A stretch of DNA of 63,852 nt, counting the filler, from Reticulomyxa filosa (lineage: Eukaryota > Protista > Foraminifera): assembly GCA_000512085.1 (NCBI GenBank). It is 15 parts of 15 records of this genome, joined end to end, with 100 filler letters (N's around TTAATTAATTAA, not from the genome) between each part and the next. Parts side by side here need not be neighbours in the genome. Positions count along the whole stretch, not along the records: positions 47,784 to 53,823 come from ASPP01020114.1; 14 more parts are not named here. One strand, 5' to 3'. The notes beneath the pieces are model-generated. The model did not search any database. It was not told the origin of the DNA and saw nothing but the letters and a program-made list of their open reading frames with translations. Below are positions 1-63,852 of the stretch, in pieces (the first letter of the stretch is position 1; every line of letters begins with the position of its first letter). Both the position numbers and the translations under genes were made by a program.

Positions 1-739
1 CCCTTATCATCCTTTTCATTTGAAAGCTTGTCACAATATCCCGGCGCAATAACTCTGTGCCATTTACAATGCTAATGGATATTCGCAATATAATTATTGT
101 TACAAAATTCCGTACCTTGTGTTAGCAACTATTTTCAAGTACATACGCACTTCAATTTGCAATTGCTTCGCCTTTGTTCTTGTTGTAGCCGAGATCTTTG
201 CTACTGTACCATTTTGTTCGTATTTGGCATTTAAAGCCACTTGTACGACATTGCACGCCTTTGATCTTCATTGTCGCTATAATTTGTCCACATGCGAGAT
301 ATAACCTTAGCAATCCTGAAAAACACGATGGTAAGACACTATCCAAGACAAATTTATAAAAAATCATAATCACCATGTATCGTCTTCAAAACTATAGTAC
401 AAAAGCATGTAAAGATTGTAAAATATGTTGTTGAGAATATATTGAGATAAGTACCATTTGGCTTGTGTTGGTATCAAATTTAGGACTCTTGTTGGGGAAC
501 GCAAATACTGATATGTTGATATTGTTGGTGGAACGTGGCCGAACTAATTTGTACCGGAGTGATCGTCGCATTGATTTATTTGAACTTGTTTGTTGTTCAC
601 TGCTGCCGCCGTTTCCAGTCCTATTTTTTTATTTAAACAAATCAAATATAAAAAAGGAATGTAATTATTTATTTTACTTAACTATTTGTCGATGCCCACT
701 GGCGCCATTAATTTTTGGAGCATAGCTCCAACTTAAAAA

Positions 740-1015
740 AAAAATAACATTACAATCTTTTTTTCTTTTTTTCATTTTTTTTCTTTTCTCTTTTTCTTTT
801 CTCTTTTTTCTATTTTTCTTTTTTTCATCATTCTTTTTTATTATCATTTTTTCTTTCATAAATAACAATTTTTTTTCTCCTCTTTTTTTTTCCTACTTTT
901 TTTTTTCCATTTTTTTTCTCCTTTTTTTTTCTCCATTTTTTTTCTCTTTTTTTTTTCACATTCCTTTTTATTTATTAATTTTTTCCCCTTACCCACTTTC
1001 AACATTTTTAAAAAA
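740..1015. repeat. T/C-rich low-complexity tract
   Basis: Runs of TTTTTTC/TTTTTA; generates the spurious poly-Lys minus-strand ORFs. Confidence 0.7.
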
Positions 1016-3080
1016 AAACATTTTTGGATCTTCTTGTACCTGCACACAACACAAACAAAATTATTATATATTTTTAAGAACATCAAAAGAATAAAATTAA
1101 CTTTGTGAACGTCGTTCGGTCTCCAATATCAACTTTTTTTCTGTGGTGCAAACTTAACAATATTTTTTTTTTATTTATAGAATGTGTATGTAAATAAAAA
1201 CAAACAAACATAAATACAATTTGTTTATGTGGTCGGGGGAAGTCCTATTTATAACATAAACACAATATATTATTTTGACAAAAGATAAACAGTTTACACA
1301 TAAGTATAACAAACCGTTGGCAATTTTTTTGGACACTGGGTTGACATTCAACCCCATTTCTTTTTTTGGTGTGTGCGCTGTATGGAAGAAGAAAAATAAC
1401 GGTTATCGATGGTGGCGGATTGCTATACACGATACATACATAATGTTACTATTTTTAAAAATATAATATAAAAAAACAAACCATATATACTCCTTTCGGA
1501 GACGGGGGTTGGATTCTACATCCTTATTTTTTATTATTGTCATTACAGTCGTTGCCATTTTTTTTCAATACACATCACATACAACAACACAATCATAAAT
1601 TATTTTGTGGATCTTTTAAAGGTTATTCAAATAAACGTATACATATACGTATATCAAGAAAATTGTTATATATATCAAATAATTTTGTATTAGTTGATCG
1701 TGCTTGCTGACCGTTATTTGTTGTCTCTTGCGCTGTCGTTGTAGTCGGCACTATCATTTGCCACATGCTGGCCATTTTGTGAGACTACTGTGCCCATTCC
1801 AACATTTGCAAACTGGACGTTCAATCATCTGATGCACTAGTGTGCATGAGCAAAATGCCACATTCACACCTTGCTGTCAGCAAATGTGCAGTCAGGTTAT
1901 TGATTGCATCCACTTGCAATATTGACTGTTGTATTTTTATTTTTTTATATTGAATTGAATACATATTACTATTGACAAAGTTTCATATATCTATGTCTTT
2001 TTTTTATTTATTTTTTAATTGAAAGAAAGATATAATGGAATTAACTGAAATAGACATGTTCTGGAGTTGATTTGATTGTTGTAGTGATTGTTGTTTGTGA
2101 AAATTAGATTGATTGTGGATTTGGTGTGGATTTGTATGTGGTTGTGCACGTTGTGTGGCCTTAAGTAATGAAGTACAAATTTGTAACGGCCAACTTTGAG
2201 AGACATGACTTGGGCAATCGGACAAATATTGAACGGCGTGATCATACTCGTAACGCCAGCCCAAGACTCCAAACTTCTCCAATACAATTAAAAAAGGGTT
2301 TCCGACTACCAAACTGCACAACTTTGAGAAAAAAGAAATTTGTAATTTTTTTAGAATGTCAATTGGTCAATTGATATTTGCTTTTTGTGAATATTTGCTA
2401 TTTTTTTGTTCAGATTTTTTTTAACATTGAGAAGAGATTTACCAGACAAAGCAAAAACACTTTTTGAAAATTTCTTGCCAAAAAGTAAAAAGGAATTACA
2501 TTACAAAACAGTTGTTTTGAAGTTGATGCGACAAAAAAGTACGAAAAAAATTCTTCCATCTCAAACAAAAATATATAAGTGTTGTTGTCTTTTTCTTTTT
2601 CATAATTTCGTTTAATTTTTTCATATCCTCATTACTTAATTCGATAATGGTATTTGATGTGCAAAGACCTGAGTATTTTCTTTCATTCGCTCCACAGGAT
2701 GATTTGACCAAAGAGAGGATACGGTGTTGAATGCACCAAGAATTTATTTATTTCGGCAAAACAAAAGTAAATTATCAACATACACTTAAAAAAGAAAAAT
2801 GTAGAAAAGTTTAACAATAAGTATGAATAGATTCAAGACATTATAGAATGGTATATTATGTCAATAATAGATTATTGAGTTAACTTTTGAACTTATCTAT
2901 ATTTGCTTTTTTCACTTTTGTTGATTCAAATTTTATTTAATTTTTAATTCTACTATTTTTTGATAATTATGTGTGTATGAATGTTTTAATTATTACGTGT
3001 TCAAACTTGATTTACAAATTTATCGTTTATTTGGCTTGTTTCTTAAAAAAATTTTTAACAGTTTATAAAAAACAAAATAG

Positions 3081-4744
3081 TTGGGTGTTCGGCAGAAGTT
3101 CAGATGAAAAGTTCATTAAAAAAATCATAAGCAGCCCCCTTTTGTTCATTAACAATATCACATTCAAAAACTACAAAGGTTTGATCAATGCAAGAAAATA
3201 TGAAAAAAATTGCAGTTTCCCACTTCCTGGACGTGGGCAGGACTGGGAAAAAGATCCGAACTTTCAACGACAAGCAGCTTACACAGTGCGTTTGTGCGGA
3301 TATTATTTCACAACATCAAAAAAAAATGATGTTTCTCAAGCAGGAAGTGATCGATACTGTTACGTTCCGCGTAAAGGCCCTGCTTCATTTCCAAGACTGA
3401 AAACCAATTTGAAAGCACTTATCGGAGTAAATCTGGGCGACGGTTTCGATAAAGTTTTGTTTTGATTTGATTTTTCTTTCATTGCAAAAAAAAAAAAAAA
3501 AAAAAATGTAATCCACGACAAAATCAATATACGTATACACATACAAAAATGTCCAATAGATGCTGAAGTGAGCTGTCTTTTGATGATAGGAGCTGTTGAT
3601 AAAGAAGAGCGCAGCCTTCGCGGCAAAAACAGAAGAGTTTGTGAAGATAATGGAAGACCAGTTCAACAAAGTTGAAACAAACGAAGAAAACAAAGAGACG
3701 GATACAAAGAGTAATAGCGGCGTCAACGACAGTAACAGCAAAGAAGGAACAAAGTTTGTGACCTTTCGCAACTCTTTGAAGAAAATTGCAAATGTGGCAT
3801 ACCCGGGACCCCAGCCGAAATATAACAAATTTGAAATCGACGTCATTCGAAAAGGGCCAAAGCAGATCCATTTAGAAATTGTGGAAAAGTTGGATGTCGA
3901 AGAGAGTCCAGAGTCGTTGCGGCCGAAGTTTTACGGACGTCGGTTTGAAGCGTTGGCCTTCGATCTCCCAAACGAACAGTCCTCATCACAAGGACATGCA
4001 AAAGATAGTACGGAAATGCCGTCAGACGTAATCAAAGACACCGAGCTGGTTATGATTTTTGATTGCAAGTTGAACAACCACAAGTAAGTTGATAGATTTA
4101 TATATACATAACGTATACAAATATATATTTGTATGCGTATAATCTTAAACCTTATTTTGCACGCAAAGATAATGACGTTTTGTTTCTTTCACTGCATGCA
4201 AAAAAAAAGGCTAATGATGGCTGCAGAAATTGATGGCATCGATGACAACAACGAATTAGTTGAGGTCAAGTCAACGAAGTGGACTAGTCATGAGAACTCA
4301 TATGACAAGGATCATTACCACGGAACTCATCATCATTCCACTTCTCATCAGACACATCGATCTTGGAAACCTTACAAACACTTTGGCTCCGACTCTTCTC
4401 GCCATCACAAATTCCATCCGCTCGACCAAAAACATTTGCCCCGCTTCAAAATAATGCAGTTTTGGGTTCAAGCTAATTTTGTTAATTGTGAGCGCTTTGT
4501 TGTTGCTTGGCGTGATGCCGACGGCAAGCTTGTTGATATCTCGTTTGACACATTGACTAATTATCGTAGAAAGCTGCGTGCTGCACCTACTGTTATCATG
4601 AGCTTCGTTGACCATATTTTAACCTTTATTGATGCCCACTGCACTGAGCAAAATACTTTATATAAACTTTCTTACACTGCTCCATTCAAAGAAATTGAAC
4701 TGTTTCAGTGCACTTCCACGCCGAGTGGACAAAATTCAGTCTAG
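3081..4744 (+). CDS. DXO: DXO/Rai1/Dom3Z-family decapping exoribonuclease (5' end unresolved; introns 3454-3589 and 4084-4209)
   Basis: Spliced reading gives family motifs in the correct order: 'GVNLGDGFDK', 'FVTFRNSLKKI', 'YGRRFE', 'AEIDG', 'ELVEVKS', 'KIMQFWVQA...VVAWRD..G.L'. Both GT-AG introns keep the frame. Confidence 0.85.
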
Positions 4745-5041
4745 TATGTATCAAGACATCTTTTCTTTCGTGAGTTCTTTTTAGTTCGATTACATGTACT
4801 TGATTAAAGCTTAATGTATTTCAAAATTGTTATTGATTACGTTTAACTTACCCTTTTTTTCAACACGTGCACAACCCACTTGAATTTATTTTTTTAAATA
4901 AATTAACCCGATACTTGCAATTACTCAGAATTTTAACTAAAAAATTGTGCCATTTTAATTTTTTTTTTCCGCATAATGTCGTGGTTCAGCCTGTTGGTGC
5001 TCCCAAGAAATATTTCATTATTAAAAAAAAAACTAGCAGTC

Positions 5042-8000
5042 ATGACCCATCATAGACACTTTGGTTTTCTGGGTAGGGAAGATGCTGATCCAGACGAATT
5101 GTTTGGTAATAATGATCGTCGTCGGGCAGGGACAACAATAGAGCATGATACAGCCGAGGAAGAAACAGGAGGAGCGAACGGAGCGGACCACGAGAATGAG
5201 AAGCCGTTCACAGACGTATTTTTTCAGCTGGGACCACCAAGTGTGAAAAAAAAAAAAAAAAAGAAATGAGGATTGAGTGTATTAATATGTATATGCATAC
5301 GTATATAAAAATATATATGTATAAATTTATGCAATATATTAATATATTGAAATATGTGTATGAGTCAGCACGAACGCGTTTAAACCGACAGCAGACAACA
5401 GTGTTTACAAGTGCCGACCTGGACGAGTTGCAAAAGATGGCAAGCGCTGGAGCACTGAAGGATGACAGCGATAATGAAGCAAACAGCGATACGAGGTCGC
5501 AAAGCGAGAACGAGTTGCAAATATCGACAACGGATTCGGAAGGGGATCAAGACAACAACAAAGATGGAGGGAATGAAGAGGATGAAGAGGAAGAGGAGGA
5601 AGAAGATGACGATAGTGACGAAGCAACAGGAGGAGGAGGAGGAGGAGGAGGAGGAGGAGGAGGTAATGGAGGATTAGGAGCAGGACTATTAGGAGCAGGA
5701 TTATTGGGAAATGGATCGACATTGGAAGTGGCAAAGCCAGGATTGGGTCATATAAAATCCAAGTCAATGTTTGGATTGGACCAAGACAAGGCTTTGTTTG
5801 ACAAGAAGAACGACAAGACAAAAGAGAAGAGACAAGAAGCGATGGAGATGAAAGAATGTGGATTAGTGGATGGAGTGATATCGACAAGGAAGATGAATGA
5901 AGTACGAAGCATGTGTCCACCGATGGAAGACAATCCTCATTTGCTTCGTGACGTGACGAATAAATACAAAAGCAATGAACAGCTACTTTTAACTGGCAAA
6001 CAATTTCTCACTTTGCCTGAATTGATGAAACTCGACATGGGGCCACATATCCCTCACGTTCAGGTCATCTTGGCCGAGGAGCAGTTCTACCAATCGCTGC
6101 AAGAAAAGTGCAAGGAGTACGAAAAGTACTTGCGAACTAGCGAGGAAAAAGAGTTTGTACATGAGATTGAGCGTCAGACGAAAACACTGATTGTGAAAGA
6201 CGCATTGAATGAAATGTTGCGATGGGTGGAGAACAAATATTCGACAGAGGAGTTGAAGCAAAGAGCATTAGGTATGTTGCAGCATTATCATCGACTGACA
6301 GATGAGCAAATTCAACAAATGAATGAAGGAGATTTGGAACGCTTTTCCAATGTTTATCGCATGTTCCTAAATTTGTTTAATGAAATGAAAATGAAAGAGA
6401 TTCGTGAAAGACAACAACAACAACAACAACAGCAACAAGGTAATAACTCAGAAGCTCGACAATTGGAACAGAATCTACAAGAGGCCATTGCCAAACAAAA
6501 GCAACAACAAAACGAAGAAAAGGCTTTGCAAATACAACACGACAAAGATGTCCAAAAAGTGGCTTTGAATGAACAAAAAAAGATGAAAAAGATTTTCAAC
6601 GTCGCCAATCTTATACTGCCAAACGACCATCTTCTGTTGCCAATCCCAACAGTGCTGGTATCATTGCCGAAGAGACGGAAAGCGTAGAGACCGAAGAGGA
6701 AGAAACAAAGGTGGAGTGGTTCGCCATTGGCACTTCGAAAGATAATCTGAACGCGTTCCTAATGAAAATCCCTGCGCATGTGCGCACGCACTTGTCCCCG
6801 CCCGTCGCCTCCATGATCGTGGAGCTGTTCGAAAAGTTGCATGTCATGGCCGAGCTTGGTCTGGTCTTCCCCGGCATTGACATGCATCGCGTGTTGCAAG
6901 AGTATCACCGTCTTCGCGATTTGTCAAGTCAAACTTTTAACGTCGCGTCATGGACTATTAGCGAAGTCATTGATTTTTTGCAATCCAATGATTTTAGCAA
7001 TAATAATAATAATAATAATAATAATGATGATGATAATCGTCGTAATTTACTATTAAATGCATGCACTGAATTTGCATTAGATGGACAGGTACTATCGTGG
7101 CTGCAACATCCGAGTGAATGGAAAGATCTTTGTGGACAGGACAACAGCAACGATGCGCAGCTCCTTCTCCAACTCTGCGGACTCTCTCTCGACGACTTTC
7201 TCAACATTGGCATCCACCAAATGTCATCTCGCCACTTGGCCATCTTTTTACACCAACGAGGAGTCAACGACAACGTGGTGATGAACTGTTTAAGCAACGG
7301 TGTCAACGGACGCTGTCTGTCCGACTACCTGCTGGAACATATCGGCGTGCAGCGACGCACGACGCTATCTCGCAACGACTTTTTCACGCACGTGCTAGGA
7401 ATCACCGACGAGAAGGACCAGCTCGCGCTGCTCGAGGCCTTGAAGCAGCAGCAGATGTCGGCGTGTCAGCAAACTCTATGGATCGATCTGGCACCCGACT
7501 TTTTGGACGCCATGGATATACAAAGTCCGGACATGCGTCAGGAGGCCATGCAAGTGCTTGCACGCTTTCAAGACTGGCCGTCTCTGTCCGATATTGCCGA
7601 CATGACAGTGGAGGAGACGTGTCGTCTGCTTCGCACTATGGGCTTGCGTGATGTCATTATTGAGCGATTTGCCGCTAATCAAGTGGACTTACAGACTTTA
7701 GTGGATGCAGGCATGTCAACAAAAAAGAAATCATCATCGTCATCATCATCATCATCATTGTCACCATTTTTAGATAATAATAATAATTATTATAATGCTA
7801 TGAATATCAATAACTTACCTTCTTCCGTTGCTGATATGACTTGCTCTGAATTGGTCGCATTTCTCAAACGCAAAATGAACACTTTCAACGACAAACTCGA
7901 AAAGGCATTCTTAGCCAATGGCATTGACGGACGCACCATTGTACTAAACAATGACGACACGACACTGGACATGCTCGAGGCGTGCATACAGGAGTGCGGG

Positions 8001-10463
8001 TACCAGAAGGAGCTCGCTGCAATGCTGAGCGAGGAGATCTTCGACTACGTATACTACGACTCCAAATTTGTATACAAGTGGTCGGAAGACTCGGTGTTGA
8101 CGTTCTTGAACGAGGTCGGTGGAGGGGGTATCCCCCAATGGGAGGAAATCACCGAGCACGTGTCGCGACATCCTATGCGAGGCGCACGTTTCATGGACCA
8201 CCTGCGCACGCACGGCATCGCGGAAAAGCGCATCTACGACCATTGGACGATGAAGCAAATGCAAAGAAGCGACGGCGCACAAGGATTGAATCCGGAACAA
8301 AAAGCAGTAAAGTTATTGCACGAAAAGTTGAAGTATTATCCATTGCATCCTTACAAATGGGATGAGACGAAGCAAACATTGATGGTGCAAATTCCGTACA
8401 AAGTGATGGTGAAAACGACAAAGTTAGTGCCCCGAACCAAAGTGAACGTGGATATCAACAAGGCCATGGAAGAAGCATCGCAATCAGTCCACTTGAAACT
8501 GATCGAAAATAAAGACCAAAGAGAAAGCAAGCGCTTGAAGCAGCTTAAAGATTCGCGTCAGTTCGTGCAAGACTTTAAGAGAGGAGGAGGAGGACTAGAC
8601 TCACTACTCCAATCCCAATTACAGACCGAACTCGAAGCCATACAACAAAAAGAAGAGCACGCAGAAACCACCGGCAATGAACCCGCTATGCATACCATCC
8701 CCGAGGACGATGAGTTATCGTCCGAAGAAGACTTGAGCAATGAACTCATCGACGACGTAGCTCCGCTCATGGAGCCATCCAAAGAAATCCGAGACTCGAT
8801 GGTACGCACTATATCGAACATGCACGGCATGCCGACACTGGCCACCATTCGCAGCATCGGCTTTGACGACGATGACAACTGGGACGAGGAGGCCGAACAG
8901 AAGCAGGACGAGAAAAAGGAAGAGAAACAGGACGAGAAGGATGGCAAGGGTGCCGAAGAAGACATTTGGAGTGATCAATACTACGAATTGCAATTGAAAA
9001 AAGCCGAGCAAATGGCCAAAGTCATTGAGCAATACATGCGCGGCGAAACGCACTTGCGTGTTTTTTACTTTGAAAAGGACCGTGAAGTGGTGCGCAACAA
9101 AAATAGAGAGCGTCTGAAATTTCGGAGTGTGTCGATGGGAGGGAGTGCGTGGAATTTGATGCCAGGAGGAGTAGGAGGAGTAGGAGGTGCAGGCATGGAC
9201 GGACATCAGAAACAGAAAAGCTCAAACAACTTGGGCTTGGAACGAGGTGGAATGGATAGCATGGACTTTGATCAAATGGAAATTGATCAGCGATGGCTTG
9301 ATATGGACGATGTGGAGATCTTGGATACGTCGCAACGCAAACTGTGGCAGGAGTGGAACAAAGACTACAAGAGCATATACGAATATTACGTGCACTTGTG
9401 TCGGCGACGTAGCTCGCAACATGCCAAGCACAGCAAAGAGGTCACCAAGTGGAAACAAAAATGCATGGAGAGTGACGCCAATATACAGACACAGCGGCAC
9501 ATGCAAAGGGAGCTGGCACGCTTGATCGCGCAAGAGCAGCTGCGCTTGCAACAAATGAACAAGAAGAGGCTGGAGAAACAGTGCAAGAAACAAGAGTACT
9601 TGCAAATCTACGATCAGCTGCAAAACAAAATCAAACGCACGTTCAACGACAACAAAATGTATTACCTCTCTGCCAAGGGGGTGGAGAAATCCTTGCAAGA
9701 CAAACTCAGCGAACTGAAAACACGTATACGTTCCAAAGAGGATGCCATCCATGAAAAGTCGGAGGAAAGCAAAGGTAGCGACGATTTGATGGCGTATTTG
9801 CGATGGGAAATCCGTGAAAATCAATACGAGTTGCAAAATTTAGACCAAAATATCAACGCATTTGATCGCAAATTTACTGCGGTGAAAAATTATTACAATC
9901 AGATTCTCAAGCAATTACACATGGAAAGAGATTGGTTGCATCGAGATTTAAAAATTAATGAAGATAAAATCAACTTGGATAAAAAAGAAATTGTGAGATT
10001 GAAACGGATTGCCGAAGAGTACAAATCTATTCGTGCCGAATATGTCAAAATCCCTTCCGATCAACGATTACAACATGGAGAGCTCCTCAAAGGTGGTATG
10101 AAATATGAACGTCTCATCGACGAAGAAATGGATTACTATCGACAATTGAAACAAGTATGGGACGCCAAGTTGCAATCCTTTTTGACCAAAAAAGAACAGT
10201 TACAATCCCAAAAAAACAAAATTGAAACCGACTTTGAAAAGACCCTTCAAGCTCTACAACCGATGAAACGCAAAATCTTTACTTTGAAAATGGAAGAAAA
10301 GAACTTGGATGCTCAAATCGAATCTTTGAGGTACAAAATTCAAAAACAAACCCACAAAGCCAACCGCTCTGTTCGTTGGGAAAGAGCCAAAACTCAAAAA
10401 CTTCATTTGTTTTCCCCTGATGTTGAAGACGACATCAAAAATGACGATGCCACAAACAAATAA
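5042..10463 (+). CDS. Large protein with about 5 SAM-like domains and a C-terminal coiled coil (intron 5241-5368; frame break at about 6575-6582)
   Basis: ORFs 5266-6687 and 6711-10463 join by a -1 shift. SAM-like starts 'VASWTISEVIDFL', 'IADMTVEETCRLL', 'VADMTCSELVAFL' and 'VYKWSEDSVLTFL', plus 'NGVNGRCL'/'NGIDGRTI' motifs. Last ~350 aa are K/E/Q heptad-rich. Confidence 0.7.
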
Positions 10464-11370
10464 TCTTTTTCTGTTTTTGTTCTTTTTTAATTGTCTGTTT
10501 TTTTTTCCTAATCTTCTTTGCGGTTGCATTTGCTATTTGTGAATGTGTGTTTTGATTTGTTCATCCAAAAGTTGGAAGGGGAAGAAGGAAACAAAAAATA
10601 ATAAAGTAATTGATAATAACAAAAGTGTTGGTTGTTTTTTTAAAATTGTTGCTGTTTCCTACTCACTCCAAACTATTCATTTTTGCAGTGTGTTGATAAA
10701 AAAATTGTGTCTATTTTGCAGTTGATTTTTTTGGCCTTTTGATAACTGAATAAACGGAAAAAAACGTACTTTCAATTTTTCCAACATGAAAAAAATTAAA
10801 TATCCTCGTTAGTAACGCCAAATCAGAGAAGCTGTAACCCAAACAAAAACTGTTTATTGTAATAACTTTCCCACCCAAATTGCTCATACCCCCGACTGAA
10901 AAGCAATCATGTAGGTATATCTTTATTTATAGCAATAAAAAGGGCTGTGAATTTGGCATTGCAGAAATGAAAGACCCGAACTATTTGTCACATAGATCAA
11001 CAAGTTTGGCAATTTTTTGGTGCAAGTCACTGTCTCTTATTAATAGCACATTAGGCTCTTATTTTGCTTTTTGTAAAATCCTAAACTTAACAAACAGTTA
11101 TTTTTTTGGTGACTTTTCTTGATTGTTAGAAAGAGATTTGCAAGCAAGAGGGTATTGTGACTGCAAGTAAAGAAAATTGAAGAACAAAGGTATGCTTGTT
11201 TCAAAAGTTCAGATAGAACCAGAAAAAATGATAATTTTGGCTGCTTGTTGTTAGGACAAAGTATGTTACAAGAGTATAATACATAAAAACCTGTACATAT
11301 TGTTTTATTCGGTTTGTTAAATGTCGATATTTTGTTTGGAACGCTCTCTTTTTTCTTGCCTTTATCCCAC

Positions 11371-13058
11371 TTACAGCGGCTCTTCAAGAAGAAGATCAAT
11401 ACTTTTGGCTAATAATTCTTCCAATCCAGGCATATCATCATCATCTGCAGTTGCATTTTTGTCCGAAGTAGATCCCATCAATATGTTTTGTGCACCTTGA
11501 ATTTGTTGGGAAATCTTTCTTTTAAAGACTTTAGATCCATCAACTTGATTATACATAGACTCTGGCCTAGGTAATTTTACGCGATCTTGTGACGCGCTGT
11601 GCAAATGTTACGTACGATTTATTGTTGGTTATAGTAAATTTTATTAATTTAAAAAGTAAATAAATAAGCTAACATTTCAACTTGCAAGTCCTCAATGACT
11701 TTGTTGATTAATGCATTCAAATCAGAATAAGGTAACACTCTAATTCCGTCAGCAAGCTGTTTCATACGTCGATCCACCCCGGTTAGCCTTTCAAACAGCT
11801 GTTTCGACTTTTCAGGCAGCTTGGATTTCAAAGTGGTATATTCAGAATCGGTTATAGCGAATCGATGATCCAAAAGCTGAAATTGATCAAATAGTGATCT
11901 GATCCAAAACACATGCTGATTGACGACTTCGACTTTCATTTGATGTTCAAACTTGTCAATAAACAGGATCAATTCTTTTTCTCTTTAATTGATACGTCAT
12001 TAAAAAAAAAAGTATTTTCGAACTTGTTTGTCTATTTCATGAGCCCCCCCCCCTCTCTCCCAAAAAAAAATAAAAATAAAAACAAACTCTTTTTCATTGT
12101 TATTAGCATGAAGAGCAGTGCGACACTTGGCCTTGAAATCGTCGAGTTTGGTATCCAAAAGCAAGTCCAAATAATTTAGCAGAGTGCGCGTTTTGTCCAA
12201 ATACGTTTCTTGAACATCCACTGCTTTTGCAAATTTGGCAAATATTGCCGCCAGCTTTTGCAACGCATTGTCAAGTTTTTCCGCTTTTCTCGTTATGCTA
12301 CCGCCATACATGCTATGCACCATTCCGAATAAGTTGCTCGCCACGGCAATGCAGCCTAACAGCACATCGGCTGGTTTTATCCTATTCATTATTATTATTG
12401 TTATTATTATTATTATTATTGTTATTGGATTTACTTTGCTTTTTATTTACTTTTCATTTTATTGTTGGAAAATCCATATGCATAGGTATACATGTACACT
12501 CTAGTGTTACATTAACACTTCTTAATTCAAAAAAATTCTTTTTTTTTTTTTTACGTATTGTTTCGCGTCATCATGTACGTGTGTGCATATGTGAAATATA
12601 AATAGTCAGTTGTTTTACCCAACGAGAATCAGCACAAGCAATGCGACGGAAATGGCGAATAAAAATCCATAAATTATCGATGTCGCAGAAGTGTGCGTAT
12701 CCACAAACAGGTCCCTTAGCGTTGGCTTTTGATGCAACAAGTCTTCATTGTCAATTCTCGCCGACTTGGCTTGTGATGCCTTTCTTCTCAAGTCTTGAAT
12801 AAAGTTAATTTGGCTCAAGTCTTCCTTTTCTGGAGATTTCGGTGATCGGTTTGGAGACTTATCTGCAAATTCTTTTGCATCCAACGGAGGTAAACACAAA
12901 TCAAAAATCAAATTTTTTTAACAACCATGGCCGACTCTGTTGTCTCCTTTTGAGTGCTCACCTTGAAGTTCGACTACGGTCTGCCCTGATGTCACTGCAT
13001 AATGCTCCTCAAGAGCACTCATTTTCGGAGAATCAGCACCATTCATTTGCAAGGTCAT
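11371..13058 (-). CDS. Multi-exon hypothetical membrane protein (two hydrophobic helices followed by a helical domain)
   Basis: ATG at 13058 (MTLQMNGADSPKM). A 54-nt intron removes an in-frame TAA. Hydrophobic segments 'IIYGFLFAISVALLVLILVG' and 'VLLGCIAVASNLFGMV'. Coding-like ORFs 12000-12389, 11649-11972 and 11371-11604 are separated by low-complexity intron-like gaps. Confidence 0.5.
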
Positions 13059-13652
13059 CGTAAAGGAAAATTGATTTCAGCGAAATAGAATAATTTCCCT
13101 GATTTCCAAAAAATTTTGTCTGCAACAACTTGGTACGGTTTAATATTATTTTTCGAAATTTCTGTAAGAAGATTGTAAAACTCGTCTTGAATTATCAAAT
13201 TCTTTTGGACACTCAATTATTTTTTAGTGAACAGCTTGTGATTTGTCTTTATTTTTTATTCTGTTTGTCTTAATCAGAAATCATTTGTACTGCAATTGAA
13301 ATTGAAGAAAGTTTATGAAATATTTTATTTTATGAAAGGAAAAAAGTTGTTGCAGTCAAAACACTAATTGTTATGAATAAGATCCAAGTGAACATTGAAA
13401 CAACTTTGTCCTTAAAACTTTACTTCTTCACAATCTCAACATTGATATTCAATTTTATTGATCTATCACAATAAATGCAAAACAATCTAAACAAAAAGAA
13501 GAAATTTATTCATATTTTATTATATCACAAGTTTGTCATTATTCATTTTAAATAATTAAAGATAATAAAAGTATTTTATAAAAAAAGTAAATGCTGATTA
13601 ACTTTTTTACAAAGCACGATGAAGCGTATAAATTAAAAAATGATCAGTAATA

Positions 13653-14575
13653 CAGTAGTTTGCAAAAAAAACTGTATAAAAAAAAAGGGCTTTTATAGTA
13701 TTTGACTTGTATATCTTTATTGAAAAGAGCTAAAGTAGAAATAATCTTGCAGATACATAGAACAAATCACAGACTATCTTTTCTCTATGTTCTATCTTAT
13801 CTCTTGCATTTATTTGAAAAGTTCTGCATCATTATTTTCATCAGTGGTTTGAAAAATTTAATATTAAAAAAAACTATCTTACCAAACAAAAAAAGTTTAA
13901 AATTAATTATACTGACTAATATTAAAGTATTTAACGCACAATAAACAACGAAAAAGTAAAAAAAGCATTATGGGGGAGCAATGTGATTAGTTTACAAAGG
14001 GAACAGCTTTGTAAATGCTTTTGGATGGAAAGTATATGCGAAAAGTAGCAAAACAATATATTAATCAAATTTAGAACATTTTATGGATTACCAAGTGCCG
14101 TGCTTACAAAAATAGACAATTTTCCAGCAAATATGAACTCTTTGAGTGAGGATTTTATCAAGCAATAGTACTAGATTGAAGGTGATTTATGTGATATGCT
14201 TATTGCTTCAATGCCTAAGCGCATTCATGATGTGATAAAGGCAAATTGCGATGTCATTAAGTGATAAATTACTCATAAAAGCTACTTTCAAACATAAGTG
14301 TAAACGTTTGTTAAATGATTATTTCTTCTTTACAGTTTGATATATGTAAAAAATTTTTGTTAAAAAAAGGCATAATGTAAAAGCAAGCTAAAAAATTAAA
14401 TGTATAACCTTTCAAATAAATGCAATAGATAAGATAGTACATAGATGAAAAATAGTCTGTGATTTGTCCTATGTATATACAAAATTATTTTTACTTTAGC
14501 TCTTTTCAATAAATATAAGTCAAATACTAAAAAAGAACACTTTTTTTTTAGTGTACAGTTTTTTTCAAACTACTA
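13653..14575 (+). mobile_element. Decayed, internally deleted Tc1/mariner-type DNA transposon with ~175-bp terminal inverted repeats
   Basis: Left end TA|CAGTAGTTTG. Region 13653-~13828 is an imperfect inverted repeat of ~14400-14575, with shared blocks such as TTTATTGAAAAGAGCTAAAGTA and ACAAATCACAGACTAT. Internal remnant 14175-14264 'IEGDLCDMLIASMPKRIHDVIKANCDVIK*' matches the Tc1 transposase C-terminus (L..SMP.R...VI.A.G..TKY). Confidence 0.85.
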
Positions 14576-16709
14576 ATCAACAATGATTCCAATCGCAATG
14601 TAATTACCAGCCACAATCGAAAATATACAGAAATGGAGTTATAATCGATTTTCTGCATTTATATGAAGAGTTATATCGTGTGCTATTGCCATAATGTTAT
14701 CGTCTAGTATTGCAACGACATGGTGTGGTCAATGATAGATACAATACATTGACTATTCTATCATTTATCATATGGCAATCCAATACAACAACTACGACAA
14801 TTTCAATCTACAACTAGCAAATGCTGATAAAATATTTTAAGGTTTATCTAGTGACTATATTCGGAACAACAAAAAATATTGAATGATTGTGGAACATGCA
14901 TTACGTGATTTTATTTAGATAGTAAAATAAAAATATTGTAAGACTTTGCTAGAAACGTATTAGAGCTATATTTTAGAAGTCGGATATGGACATTGCTGAA
15001 GAAACTAGTGACTATCGTCCACATTTTCCAACATGTTACAATGATGACAAGCGAAGTCTTAGTTGAAATTACACTTGCAATTATTTATTTCATCAGAAAC
15101 AACTAAAAAGAGTAATTCAAATGCTGTTATATCACAACATGTCTTTCCGAAGTCGTCAGAAAGCCTTTTGGATCGGGTTATCATATTTCCGATACAATGC
15201 CTTTGGTAGAATAGCATAATGTCAATACATCTACTAGCGCAAGTGCACTATACATTTATGATAATAATAATATTAACAGTAATGTGTCAGAAGTCACTTT
15301 GTCAAATGCGACTGCAATGATACAAGATAGGGACAAATGTGATTGCAAATATAGTGAAGTCGTTGGATTTGAAATACGAATTGCAAGTAATACATTTCAT
15401 ATATGAATCTGATGATATAATTAGTGAGTTGTTTTGACAAGTGACTACAATGGGCTAATTAGACAATGATCACTTCAAACTTAATACGTTCATGTATTAA
15501 GTATGTAATGAAATTTGAAACACTAAAAAAAAATGTGTAATCACCAACATTTTGGCCGGAAAAAAACGAAATAGCTCCAACAAATTATGAGCTATGTACG
15601 AAAGAAGTTGGATAAAATTGTCAAAACAATCAACAAACACGCCATACTTGATAATGTTGGAATAATTCTTCACGTTAACTAGTCTGTTGTTCATTCAAAA
15701 AAAAAGCCGGTCGTATCACGTTAAATAAAGAGTGTCATTCGTTGTAAATGCTTCGAACACCGCAATTGGCTCAATCAACATCAGTTATAAAAAAAACCAA
15801 AAACAAAAAAACTCATTGATAGTAACGTTCAGTATGTTCCAAAAAAAAAAAAGTTTATGTTTTTATGTTTATGTGTTTATTTTTTTAAAAGTTGTTTATT
15901 TGATTTGATAATTGTTATATTTAGTCAAATTAGTTAAACAATTTCAAATGGATCAATTAGTTTGAAGAAAATTGCTTGAATCAATTGTATTACTTTCATT
16001 TCATGACCCATATCTGTACTATGAACTTTCGTTTTAATTTTTATGTCAAACAATAATTGTTGATGTTTGTTTTTAGCATCTTTGTAAGTTCAATTAAGTT
16101 ATTTATTTCACTAACTGAGTAAATTGAAAATATTTTCTCCATCGCACCTATTGTTATATCTTTGTTCATTGAGTTTTTTTCTGGAAAACGATATTGTCTG
16201 TATCCAGTTGTTATGTTTATCTGTCTGCTGGTCTCACCACTGTAATTTTTAAACTTGGCTTTTGTTTCTTTTAAAAGTTTCAAAACTTATTTTGATGTCG
16301 CAATTTATCTTTGTGTAAAAATAAAAGTATCAAATAATTCGCATTACATGAGCGAGGAATTGTGGATTAACAGCCACAGAACAAGAGTAAACTTGGAACA
16401 TTTTCAAAACTGACAATGTTGAGTTCATTGTATTAATATAGAGAAAGAGAAACATTTGTTTACGTAGTGGTATATTGCTATGGTGATGGTTGTCCTTTGT
16501 GATATCACTGCACCCAAAAAAACAACAAGCAAAAAATAAAAAGCAAAAGAAAAAAACAAAGGCACATTTCAAAAAACTTAAAAAATTTTCTATTCAAAAA
16601 CAAAACAAAGCAAAACAAAAAAGATTCATATGTGGTGATAAAAGGCTTTTTTTTGAAGTTTAGAAGTGTCGACATTGATGATAAAAGTAAATGTTGACAT
16701 TGTAATAAT

Positions 16710-18004
16710 TTACCAATCAAACTTTTCTCCAATCATGGCACAATGCTCTCTTTGAATAGTATGAATAGTACTTAGCCATTTCAATTTGGTAATTAGTTTG
16801 GATTCGCCACCATTGACAATAGTCATGACCCCTTCACTGATATCGTGCCAACTTTTTCTACTTCTGTTATTGTTATTGTGTGAAACTTTGATGTCATTAT
16901 GTTTATCGCGAGGTTCTTCAAAAATATGTGGAAGTGTAGTTGTTTTAGGCTGTTCATGTTCTCGAAGCTCAGACATTTCTGCGTCATTGTCGTGGTCATG
17001 GTCATTGTGCTCATGTTTACCAGACGACGAGAGATAGTTGTGATCACCATCATTAGCATGAATATTTTGCAATTTTTGTTCGAGCCAGAGTTTTTTGAGA
17101 TCATTGCGCAAGAGAATATCCAATTGTTTCGTCAATTGCTGTTTGAATTCAATGCTGAACAGGTATTGAAAGTTATTGGGCAAGCGGGCAACAATTTTAG
17201 CTGACAAATGAGAGCCATCATTACGAGACAATTTCATCAAATTCGATTCAATTCCTTTCCACAAAGTCCACATACTCAACACATATTCAATCGGCCGTTC
17301 AAATGCCTCCTCATATCGATAAAGATTCAACTCTGCAATCACAAATGCAGTACTCTTATCATCATCGTCATCTTCTTTTTCTTCTCTATTATCATTATTA
17401 TCATCACCACCCTTTCTCTCTTTCGATACATGCGATCCATGACCGGGACGTTGATACAACAAACAGATTAATTGATACACTTTCAATAAAAATACAATTC
17501 CTTTGTGGCTTTCCTCAAAATTGGGTAATTTGCGTTTGATCATTTGAATTGCATCCATGCATCTTCCATTGATAAAAATAAATGCAAGTACTTTTTCCCG
17601 GAAAAGAGTATTACCAATGATTTCCTGTCTTTCCATTTCTGTTAAATCGTAGATATCCGCCTCGGAGAATCTGTCGGATGGTCCTTTTTTCTCTTCGTTC
17701 ACCTTCAAATTCGGTTCACTCAAAAATGACTTGGCCTTTGCCGCTATGGTTGTCAAGGTGTTGTTGGTGTTGGTGTTGGCAGTAGTTGTTGTGATGGATG
17801 TCGTAGATGTGTTTGCATCTACGTCCATGGCATTATCTGCCCTTTTTTTTTTATCCGACTTCAAACCACCACTGCTGTTGTTGTTGTTGCTGCTGCCACT
17901 TCCTAACTCACGTCTACGTTTACGAGAGCCTCCAACGTTCTGACATAGCCCGAGTGCAGCAAATGATCTTCAATTAGTGGCAGGATATCATCCACTTTTG
18001 AGAT
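16710..18004 (-). CDS. LisH-CTLH(-CRA) domain protein, GID/CTLH E3 complex subunit-like; 5' part lies in the gap
   Basis: LisH 'ILPLIEDHLLHSGYVRTLEAL' at 17986-17924 in a different frame from the main ORF; joined by a possible 53-nt intron 17911-17859 (GTGAGT..AAG) or a 1-nt error. CTLH 'REKVLAFIFINGRCMDAIQMI...IVFLLKVYQLICLL'. CRA-like end 'ESKLITKLKWL'. Confidence 0.7.
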
Positions 18005-18081
18005 CTTTTTTGCCAGATGATTGGGAAAAATTTTTTTGAAAGAACAGGCCGTAATATTTAAACAAACAAATTATACATATA

Positions 18082-18181
18082 NNNNNNNNNNNNNNNNNNN
18101 NNNNNNNNNNNNNNNNNNNNNNNNNTTAATTAATTAANNNNNNNNNNNNNNNNNNNNNNNNNNNNNNNNNNNNNNNNNNNN
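18082..18181. other. Assembly linker/gap
   Basis: 44 N + TTAATTAATTAA (stops in all six frames) + 44 N. Confidence 0.99.
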
Positions 18182-18301
18182 AAAACAAGCAAAAACCTTT
18201 TCCAAAAAAAAATTTCAAACCACCAATTTTTTTTTTTTAAATTAAAAAAAAAAAAAACGAATCAAAAAAAGAAAATAAAAAAATAACGAGAGATATCAAA
18301 A

Positions 18302-19802
18302 ATGAGAGAAACCCATGAAAAAGAGGTGAAAGATTTGCTCCTTCTCTGTACGTGTTTCCTCAAGCTTTTTTTGCAAACGGAAATAATCCAACAACAGTTG
18401 TTAGAAGAAATGCAGCAATTGCAAAAGCATCTACAAGATAACACCAGACACGTTGATGAGTCCATTACCACCGACAACAATGACGATTATAATCGACTCC
18501 TACCAGCTGATTATCTCAAAACACAAGTTGTATTATTATTATTTCTGTTGCTACAATTGTTTCGTTTTTTTTTTTTGTTTTTTTTCGCATCATCAAGCAA
18601 AAAAAGATCATTTTGTTTTGTTTAATGTGTGTGTGTAAAATGAAAAAAAGATGGAAGAGATAAGAACGGAACAAAAGTTAGAAATGAAGAGGATAACGAA
18701 AAGATATGAGTTACAACTAGCCCGAATGCAGGTGGAGATGGATGAATGGAAGGGACAAGTAGAAGATAAGAAATTGTATCATTCACTGCAAGCTCAACTC
18801 AACGCAATTGTCCAATCAATGCTAAACACATCATCATTATCATCGTCATGGCAGCACGTTCAATCGCAAATTCAACAAGTGCATCAAATCGTATTACAAA
18901 AACATGATCACTCACAGCTGCTATTGCAAAAAGCTGACGACCAATGGTTTCGTTATCAACATGCTGTCGAAAATCAGATTCGCGTGCTTAAACAGCTTTG
19001 TTGTTCAATTTCAATCCATCTCCTTTCTTTTTTTTTTTATTTGTTATGGACAGTGAACAATGCACACACACAAATAAGTATCATTAACATACACATTTAT
19101 ATACATATACAATTTTTTTGTTGTTGGAAAAAAAAAAGACGATTGACTGCGTTTGAGAATGGAAATGTGGAAATTACATTGCGAATTGATTTGGAAGATC
19201 ACATAAGACATCGCGTGGCCGTACCGAAGCAACCTGCCCCCGTTCGACCTGATGATAATGCATCTGTTAGGAATGGGCCACCGAGTCACGCCATTACGAT
19301 GGCCAATGCAAGTGAAACATCGTCGTCATCGTCATTATCATCACACGGCCAAGTCAATGGTCTGTTCCGACCAGTATCAATATCTAAAGATGTCAATGCT
19401 GTTCCAATATCAGAAGAGTTTCCGAACGCCCGCAAAACGAAGACGATGACGACGACGACGACGAGGCCGAATCAAACAGCATCGACTGTGCATATAGCCA
19501 CTCATGTCAACGCAAAAATTACTGCGAAGGAGCGTTCACCGAGTCCTAATCCATCGATAGATGCAAGTTCATTGCGCCACGTTGGAACCACGAGTATGAT
19601 CACGTTAGATCCGTCAGATACTACCAAATCCATATCCTCCGATCTCGCATTTGATCCCGCCCTGCAACGCAGCAAATCGCAGTCCAATCTCACACACCAA
19701 TCAAAACTACGTGTCAGTATCACTTCGGCACAAGAATCCACAAACACTATCCGACGAAAAGTCTGTCAAATATTTTTATTACACTCTCTCTCTCTCTCTC
19801 TC
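18302..19802 (+). CDS. Hypothetical protein with coiled-coil N-half and S/T-rich C-half; multi-exon, 3' truncated by the gap
   Basis: ORFs 18302-18625 and 18651-19850 with Q/E/L heptads, interrupted by T/A-tract intron-like segments. Confidence 0.5.
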
Positions 19803-19902
19803 NNNNNNNNNNNNNNNNNNNNNNNNNNNNNNNNNNNNNNNNNNNNTTAATTAATTAANNNNNNNNNNNNNNNNNNNNNNNNNNNNNNNNNNNNNNNNNN
19901 NN
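19803..19902. other. Assembly linker/gap
   Basis: Same 100-bp linker. Confidence 0.99.
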
Positions 19903-22840
19903 ATAATAATAATAATAATAATAACAATAACAATAATAACAATAATGCCAATAATAATGTCGCAACGAATAGTCACAACGAGCAGCTGCAGGTCTACAGT
20001 TTGTTGGAAGACAAAGAGGTGACTGACGTGCCTAACTTGCGACATCACGTGTTCATTAGTAAAGAGACGACCAAACAATTGGCAGACTACGTCATAGCCG
20101 AGCCATGGGGACACGAAAATGGTCTGTTATACAAATATTTGGATTACGTGTGGAGATGCCAGCTGTTTGACAAACAAGTGAAGCTATGCTATCTGACCAA
20201 CACTGAACACTCGCAAGGGACCCACCGGAACAAAAGTGAGCCAAGGCTCATTTGGCACACTGGCTTGCAACGAAGATCGGATGGCAAGCCCGTGCTCTTA
20301 TTTCTCATTTTGAACGACGTGTACGGTGTCAATAAAAATGTTGAACAAAAATGGAGAGTTGCCATGGGTGTGTGTGTGTTTTTTTTTTTGTGTGTGCATA
20401 TGTATACACTTTTCTCCAAAAAAAAAAAAAAAGAAAAAAAATTTTTCGCATATTTTTTTTTTCAAAAAAAAAAAAAAAAAAGGAAATCCAAATCCATCAT
20501 TCCAAACGGAAGATGAGTTGTTGAATAAGTATCTTGGAATGGGAGTACGTGACTCATTACCAAAACGCACTCGCTTTTATACGTCCTTATCGGACCTGCT
20601 GTTCGAACCTGCCTTTGAGTTTTATATCGATTGGGAAGAGCGGCTACGCACTTGCAAAGATCGCATTTACAAAGTACTTTCCGAAGGTTTTGTCTTTTTT
20701 TGAAAAAAAAAAAAAAAGGAGGGGGGGCAAGTGAATAAAAAATTTTTTTTGGTATGTTTGATTAAAAAAAAAAAGATAAACCCGTTCGACATCGCAATTC
20801 GAATGGACATAATAACAATAATAATAATAATAATAATAACTCGAATCGTCATAGCCATCACCGATACAACCGAGCAGTAGACGAGAATTTGCTATCGGTA
20901 CAGCAATTGCATCGGATGTTTGCGGAAGCGACGGCTCGTGCCGAGAATATCGCTCGTGAGAATCCGCGCTATGTAATTCCGCAAGCCTTTGTGGAGTCGA
21001 AGAATGGGGCGTATCGCCTGGAGTTGTTGCTGCCAATCACGATCGAGTACCAACAGCGCAAATACTATTTCGCCTTAGCCATTCGTCCTGATCAGGAAAG
21101 ACAATGCTATGAAGGTATGAGTATATTAACTGCTGACATGGCATATGCCAATGCGCGCTTGGTAGGAATGGTCGATTCCAAATGGCTACACACCTTCATC
21201 ATTGAAAGTTCCCCCATCAATGAAGACGATGACTATTCACGCTTCAATTCCAACTTGGGCTCGTTTGCTCTTTCCACCACTGTCAATGTTATATAATACA
21301 TACATATATACGTCATATAATATATATACACACATATATGTACATATACATATTTTTTAGATATGTCATGTGTAATGATCTTTTTTTTTTTTTATTTTGT
21401 TTTGTTTTGTGAATGACGTGAAAGAAGGAAGGAAGACAAGTAGACCGAAATGTGAATGCCAAAAATAATAACTATAAAGTGCCAAGTGATAACGCTAGCA
21501 TTGGGAATATTCCATTACTGCCTTCTCATCTTGATCAATCCATTCGTTTCATTAACACTACTCAAGGTTGATTTTTTTATTTATTTATCCTAATAATCAT
21601 CAATATATATATATATATATATTTTTTATATAAAAAAATTGTAGAAAAACAGAAGAAAGTATGAGTAAGCAAAAAAAAAAAAAAAAAGGGAATAACAGAT
21701 TTGCCAGCAGTAACGACGTCATTGATAGGGAAACAGCTGCCATCTTATCACTCGACATTACCCCCTCTCATTGTGACACCACATCAACATCTCACGTCAA
21801 AAGATTTAAGCGGACTTAACCCCTCAGTTCTTTCAGGACTTGCCAATTCTGCTGCCAATTCCAGCGCGCCGCACAGCGTTACTTCATCGGTACTCCTTCT
21901 GCCCCTTCAACAAAGAGATAGAGATAAAGATAAAGATAAAGGCAAAGAAAAGGAAAAAGAAAAAGAAAAAGAAAAAGGAAAGGATATTGAAAAAGAAAAG
22001 GAACAAGAAAAGAAGAATAGCGAAGGAAAGGACAAGACGAAAGAAAAAGAACCACAAATATTGACAACGGAAGGGCTAACAAAGAATGAGCCAATATTGA
22101 ATAGCATTGGAATGACAGCAGCCACAGTGGAGAACCCACTGAGCTGCGGCAACTCGGTATCGCAGAATAGCATGTCCTCGTTGTCCAATTCCGATGCCAA
22201 TGGGATCCTGCAAATGAACAGCTTAGAAGCAATTGAGCACAATGAAAAAATGAGACAAGTCAATGCAGGCACTCCAATCAATCAAGTAAGCACTGTCGAC
22301 ATACCAAATGCAACCAATGAAGATAAGGCCAACAAAAACGTGACAAGAGAACCAACGCAAAGTGCCAAAGGGACAACATTCAAATTCGACGATCATTGTG
22401 CAACTGCTGACGTCAAATTGAATGCTATTTTTGAAGATAGAAATTCGCAAAAAGAAACCAGTCTTTGGCCAGGATATAAACATGTAATCCAATATCTTAT
22501 ATACATATATATATATATTTTTTTTTTTTCTCTTCTCTTTTGAGTAATCCATTCGCAAATAAATAAATAAATAAATAAAAAAGGAAAAAGTGGATGCAAG
22601 CAATAATCCCTCAGAAGCGGCGAGAACGCACAACGACTCGATCGTAAAATCATTTTCGGAAAACGCATTAACGAAATGTGCAGACGAAATGTGTCCAAGT
22701 ATTTACGACGAATTTATCGGCAGCGAAACCAACATTGCTCAGTACTTTGGAGATCACGGATACGATTCCAATCCTTCCTTGAATTCCTTCCATTCCTCAC
22801 AATACCCTGCCTACTCAGGGGCCAATCCCAAAGTTTTACA
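19903..22840 (+). CDS. DUF3825-domain protein with a long low-complexity C-tail (introns 20368-20482, 20687-20775, 21288-~21424 and more); partial
   Basis: Spliced sequence has DUF3825 hallmarks in order: 'LA....AEPW...LLYKYLDY', 'WHTGL', 'LPKRTRFY...DLLFEP', 'ARENPRYVIPQ', 'LELLLPI', 'YEGMSILTADMAYANARLV...SKWL'. Confidence 0.8.
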
Positions 22841-22859
22841 TATACAATATATATACATA

Positions 22860-22896
<37 letters not shown>

Positions 22897-22996
22897 NNNN
22901 NNNNNNNNNNNNNNNNNNNNNNNNNNNNNNNNNNNNNNNNTTAATTAATTAANNNNNNNNNNNNNNNNNNNNNNNNNNNNNNNNNNNNNNNNNNNN
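22897..22996. other. Assembly linker/gap
   Basis: Same 100-bp linker. Confidence 0.99.
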
Positions 22997-23072
22997 AATT
23001 AAGTTGATACAAAAAGCTAATCAATGTGTCAAACGATAATATATTATACTAATATAATGAATAAAACTATAA

Positions 23073-23241
23073 AATACAAATTGGTTCGAAAAAAATATAA
23101 AATAAAAAAAAATGATAAAAATAAAAAAGTAAAAAAATTTTAATGCATGCGTCACATTGTGACGCATGCGCTAAAACTTTTATACTTTTTTATTTTTATC
23201 ATTTTTTTTTATTTTATATTTTTTTCGAACCAATTTGTATT
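23073..23241. repeat. 169-bp near-perfect palindrome (foldback)
   Basis: AATACAAATTGGTTCGAAAA...GCATGCGTCACA-T-TGTGACGCATGC...TTTTCGAACCAATTTGTATT; centre at 23157; few mismatches. Confidence 0.9.
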
Positions 23242-23289
23242 CAATAAAAATGAAAAACAAAAATTGTAATGTACGCATGACTATAGAAT

Positions 23290-25600
23290 TTTTTTTTCGT
23301 AAAAATAGTATATGTGCTTTGTTTTATTTTTCGATTTATTGATTGGGGTTAATTCACATGGATCTTTTTTTTTGCAGGCTTTGCGGCGGTTTATGGCTGC
23401 TGATAGTCCCAAGCGTGTTGGAATTGTTGTTGAATTAAAGGGAAAGGGGTTGTTTCAGGTCGGACTGTTGATTTCCTTTTTTTGGCCTTTTTTTGCGATA
23501 TTGAGGCTTACTTTTCCATTTTTTGGGTCCCTTTTTGTCGATGCATTTGTTTTTTTGCTCGTTCAGTTGTTGTTGATGGTCAATAGGGTTGGACTGTATT
23601 GCAAAGTATCAAACAACTCTTTCAATGGGTCGACATACTGCGATGGTCCAACATTGCCTTCCTCATCCGTCTCATTTTCCGTCAATTCCTCTTCGTCCGT
23701 GTCGCAATAGTACATTGAGTTTTTTTGCCTGGAGAACAAGATGGCGCAAATTCTGGAGATAGCAATACATCTTTCCACGTTTTGTTGCTCTCTTGCCCTT
23801 GCGCGATTACACATAATCGTCTTGTGTGCAATCATCGCGCGGTCGTGGTCGTCGCCGATTGCAATAAGAAACTACTTCGAAGTCGTTGACGAGGATGTTG
23901 CGTGCTTGTTGCTTGTCCGCTGATGTTGATGACACAACTGCTGTTGTTTTGCTGCAATCTCTTTGGCCACGTGTTGGGATTTCATAGGTTTGACAGTTGG
24001 ATGTCTGAGTCAGAAAATTACGGATGGAACACTATTTCTTTGGACCTTTTTTGTTTTGTCCATTGATTTCATTCATATAGCATAGGAAGCTAGTCAGCTA
24101 AATCATTTGGATCTTTATTCTCTTCTTCTTGCTTATTCAAGGCGGACTCATCAATCTTGATCCTTGTTTTCTTCTGCTTCTATTTCTTCGTCCACGGAAG
24201 AGATAAGAGCTACCGTGCCCATCAGCATGGTGGAGGAGACCTTTAGCATCGCCGCCGGAGTGAATTGAGATACCACGACATTGGACGCAATTTCTTCTTT
24301 GGAGGGTGCATCGGCATCGGCCTTGCGGTGGGTGATCACTTCGATCAATTGAGTCAATTGCTTCACGACTGAAGATGGACTCATGGTGTGTATTTTGGAT
24401 AAAGCTGGGATGTTCATCAGCGATTGCTTCACCCATGTCACCATGCGACGACAAATCTTCATGCCAATTCCTACGTGTCGAGCGTAACGTCTCAAAAAAT
24501 ATAGTGTGTTGACATTACCTGGATATATTATTTAATGTTGTTCGCAACAGATTCAGCAGCGGTTGAGATATCAATCAATGCATTTGCTCTACTCGCGTCT
24601 TGCTCAGTGTCATGCTCACTCACTCGTATTGGATTGCTTTGTTGGCTCAAATAAAACCACTTGTTTACTGTTTTTCTTATTTCAAACAAATAAAAAAAGT
24701 GTTATGTGTTTGACTTAACAGTGTCATTGGCAGTCCATGTCAAACATTGATAGCATATCAATCGAAGGGCTATGAGTGGATCTTATCAACAACACACAAA
24801 GCCAATGAAATTGAATGGACATAAAAAAATTTTAAAAAAAGAAGATTGAAAAAACAGTTATTTGTAAACAGATTTTCTGTCGCTTTTCAGGCACCAAAAT
24901 GATCTTTGGAATGGTTAAATCGGTTTAGAAAGGTGTGACAGGGAAACGAGTGATTTTGCCTCTTGGAGGGAAGCGATAATGTTTTCTTCTTCCAAAATGA
25001 CCCGAAGCAAAGCGACCGCTTCGTCCTCCTCGACTTGATGTCTGTGTGAAATGTCTGAATTTTTCACCATACTCACTTTCAAACTTTTGTTGTTGCATTT
25101 GTTACTGTTGCATATACACTTGTTCGATAAAGACATCCTCTTTGGCTCAGGAGGCAGATTGGGGTTATTCGATGAGTCTTCTTGTTCATTTGCTTGGCCG
25201 CTATATTCGTTGTCTTCATTTCCATCTGCGTCGGCCTCTGCTTCTCCTAATATCATTGCGATCAGTATTTCGTCCAGTTGTCGCGATGCTCCAATCGCCA
25301 TTATACCCAAGTCTAATGTGACCGTGTCCACTCTGATTTCCATTGCATCCTCTGCAAACATTTCTCGCAAACTTAGGAAGGCCTGACGAGTGTAGTATTC
25401 TCTGTTTTCTTCCAAAAATCTAGTCAGATCACTGTTCAATCATCCCGAAGACAAGATCATGTCGATTATCTTTTTTGAGTGACATATTTTATTTTATTTT
25501 ATTTTTGCAACCAATCCAAAAGTGTTTTTATGTATGTACGTAAATAATATCTCCTGTTTGCATAATCGTAGTTATACGTCGCCAACGCGGTGTCCAATAC
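23290..25600 (-). pseudogene. Decayed coding region of unknown family
   Basis: Coding-like frames (24915-25439, 24151-24495, 23563-23835) interrupted by isolated in-frame TGA/TAG/TAA and by frameshifts. Confidence 0.5.
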
Positions 25601-25607
25601 CGTATCA

Positions 25608-25707
25608 NNNNNNNNNNNNNNNNNNNNNNNNNNNNNNNNNNNNNNNNNNNNTTAATTAATTAANNNNNNNNNNNNNNNNNNNNNNNNNNNNNNNNNNNNN
25701 NNNNNNN
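25608..25707. other. Assembly linker/gap
   Basis: Same 100-bp linker. Confidence 0.99.
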
Positions 25708-25742
25708 ATATATTTATTTTTTTTCATTTTTTATTTTTTTTT

Positions 25743-26759
25743 ATGAATGACGCATACGCAAATGAACAACAACAACAGAGGCTGTGTGTGTTGAGTTCTC
25801 GTTTGTGGAATTTAGGCAGCGGCTACGACTACTCTCCCGTAGTGCTGTGTACATTGGAGATATTGAACATGTCGTGTTACGTGGGCGTGGCGACATATGG
25901 AGACACCTTATGGACAGAAGGCCGAGTGAGACAGCAGAGCAACGGTGACAGATTCTGCGAGACAAAGGAGCCAATGGCGGGCCTGTTGGTGACGGCATGT
26001 TTGGACGTGATGCTTGCACTGGTGTTATGTCTGATGTTTGTGCGTCCGCTGTATCATGTGAGTTACAACTTGCGCGTGTTGGACCTGGAACAAAAGATGA
26101 TATGGGAACGTCTGCAATCCAAATGGGATCCGACGTTCTACGCATCGTCGGCGAGTTCTCTGGCATTGTCCCGTACCACCACCACCACCACCACTTTGCC
26201 ATCACATGTATACGTCAATGGCACCATGGCGAGCGCACATGCAGACGACACGCCTGTCGGCACAGGAGCTGTGCATGCGATTTATGCGACAATTCACGCG
26301 AGTCATGTGGACAATAAGACTCCCACTGACGCCACAAATACGCCCGTGTTGTCCATGACCACTGCCACTACTGCCACCTATCGTCGAAACACAGACACAA
26401 ATGCGAGAGGGTCCGTACATGACAACGAACAAGGAGAAGGAGAAAGAGAAAGAGGAGGAGGAGGAATGGACATAATCGAACTGCCGCCCATTCCCTCGGC
26501 TCATCCCTTGCCTCCTTCCAATAATAGACTTGTTGATGCCATCATTGCAGCTACACTCACGCCGAAAGATACTTCTCGCGTCAGCACGCTATACTCTCAT
26601 CCCGAGCCCGATACTGACACCAACATGGACGTCGACGAACCTGGCCGGAACAACGCATCCAGTCCGATGCTCGAGATCCTGGCAACGACAAATGAAAGTC
26701 AGCCGCATATTCTTTTTTTCAATGGCAAAGAGAAAGAGGAAGGAAAGTTGCATAAGTAG
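25743..26759 (+). CDS. Fragment of a putative 7TM/GPCR-like membrane protein (TM - Cys loop - TM - long intracellular loop)
   Basis: 'VVLCTLEILNMSCYVGVA', loop 'RFCET', then 'GLLVTACLDVMLALVLCLMFVRPL' followed by a long polar region. Topology-based guess only. Confidence 0.35.
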   Translation: MNDAYANEQQQQRLCVLSSRLWNLGSGYDYSPVVLCTLEILNMSCYVGVATYGDTLWTEGRVRQQSNGDRFCETKEPMAGLLVTACLDVMLALVLCLMFVRPLYHVSYNLRVLDLEQKMIWERLQSKWDPTFYASSASSLALSRTTTTTTTLPSHVYVNGTMASAHADDTPVGTGAVHAIYATIHASHVDNKTPTDATNTPVLSMTTATTATYRRNTDTNARGSVHDNEQGEGERERGGGGMDIIELPPIPSAHPLPPSNNRLVDAIIAATLTPKDTSRVSTLYSHPEPDTDTNMDVDEPGRNNASSPMLEILATTNESQPHILFFNGKEKEEGKLHK

Positions 26760-26819
26760 TACATTTCATACAATATACATACATATATGTATATATATAT
26801 ATATATATATATACGTATA

Positions 26820-26919
26820 NNNNNNNNNNNNNNNNNNNNNNNNNNNNNNNNNNNNNNNNNNNNTTAATTAATTAANNNNNNNNNNNNNNNNNNNNNNNNN
26901 NNNNNNNNNNNNNNNNNNN
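26820..26919. other. Assembly linker/gap
   Basis: Same 100-bp linker. Confidence 0.99.
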
Positions 26920-27287
26920 ATAATAATAATAATAATATTAATAATAATAATAATATTAATAATAATGATAATAATGATAATAATAATAATAATGTGGTAC
27001 ATACTCATGATGCTATTGATTTGGCAGTTGTCTTACAATCCATTCAAAGTAGCTTTCGTCAGCATATTTATTCTCAATTGTCTCATATTACGACCTCTTC
27101 TTCTCCTTCATCTGACCATCTCGACGACACGACTAATAATTCTCTCGTCACTACCCGTTCTCCATTTTTAGAGGAATGTGCTCAAAAGTTTTCTTTTTCC
27201 GTCCCGTTCATTGAAGACCAAATTCAACATATTTCCGTCTATTCACAAATTATTGACTCCGTCGATGCCATTTTCACTAAAGTCTAG
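26920..27287 (+). CDS. 3' end of a hypothetical protein
   Basis: Poly-Asn run leading into the coding-like ORF 26994-27287. Confidence 0.4.
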
Positions 27288-28018
27288 TTTCTATCTTTCC
27301 CTTTTTTTTTTTTTTTTTTTGCTGGGCTCATTCGCTTTCCAACATATTGCATGCGTGTGGATCGACGCTTTTTGTTTTGACACTGCAAAAATCAGTGAAA
27401 TGAGTTTTTTTTTTAAAGAGACATTTTCTCAAAAATTCTCCCTCTAGCTTTTTAATATACATTTTACATTTCCAAAAAACTTTTTCTTTGTAAGTGATTT
27501 CCATGTTGAAACACTCAAACTGTTCTTTTTATTTTTTTGCAGATTGTTGTTCGGACAAATGTTCTTGAGAGACATGTCCGAGATTTCATTTTAACATCTT
27601 TTACGCCAAATCGAAAACCTAATTATGTACTACTTCTGTTAACCCTTCGTTTATAATTGTTAATTTTGTGGACTTGCTAGGAAGACAAATTGAAAAGTCA
27701 ACGGTTACCCTTCGATTTGAAAGCTGTTCTGATGTGCTCAAAAAATTAACAAATGTCTACTAAAGATTCAATTTTGTGCTTCCAAGTTCATTAAACTTAA
27801 GCAGACTCGACTCCGTCTTTTTATTTGCATTTCTTTTTAGTTTATTTGTTTGAAACTTTAAAGAATTTCGTTTGCAAAACACAAAACAACAGAGCAAGGA
27901 CATTGCGATTTCCAACGAAAATAAATGGTACTTATTTCCCTCCTCCCTCCCCCCCCCAGACTTTCTTTAAACAGAATAACACAGTACAAATTTTCTCTAT
28001 TGTATCATGCGAATTGTT

Positions 28019-29253
28019 TCAGCGCCATATCCGAATTGTACAGTCTCGAGAACATGACACAATTGTATCACCGTCAGGAGAAACATCAATTCCTGTCACT
28101 GGCGCGCCATGTCCTTCCAATTTCTGCAATTCATCTCCTGCTTGCACACCCCATAATCGAATTGTTTTATCATCTGAGCAAGATACAATGATCTGACCAT
28201 AAGGAAAATATCTGACTTCATTTACAATGTCCGAATGTCCTTTCAATATTTTCAATTGTTTACCAGACTCGACACCCCATATTCGAACTGTCTTATCACT
28301 TGAACATGACACAACAAATTGGCCGTCTGGAGAAAAGCTTGCACAGCGTACAGAATAGGCATGCCCAATCAAGTCTTTGAGTTTTTTGTGTGTCCTTAAA
28401 TCCCACAATGCAATTGTCTTATCATAAGATGATGACACAAGCATTTCACCATTTGGCGAATATTGCACACTACCTATCATATCTGCATGGCCAAGTATTT
28501 GTATTTCTGTCGTGGAATTCACTCCCCAAAGTCTTATTTTATTGTCAGACGCACCAGTTACAATATGTGTACCATTTGGTGAAAAATGCACATCCAATGC
28601 AAATGAATTGATTTTGACCACTTTTTTTCCGGAATTTACATCCCAACAATATACATACCCATCTTGTGAACATGATACAGCCATTGATCCTTGTGATGAA
28701 ATTCTGCTGCATATACTACATTCGAATGCCGTTCGAAAGCTTGAATTTGCTTTCCTGATACAATGTCCCATATTCGAGCTGTGTTATCCACTGAAGATGA
28801 AATAACTCTGTTCCCATTTGATGCAAATCTTACTGTATTTATTTCATCCGAATGTCCTTTCAACACTTTTTGCGTTTGAAAAAATTTGGCCTGTACACAA
28901 AAGACAAATGTCTTTCCTTTCTTTCAAAAACCACATACATCACGTAACGTATTTGACAACAATCTTGTTAAAATCGTGGATCCATCCTAATCTAATATTC
29001 AAAATTCTAATCCAATTTTGAAGGACCGTTTCTACTACTTTATCTGACTAGTTGTGCGTTATAATACATTTATTGCACTTTAATCGCAATAATAAATATA
29101 TTTCTAAAATGTTAAAGAACACTTACCTGCCGTAACTTTGTAGTAGTACTCATCTATGCTATATCAAAAAGATATCAAATTAATGTTAAACTTTTAAAAA
29201 AGAAGGCACTTTTCGGTCCCTTTTTTTATTTTGACTTTAACAGAAATTTGCAT
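28019..29253 (-). CDS. WD40-repeat protein (about 7 repeats) with an N-terminal 'WIRILNIRLGWIHDFNKIVVKY' exon; 1-nt frameshift at 28699-28701
   Basis: GH...SSSVDNTARIWD and SCSSDKTVRIW-type repeats. ORFs 28636-28866 and 28019-28771 join if T3 is read as T4. Start at 29253 is tentative. Confidence 0.85.
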
Positions 29254-31456
29254 TTTAAGAACTTTTCTATGTTTTAACCTTCTTTATGAAAAGAAATGGA
29301 CAAACCTATTTTTTTTGCCAATGGATGCTTGTGTATTGTTAAATTTTCGCAGAGCTAGTTGATTTAAATAAAGGATATTGAATCAATAGAGAGACTCAAG
29401 GAGTATATCAATCAAAGTTTTTTATTCGCCATGTTTATCCATAAATACCTTTAAGGTGATTCCCCCTTCAGAAATGGAGCCACTGTTCATAAACAAAAAA
29501 AGAAAACCTTTCGCAGAATATCAGAAGAGGCGAATACGAAAACAGAACGTAAAGAGAAAGACTGGTTTGGAATATTCTGAAATTATCTTCGTAGAAATAG
29601 TACGAAGAAATGATATATGAGAGTGTTTTAAAATTATTGCTATTAAAAATGCTATTGCACAATACTATAAAAATATAAAACAAGAGTAGTTTGACCCAAC
29701 ACAAGCAAAGAAGAATTCTGTCTATCTTTGATATTCTTCAATTGATTTTTGCAATCACCATTCAAATCATTAAATCCTTTTCGTACTTCACAGCAACAAG
29801 TCAGTTCCGTGTAAAAACAACATCGTCAATTTAAAGATGAAGAGGGATTAAAAGCATTTCAATAAATTATTACAGTTCCTTACTCCAGTGGAACAAGAAC
29901 TATCAACCAAATCTTAAAAATCGTTATGACAAACGTCGTGGGTGTTAGAGTGTTTGTGCAACGTCGCAATAAAAGATACTTTCTTTGTCTGATTTTTTTC
30001 TGTGTGAAAGGATGTTGTCACACAAGAAAAAACATAACAACAAAATTATAATAAAAAGTGTTTCCTTTTTTTGCCGAGACCTTTAAGGAGGTTTTTTTTG
30101 AACGGAAAAAGGGGCAAAATAAAATAAAGCTTTGTCACAAACTGATAATCATTCGCTTTGATCTATTGATCTATTTTTTTGTTTGCTTTTTTTTGACAAA
30201 TTTTCACTTTCCAATTCACATCTTGGAAGTTTTCTGACATTCCGGCTCATGTTTACAAAATATTGCGAGTTCTTATATTGCATATAATATTTATCGTTGT
30301 TACCATAATAGAACTGCATTGGAGGAGAATGGCATGGTGATATTTTGAAGTTTGTACACATCGATAGTATTCGTAATGTGCATTTATAGAAATAGATTAT
30401 TAAAAATATTTTATTTATTTCAGTTGTGAAAGAATCAAAGGAAAAACAAACTTCATTTCTTTTACAAAATTTTTAATTCAGATAATTGGCAGCACGTGCT
30501 ACTAAAATGGTCGTCTGGACCAAGTTGTCCAATTATCTCTTTCTATCTGGAAATTCTGTTCAAGTATATGTGCATGTAACGGTGTGTCTTATTTTTATAC
30601 GTGATAATAATGAACTTATATATGCATATGTACATTTATATTATATAGTGTCCTTTGTTTATATTAACTGATATTGTCACCAAAAAGGGACCTTGTTGAC
30701 AGCATTCAGTATATCTATTAAAATACTTTCAGCTTGTGGTCGATTGATTTTAGTTTGTTTAGCCACAATGTAAGAGTATGTGAAATTGATGAAATATTCG
30801 ATTTATTACAACTTGTTTTTAAAATTACACTATGGAACGAATTTTCAAATATTTGAAAATTGAAAGAAAAGTTTATATATTGATATTCACTAGATTTATT
30901 ATGATAATCTGCAAAAATCAAAAGCTTTCACACAGTATGAACAAAAATATTTTGATATATTCATTTCAATGGATTATATAAATCCATTTACTTATCAAAA
31001 AGAAATAAAATTGATATTGCAATTTTTACGATATCATTGTCATTATCTTTGCATCACAATTAATACTTTTCATTGACAAAAATAAAAACGAATCATAATA
31101 CAATCAAATGCAGTTAATGGAAATAATAAAAGAGATTTTTTATTTAATGTACATCAAAAAAGAAAAATAGTATCCAATTCAAACAAGTCAAATCAAAATA
31201 AATAATCTTTCTTGTCCATAAGAACACAATATTTTTGTTGTGATTATTGACATACTTTTATATTCATTGTAAACACAAAATTGTGCAATAAATAATAGAA
31301 TAATCAACAAATTCCATTCTTTATCTAACGAAGCAATCCTAAATTTCAAAATTCATTACTATACATCAATACAATAAATACTTGATAAAGATGTTTAAAC
31401 AGATAATTTTTTTAAAAAAGAAGGGTCATCATAAACAATTCAAAAACAAAAAAAAA

Positions 31457-31556
31457 NNNNNNNNNNNNNNNNNNNNNNNNNNNNNNNNNNNNNNNNNNNN
31501 TTAATTAATTAANNNNNNNNNNNNNNNNNNNNNNNNNNNNNNNNNNNNNNNNNNNN
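31457..31556. other. Assembly linker/gap
   Basis: Same 100-bp linker. Confidence 0.99.
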
Positions 31557-31589
31557 TATATATATATGTACATACATTATGTACATATA

Positions 31590-31983
31590 ATAAAGCCATC
31601 GAGGATTTCATCATTTCGATCCAACCGAGACCAGAAATTGCTGGTAATTTCCGTGGATTGCAATTGGCATATGATACGACGCATTGCTTCGTCGATGTAC
31701 GTATTCATATTCCAAACGATACCCAACAACGACTTTGCCATCATGGCTGTGTGTTCGTTCACCTACTTTACTGTCAATGGCATCTTGCTGTGCAAATACG
31801 GCGACAAAAACCAAGGCGCGTTGTATCTCTTTTGCGCCGTTGCCGACGTGTTGCCGGGAATCATGTACACCATTTATTTGGACTTTCGACGTCCTTCCCA
31901 CGCTCAGCGACCTGCTCTTCATGACAGTTTGCAACATTCATTTTATATATATATACGTATATACATGCATATACGTATACATA

Positions 31984-32014
<31 letters not shown>

Positions 32015-33504
32015 GTATATGTGTGGGGGATGGAGTAAAGCAATACACGCAATGGAAACGCTACATTTGGAAAGCGAGGGCGTGCAGTTTTCGTACGAAG
32101 AGTCAGTGCTTACAAGCAAGACAGCAAAATTCGTTTGCGAGACAGAACTCAGCAAGTGCTACGTGTTCACAAAAGGAAGTCGCTTCACATTTTTCCTGAC
32201 TTTTATGTTCAAACTGTTCTATTTCATATCCGTGCCGTTGACCAATCCAGACACTTATCGGTGTCAACTGGCCAGAATGTATTGCTTCAAAAGTGGGAGC
32301 AGTGCTGGTTTGACTATATTCATATATATATTTGATATACGTATATATATATATATATGATATTATTGTATCAATTGATAGAAGATGGATTAAATGAGGT
32401 TTGCTCAAATGACAGTGAATTATCATTGAGAAACGAGTGTGTGCAAGAATACTTTGTGCCTCTGTTTTTGATATTGCGCCCGTTTGTAGCGATGCTTCAC
32501 GTGAACACCATGTGTTTGATGTGCGAGACGAAGCCTTCTTCGCACGAGTCGCATTTCAGCAACCTGGCCAATCACTTCAACATTTGGGTGGTCGTGTCCA
32601 TTTTTGTGGTTACCATGGTGTGCGATCTGTCCTCGTCCAATGGCATTTCCATCATCTCCTCTCAACGGGGCTCCGATTTGTGGACCTTGTTCTTGCTTAT
32701 TGTTTTGCTTTGTCAAATCCTTTGCATTCGCAAATTGAAACAAACCACTGACTCCAGTTTATATACATATATATATATATGTATATATTGTTTTTCAATG
32801 GTCACTCCATTTTTTTAAAAATAAAATTGCAGTGTCTCACATTCCTAATAATAACTCAAACAACGACGACGACGACGACGACGACGGAGAACATCAAGAA
32901 AATTGGAAGATCCCCTTTTTCTTTGGCTTTGCGCTCTACGTAATGTCTTTCGTGTCCCTTATGCTTTCGTTTGTTGGTGCCGAAAAAGTTTTGAAGTTTT
33001 TTTTATGATATATGTATATATGCATGTATGTATGTATGTATACGTATATATGGCCACGTGCGTGAATAGTCGGCTTGGGACACAATTCACACCTACGATC
33101 GGGAAATAGTAATCTTATTATTCAACTTCTCACAAATAGTAATGGGGTATTACTTGCGCATATTGGTTCAGACCGACGACGGTGTCCGCATGCTCAGTGA
33201 TGAAAAACATGTATACACTCGACTGCTGTTGAAATGGAATTGCATGCTTGCAATTGTAAACTTGCTGCACTTTTTCATATTCGAATACAACCACTTCACA
33301 GAATTTATCGAATATGGCACCAATTCCGAGGAGTGGAATGACTCGTTAACATATTCATTTGCCTTCTTTTTCAGTGTTTTAGACTTCCAATTGTGGACCT
33401 TGGAAATATTCGCACCGTGGATGTATCCCAAGGTACACGATGAAATGCCACATGCTGCTGAGTCTCGCTTTTCCGTGGCCAGAGCTTACACCAGAAATTT
33501 GTAG
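31590..33504 (+). CDS. Multi-exon polytopic membrane protein (about 9-10 TM visible), possibly otopetrin-like; 5' end in the gap
   Basis: Coding blocks 31566-31925, ~32040-32308, ~32382-32757, ~32833-32996 and 33070-33504, each with hydrophobic helices, separated by (TA)n introns. Confidence 0.55.
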
Positions 33505-33801
33505 TCTTGTGAGCCATCTTTTGACAATGCTTTCACTAACCCGCATTTCTTTATTTATCGGAACAATAAAACAATTACTGCTCTTTATTTTTTATAATTT
33601 TTGTGATGATTGATGATATATTACAAGTCAATTTTTGCTATTCAATGTAACGCAATCTCAAGGATAAAGTATTTTAAAAAAAAAAAAAGATTGCAAAATG
33701 ATAAACACTAAAAAATCACGAAGCTACATAAATCAACTACTAAAACAGTTTGCAGTTTCATAGCATTCAACCCAACAACAAAATTTTGGAAGAAGAAGAG
33801 T

Positions 33802-33974
33802 TGTAGGACGAGGCCTACAGTGCTAACCAAAGTCTAAACTCTTTTACAAAACCAACACCCAAATTCACTTGTTTTTTTGTTTTCTTCTTAATTTAACTTT
33901 TGTTTTAGTTTGAAACTAGCTCAAAAGAGATATTTCCTTTTCGTATTACACTTGTCTGGTGCGAACAGCTGACC
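33802..33974. repeat. Dispersed block-conserved element, copy 1
   Basis: Hairpin TGTAGG..CCTACA, TAAACTCTTTTACAA, TCACTT, 68-nt T-rich spacer, TTTCGTATTACA (33939-33950), GTGCGAAC, CTGACC. Confidence 0.7.
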
Positions 33975-33989
33975 TCACTCTCCATACGA

Positions 33990-34575
33990 GTGTTGAAGAA
34001 ATTTATAATAATTCATTTGGAAAATCTCTCACAGATAGCAATCAGAGTTGATCCATGTCCATATTTCAAAAGTTACAGTTGTTTTGTTTGTTGATTGCCA
34101 CAGAATCAATTTTTTCATAGCAGAAACGAAAAATTTAGTTATCTTGTCAATTTTTAAAATATCTTCAAACCTTTTCAATTTTTAATTTGTCTTGTTTGTG
34201 CCAATTACATAGTATGAAATATTTGAAATTTGAGCAATAATGTTTCAAATTCAACAAAAATTGTTTATATGTACACCATATAAAATATAAATATCCTTTT
34301 GACATTTTTAAATTTTTTCCTAATTCTACATTCCATATTCGAATTGTTTTATCACATGAAGCAGATAGTGATACTAGCCAAGTGTACCCTTTTAATTCTT
34401 TTTAATCTGTACTCATTATAACGTGATATAAAATTTTTTGATTATCTCTGATGAAAATTGTACAGTCCATAATTCATGTAAATAATATGCTTTTATTCTT
34501 TTCCAAAAATTTACATCCCATCATGTACCTGATACAATAATATTTCCATCTGGTGAAAATTTCATTTGAAGTACC
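33990..34575 (-). pseudogene. WD40 pseudogene
   Basis: Remnants 'MKFSPDGNIIVSGT*WDV' and 'SASCDKTIRIWNVELGKNLKMSKG' amid stops and frameshifts. Confidence 0.75.
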
Positions 34576-34618
34576 TGGGCCCGTTCAAAGGCTGTGAACT
34601 TTTTTTTAAGGAGCAAAT

Positions 34619-35482
34619 ATGGGCAATAGAAATTCAAAAAACTCAAAAGAAAAGACCTTATCAAAAAAAGAGAAACAGTATCCAGTAAAAATTCAGACAG
34701 AAGGTTGGAGCATGACCAAAAAACATGAACAAGTTCTTAAACAAGTACTTGACAGTTACAACTTACAAGACGTAATAGAGATTATTTTATCATTACTTGG
34801 GAACAATGAAATATATTATCGTTTCACACGTCCAAATCTTTTTGATATTTCTGCTTCAAACGATTTTTTTATTGATCCTAACTGGATTAAGTTTTGAAAA
34901 CAAAATAAATAATTAGATAATTAAAAAATTAAAAAAAAAAAAATTAAAAGGTCACAACAACAACATTCTTATGGTATTCGTTTTGTAATTTTGGGAAAAC
35001 ACAAATCTGGCAAAAGTGCTTTATGGATGCGATTTATCAGTGGAATATTTTTATCAACTTTTGATCCGACAATGATGGAAACATTAAGAAAACAATTTAT
35101 ATTAACTAAGCAATGCATTTGCTTGATAACAATTGAAGAAATGATTGATAATAATGAATTTTCTTCTTTGAGAGATGTGTTCATTGGGGAGGCTGATTGC
35201 ATTATTATTACTTATGATGTAAGTCAACCAGGTTCTCCAATAGATTATATTACACCATATTTATTGTATATACAACGTTTAAAAGTAATCACAACAATAA
35301 TTGCTGGAACAAAAAATGATTTGGGAAAAAGTAATGATTTTTTAGATCACATGGATTCTTTTTTTGATTTTTGTAAACAAAATAATCTTTGTTATATTGA
35401 TATATCTTCAAAACTAGATATAAATGTCGATTTTTTATTTAAATATTCAGTTTTTAGATTTTGGTTTGACTCACTTGAATAA
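34619..35482 (+). CDS. Atypical Ras-family small GTPase with an N-terminal extension (intron 34891-34950)
   Basis: G1 'GKHKSGKS', G2 'FDPT', 'EFSSLRD', G4 'TKND', G5 'ISSK'. G3 DxxG is replaced by 'EEMID'. No CaaX box. N-terminus MGNRNS. Confidence 0.8.
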
Positions 35483-35639
35483 TTGTATAGTGTAAAAAGT
35501 GAAATAGATTTTTGTTTAAATATAATTTTCTAAAGTGAGAATTTTCATTACATGATCTTGACACTTTGATATATTGAACTGTTTTCTTTAAAATTTACTT
35601 TTTGCTGTTTTTGTAAGTAACATGTTTGTGATCTATATT

Positions 35640-35785
35640 TGTGTTTCTGGATCATGGGATAAATACTATTCGTTTATGGGATGTTAAAACATCCAAATCA
35701 TTACATGTTTTCAATGGACATACATTTTATGTTTCATGTGTTGACATTTCACCATTACAAAGCAATATCAACAGTAATGATAAAT
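35640..35785 (+). pseudogene. Isolated WD40 repeat fragment
   Basis: 'SGSWD(N)TIRLWDVKTSKSLHVFNGHTFYVSCVDISPLQSN' with a 1-nt insertion, followed by stops. Confidence 0.8.
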
Positions 35786-36285
35786 AATAATTGAATTGTA
35801 TTACTCGTAGATTATTCTACTTAATAAAAATTTGCCTAGAAGCAAATATTAATTTTTTTTTGAGTAAACATCCGACATAGTCATGATATCTATAGCATTT
35901 CAACGTTCACGTTTTTCCATCACATAAAAACCTTGTTGTCGTGTAATTTTGCGAACATTTAGTATGAAATAATACATATTAATTCTAAAAAATATAACGT
36001 AAACAGCGTTGCTGTTTATCATTAGGACTAAAAATCACTTGTTTTTCTTTTTTCAAGCATGAAAAATTGCATATATATATATTTACAACCAAGTTAATAT
36101 TTTCCAAAATTTAATAGCTAGGCTTTGACCTTAATTGTTTTTTTTGCAAATAAGTCATTACAATTTCAAATACAACAAAATTATTTTTGCTTATTAGTTG
36201 GTTTTATTAATTTTTTTTTCAATTATGTGCAGTTTTTTGATTTCATTAACCAAACAAAAAATGTTAATGTAAAATATCTTGTTTT

Positions 36286-36385
36286 NNNNNNNNNNNNNNN
36301 NNNNNNNNNNNNNNNNNNNNNNNNNNNNNTTAATTAATTAANNNNNNNNNNNNNNNNNNNNNNNNNNNNNNNNNNNNNNNNNNNN
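36286..36385. other. Assembly linker/gap
   Basis: Same 100-bp linker. Confidence 0.99.
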
Positions 36386-36419
36386 ATATATATATGTATG
36401 TATATGTGTTGTTGTAATA

Positions 36420-36805
36420 ACTTCGTTCTTATTATGAGCACTTTTCTTCCCCTTTTGTTGACACTGTCGCTGTCGCTGCTGGTTTCGTCTGTCGGGGTTC
36501 GCTATCGTTACTATGCCCATCACCTCCTCGACTTCGCTTTCCTCATCTGCTGCTGTCTTCTGTCCAATTCCCGCTTTTTCTGGGTGTCTTCCGCCCCTTG
36601 TCGGTATCATCTCTTGCTTTTCTTCGATCGTGTTCGCTACGCTATTCCCATGCTCGTTCTTGTCCTTTTCTTCCTGTCTTAAATAAGAAAAATCATTCTG
36701 TTCAAATTGTAAATACGGTGAACCACTATCTTGAATAGTCTCTGGAGTAATATCTTGAACAGTCTCTTGGACTGTATTTTGTTTTAGACATAGAATACTA
36801 AACAT
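36420..36805 (-). CDS. 5' exon of a hypothetical hydrophilic protein
   Basis: E/K/Q-rich open frame from the ATG at 36805 to a GT donor near 36420. Confidence 0.4.
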
Positions 36806-37443
36806 TAACTTTGAACTTTTTTTTACTGAAACTACCAACTAATTTTTTTTTAGAACACAATAAGGTTTTGCAGTAAAATGGTATTAATCCATTTTCAAAC
36901 CGGCGTTCAATAAAATACTAAAAATCTACACAAAACTCATGTTTACTATTTAAAACAAAATCGCGAAAAAGCAAAATTAGAAAGTTCATGGTGAGTTTCG
37001 GCTGCTCTTTTCTACCAAAAAATTTTGAACTTACCCTTTGAAATTATTCTAAAAAGATTAAAAGGAAGCGATTTTTGCCCGTCAAGTATCGTAAAATATG
37101 GTATTGATATCTTTGTCTCTTCCATCAACAAACGAAAGAAAGGATAAGAGAGGTCAGACGTAAAAAACAGCAAAGCAAAACACTTCTTCCTTGAAACAAA
37201 AAAATACAATAAACTCCACAGGACAATGAACATGGGACAGATCAGTTACGTCAGTAGATGTATGCACACAATCTATCAAATAATCATCACTACTTTGTTT
37301 GAACAGAAATGAAGAGCATAAAAAGAAAAAAAAGCAATTACGGGGAAGATTGAGGAAATTAATTCAAAGAAAAATAATCAAAGTTACTTTTATTCTAAAT
37401 GTACGTATAAAAACACTGATGACATTGTTAAAAAAACCAACAG

Positions 37444-38499
37444 GCTGAGAAGCAAATGAACTTTTGTTTGAATTATTGGATTCGTAAAGATCAAATTGGA
37501 TTTGGATGGATCAGTGATTTAAACAAACTTATTGCACAATACTTGCGAGTAAATAAATAGTATACATATTTTTTAAAAAAATTTTGGATTCGATGTTTTA
37601 TTATATCAAAATAATAATAGGCCGGATACTTTAAAATATTGAATGTATTTACAGGGCATTTGGCAGAAGTAAATAGTGTGAAGTTCTCACCAGATGGTAA
37701 AAAAATCATTTCATCATCACATGATAGCACGATTCGAATATGGGATGTAAGCTCAGGACAAGTAATCCAAAAAATCGATACATATCCATACAGACCTATT
37801 GACGCACAATTTTCACCAAAATACAAGATTATTGCATCTGCAGCAGGAACGAAGATTATGTTATATACTATATCAGGAGAATTTCTGCGAAAAATGGAAG
37901 GCCATCATGATAATATTACACGAATTCAATTTTCACCAGACGGAGAAAAAATTGTGTCATCATCAATTGACAAAACTGTTCGGTTATGGGATGTATATAC
38001 TGGATTGCAAAAAGCATGTATGTATGGACATTTGCGTAAAGTAAATGATGCAAAATTTTCACCTGATGGTCAAACTATTGTTTCTTCTTCAACAGATAAC
38101 GCAATTATAATATGGAATAAAGAATCTGGTGCTAAATTGCGTAAACTCGAAGGACATTTATCTTCTGTAAGAGCTGCAAAATTTTCTCCAGATGGATTTT
38201 TTATTGCTTCATGTTCAAATGACAAAACAATTCGAATATGGAATGCACAAACAGGAGAAACAACAGCAACATGGCGAATATCTACAAAATTCATAAAGGA
38301 TTTACAATATTCACCAGATTGTAAAATGATTGTATCTGCTTGTTATGATAAAGTAATTCGATTATGGGATTTGAAAACCAATTGTCAATTACAAAGTTTA
38401 ATTGGACATGACAATTGCATAACTGGATTGGATTTCTCACCAGATGGTAACAGAATTGCAAGTTCATCTCTTGATGGCACTATCATATTATGGGGATAA
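37444..38499 (+). CDS. WD40-repeat protein (7 repeats) with an N-terminal 'YWIRKDQIGFGWISDLNKLIAQY' exon; further upstream exons from about 37226 likely
   Basis: Clear GH...FSPDG...S.D.TIRIWD repeats; in-frame intron 37549-37620. Confidence 0.9.
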
Positions 38500-39315
38500 A
38501 GTGTACTTGTACTGCTTTTAACATTTTATCTTAAATAATGAGATAAATTTGTGATAATGCTTTATTCAACAAAAAATAAAAATCAGACATTAAGTCAATA
38601 TTATGTTTATATATAAACATACAAATACTAATTAAACAAAGATACATTAGCTAAACAAGCAATAAAATATCTTGTACAATTAGTTTGACTGCAGTTACTA
38701 AGAAGAAAAAGCTAAATTTGAAAGACATTAATATCAAAATATTATCTAATTTGCAAACAGTTTAAAACATTGTTGGAAGAAATTTACATTTTCAGATAAA
38801 ATAAATATAAACATTATTGTATTAATTAAACAAAATACATTTAAAATATATTGTGAAATTTTCAAAATTATATAAAATAATGTTTTTATCTATCATAAAA
38901 GAAATTATTATAAAACGAATTTCATATTTAAAAACTACAATATTTATATAATTTAAAAAACTTGTTTTGAGCTATCTTTTTTCTGAAATTTCTTGCACTT
39001 TCAATTATAAACACTTTTATTGTATGTAGCATATTGCTTTTTAAAATAACACAAATTGCTAAAAATTTTTATCATGTTTTGGCCAGTGTGAAACAATTAC
39101 TGATAGAAAAAAGAAATAAAGCTATCACTTTTCTGGATGGAAAACGCAAATCCAACAAACAAAACAAATTATGCAAGTTCATTATTGAGAGAAGCTGCAT
39201 CCAAAAGTAAGTCTAAAAATAAAAATGGCTATTGTTTCCCTTCACATTTGCAACAAACATTTTTACTTGTTGCATGTCCTCCAAAAGACGTTTAACTGAG
39301 GAAAAAAAGCCAACT

Positions 39316-39909
39316 CTATTTCATCAAGTCGGAGTGAAGTGATAAATCACCAGACTCTAGGGCCAAATAATATTTATTGTCTCCCCATTGCACTCGGAAC
39401 AGTAAGAGTATACACACAACATATTGTGTAGCAATGGCGGCGATATAATATCCAGTGGTGCTCCAAATGGTAAATTCGCCGACTAATTCGATGATGGTGG
39501 TAACGAGCAAGCCTAAAAAAGAAGCAATGGTAAATATGGTAACATAATTGCTTCCTTTTAACGAAAAAGCGATACATGCATAGGCCAACGCATTTTGAAA
39601 TGAGTAAATGCCAAAAGCCAACACGTTGCATATGTACGACATAATGGCACTTTGCAATGGCTGCGCAAAGATTGAGATGAACAAAACCGATCCAATTAAC
39701 AAGGAGGAGAGCCAAATAATCATAAACGATTTTCGCATCACAAACACCATTGGAAACAGCGACGGCAGCATTGACCCAATGGCGCTCACTAATTCAATGA
39801 GCCCTTCAATAAGTCCAAACGAGCCATCTTCCTGTACATCCGCAAGCTGCGATTGATAGTAGTTACTATAAATTTATACCCTGCAACGCCAAAGATGTAC
39901 CACAAACTC
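39316..39909 (-). CDS. Reduced folate/thiamine carrier (SLC19-like), C-terminal half; 1-nt frameshift at about 39865
   Basis: 'SLWYIFGVAGY..NYYQ..L', 'GLIEGLIELVSA', 'IAFSL...NY..IF...FLGLLV.TI' follow the SLC19 TM7-TM12 pattern. Confidence 0.65.
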
Positions 39910-40084
39910 CTATTCACACAAGTACGTAGCAAATACATAAAGGGTGTGTTGCTTGTAGTATACGTAGGGTTGTATATTTCTGTTGTATGGGCAGAAGGGA
40001 GGGGGGGGGGAGGAGGGAATTAAAATATAAAAACCAAAATTATATGCATTTGCAAAAGTATGTATGTACTTTTTTTTTTTTTTT

Positions 40085-40184
40085 NNNNNNNNNNNNNNNN
40101 NNNNNNNNNNNNNNNNNNNNNNNNNNNNTTAATTAATTAANNNNNNNNNNNNNNNNNNNNNNNNNNNNNNNNNNNNNNNNNNNN
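40085..40184. other. Assembly linker/gap
   Basis: Same 100-bp linker. Confidence 0.99.
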
Positions 40185-40216
<32 letters not shown>

Positions 40217-40306
40217 GATAAAAAAAAAGATTGAAGGTGTTAAAAGAATATTAGAAAGAAATGAAAAAACAAATCAAATAAACAAACAAATGAAAGGAAA
40301 AAATAG

Positions 40307-41979
40307 GCAAACATTCGAATATCGTCGAATACTATGGCTACTGTGAAATAACAGATAAAAACAATCAACACAACCCAATGCTGAACGGATTTTATGTGCT
40401 AATGGAGTACATGCCAGATGGATTGATATCGTTTATGAAAAAGCGACAAACGAAAAGCCAATACTTGAAAGAGAAGCACTTGTGGCTATTGTTTCTACAA
40501 ATCGCGCGAGGCGTGGCCCATCTGCACAATCTCGATCCGCCATTGGCCCATCGAGACTTGAAAATCGAAAACGTGTTAATCACGTATGTCCCTCGTGCAT
40601 TGCCATCGTCACCATCTTCACCGTCGTCACCCATCAACTCCTTGTCACCTGTGTCCAAGGACTTGGTGAAGCAGGGCAGAGTGGAAGGCGTTAGTCCGAA
40701 TGTGGAAATGCAATTGAAGATTTGCGACTTTGGCAGTTGCGTCAATGGAATGCCCAAAATATATCAGGAACAATCAGACATTTCTTTGGAACAAGACCTG
40801 ATCGATCGATTTACTACGCCCAGCTATCGTGCACCGGAGATGATTGATTTATATCAAGTTTTGAAATTTGTTATATATACATATATATATTGTATATATA
40901 TATTTATTTATTTATATTACAATTGAAATAATAAACTTGTTTAGAGAAAACCTTTGTCCGTGAAAGTCGATATCTGGGCGTTAGGTGTAGTATTATTTGT
41001 AATGGCATTCTTATGCCATCCCTTTCCCGATGGCAATAAAATGCAAATATTGGACGCCAAATATTCAATTCCACCCAAACATAACTATTCCAAAAAAGTA
41101 ACGAAATTGCTCAAACTATTGCTACAACGCGAGTTTTGGATTGCAAACGACAAAACACTATTTTGTATATGCAATATAACTTGAAGCCGGAGGGAAGGCT
41201 GTATGTTGCTTTCTGTTTGAACAAATAGTCCAAACAAACGCCCATCTGCAGCACAGATATGCAATCACGTGCAGGACATTGTCAACGGCGGCAAAGGGAC
41301 ACTCACTCGTTCCAAAGAGATCAAACGACCACAATCCTTTATTGTGGCATCCCAAAATGCCATGCTGCCTTCCAATGACCCGGCTTGGGATGATGTGTTC
41401 AGCGGAAGCCATGAAGAGAGAAGTGTCCATGCCGTCACGTATGACCTTGAATCTCGTGACGATGACAACCCTTCCAATCCCAATTCCCCCAAAAAAAACT
41501 CATCTGCTACCAAAAATGCCATTTCCACCGATCTGCCCGATATACTCGAACAAGGCCCACATGATTTGGACTTTGATGATGGGACACCTTTGATGAGACT
41601 AAACAATCTAACACCAATTCCGACGAAAGTTGTCTTCCCCTAAAACGATGTGATTGTCCAAATGAATCCTGATAATAATCAAACAGAACAGCAACCCAAT
41701 GTTTGTCGCACATGCACATATATGATCTTAACTTTTTTTTTTTTTTTTTTTTTTATGTTGGTTCACGTTGAACATGAATGGCTTCTCCAGGGCACTAATA
41801 AACCAGCGGATGCATTATTCGATCAAAGTTTTGATGCAGATGTGTTTGCAAATGGTAACGATTCGAAACCAGTCGTAGAATCGTCCAATGTCCAGACTGA
41901 AAAAGACTCAGAAGTCAGACAAAATAATGATACATTATTCTCTGCTGATAAGGAACAGAACAACTCGAATACTCATTAA
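40307..41979 (+). CDS. NAK-family Ser/Thr kinase (AAK1/GAK/Ark1-like), 5' truncated; introns 40858-40944 and 41133-41228 plus one further intron
   Basis: HSNIVEYYG, AHRDLKIENVL, KICDFGS, 'IDRFTTPSYRAPEMIDLY', KVDIWALG, spliced 'LLQRDPNKRPS'. Confidence 0.9.
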
Positions 41980-43059
41980 TCCTCTGATTATTTGTCATCC
42001 TGAAAGGAGCGGAACGAGGAATATTCCCTCCACCTCCTCCAAAATCGATATCAAGCTATTGATATACCGACCAAAAAAAACATCAGAGTTTGACCTATTA
42101 CAATTTTTTGGTTTATTATAATTCTTTTGTGTGTGTGCGTTGTTCGGTTTTTGTATGTTCGAACAGCTTCGAGCGAACTTTATTAGCAATTGATTTTTTC
42201 CTGTTGTTTTTTCGTTTTTTTGATGGAAAAGCCGCTTCTTGATCTATCTGCTATCGATTCAATTGACGATTGTTTTTCTTGTTTTTTGGCCTTTACAAGT
42301 ATTTGTAATTTTTGCATAACAAAGAAAACTAAATCAATAACGAAAGGCCAAAAAAAAAGCACACTTTCGCTATTCAATTTTTATTCGTCGATATTGTTGT
42401 GGCTAACATGATGGTATTTTAGAATATTAAAAGACTGGTTTGGGGTTTTTCTATGAAAACATGAAAATGTAATATAAAAAACATCAAATACCGAGGGTAG
42501 AATAGCCGGAAATTTTTTTTCATGTATACCAAAAGTGAAGAGGCTAATTTATGATACAAAGGCAGACAGATTGGAAGACAAAGTACTAACAAAAAATGCA
42601 TCCAATCAATTTTTTTTTGACGTGTTTTTTTTTAGAAGATTCCATTGCCATCAACCAAAAAAAAAAGAATGAACAAATGCATCACAAAAATCTAAAAAAA
42701 CAAAAACTCGACAACGGGACACTTTAGTTTGTGTATAGGGAAGCACACACAAAAGACAAACTTTTAAAATTTCCCCTCCCAACAAAAATCACATATCAAA
42801 AGAATGTTTACCGGTGTGAGGAAGAGGAACAAGAAAGAAGGGAAAAAAATAAACAACACAAAATATAAAAATATAAAATATAAAAATAACAAGAACAAAA
42901 CAAAGCAAAAGAAAATAAAAGTAACAAAATAAGATTACTCGAAGTCAAAAAAAAAATATATATATTTGTTATTGGATTAGAATGACATTAATTTGAGGGA
43001 ATTGACTAAAGTGAACGGTACAACAAACAGACTAGGTAATGCAAATATGTTTAGGAAGA

Positions 43060-44230
43060 TTACAGTGTATCCATTTTGTGTGCAGTTGTTCCGTTGCTAT
43101 GAAGCACAAAATTCTTTGCTATCTTTGATTTTTTGGAATTGGCAATATGGTGCTCATGTTTATTTTGTTGTTCATCAAGTGTTTCATTTTTTTCTTTGCT
43201 ATTGCTATTTATGGTATTCTTATTCACATTGTGACTTGCATCCCGCGTTGTTTTGTGTTTTTTTGGTTTGCTCTGCTGTGTAAGTGGAGGTTGTGTTGGA
43301 GTCTCTTCGTGTCTCACTGAAAACAATCTCATCGACGGCACCGTGTGGTTCTTGATTGTCACATTTAACACTTACTACATTTATACTTTGAGCAAAAAAA
43401 AATGGAAAAAAAAAATAGAGGCAGTCAACGTACCTCATTTGCATTATGATGTCCCCGTGCATGGTGAAGGCCAACAGGAGGATTGGAATGTGAAAAAGTG
43501 TCTCGAAGACTGAGTGGATGGGGCTGTGAAGTGTCACGACAGCCATTGGCATTGCAAGCATGATTTGTCGAAGATTGTCTGGAAAGATCGGGGTGAAACG
43601 AAGGAAGCGGAGGAAGAGGAGGGAGTGGAGGAGGAGGGGGTACAGGTGGGCCACAATTGGATTTTGTGGGCATATCAAAACTGAAAGAGTAGGAGCGCGA
43701 TCGTTTGACATGATGGACGGGCGTATTTGTTTTCGATTCGTCGAGCGTGCGAAGTGAGTTTTGTGTATCCGAGTGCTGGAGTGGCATGGCCGAATCTACC
43801 ACATCTGTCAAGTTTGTTGGATCAGCGGGCCAAATTCGACGACTGCTTTCACCGCGACGCACTCGAGTGCTATGTGGTCTTGATTCTTGATTGGGATTTC
43901 TCTGAATCTTTTTCTTCGTGTTATTGTTGTTGTGTCGATCGGGATGAGTAGATCGTGAATGCAACGTCTCTTTTTCATGCTTATTGTTAGTGGGATCACT
44001 GCCATTGATACAATTTTTCCCCAGAGTCCTCGACAACAATGAAGTCTGCTCTGCGTCTGGACTTTGCTCGTTGTGTTGTGGTGGGGACATTAAATGGATT
44101 GAAACGCTTGAGTTGGCTGTTTTTGAAATAGTGCTTTGTGCATTGTCATCCAAATGACGTATTTGCTTATCTCTTGCCCGTTTCAAACGGATCGAATTTT
44201 TTGCTGTTGTTACTGTTGTTGCTGTTGTTG
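43060..44230 (-). CDS. 3' part of a low-complexity hydrophilic hypothetical protein
   Basis: ORFs 43425-44186 and 43060-43371 separated by a T-tract intron-like segment. Confidence 0.45.
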
Positions 44231-44330
44231 NNNNNNNNNNNNNNNNNNNNNNNNNNNNNNNNNNNNNNNNNNNNTTAATTAATTAANNNNNNNNNNNNNN
44301 NNNNNNNNNNNNNNNNNNNNNNNNNNNNNN
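44231..44330. other. Assembly linker/gap
   Basis: Same 100-bp linker. Confidence 0.99.
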
Positions 44331-44965
44331 TGGTCTTGTTGTTGGTCTTGCTGTAGGTGTTGTTGTTGGTGTTGATGTTGGCCTTGTTGTTGGTCTTGCT
44401 GTAGGTGTTGTTGTTGGGGTTGCTGTTGGCCTTGTTGTTGGTCTTGTTGTTGGTATTGTTGTTGGCGTTGCTGTTGGTCTTGTTGTTGGTCTTGCTGTAG
44501 GTGTTGTTGTTGGTGTTGCTGTTGGTCTTGTTGTTGGTCTTGTTGTAGGTGGTATTGTTGGCGTTGCTGTTGGTTTTATTGTTGGTCTTGCTGTAGGTGT
44601 TGTTGTTGGTGTTGCTGTTGGCCTTGTTGTTGGTCTTGTTGTTGGTGTTGCTGTTGGTCTTGTTGTTGGTCTTGTTGTAGGTGGTATTGTTGGCGTTGCT
44701 GTTGGTTTTGTTGTTGGTCTTGCTGTAGGTGTTGTTGTTGGTGTTGCTGTTGGTCTTGTTGTTGGTCTTGCTGTAGGTGTTGTTGTTGGTGTTACTGTTG
44801 GTCTTGTTGTTGGTGTTGTTGTTGGTATTGCCGTTGGTCTTGTTGTTGGTGTTGTTGTTGGCGTTGCTGTTGGTCTTGCTGTAGGTGGTGTTGTTGGCGT
44901 TGCTGTTGGCGTTGCTGTTGTCGTTGCTGTTGTCGTTGGCGCTGTCGTTGTTGTTGGTCTTGCTG
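44331..44965 (-). repeat. Coding tandem repeat of 12-nt units (PTxx) with higher-order periodicity
   Basis: TGTTGG-based 12-mers such as TGTTGGTCTTGT and TGTAGGTGTTGT repeated up to the contig edge. Confidence 0.9.
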
Positions 44966-45742
44966 TCTCCATTGTCGGGTTTTGTGTCGACTCTGTCGTT
45001 GAATTTTGCGTTGACTCTGCCGTTGGCATCGAGGAAGTGAATATAGGATCTGCAGTCGTTGTTGAAAATACTGACGGGTGCAATGTTGGTCTCGTCGTTG
45101 GACTTAGTGTATTAGAGGGACTCAGCGTATTAGAGGGACTCAGCGTTGAGGATGGGCTCGGGGATGTCAAGGCAAGGCGACGTGCATCACCTTCAATTCA
45201 ACAACATCACATTCACGTCTTATGCACTTTTTTTTTTTTTTTCAAGTTTACCGGATTTATGTTGAAAAACTAAACAGGACAAAGTTTTTTTTTTTAAAAA
45301 AAAAAACAACCTGAATTTCCAACATTTTCACACGACAAACATTTCCATTCTTGCAAAGTGTCATTATGTTCAAACACGCATTCATGTTCAAAGAGGTGGC
45401 CACAAAGCTTGTGTATTCATCGACGTCATTATTAAAAAAAGAAAAAAAACGACAACAAACACTTTTTTTTTTTTTGTTAATGTTCACCCGGCCATGCAAT
45501 AATGGCCATAATTTTTTGTTGTTGTTTGAGTAGCGATATATGTATATGAGTATTTTTTTCTTGCAAATATTTCAAAGAATAAAAAAAAACGTGTTTTTTT
45601 TTTTTTTTGCTTGTTTAAATTACAAATAGCACATGCAAAAAAAAAAAAAATCTCACCATAGTGATACCGTGACAAGCATCGTGATTAAAACATCTGATCT
45701 GGGCACTGGAGACACCATCCATGCTCCATATTGTAATGTCCT
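44331..45742 (-). CDS. Cys-repeat plus Thr/Pro mucin-like (PT-repeat) extracellular protein, partial
   Basis: Exons 'DITIWSMDGVSSAQIRCFNHDACHGITM', 'NACLNIMTLCKNGNVCRV', then 'GDARRLALTSPSPS...(PTTRPTATPTTT)n'. Confidence 0.6.
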
Positions 45743-45743
45743 G

Positions 45744-45780
<37 letters not shown>

Positions 45781-45787
45781 ACAAAAA

Positions 45788-45887
45788 NNNNNNNNNNNNN
45801 NNNNNNNNNNNNNNNNNNNNNNNNNNNNNNNTTAATTAATTAANNNNNNNNNNNNNNNNNNNNNNNNNNNNNNNNNNNNNNNNNNNN
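45788..45887. other. Assembly linker/gap
   Basis: Same 100-bp linker. Confidence 0.99.
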
Positions 45888-46264
45888 AAAAAAAAAAAAA
45901 ATATTTGCACGTAATCCATTGACTTTTGTGGTCAAGAAAGAAGACCTTGTTTTACCATGTTTCATCTTTCAAATTTTTTTTTTGAAAATGCATAAAAAAA
46001 AATAAATAAATAAACTAAAAAGGTTGTTGTGGTCGTCCCACACAAGGGAGTGATGGATGTAATGATGAGAACAAGAACGGATCGGAAAGACTTTGTTTGG
46101 CGTTGGATGGGTGTGAACTGGTAAGGGATTAAGCTTTGATTTATGAAGGGAAAAAAAAAAAAAGGGAGAAGAAAGGTGAAACATGCCAATGGGAACACTT
46201 GCTACTATACACAAAACAATGTCCACATACCTCCTCCCTCCCTCCCCCCCCCACGTATCTGTCA

Positions 46265-47663
46265 GAATGCAAGGAGTGACACACTATGTCAGGCTCAACA
46301 AGTCGCCATAGATACAAGTTGTATTGCACAGTCCAGTGCGAAGGTACACGTCGCATTGCCTCCAGTGATCGAAGCTGCAGGTTTTTTTGGTGTTTTTTTT
46401 TTTTTTTTTGAAAAATTATATATATTTATATATGCATAATATGTACATACGTTATATATTTATATGATACATTTGCTCACAATAATGCCATATTGTCAGA
46501 GCCAACAAAAGTAATTGAGCCAGAAATTTCGATTGCGCAAGAGGAGACGAAATTGTCTCATCATCAAGAAGATGACTTATTGTTGCAACCCAACACAAAC
46601 AAGTGTGCGCCACAGTCGCTGCTCGAAATGGAAATTGCAAATGCAGCTGCAAATGAACATGTGCCAAGAGGGGAAGAAAACGAAAGCAAGAAGGCGACGA
46701 GTGCTCTCGGAGAAGGACGAGCGTCAATCTCTGACAAAGTGAAGAATCCGAAGGACAAGGAGAGGAGTGGTGCATTGATGTATTCGGTGGAGGAGTTGTG
46801 GGAGTGTCAATTGATGTTTGTAGACGAGCCGAAGCAAGAAGCAATGGGCAAAGAGTGTTGGAACGCATATCGTGGCATCCATAAACGAAGTGATCAATAC
46901 GTAGCCAAGTGTAACCCCTTTGCAATTGCTGGCAATAGCAATAGCAACAGCAATAGCAATAGCAATAGCAATAGCAATGGTAATAGTAATAGTAATAACA
47001 ATGGCAATCCCAATGGTACAAGCACCTCGATATGGAGAGCAAGAAATATTCGATGCACAGATAGGACTGGGTCGATACGTGGCAAGGACGTGACCCCTCA
47101 AATGGTAGGAAGTATACGTAGCAAGGGATCGAACAAAAGCTATCATGTGCAAATGGATCACCAATTATTGCCCAACCAACGCTTGAAAAAGAAGGTGACT
47201 GGAATTTTGAACCGCGTCACACCGGAGAAGTTTGACATTTTGGTCGAACGCATGTTGACATTGATCAAGGAACATGTCCAGAACCGGGAACAGTACTTGC
47301 TCGTGTTGTCGAGCATTTTGGACAAGGCGTCGTCGGAACGGAACTTTGTCGAGCAATACGTGGATTTGTGCGAGCATTTGTACAACTCGGAATTGACCCC
47401 TTTGTTCCCAAAAACAGTCGTGACAACAACAACAACAACAACGGCTCAGAGTCCTCCCGAAACCGCGTTTACTAGCGACGTGGACGCACTCATCCACCAG
47501 GCCCAAAAAGACTTTCGTCGTCTGTGCATGGAATTTTTGCAAAACAATTTTACTTTACAAAAAAACAAGGTGCTTGAAAACATTGAAGACAAGCCAGAGT
47601 TTCAAAATCTTGATCAAGAAGAAATTGACAATATCAAAATTGCGCAAAAGAAAAAATTGCTAG
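46265..47663 (+). CDS. eIF4G: eIF4G-like translation initiation factor (MIF4G), partial
   Basis: eIF4E-binding-type motif YSVEELW (46781-46801). MIF4G 'KKVTGILNRVTPEKF', 'ILDKASSERNFVEQYVDLC', 'FRRLCMEFLQNNF', 'KKKLLG'. Confidence 0.85.
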
Positions 47664-47683
47664 GTACGTATACTTTTTTTTTT

Positions 47684-47783
47684 NNNNNNNNNNNNNNNNN
47701 NNNNNNNNNNNNNNNNNNNNNNNNNNNTTAATTAATTAANNNNNNNNNNNNNNNNNNNNNNNNNNNNNNNNNNNNNNNNNNNN
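47684..47783. other. Assembly linker/gap
   Basis: Same 100-bp linker. Confidence 0.99.
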
Positions 47784-47989
47784 TCTATATCACGTTTCAA
47801 TAATATCAAAATTGTATTATATATCAAATAATTAACATGTTTTTACTTTTTCTTTTTGACAAATTTTTTTAAAATAAAAATAAAACAATGTTTAAGCTAT
47901 TTCAAGTATTGCATTGCATAATGCTTGTGCTGCATTCAGTTTCTGAAAGAAATGCATACTAAATATACAGCAAATGCTAAAATTTAAAA

Positions 47990-48225
47990 AAAAAAAATGG
48001 AACTAAGTTATACCTTGTTACAAGTTGTTTTAGTTTATTATTTGACATAATTTTTATTTGAATAACGCAATAGCTAGAATAAATGATGATTATTGAATTT
48101 TAAAAAAATAATTTTTTATTTAAATAAACAAAACTGATTAAAAAAAATAAAAAATAATAAAATTTAAATAAAATGATAAAAATTTTTTTTGGATTGAAAA
48201 TATCAAAATAATTGATTTGCAATTT
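47990..48225 (+). repeat. Diverged direct repeat, copy A (copy B at about 50200-50465)
   Basis: Colinear shared blocks AAAATGGAACTAAGT, TATTTGACATAATTTT, ATAAACAAAA, TAAATAAAATGA, TGAAAATATCAA, AAAATAATTGAT.TGCAATTT. Confidence 0.7.
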
Positions 48226-49696
48226 GATCTGAAAAAAAGTATTGCGTTGGTGTTATTGGAACTTAAATAACAAAGTGATTAGAAAAGAACAATGGTACAA
48301 CGGATCTTGGATGAGACTGGAACTAAGTTTAGAATTTAGTTCAAATGTAGTGTTGAGAGGAAACAGTTGACATATGAATATGCATTGAACAGTTTGATTA
48401 GAGAAGTAGATGTTTGTGCTCTTACAGTGATGGAAAAGTAAAAATGCTTTTATGATCGTTTTATAAAGATTATCTTGTTTACAATAGATTTACTACACAT
48501 TTAATCAAATAACAAAATAATATAATTTTTGTTGAATAAAATACATAAAATAGAAATTTTAACTCGAACTAAAAAGATTATAATTTTTATTTTCTAAGGA
48601 GAAAAAAAAGATAATAATATGTTAATAATAGTTGAATAAAATGACATTAAAAATCTCTTTCCTTTGAAATTCATTGGCTTAGTGATATAAATATTTATCT
48701 TTCTTTAAACAAAAGATATACTCAAAAATAAAGTGATAATAAAAAAAAACAATAACATTTTTATTGTCAATAATTTGGACATAATATTCATTTATTTTTC
48801 TTAAATTAAAAACAAAAAAATAACTTTTAAATACTTTTGTAAATATTATTAAAATATAACATCTGTTAATATTATACAATTATCCAATATATGAAGTAAT
48901 TATTTATTGTTTAATGACAAAGATCTAAGTTCTTATCATTGAAAAAATTAATACAAAAATATTTATAACAATGTTTTTTTTTTATTATCAATGAAAATTA
49001 AAAATATTATTATCTGATAGTGAAGAAATTACAAAAAAAAAAAACAACATTTGCCTGATGATATTAACTCGAAAAATTCATCCAAATTTTATTCAAAGCT
49101 TTTAGATTTATCGTTTGATACATTCAACAACACAATTATCTATTTTTTAAACTCTTTTGGTTTTTATTCTGTTAAAGTAATTAAGACAATTTTATAATTT
49201 TCACAAGTCTCTGAAAGCAAATCTCACTATATTCTTTTCAATTTTTTCATTAATCTCGTTTCACGCTAGTAATTCCAAAATCAAAATAATGAATGCAATA
49301 CTGCTAGTATTATAATTTAAATACAGTTTTTTAAATAATTTGGTGACTATTTTCTTTTTTCATTGTATAATCATAAATCTAATAACAAATAATTACACTC
49401 AAAACACATCAAATAAAATTTTTATAATTGGAAGAGCTCTTAAAAAGGGCGTGGTTCCATTTTTTTTTTTTTTTAATCTGTCATCAATTGTTGAGTTCGA
49501 TATTTTCAAAGTTTTGTAAAGTAAATTTTTAATTTCGTGCATGTGGAAGAGGTCAACTGCAGGAAACAGTTAAAAAATATGCATTAGTCTGACTATGTAT
49601 TTTTTGTAAAAGTTCTTTTTGTTTTATCAATTCTTTTTTTTTGAAGCATTCAAAAATATATAAGAATTCATGAAAGCAAACATATAATTTTGAGAC

Positions 49697-49892
49697 GTCA
49701 GCCAGAAAAGAGTTCGCACTAAATGTAATACGAAAGTGCTTTTTTGCTCAAATAGCCTGATTTTCAACAAACAAGTAAATTAAAACAAATCAAAGAGAAA
49801 TGACACGAAAAAGAGGAAAAACAAAACAAGGCAAAGTGAATAATGTTGTAAAAGAAGTTTAACCCACTGGGGGTTCCTCGGGTCCTCCCGAG
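49697..49892. repeat. Dispersed block-conserved element, copy 2 (inverted relative to copies 1 and 3)
   Basis: GTCAG, GTTCGCAC, TGTAATACGAAA (49724-49735), 98-nt A-rich spacer, AAGTGA, TTGTAAAAGAAGTTTA, ACTGGGGG, hairpin CTCGGG..CCCGAG. Confidence 0.7.
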
Positions 49893-50199
49893 TTCAAGCC
49901 TTTAGAATATGGACTTGTACTACATAATGTGACAAATATTTTTTTTCTGATGAAAAAATCAATGTTTTGTAAAAAAAATTTTAATTTTTCTAAGCGTACC
50001 ATCTTCGAACGCAAACCTGCAACATACAATTTCAAAACTGATTACTTATTGTGATTTCTTGTTGTGACAACAACTAAATAACTAGTAGCACAATTTTCTT
50101 CTACTTTTTTCATAAAAAAACATGAATGTCTAATTCAGAATATATCATGTGACCAAGCTTATAGTTTGTTGTCAAAAGACAAGCATTACATCTTCAAAA

Positions 50200-50465
50200 A
50201 TAAAAAAAATGGAACTAAGTACACCCTTGTAATTGACTATTTGACATAATTTTCATTTGAAAGAACAAATCAGTAGCACAATACTAAAATGTATAGCCAT
50301 TGTTGAGCTTAAAAAAATATTTTTCTATTTACATAAACAAAAACTGTCTCATTTTTAAAAACAGGTTAAAAAAATTAAAAATAACACACAATCTAAATAA
50401 AATGACCCACAATTTTAATTAATGAAAATATCAAGTTTTTAAAAAAATAATTGATATGCAATTTA
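50200..50465 (+). repeat. Diverged direct repeat, copy B, just upstream of the fucosyltransferase
   Basis: Same blocks as copy A at 47990-48225. Confidence 0.7.
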
Positions 50466-50528
50466 ACATATTATTGGTTTAAGTGTCAGTTTACGAACAC
50501 AAGACTCCCGTAATTTCTACCAGCAATA

Positions 50529-52197
50529 ATGAGGTTTCGCCCTTTTGTTCAAGTTGACTCGCCTCCACAGAAAACCACAAAAAATGTTGATTTTTCCTCA
50601 GATGTATCTGAAATCAATTCTAAAAAATATCGACCAAGAGCGCTCCAAGTGGCGGCCGTGAGCGCGGTGTTAATTATACTGTTCGCGCTAATCAGTTTAC
50701 TGTTGGAAAGTGAGCCCACGAATGCAGAAGACAAAAAAGATGTGAGCAAGTTGCTCAAACAAGCAAAGCTGGAGTACAAGCCCGTTCACTGGTTAGTCCA
50801 AAAGCAGACAGTGAACGAAATAAATACAGTAAATGAATACTCAATAAACGATAAAAGCGAATGGCCAGAATATCTGAAAGTTGAGCCGAACAAAGTTTTT
50901 TTTTTTTTTTTTTAAGGATAAAAAAAATTTTATTTTTTTTTTAACATTACACAAAAATGAAAGAATAGTCCTTTAGCTAAAAATCCTCGGTATGAAGACA
51001 TAGACATAGTAATACTATACAAATCAACAGTGTTTGGCGGTAGGGCCGATAATTCGTTTTTGCGAAGCGACTTTAAAACATATGTTTGCAACATTACGAA
51101 TGACAAGGACCCGTCGAATGGCCACGAAGATAGTCCAGGAAAGCCATTGCTGAAGGACGTGAAAGTATTGTTGACAGCGGACACGAACTTGATGGAATAT
51201 GCACACGGCTATGTATATCACGGCCCGGATGTACCTTACGGACGTGAACTAAGTGAAGGGAGCAAAGAAGGCAAGCGAGTGAGGATTTACCATACAATGG
51301 AATCTCCTGCGCTCACCAGTGTATCTCTCACGCTTGAATCGGTTGCGCAGCAGTTTCAGTTGTTGATGAGCTATCACTTTAAAAGTGACATTTTCTTGCC
51401 TTATGTTGGACGTGGCACGTTGCGCCTGTTGGTAGATCGGCCGATCCTGGTACCTTTCCACGAAAAAAACTCTGAGTATCCTCTGGCTTGGATCGGAAGC
51501 AATTGCAATGCGCAGAATGGAAGGCAGGCTTATCTTGGTGCCTTGTTCAAACACATTCCAACCCATAGCTATGGTGGATGCTTGAATACAATTCGAAAAT
51601 CGGTATATATGTATGTATACGTATATTGTTTTTTTAAAAGAAATTCCTTTTTTTTTTGTTTACGTAAACTTTAATTCATTTTTTATTTTTAAAAAAAAAA
51701 AGGTCCCTCGTGGTGGAGAATCAATGCTCAAAATAATATCGCAATACAAATTTTATATTGTAATGGAAAACTCAAACTGCGAAGACTATATCACTGAAAA
51801 ATTGGGGAGTGCGATAATATCTTCCACCGTCCCTGTCGTCTTTAGTATCAATGGCAGTCTCCCCAATTATGATCGGTATTTGCCCGAACACTCGTATATT
51901 AACGCGTTCGACTTCCCGTCGGCAAAGCACTTGGCCGAGTATTTGCTGAAAGTCAGCCAAAACGAAACCTTGTACAACAGTTACTTGTGGTACAAATTTG
52001 AAGCAATGAAGTCCAACAAGAGGAAGGAACAAATTTGGAAAGATGACATTTTAAAAAGATATCTTTACAAAGAAACCAGAAATCATTGGTGCAGGGCTGC
52101 TAGTAGTATTTTCAATTTCTTATATTATAATAGTAACAAAACATTGCATGCTGACAATTCTTGTCAGCGCAGTAGAATCATGACTGATTTTATATAA
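50529..52197 (+). CDS. Alpha-1,3/4-fucosyltransferase (GT10), type II membrane protein; introns 50895-50963 and 51603-51702
   Basis: N-terminal TM; 'TMESP', 'MSYHFKSDIFLPY', 'AWIGSNC', 'SYGGC', and GT10 motif 'YKFYIVMENSNCEDYITEKL'. Confidence 0.92.
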
Positions 52198-52535
52198 ATT
52201 CTTGGTTGTTGATTTAATGGGTTTTGATGTTGTCTTTTTTTTTCCCCTCTTTATTTGGAAATGAGAGCCTCAATGTATTTTAATCTTGTGCCTTTGTCTT
52301 GTATTTTTTTTCTTACCAAACGGCAAATTATAATTGGTTTAGTGTGTTAAAAAATTTCTAATTAACAGTTAAACCTTAAAACTCATAGCTGTTGCTATCG
52401 TCTTGTTATCTTCCCTTTGCTTTTTTATCTTTAAAGTATTCAATAACAGGAACAAGCACTCTGTTCCGTTTTTTTTGACATGTACAATTCGTTGAATCTC
52501 AAGGGAGGGGAAAAGAAAGTGTTAAAACTGATTGA

Positions 52536-53690
52536 ATGAGTGAAAGAATAATGTCAAGTCAGCAGTCATCAATGGGTGACAATCCGAGGCGTCATCGTTG
52601 GCGCTATCTGTTGCCCAATCGTCAACAGAGTGCCCCAATAACATTTGAAGAATTCCAACAACTGTTTAACGAAGGAGTGCTAACGAAAAATAGTTGGGTG
52701 TGGCATTACAATTACACAAAAAACAAATGGACGAAAATAGCAAATCTGCAACAAGTATGGAACGATTTGCAATGCAACCGCTATGAAAGCAATGCAGTGA
52801 TGTCATCTGAAGAAGGCGAAAGACAAGAAACAAAAACAAATGAATATGAGGAAATGACAATTGCAAATGAAAGTTACAAAAGGAGCGAATACAATCAAAA
52901 CAATACGAGCAGCGTCATCAAAATGGACGAAAGAGGAAAAGAAAATGGAAGTGCAAAAAGCAAAAAAATGGATGCTATCGTGAGTCCTCAGTTTCAAATG
53001 GACTCCAAGGAAGCGCTATACAAAAGCATGATAAATACAATGGAAGCCAAAAGCAGAGGGGACAAAAACATGGGAGCCGACGCAATGGATGTATTTTCCA
53101 AGTACATTACGTGCTATGTTTGTCATATTCAATGACAGAGGGAAGGGTAAAGAAGAGGAGGAACACAGGCATATATGTATATGACGTGTATGTATACAAA
53201 TAACCACCTTGTGTAATTATTATTGGGTGGATTGGGGGGGGGGGGCTTAAAAGTGGCGAATCAAAATTGCGTAATGGAGAACTTTCGTTTGAAAAGAAGA
53301 GGAATAACAATGACAACGATGAAGATGATGATGAAGAGATTGTCGGTGAACGAGTTAAGTATAATTTGTTGAAAGAGAGAACAAAATTACATATGTATAT
53401 AAATATACATATGTACACGTATATAACTATGAAATGTGATTTACATAAAGTCGAAATCAGTGGATGAACACTCGCTGAGTGACACAAAGGGTGGCAGTGA
53501 AACGGACACGGACTTGAACGAATTCGAAAAGGTGAAACTGTGTACATTCGATATTCGATCGACGAACAAGTGATCCAAGGAATGTTTAATCAACATCGCT
53601 TTTTCAAAGAGAAAAAGCAATTGGAAATCGTATTTGAAAACGGAGAAGCGAGTGGTTTGACACCAACGATCCCCGGATTTTCAGAGTTTG
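52536..53690 (+). CDS. GYF_2 (DUF4339)-like N-terminal domain protein, probably continuing into PDZ domains across the gap
   Basis: 'WRYLLPNRQQSAPITFEEFQQLFNEGVLTKNSWVW...W..I' fits GYF_2. Last exon 'KQLEIVFENGEASGL' resembles a PDZ start. Frame break at 53527-53530. Confidence 0.6.
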
Positions 53691-53783
53691 GTATCGTGCA
53701 TTTTGCGTTTTATTTGTTTGTTTGTTTGTTTGTTTTTTAATATCATTTGAATTGATTTCGAGGGAGTGTTGTTAATATCCGTG

Positions 53784-53823
<40 letters not shown>

Positions 53824-53923
53824 NNNNNNNNNNNNNNNNNNNNNNNNNNNNNNNNNNNNNNNNNNNNTTAATTAATTAANNNNNNNNNNNNNNNNNNNNN
53901 NNNNNNNNNNNNNNNNNNNNNNN
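53824..53923. other. Assembly linker/gap
   Basis: Same 100-bp linker. Confidence 0.99.
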
Positions 53924-54053
53924 ATATATATATATATATATATATGTATACGTATATGTATGTATATATGTATACGTATATGCATGTATATACGTATACG
54001 TATACATATATGCATATACGTACATATATGTATTTGTACATATACACATATAA

Positions 54054-54536
54054 GGGGATATTATTACTCATGTAAATGATGTCGCTGTCACCACTCCTGA
54101 TAAATATTGGATGTTGCTGAGCGAAATGAAAATTGGACAAAAGGTAAAGTACACGGTGTTAAATCCGAGCAACGGCAAGTCTTTGGAAGCCTTGATTGAG
54201 ATTGCAAAACCACCGCGCTCCAAACATGCGCTCAACCAGGTCTTTTTCATCGACGATCGCAAACACTTGCTGTTCGGATGTCAGGTGACCGAAATCATGC
54301 CTGAAAACGGCATCGAGCTGGGGTTCTCCGCGGCGGACTCGGGAATCCTCATTTGTCGAATGGCACGTGGCAACTCGGCTTTCCATAACTACGGGCTACT
54401 GCCGGGAGACTTGGTCTTTCAAATCAATGACCAGCCCGTCTCCGATGTCGACACTTTGGGACTACTGGGCAAACAACAGATTCGCTCTCTCACCATCAAA
54501 CGAAATAACAAAATTGGAAAGGCTGTCTTTCATTGA
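54054..54536 (+). CDS. PDZ-domain C-terminal exon (end of one PDZ plus a second PDZ)
   Basis: 'GDIITHVNDVAV...GQKVKYTVL' and 'GILICRM...GLLPGDLVFQINDQPV...LTIKR'. Confidence 0.75.
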   Translation, partial: GDIITHVNDVAVTTPDKYWMLLSEMKIGQKVKYTVLNPSNGKSLEALIEIAKPPRSKHALNQVFFIDDRKHLLFGCQVTEIMPENGIELGFSAADSGILICRMARGNSAFHNYGLLPGDLVFQINDQPVSDVDTLGLLGKQQIRSLTIKRNNKIGKAVFH

Positions 54537-54787
54537 ACATAACAAAAAAATTTCTTTCATCTTTTTCCTCCCAACGATTCATCCTTTTTCTATATAAAAA
54601 AAATTTTAGCAATAGACAATTCAATTATCTTTTCATAATCGCTTTAAAAAAAAATATCGGCAATCCATTTTAAATAGTTGTTTATATTTATGACGACAAT
54701 AGTGCCATGCACGAAGCATATGGAACATTTTTTTTTTTCTACACTCAAGAACAATCATCACCATGTAAACGGCAAAGTTCTAAGGAA

Positions 54788-54963
54788 ACTGTGGAGCCCC
54801 CAGTAGGCTAAACTCTCTTCACAAACACAACTCACTTTCTCTATTGTTTCACCCTTTTGTCTTGATGTAATTATTCGTCATTAATCTACTCTCTTTTTAT
54901 TGAAATTTGTTTTCAGAACTAAGTTCTTTTTTTTCGTATTACACTTAACCACAACTACTGACC
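54788..54963. repeat. Dispersed block-conserved element, copy 3
   Basis: CCCCCAGT, TAAACTCTCTTCACAA, TCACTT, 94-nt spacer, TTTCGTATTACA (54932-54943), CTGACC. Confidence 0.7.
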
Positions 54964-55267
54964 CTACAACCCCTTTTTTTTTCCCAATAAAAAAACTTGC
55001 AAGTGTGACAACAGTATTTTGTACTTACAAATTGGGTAGCTAACTTGCAAAGCGTGAAAAGATTTGCAAGTCAACTTTGGTTTTTTGCGGCTGACACACC
55101 CTCCCAAAACAAGCAGAAATCAAACAAAGTTAGAAACAAAATAGATAGCTCGAATGTATCATTTTTAAAAAGATGTTTGATATTTTGAAACTTGTTGTAA
55201 ATTTGTTGGGAGGAAAAAAAAACAACTCATGAACAGTCTCTTTTTCTCGAGGATGAAAAGAAAGAAT

Positions 55268-56000
55268 TTATGACTTGTCGGCAACAGGGAACCACGTACC
55301 AGGATGATGATATTGTGCACGATAGCAGTGGGCGCGCTTGAAGCCGTCGAACAAGCCCATCCACCCCATGGAAGCAGATACTTGGAGTTTGCAAATATGT
55401 TCAGTCTTGTATTGGATCTGCGACTTGACGGCGGGGGTGAGGGGGAAGAGTTGGTGTTGCGGATGGGTAATATCGATATCGATGGCCCTGCCGAACATGT
55501 AGCGATTGAGTTTCTGGATCTCCCAATCGGTGTGTGTCATCATAGGAAGAATGGGTCGATTGACAGGAATCGAATGCCAATGTTCGTCAGTGTCGATGGA
55601 CGACAAGAACATAAAAGAAGAAGAAGAAGAAGAAGAAGAAGAAGAATGTTGTTGTTGTTGTTGTTTTAAAGACGAAGATAATACTCGCCGAGGCTGTCCA
55701 AGCAAGCTACTCATTTCACTATACGAGGAATGCGGCGTGGAAATGAACGCATCGAACGAAGAGACGGTGACCAGATCGACGACGGCGTCGATGATACCTT
55801 GCAGACTGTTGCCTTTCAGCAAAAAGGGACGATACGACACGCGGTCTTTTCCAAACACTTGTGTCGCAAACTCTTGCGCTTGTGCTGTGTCCCCTGCGAA
55901 GAAGATAAAGTATGGTTTGTTGCGATACTTTTTCGGCAAAACCACATTGCCACATTCCGCAAACCATTTATATTCTTTTTCCAATGCACTGAGTCCACCT
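55268..56000 (-). CDS. Fucosyltransferase-like GT-B enzyme (NodZ/GT23/O-FucT-like), C-terminal part
   Basis: 'IFFAGDT' and 'AVVDLVTVSSFDAFISTPHSSYSE' match the conserved alpha-2/6/O-FucT motifs II and III. Confidence 0.65.
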
Positions 56001-56031
56001 TCTAATTATATATATATATATATATATATAT

Positions 56032-56131
56032 NNNNNNNNNNNNNNNNNNNNNNNNNNNNNNNNNNNNNNNNNNNNTTAATTAATTAANNNNNNNNNNNNN
56101 NNNNNNNNNNNNNNNNNNNNNNNNNNNNNNN
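56032..56131. other. Assembly linker/gap
   Basis: Same 100-bp linker. Confidence 0.99.
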
Positions 56132-57379
56132 CTGCAAGACAAAAAACCAATTCTACGAAGACTTCGCTATGTTGGATATGTGTTGACACACGATGGACGA
56201 GACCGATGCCAAACACATTCCGGGAACAGAGTTTGGAAGACATTGTGAGACCATTTCAATTCGAGCCGTTGATGGATGCCAATGAATATGAAGAATTGTA
56301 TCGACTGTGGGTCAGAGGTTGAATCGGAGCGATTTACATCTCCTGGCAGTGGGCGTATGAGGTATCAGTATCAATACATACCATTAAGTGAAACAGCCAA
56401 ATCCAATTCCGCCTCCATGTCCTCCTCCTCGATCCTCGCCAATGAAAATGTCGATGCCGATCTCGTCAAAAGTAAAAAAAGCTCAAAGTCCAGAAAAAAG
56501 CCAAAGGGTCCAGATGCAGAGTCATCACCGTTCAAGGATCCTTTTGTAGACAGTTTGCATGAGTTTGGTGGAGAGCCTGACACTTTAGACGCGAGCATGT
56601 CGAAGAGCGATTTGCAATCTTGCCGTGGCGATGACAAGGATGTCGAAATGACTCCGTCCCAATTCCATGGAGATGGCGAAGATGGCGACGAGTCTGTTCC
56701 AAACAAAAAACAAGCTAGCAACAAGAAAAGCAAATTTGACCAAACCGCAACCAAATATATGAAACTGCCTCGAAATGAAGACGGAACCATCAAAGTACCC
56801 TTTCAAATCAAAGGGGGTTGCACTGTGGCATGTCTGGGAAGAATAGATCCAGATAAAGGTGGTTTTCATACCTCTAAGTATATTTGGCCAATTGGATTCC
56901 AAAGTGTTCGAATGCATTCCAGTTATTTAAATCCCTCCGTTCGTGTTACAGTTAACACTTATATAATTTATATATAAATATATATATATATATTCGTATA
57001 TATCTGTGTTCCAAATTTCTTTATTTCTTTTTTTTTTTTTTTTTTTTGTGTTGGCATTTTAAAAAAGTTTACTTCAACAATCGAGGAAGGACCCAACGGT
57101 GCTCAGTTCAAAATTGTGGCGGAAGACGATCCTGAAAACCCTTTGATCGGTGATAGTGCGTCAAGTGTTTGGACAACTGTCATTAAAAGGGTGGCTGCTG
57201 TTCGCACGGATCCCAAGAAACGAAAAACGTGCACGGTGTCAGGACCGGAAATGTTTGGGTTCTCAGATAGCGTAGTGCAAGCTTTGATTGAAGAGCTTCC
57301 CAATGCCAAGAGTTGCACAAATTATTGGAAAAATAGACAGCCTTTCAAAGATAAGTTGCAAGACTTTGGGTTTATTTAA
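56132..57379 (+). CDS. FYR-domain (FYRN+FYRC) chromatin protein, C-terminal part; intron 56951-57067
   Basis: 'LGRI....GFHTSKYIWPIGFQSVR' (FYRN) and 'SASSVW..V...VSGPEMFGFS...VQALIEELPNAKSCTNY' (FYRC). Confidence 0.88.
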
Positions 57380-57687
57380 CTTTTTTTCATTCACTTGCTC
57401 TTTGTCTATCCAAGGAGAAAATCAATCGTTCAAGCAGTAATCAAAGGAAGAAAAGGAAATTTTTTTCTTATGCAAAATTGTGGCTTCATTTTTTTTGTAT
57501 TCATATAATAACCTGGACTGTTTGTTCGATGGATAAATAGCTACAACTCAACACTTTTTTATTCTCTTATTGTCAGAGTGAGTTTTAAAAAACATCTAGA
57601 AGGAAAACAATAACATCCAATAGTCCCGCAAAAGTGTGCAAAATAAACTCTCTCTGAGTGTTTTTTTTAAAAACATACTAATTGACC

Positions 57688-59165
57688 ATGTTGAAGTGGC
57701 TCATTTCATTCGCAATTCTATGTTTCTGTGCCTGTGTAGGCAATGCAACTGAGCCAATATCCTCCACTTCTCCAGAGGTTGCGGTTTGTGATGCACAAAT
57801 AGCAAACTTGGCTTCAGTTCACCAAAAGGTTAAATCAAAGCTTCATTTGGAAAAGCAAAAACACTGAACTAAAACAAAGTAGAAAAACAATCAAAAGTAA
57901 GGTACTGAAATGACACACAAATAGTTGAAATCGAAATTGGAACGTTTGGAAGAAAAACAGAAAAATCTAATAAAAAAAACCGAAGAGTTATCCAAAATAA
58001 CGATGGCAGGTGCATCACAATTGGAAATGGAAACCAAAAAATGGGATACAGCCACAAAGAACTCAAGCACGGAAATTACCACATTGAAAGAGAACATGGA
58101 CTCAGTTACAAGTACACTCAAAGCCGCGCAACAAAACATTGACATATTGTTGTCGCAACTGCGTTCCGATATTGAACAGCAAGCTTCCACCAAACTTGAG
58201 CTAACGCATCAAGTGCATCAATTGCGTCAGCGTCTTCAAGTACTTGAAAACAGTTCCATTTTGTCTAACTTGCAAGCAGCTGAGTACTTTTTATTTTTAT
58301 TTTTTTAAATGGAATTATGACATTGTAGTAATAACATTGACGGGAACGGGGAACAGTCAGCTCAAATTGGAATTGAAAATGGAAAGAAATTGTTCGATTT
58401 TTTGGACATTTCCTCACTGAAAACGTTGGCAGATCCATCATTTTATTCGGCATTGTACAACATGTTCAGTGAACGCTTTGCATTTTTGAAGTACACGAGT
58501 GTCAATAGGGTTCTTCCCTCTTTTTTGCACGATTTCTCGCAAATCAAGACTTTTGTTATCACAAAACTCAATATCATTTATTCGCACGTAAGTTTGTTTT
58601 TTGCTTTTTTTTTTTGTATTATTATAACCAAAGCCATTTTTGTTCGATTTTTGGTAATTTATCCAGGATTTGGTTCGATACATCAAACAACAAGCTTCTC
58701 CTTATTTGACTCAAGTTAGCCTCCTTTTTTTTTGTGAAAATTACTGAACGGATTTTTTGTATTCGATTGTTGTGTGCATAGCTAAACGTGGAAAAGGAAT
58801 ATCAAGACTCAGTTGTCAATGCCTTAGTTACATTATTTTTAATCAGCTTGCTTCTGTTTAGCTGTTCTATCTTGGCTGTTATCCTTAACTGTCTTTGTCC
58901 TACTGCCAGCACTGCCCCTCAATTTTTTCCTTCTACTCAACCTTCCATTCGGCCTTCTACTCAACCTTCCACTCAATCTTCCACTCGGCCTTCTGCTCAA
59001 CCTTCCACTCAATCTTCCACTCAATCTTCCACTCAATCTTCCACTCAATCTTCCACTCAACCCACTCAAGCTACTACACTCCCTACTACTACTCCTAATG
59101 CCTCTGCACCAAATGCTTCTCAGGTTACGAATAACAAAAAGAAAAAGAAAAAAAAACAAAAATGA
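57688..59165 (+). CDS. Signal peptide, coiled coil and TM protein with a PST-repeat/poly-Lys tail; multi-exon
   Basis: 'MLKWLISFAILCFCACVG' signal-like; in-frame intron 57829-57924; TM 'ALVTLFLISLLLFSCSILAVIL'. Confidence 0.6.
58930..59070 (+). repeat. Coding 12-nt tandem repeat (P/S-S-T-Q)
   Basis: (YCTTCCACTCAA)n, about 11 units. Confidence 0.9.
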
Positions 59166-62100
59166 TAAATGAAAAGTGCTTTGGGACTTGAAGTTTGCCT
59201 TTGTCGTTTATTTGAATTGATTAAAAACGACAATTTACACAACAAATAAAAATGATAACGATTAATTGCGTTAAAATTGGACCGTTACAAAATTTTTACA
59301 CTAATTTCTTTTTCGTCATTAAATTACAACCCCTTCCATCTATTTATTGGATGCCTGCATTGAATTGTCTTTTGGACAATTATTTAAATTTTAATAAAAC
59401 ATTTATAAAATGAACGATAAAATTCACACTGTCACTTTTTTTAACCTAATTTTTACTTAATTGCTGAGACGAGGTACACATCGTTACAAAACCACTCCAA
59501 ACGAAAAATCTTTAAAAGTCTCTGGTTGTGATTTTCACTTGTGTAATATTGACATTTGAAGAGAGTTCTCCAAAAAATAAATAATGTTGTTGAATCAGAT
59601 AATGTCATGACTGAATTAGCATGGACCAGTGGACAATCAATTGATATACATATTCTTTATTACAAATTCATATTCCATATCAAAAACACAAGCACTCAAC
59701 TCGGTTCAATCTGCAGTCAAGATAACTCGCACGACATACTCGTAACTTCAAGACGACTATTTGATAATATGATCGCCATAATGCAGTGGAGACTTACACT
59801 AGTATAATGTAAAGATTTGTGCGATATTGTTGAAAATTTTGTCTGTAGCATTGAGTGAAATATTTAATTTTGAGTGGTAAGTAATTGAGTTTGTGTAAAT
59901 ATTGAATAAATACAAGTGATTCAATGATAATTTTTACACCATTCATATAGTTCGTTATGATCGGGTAATCGCAAGAAAGATAAATTCTGTTCAAAAACTA
60001 CTTTTATAAAAATGTTATGTTTGACAATACTGCATATAAGAATTCAATCAACTGCAGTATAATGTTATTAAATGTCTTGATCTCGTGCAACGTATTCAAA
60101 ACTCCAATACAATAACTGATTACTTCAATACAATAACATTCAACATACTTTCAATTATAGTTTTGAGAAAAATCATAGTTTCTTTTTTTAAAAGATAAAA
60201 AAATGATACACTTAACTGTAATTGTTATCCTACCCTATAACATAAATCTTTGGAGTAATAGTTCTATTATAAAAAACAAACTAAAAAAATAAATTTCAAA
60301 TAATTATTTTTTCTTCGTTTATTTATGTTTACTTTTTTTTCATATTTTATTAAATTTCTTTTTCTTCTACTTTTTTTAATACTTTTTTGTTTTTTACTTT
60401 TTTTATTTTATATTTATATTTTTTTATTATTATTATTTATTATACCTTTTTCATTAATATCACTATACTTTTTTTCACATTTCCAACTTACAAATAATTA
60501 TTTTCCGTGAGTCTTGACGTCTGTGTATACACAATCAAAGTTTTATCTTATAATTTTTAAATAAAAAAATACATACAAGTGGATATAATCACATATTTAC
60601 ATCTTTTTCCTGTAAGAGAACAATCAAATTAACTTTTTTTTGTTGACTGGATGTTACAAATAAAAAATGTGTTATTAATTGTGAATTACTATTATCACAA
60701 CATACAACAACATACATGATAACAAAAATATTATATAAAAATATAAACATAAATATATTTAATCATTCTTTCGGATATTGACTATAGTTTAACAACAATT
60801 CTTTTTTTTTAGTGTCGATATAGTGGAAAAAATAGTACTGTTTGGTAGGAGGAAGTCATATAACAAAAAACACAACATATGAATAAGTTCGAAAAAAAAG
60901 AAAATGATAAACAAAGGTCATTTTATCCTTTCTGATACAGTGTGACTTTCTACAATATTTTCTTTTTTTTGCATCAAGGCATAATGCATAAAGTAAGTTT
61001 TTGACTCAATGTAGATTTATTTGACTGCAATGTTGTGTATATACATTGACAGTGAAGATAGTCAACTGTTTGTGATTTATGTATGTCATTTATCAACTAG
61101 TTTATTTGGACTTCATTACTAGGTCATCATTGTAATAAAGGCATGCACAAGTAACACTGCGCTTGCTTCTAGAATTGACAATGTTTCAAGTCATACTTGT
61201 CCGCATTGTAGAGTAAATAACTTCTAATAAATCTTTTTTTCTTTAGATAAGATATTGCAAAGTCTTTTACAAAAGCGCTTCACAAGTTCAGCGTTTATCA
61301 CTTAATTGTCGCCTGTTGATAGTCAGTCATACACAAAATTGATCAAGTCTTAGTATTTGTTCGTCTTTGACAATACTCTCAAGTGCTTCCACCAAATTAC
61401 CAATCGACTTGAGTGTCTTTTCCGACAAGCGGGACACATGACATGTGACCGCTACTGGGTCCGGTGTCTATTGTTTGGTCAAATATAAACATCAATACTT
61501 TTTAAAATGTTTCATTTTTTTGATATTCAATCAACTAATGTTCCATCGATTGACATTGCCACTATAAACGAAACATTTTGTTGATTTGACAATTGATAAC
61601 AACACAATCGCTATTCTTCTAAAATAAATTGGCTGTTAGCACAATATAGATATTATATTTTATAATAAACTCTTGTGTATAGTGTTCCACAATTGTTCTG
61701 TTTTGTTTTTTACGATTATTTGTTTTTATGTTTTTTTTATGAAAGGATAACAAAAAAAGACACTTTTTTAAAAATTACATTATCCAATTCAACAATGATT
61801 TAATCGAAATTGACCATAGATCCCTTTTTGATGTCAAGCGAAATCTCCACAAAAATTTCATGTAAATTGGAATAGTCTTGAAAAACTTCATTTGCAATGT
61901 TTTTGGCTAGATATCTACAAACAGTTGTTCCATCAATGAGCATACACATTGCAAACATAACTTACTTATTTGCACTAAAAAAAATTTGTATCTTTCAATC
62001 CAAAAGAAATATGTATTCGCAATACCAGTGTATATCGACTGCTATTATAATGTTTACTTACCATTGATTATATCCTGATGTACTTGGTTCAATGATGTTG

Positions 62101-62448
62101 CTCCTTTTTTGTCGTAATCGTTCAATTGATCTTCTTTTGCCACGCTCGCGTCCACTCTGTCTTTTGGACTGATCACACGACTTGCACTCGTTTTACCATG
62201 TGCTTTACCAATTGCTCACTACCCTCCGATAAAATTCTAATCAATAACGAGTCCATAACAATACGGATTGATTTTGCTCTTCATACTTTGTCCCTTTTTC
62301 TAATATAATTTTCGACAAAAATTGTTTCGCGATATAAATTCCCAAAATGGAAACATTTTATTTTAAATATTTTTTTTGTGATGAATTTCGGTTAAGAAAC
62401 TATGTTTTGTTTTGGAATATTTGATTTACATAAACACTTCTACATATT

Positions 62449-62548
62449 NNNNNNNNNNNNNNNNNNNNNNNNNNNNNNNNNNNNNNNNNNNNTTAATTAA
62501 TTAANNNNNNNNNNNNNNNNNNNNNNNNNNNNNNNNNNNNNNNNNNNN
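62449..62548. other. Assembly linker/gap
   Basis: Same 100-bp linker. Confidence 0.99.
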
Positions 62549-62584
<36 letters not shown>

Positions 62585-62785
62585 CTCCTCATGGAAAAAT
62601 CAAAATTATAAATTTACAATTACATTTTACGTATACACATATATGTATATATGTGTATATGTAATGTGCACCAAAAAAAATATGAACAATTGCGATGATT
62701 CGTAACCTATTGAAGTGACCCAAACGCAACATCCGACAAACAAAACGTAAGTCAAGCTCTGGAAGTAATTGAAGAGGAAAAACGC

Positions 62786-63662
62786 ATGGAGAGCCTGGAA
62801 GATACTAACACTTGCTGGAACTCTTGTCCGGCATTTGAAGAAGTATCGTTTCATGGACAGCGCTTTTTATTGTGGCTGATGATCATTATGCACTTGTGGG
62901 ACATGGCCACCGACGTAGGGGTTTTGGTTAATTGGCTGCCTGGAATCAATTGGAATGATCCCTTTTCTACGGATAAAGATAATACGTTTTATTACGTGGT
63001 TGGGTCGGTGATGGCCATGCTAATCTATCGAGTCGTCTCTGGCATCATGTATGGTCGAAAGTACAGTCCTTTGGGTGGGTTGTTGCAATTCTTGGACATT
63101 ATGTTATTTGTCGAAGTGTATGCCAGTCTACAAGGAGCTCGAACTAAGTCGACTTTACAACTACGTTGGATTCGACGAATGGAAGCCGTTTTGGAATCTG
63201 CGCCACAATCCTTCTTACAATTGATTTACTTGCTGCGAACAAAAGTTTATATTCAATCAATCAATCAAACATACAAACAAACAAACAAAAAAATATCTCG
63301 TTTATATATTGTACGTATATCCAATCTCTACTATGTACTTTTTTTTTTGGGGTGACAAATTGTTTTGTCAACAGTCAAGTAGCTCCGTAGTAGTTCAAGT
63401 GTCATTGTTCATGTCATTGCTGTCGATTGCAAATAGCGTGGTGAAGTCAGACGATTGGAATTTTAAACAGGTCGCCAATTCCAAATGTCCACCACATCCT
63501 GTCTTTTTATTGAGAGGAACGTTTCGCTTGGCCGAAATTGTATCGCGCTTGCTCATTGTTGCGCTGTTGACACAAACTGCCAATTTCGGATTTATTGGAA
63601 CAATGTGCATTTTTCTCGTTGAAAGTTTTTTTCCATTTTTCTCTTTTGCTTTATCTGTTTGA
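62786..63662 (+). CDS. XK-related (XKR scramblase-like) membrane protein, partial; intron 63245-63374
   Basis: 'HLWDMATDVGV', 'RRMEAVLESAPQSFLQL', 'SLFMSLLSIA', 'FRLAEIVSRLLIVALL'. Confidence 0.8.
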
Positions 63663-63852
63663 CTGAGGGGTAATATGCTTATTATTATTATTTTTTTTTT
63701 TTAAAAAAAAAGGGGGGGGGGGGGTACGGAATTGCGGTTCATAAGTTCCTTTTTTTTTTTTCTTTCCTTCTCTCTCTCTCTCTTACAATCCCCTTGAATG
63801 AATTGGTTCATTATTTTTAATAGTGTTATTTTATTTAGCCATGTTCCGAGAT

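Follow-up and report, generated by a model that had tools for sequence, protein, structure and literature searches.

The window analysed here is a stretch of 63,852 nucleotides of Reticulomyxa filosa DNA, in which positions 47784–53823 (6,040 bases) make up the contig ASPP01020114.1 (assembly GCA_000512085.1). Two genes are annotated on this contig, both on the + strand: a GT10 (alpha-1,3-fucosyltransferase family) gene and, 3′ of it, the gene for the protein P0006. The piece is AT-rich overall, with a GC content of 16–25% in its left half and 35–47% over the genes. The interval 47784–50528 carries no annotation, and it is here, at 49697–49892, that the element examined in this work resides. 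The GT10 start codon lies 637 nt 3′ of the element end, on the same strand.

A preliminary description of the window had proposed that this site is one of three copies of a dispersed non-coding element built from ordered conserved blocks, a free spacer and a hairpin of variable sequence. Each of the blocks and spacings claimed for the copy at 49697–49892 is present in the sequence as described, and a further block, 1b, can be recognised immediately after the conserved 12-mer (Table 1). The TCAAAT that ends block 1b lies 26 nt after the start of the 12-mer. The ordered combination GTCAG..12-mer..AAGTGA has an expectation of 0.00 in shuffled sequence. With two mismatches allowed, the 12-mer alone should turn up about 1.6 times in the window by chance, and thus the information sits in the combination of blocks. 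The right end of the element forms an island of 65% GC (49861–49900, 40 nt) between flanks of 26% GC, and GC-rich hairpins such as that at 49877–49892 occur twice in the 6-kb contig, against 0.15 expected. Runs of T are common in DNA that is 32% T, so the T8 run downstream of the element is by itself no evidence of a transcription stop.

Table 1 Features of the locus, of the element copy at 49697–49892 and of the additional R. filosa contigs
Feature	Position or length	Strand	Remark
GT10 fucosyltransferase gene	50529–52197	+	two introns; Pfam
P0006 gene	52536–53731	+	annotation
GTCAG block (inside ACGTCAGCC)	49697–49701	+	22 nt 5′ of the 12-mer
GTTCGCAC block	49712–49719	+	common to copy 1 according to the preliminary description
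12-mer TGTAATACGAAA, with TATA-like TGTAATA	49724–49735	+	sole match in the piece at 0–2 mismatches
Block 1b GTGCTTTTTTGCTCAAAT	49736–49753	+	newly recognised; ends in Inr-like TCAAAT; aligns to L004 1027–1044
A-rich low-complexity spacer	49754–49833	+	12-mer to AAGTGA, 98 nt
Block 2, AAGTGA	49834–49839	+	read from sequence
Block 3, TTGTAAAAGAAGTTTA	49846–49861	+	read from sequence
ACTGGGGG	49866–49873	+	read from sequence
Small hairpin AACCC/actgg/GGGTT	49861–49875	+	minus-strand call of a terminator scan
Perfect 6-bp GC-rich hairpin CTCGGG/tcct/CCCGAG	49877–49892	+	adjoins the small hairpin
B-box-like GTTCAAGCC	49892–49900	+	read from sequence
T8 run, possible Pol III-type stop	49939–49946	+	78 nt after block 3; read from sequence
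L001	6.6 kb		carries a GT10 paralogue
L004 (ASPP01028774.1)	9.7 kb		carries a P0006 paralogue
L005	1.4 kb		carries another P0006 paralogue
L004 12-mer TGTAATACGAAT	1013–1024	+	one substitution
L004 block 1b CTGCTCTTTTGATCAAAT	1027–1044	+	T-rich, TCAAAT block
L004 A-rich spacer	1025–1116	+	92 nt
L004 block 2, AAGTGG	1117–1122	+	
L004 block 3, TTGGAAGAAGAGTTTC	1131–1146	+	13 of 16 positions of the consensus TTGTRAA.AGAGTTTA (optional A included)

An additional copy at positions 1013–1146 of a different R. filosa contig, L004, bears out the proposal that these ordered blocks belong to a dispersed family. This contig belongs to 17.7 kb of other R. filosa DNA, comprising three contigs reached through protein look-ups that found four R. 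filosa proteins; Kelch-like protein matches came from outside R. filosa. L004 was sampled for its paralogue of the downstream P0006 gene, and so the sample is not fully independent. Two copies, at 49697–49892 and in L004, were read directly; the data on the other two are those of the preliminary description. Local alignment of the two readable copies gives a score of 65, compared with 29.7 ± 3.3 (maximum 44) for shuffled queries and 30–46 for other real loci. The composite pattern of blocks appears in none of 500 dinucleotide shuffles of the 17.7 kb, which indicates that the family is real and probably abundant.

The two copies are approximately 85% identical over 35 nt around the 12-mer and approximately 60% identical from AAGTG to GTTT (about 33 aligned columns). 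The substitution within the L004 12-mer means that this block is not invariant, contrary to what had been supposed. Furthermore, L004 has no GTCAG at a comparable distance (the nearest lies 70 nt upstream), the GTTCGCAC block is missing, part of the sequence 3′ of the 12-mer is repeated in tandem just 5′ of it (GGTGCTTTTTT, 998–1008), and roughly 17 extra nucleotides follow block 3. This copy gives the impression of decay and rearrangement.

One copy in about 18 kb of other R. filosa contigs agrees with the density of about one per 20 kb put forward earlier, and one copy per 18–20 kb in an assembly of 102 Mb implies thousands of copies. Repeats have been reported to make up 30.5% of the R. filosa assembly (PMC13746701). 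No copy of the element is present in L001, in the 580-nt region upstream of the P0006 paralogue in L005 or in the contig of P0051 (47% GC). A scan for blocks 1 and 1b across genome and viral contigs, from collections that hold no foraminiferal genome, gave no match. A single metagenome match to 12-mer..AAGTGA..TTGTRAA falls inside a bacterial sigma-factor-like gene and is attributed to chance, as are A-rich matches in L001 and L002, the latter inside a TBCA coding exon. A near-12-mer, TATAATACGAAA, with one mismatch at about 4484–4495 on the minus strand of L001, was also treated as chance: it has no partner blocks, and 0.2 such matches are expected. It lies approximately 95 nt upstream of an unannotated same-strand ORF or exon (MDTNTNANTKTKKEK..., ending at a GTATGT donor), a position that fits a TATA-like reading of the 12-mer.

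The A-rich spacer between the anchors had been described as lacking alignable sequence, and this is borne out. The spacers of the readable copies align with a score of 54, and unrelated A-rich R. filosa windows score 57, 55 and 53. Spacer homology, suggested by the local alignment of L004 with 49697–49892, was consequently dropped as no better than that of other A-rich windows. The spacer is a low-complexity A-rich tract, and because such tracts slip, alignability would be lost without any need for a ‘free spacer’ design. As the preliminary description stated, the spacer sequence is not demonstrably homologous between copies, but the spacer length is less free than implied: three copies have 92, 94 and 98 nt, and the remaining one has 68 nt.

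The proposed conservation of the hairpin structure is not borne out. L004 keeps four of the 11 base pairs, two of five in the counterpart of the small hairpin (49861–49875) and two of six in that of the GC-rich hairpin (49877–49892), and has no stable fold there; its positions 1128–1215 fold worse than 195 of 200 shuffles. At the other copy, 49848–49935 fold mildly better than shuffles (z = -1.9, with a range of -1.2 to -1.9 for the region), and longer stretches around the element on either strand fold no better than shuffles. Covariation between 49697–49892 and L004, a comparison of two sequences only, does not rise above shuffle controls. The sequence ACTGGGG forms a stem arm in copy 3 according to the preliminary description, but here it falls within the loop and 3′ arm of the hairpin at 49861–49875. 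Because its role differs between these copies, there is no helix in a fixed register, and the ‘sequence-variable hairpin’ is better described as self-complementarity in a GC-rich tail.

Pairing around the 12-mer, between GCAC (49716–49719) and GTGC (49736–49739), is no better than in shuffles (z = -0.56) and is absent in L004. L004 also carries a perfect 10-nt inverted repeat, GCTCTTTTGA at 1029–1038 and TCAAAAGAGC at 1152–1161, which links block 1b to sequence immediately past block 3. At the other copy, 49737–49750 and 49948–49961 form a weaker equivalent (79%). The L004 repeat could be chance in AT-rich DNA, or it could be a long-range stem or inverted repeat.

Taken as a family, the copies lie on unrelated contigs and keep two anchors, and neither the spacer nor the hairpins are kept. 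The interpretation first placed on this pattern is sound in that the family is real and dispersed and has two well-kept anchors, but the argument that the blocks reflect selection is weak: L004 breaks the hairpin and alters the 12-mer, the spacer slips, and the 12-mer is subject to ascertainment. Specifically, its near-invariance is partly a product of the search, because the copies were found via the 12-mer and copies that had lost it would be invisible. By our own estimate, a 12-nt window with 47 of 48 bases identical over four copies is quite likely if sites in the non-repetitive parts are about 85% identical to their ancestor, and it is not unusual with anchor identities of about 70–85%. 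The block pattern is compatible with the uneven neutral decay of an interspersed repeat.

The reading that we tentatively prefer, and to which we give somewhat less than an even chance, is that the element is an uncharacterised, non-coding, decaying interspersed repeat, probably derived from a mobile element. Such a repeat would be about 175–200 nt long and would most likely be derived from a mobile element that is not autonomous, or be part of a larger element; we know of no autonomous partner for it. In its left anchor, the 12-mer TGTAATACGAAA would lead into T-rich sequence with TCAAAT at the end, and the middle of the repeat would be an A-rich tract of about 70–100 nt that replication slippage alters, so that alignability is quickly lost. 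The right anchor would be AAGTGR-N6-8-TTGKRAA..AGAGTTT, followed by a GC-rich tail that may often fold on itself owing to its GC richness. Copies would have spread by transposition or retroposition, and the block pattern would reflect uneven decay together with ascertainment, not selection for a cellular function. Against a mobile repeat speak the negative results on inverted repeats, tails, flanking repeats and a Helitron end given below, the like orientation of both readable copies to the next gene, the persistence of a GC-rich island (65% in 26% GC DNA) in an AT-rich setting and the clustering of spacer length at 92–98 nt in three of four copies.

An Rfam search of both strands at E ≤ 10, covering the whole piece and, with laxer filters, 49560–50060, returned only noise far below gathering scores, and L001, L004 and L005 gave no Rfam match. 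ARAGORN found no tRNA in the piece or in these three contigs. The B-box-like GTTCAAGCC fits a T-loop, with only three T-stem pairs that can be drawn by eye, and an upstream A box is absent as read from the sequence. A C/D-box snoRNA candidate at 49943–50043 (TGATGA at 49948, CTGA at 50037; snR47 model, 20.9 bits against a gathering score of 61) is probably noise, having no terminal stem and no L004 counterpart. Resemblances to U2 snRNA and to Alu/7SL were dropped for want of Rfam support.

Where similarity between the two readable copies ends, a search revealed no terminal inverted repeats. Candidate direct repeats on the flanks (TGCTTTTT in L004; GAGTTC or TTTTGTAAAA at 49697–49892) are short and rich in T and do not reach significance. 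In these two copies, too few to define the termini, a MITE finds no clear support. No terminal poly-A, A-rich or simple-repeat tail is present at the element ends. As for a non-LTR retroposon, L004 lacks the left blocks and has the 8-nt flanking repeat TGCTTTTT, which is expected by chance. The element resembles dimeric SINEs of the Alu type in being short, non-coding and dense and in having two arms with an A-rich linker that varies in length and sequence, but it has no tRNA-, 7SL- or 5S-derived head, terminal poly-A or clear target-site duplications, and its arms are unrelated.

In LINE/SINE pairs of the stringent type, such as UnaL2/UnaSINE1, a stem-loop at the 3′ end is recognised by the reverse transcriptase. 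The GC-rich stem-loop near one end of our element is similar, as are the left loss in L004, which recalls a 5′-truncated retroposon, and the 8-nt repeat; differences are that L004 has lost the hairpin, that there is no terminal short-repeat tail, that no partner LINE is known, and that the flanking repeat is T-rich and chance-expected. Helitrons insert between A and T, and their 3′ hairpin is normally the best-conserved part of a family and is followed within about 10–12 nt by a terminal CTRR. The element likewise has a GC-rich hairpin near the point at which similarity between copies stops. However, the hairpin is its least conserved part, and no CTRR occurs within 10–15 nt after it in either copy (the sequence reads TTCAAGCCTTTAGAAT here and TTTTGCTTTTTCAACG in L004), and a Helitron is not supported.

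The foremost alternative, possible although we consider it unlikely, is that the copies are a family of independently transcribed small non-coding RNA genes. With block 1 (the 12-mer) as promoter, transcription would pass across the A-rich tract and the AAGTGA/TTGTAAAAG motif and stop at the GC-rich hairpins; in the version put forward in the preliminary description, blocks 2 and 3 would be the promoter, and the RNA would start near GTTTA and stop at the T8 run. Consistent with a promoter, TGTAATA precedes the Inr-like TCAAAT by 26 nt at 49697–49892 and by 28 nt in L004, but this TATA/Inr reading depends on short motifs in AT-rich DNA. Both readable copies are intergenic with no overlapping gene model, and the rarity of GC-rich hairpins in ASPP01020114.1, the T8 run 78 nt past block 3 and the mild folding excess of 49848–49935 point in the same direction. 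Against such genes stand the lack of any Rfam family at E ≤ 10 and of a tRNA, the missing stable hairpin in L004, where the region past block 3 is about 60% similar with indels, and the distance from the 12-mer to blocks 2–3, which at 68–98 nt is unlike the fixed PSE/TATA geometry of snRNA-type promoters.

A comparison with snRNA-type and Pol III type-3 promoters (DSE-PSE-TATA in animals, USE-TATA in plants, DUSE in Dictyostelium class I RNA genes) shows both likeness and difference. Ordered blocks 5′ of a short, variable, GC-rich hairpin-forming sequence and a downstream T-run are shared features. In contrast, the element is not followed by any known small RNA, its block spacing differs by as much as 30 nt, its downstream part decays in L004 and the motifs are unrelated. 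In its most specific form, which seems a good deal less probable than small-RNA genes in general, the copies would be thousands of genes for foraminifer-specific RNAs of about 150 nt, with L004 as a pseudogene. TGTAATACGAAA...TCAAAT would drive them as a TATA-like/Inr-like block, and the RNA would begin with an A-rich part that varies, continue with a conserved AAGUGA/UUGUAAAAG motif and close with a GC-rich hairpin that would protect its 3′ end.

Improbable to a similar degree is a cis-regulatory module, or a leader exon, of a downstream protein-coding gene that was inherited by gene or segment duplication. Each of the two readable copies has its next gene on the same strand, with the ATG 667 and 576 nt further downstream. 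This position could also fit a regulatory role, and with two copies it could easily be chance. The L004 copy lies upstream of the gene for P0008, a paralogue of the gene at 52536–53731 and the one for which L004 was sampled; anchor identity of about 70–85% resembles the 73% DNA identity of the paralogous coding region, and other intergenic DNA cannot be aligned. On ASPP01020114.1, however, a complete GT10 fucosyltransferase gene sits between the element and the paralogous gene. There is no copy in the 580 nt upstream of the third paralogue in L005, where the short intergenic region makes absence less than decisive, nor on L001, the contig of the GT10 paralogue. At one copy per about 18 kb, moreover, a chance copy on a 9.7-kb contig is likely (about 40%), and a leader exon would be too divergent between copies for a shared spliced leader.

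Spliced-leader (SL) trans-splicing exists in one rhizarian, Paulinella, and the SL-I and SL-II SL RNA genes of Paulinella micropora are, like the present element, small multi-copy units in which a short conserved stretch is followed by GT and a stem-loop (PMC6053224). An SL RNA gene family would have ...TTGTAAAAGAA as the end of the exon, with the GU donor (GTTTAA) next to it and then a hairpin in the intron and a run of U. The layout is loosely like that of SL RNA genes, GT follows block 3 in both readable copies, and R. filosa introns on ASPP01020114.1 begin with GTTTTT or GTATAT. The putative leader nevertheless differs strongly between copies (AAGTGAATAATGTTGTAAAAGAA versus AAGTGGTAAGGGTTTTGGAAGAAGA, about 60% identity over about 33 aligned columns), and no clear or canonical Sm site can be read between the stems, which leaves this explanation very improbable. 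Equally improbable is the second candidate of the preliminary description, a modular site in the DNA that would serve replication, chromosome breakage or the organisation of chromatin: its block, AT-spacer and block layout is all that recommends it, neither the sequence nor any tool result points to such a site, the fourth copy (L004) decays in an ordinary manner, and we know of no programmed DNA elimination in Reticulomyxa.

Among foraminiferal genomes, that of R. filosa serves as the main reference; hardly any annotation exists for its repeats or non-coding RNAs. Masking and annotating this fragmented assembly, as well as dating its repeat expansions, would become easier with a defined repeat family that can be found by a simple signature. 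If the copies were transcribed from their own promoter, they would provide a promoter motif and a lineage-specific small-RNA family, each the first known from a foraminifer. The present evidence favours an ordinary interspersed repeat, and hence a modest value.

Other repeats are found in the vicinity. A direct repeat of about 250–280 nt, 67–74% identical and 2.2 kb apart (47986–48225 and 50198–50464), brackets the element region, and its second copy ends approximately 65 nt 5′ of the GT10 start codon. At the start of each copy an A-run leads into TGGAACTAAGT, and A(n)TGGAAC occurs a third time, inverted, at 49454–49484; the A-run/TGGAACTAAGT motif is absent from L001, L004 and L005. This direct repeat could be a local promoter-region duplication or the remains of terminal repeats, and a reading of it as long terminal repeats was examined and not supported. 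TTGTAAA occurs on the + strand at 49514, 49604, 49846 and 49967, that is, four times within 450 nt, and five times on the + strand of the contig against 1.7 expected. A 10-nt direct repeat, TTTTGTAAAA, is present at 49602 and 49965, within which neighbourhood 49506–49535 and 49959–49988 are 83% similar over 30 nt. The clustering of TTGTAAA may reflect local composition or a recurrent motif.

The GT10 gene encodes a protein of 499 amino acids and has short introns with donors GTTTTT and GTATAT. In the last exon it shares 80% identity with RFI_17060, its R. filosa paralogue on L001, and relatives at 61–73% identity are found in ENA, Logan and NCBI metagenomic or unannotated assemblies (L002, L007). 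P0006, P0007 and P0008 form a small R. filosa-specific family (52536–52740, L004 1723–1951 and L005 580–804), and an exhaustive search returned these three close members only. They have in common an N-terminal domain of about 65 amino acids (RHRWRYLLPN...WVWHY..W) with weak GYF_2/Kelch-like similarity, and the GenBank names Mov34/MPN and TFIIF alpha given to the family look like low-complexity artefacts. The P0006 introns at 53160–53200 and 53380–53435 contain (TATRTA)n-like palindromic repeats that give rise to spurious mir-297 and mir-1277 matches. The GenBank model of P0006 appears to read through at least one intron (peptide ...HMYINIHMYTYIT...), and similar tails in P0007 and in L004 ORFs suggest a systematic annotation artefact in the R. 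filosa assembly. Finally, long T homopolymers stand at contig ends (T40 at 53784–53823; L005 1–27), which suggests that assembly breaks in R. filosa fall at homopolymer runs.
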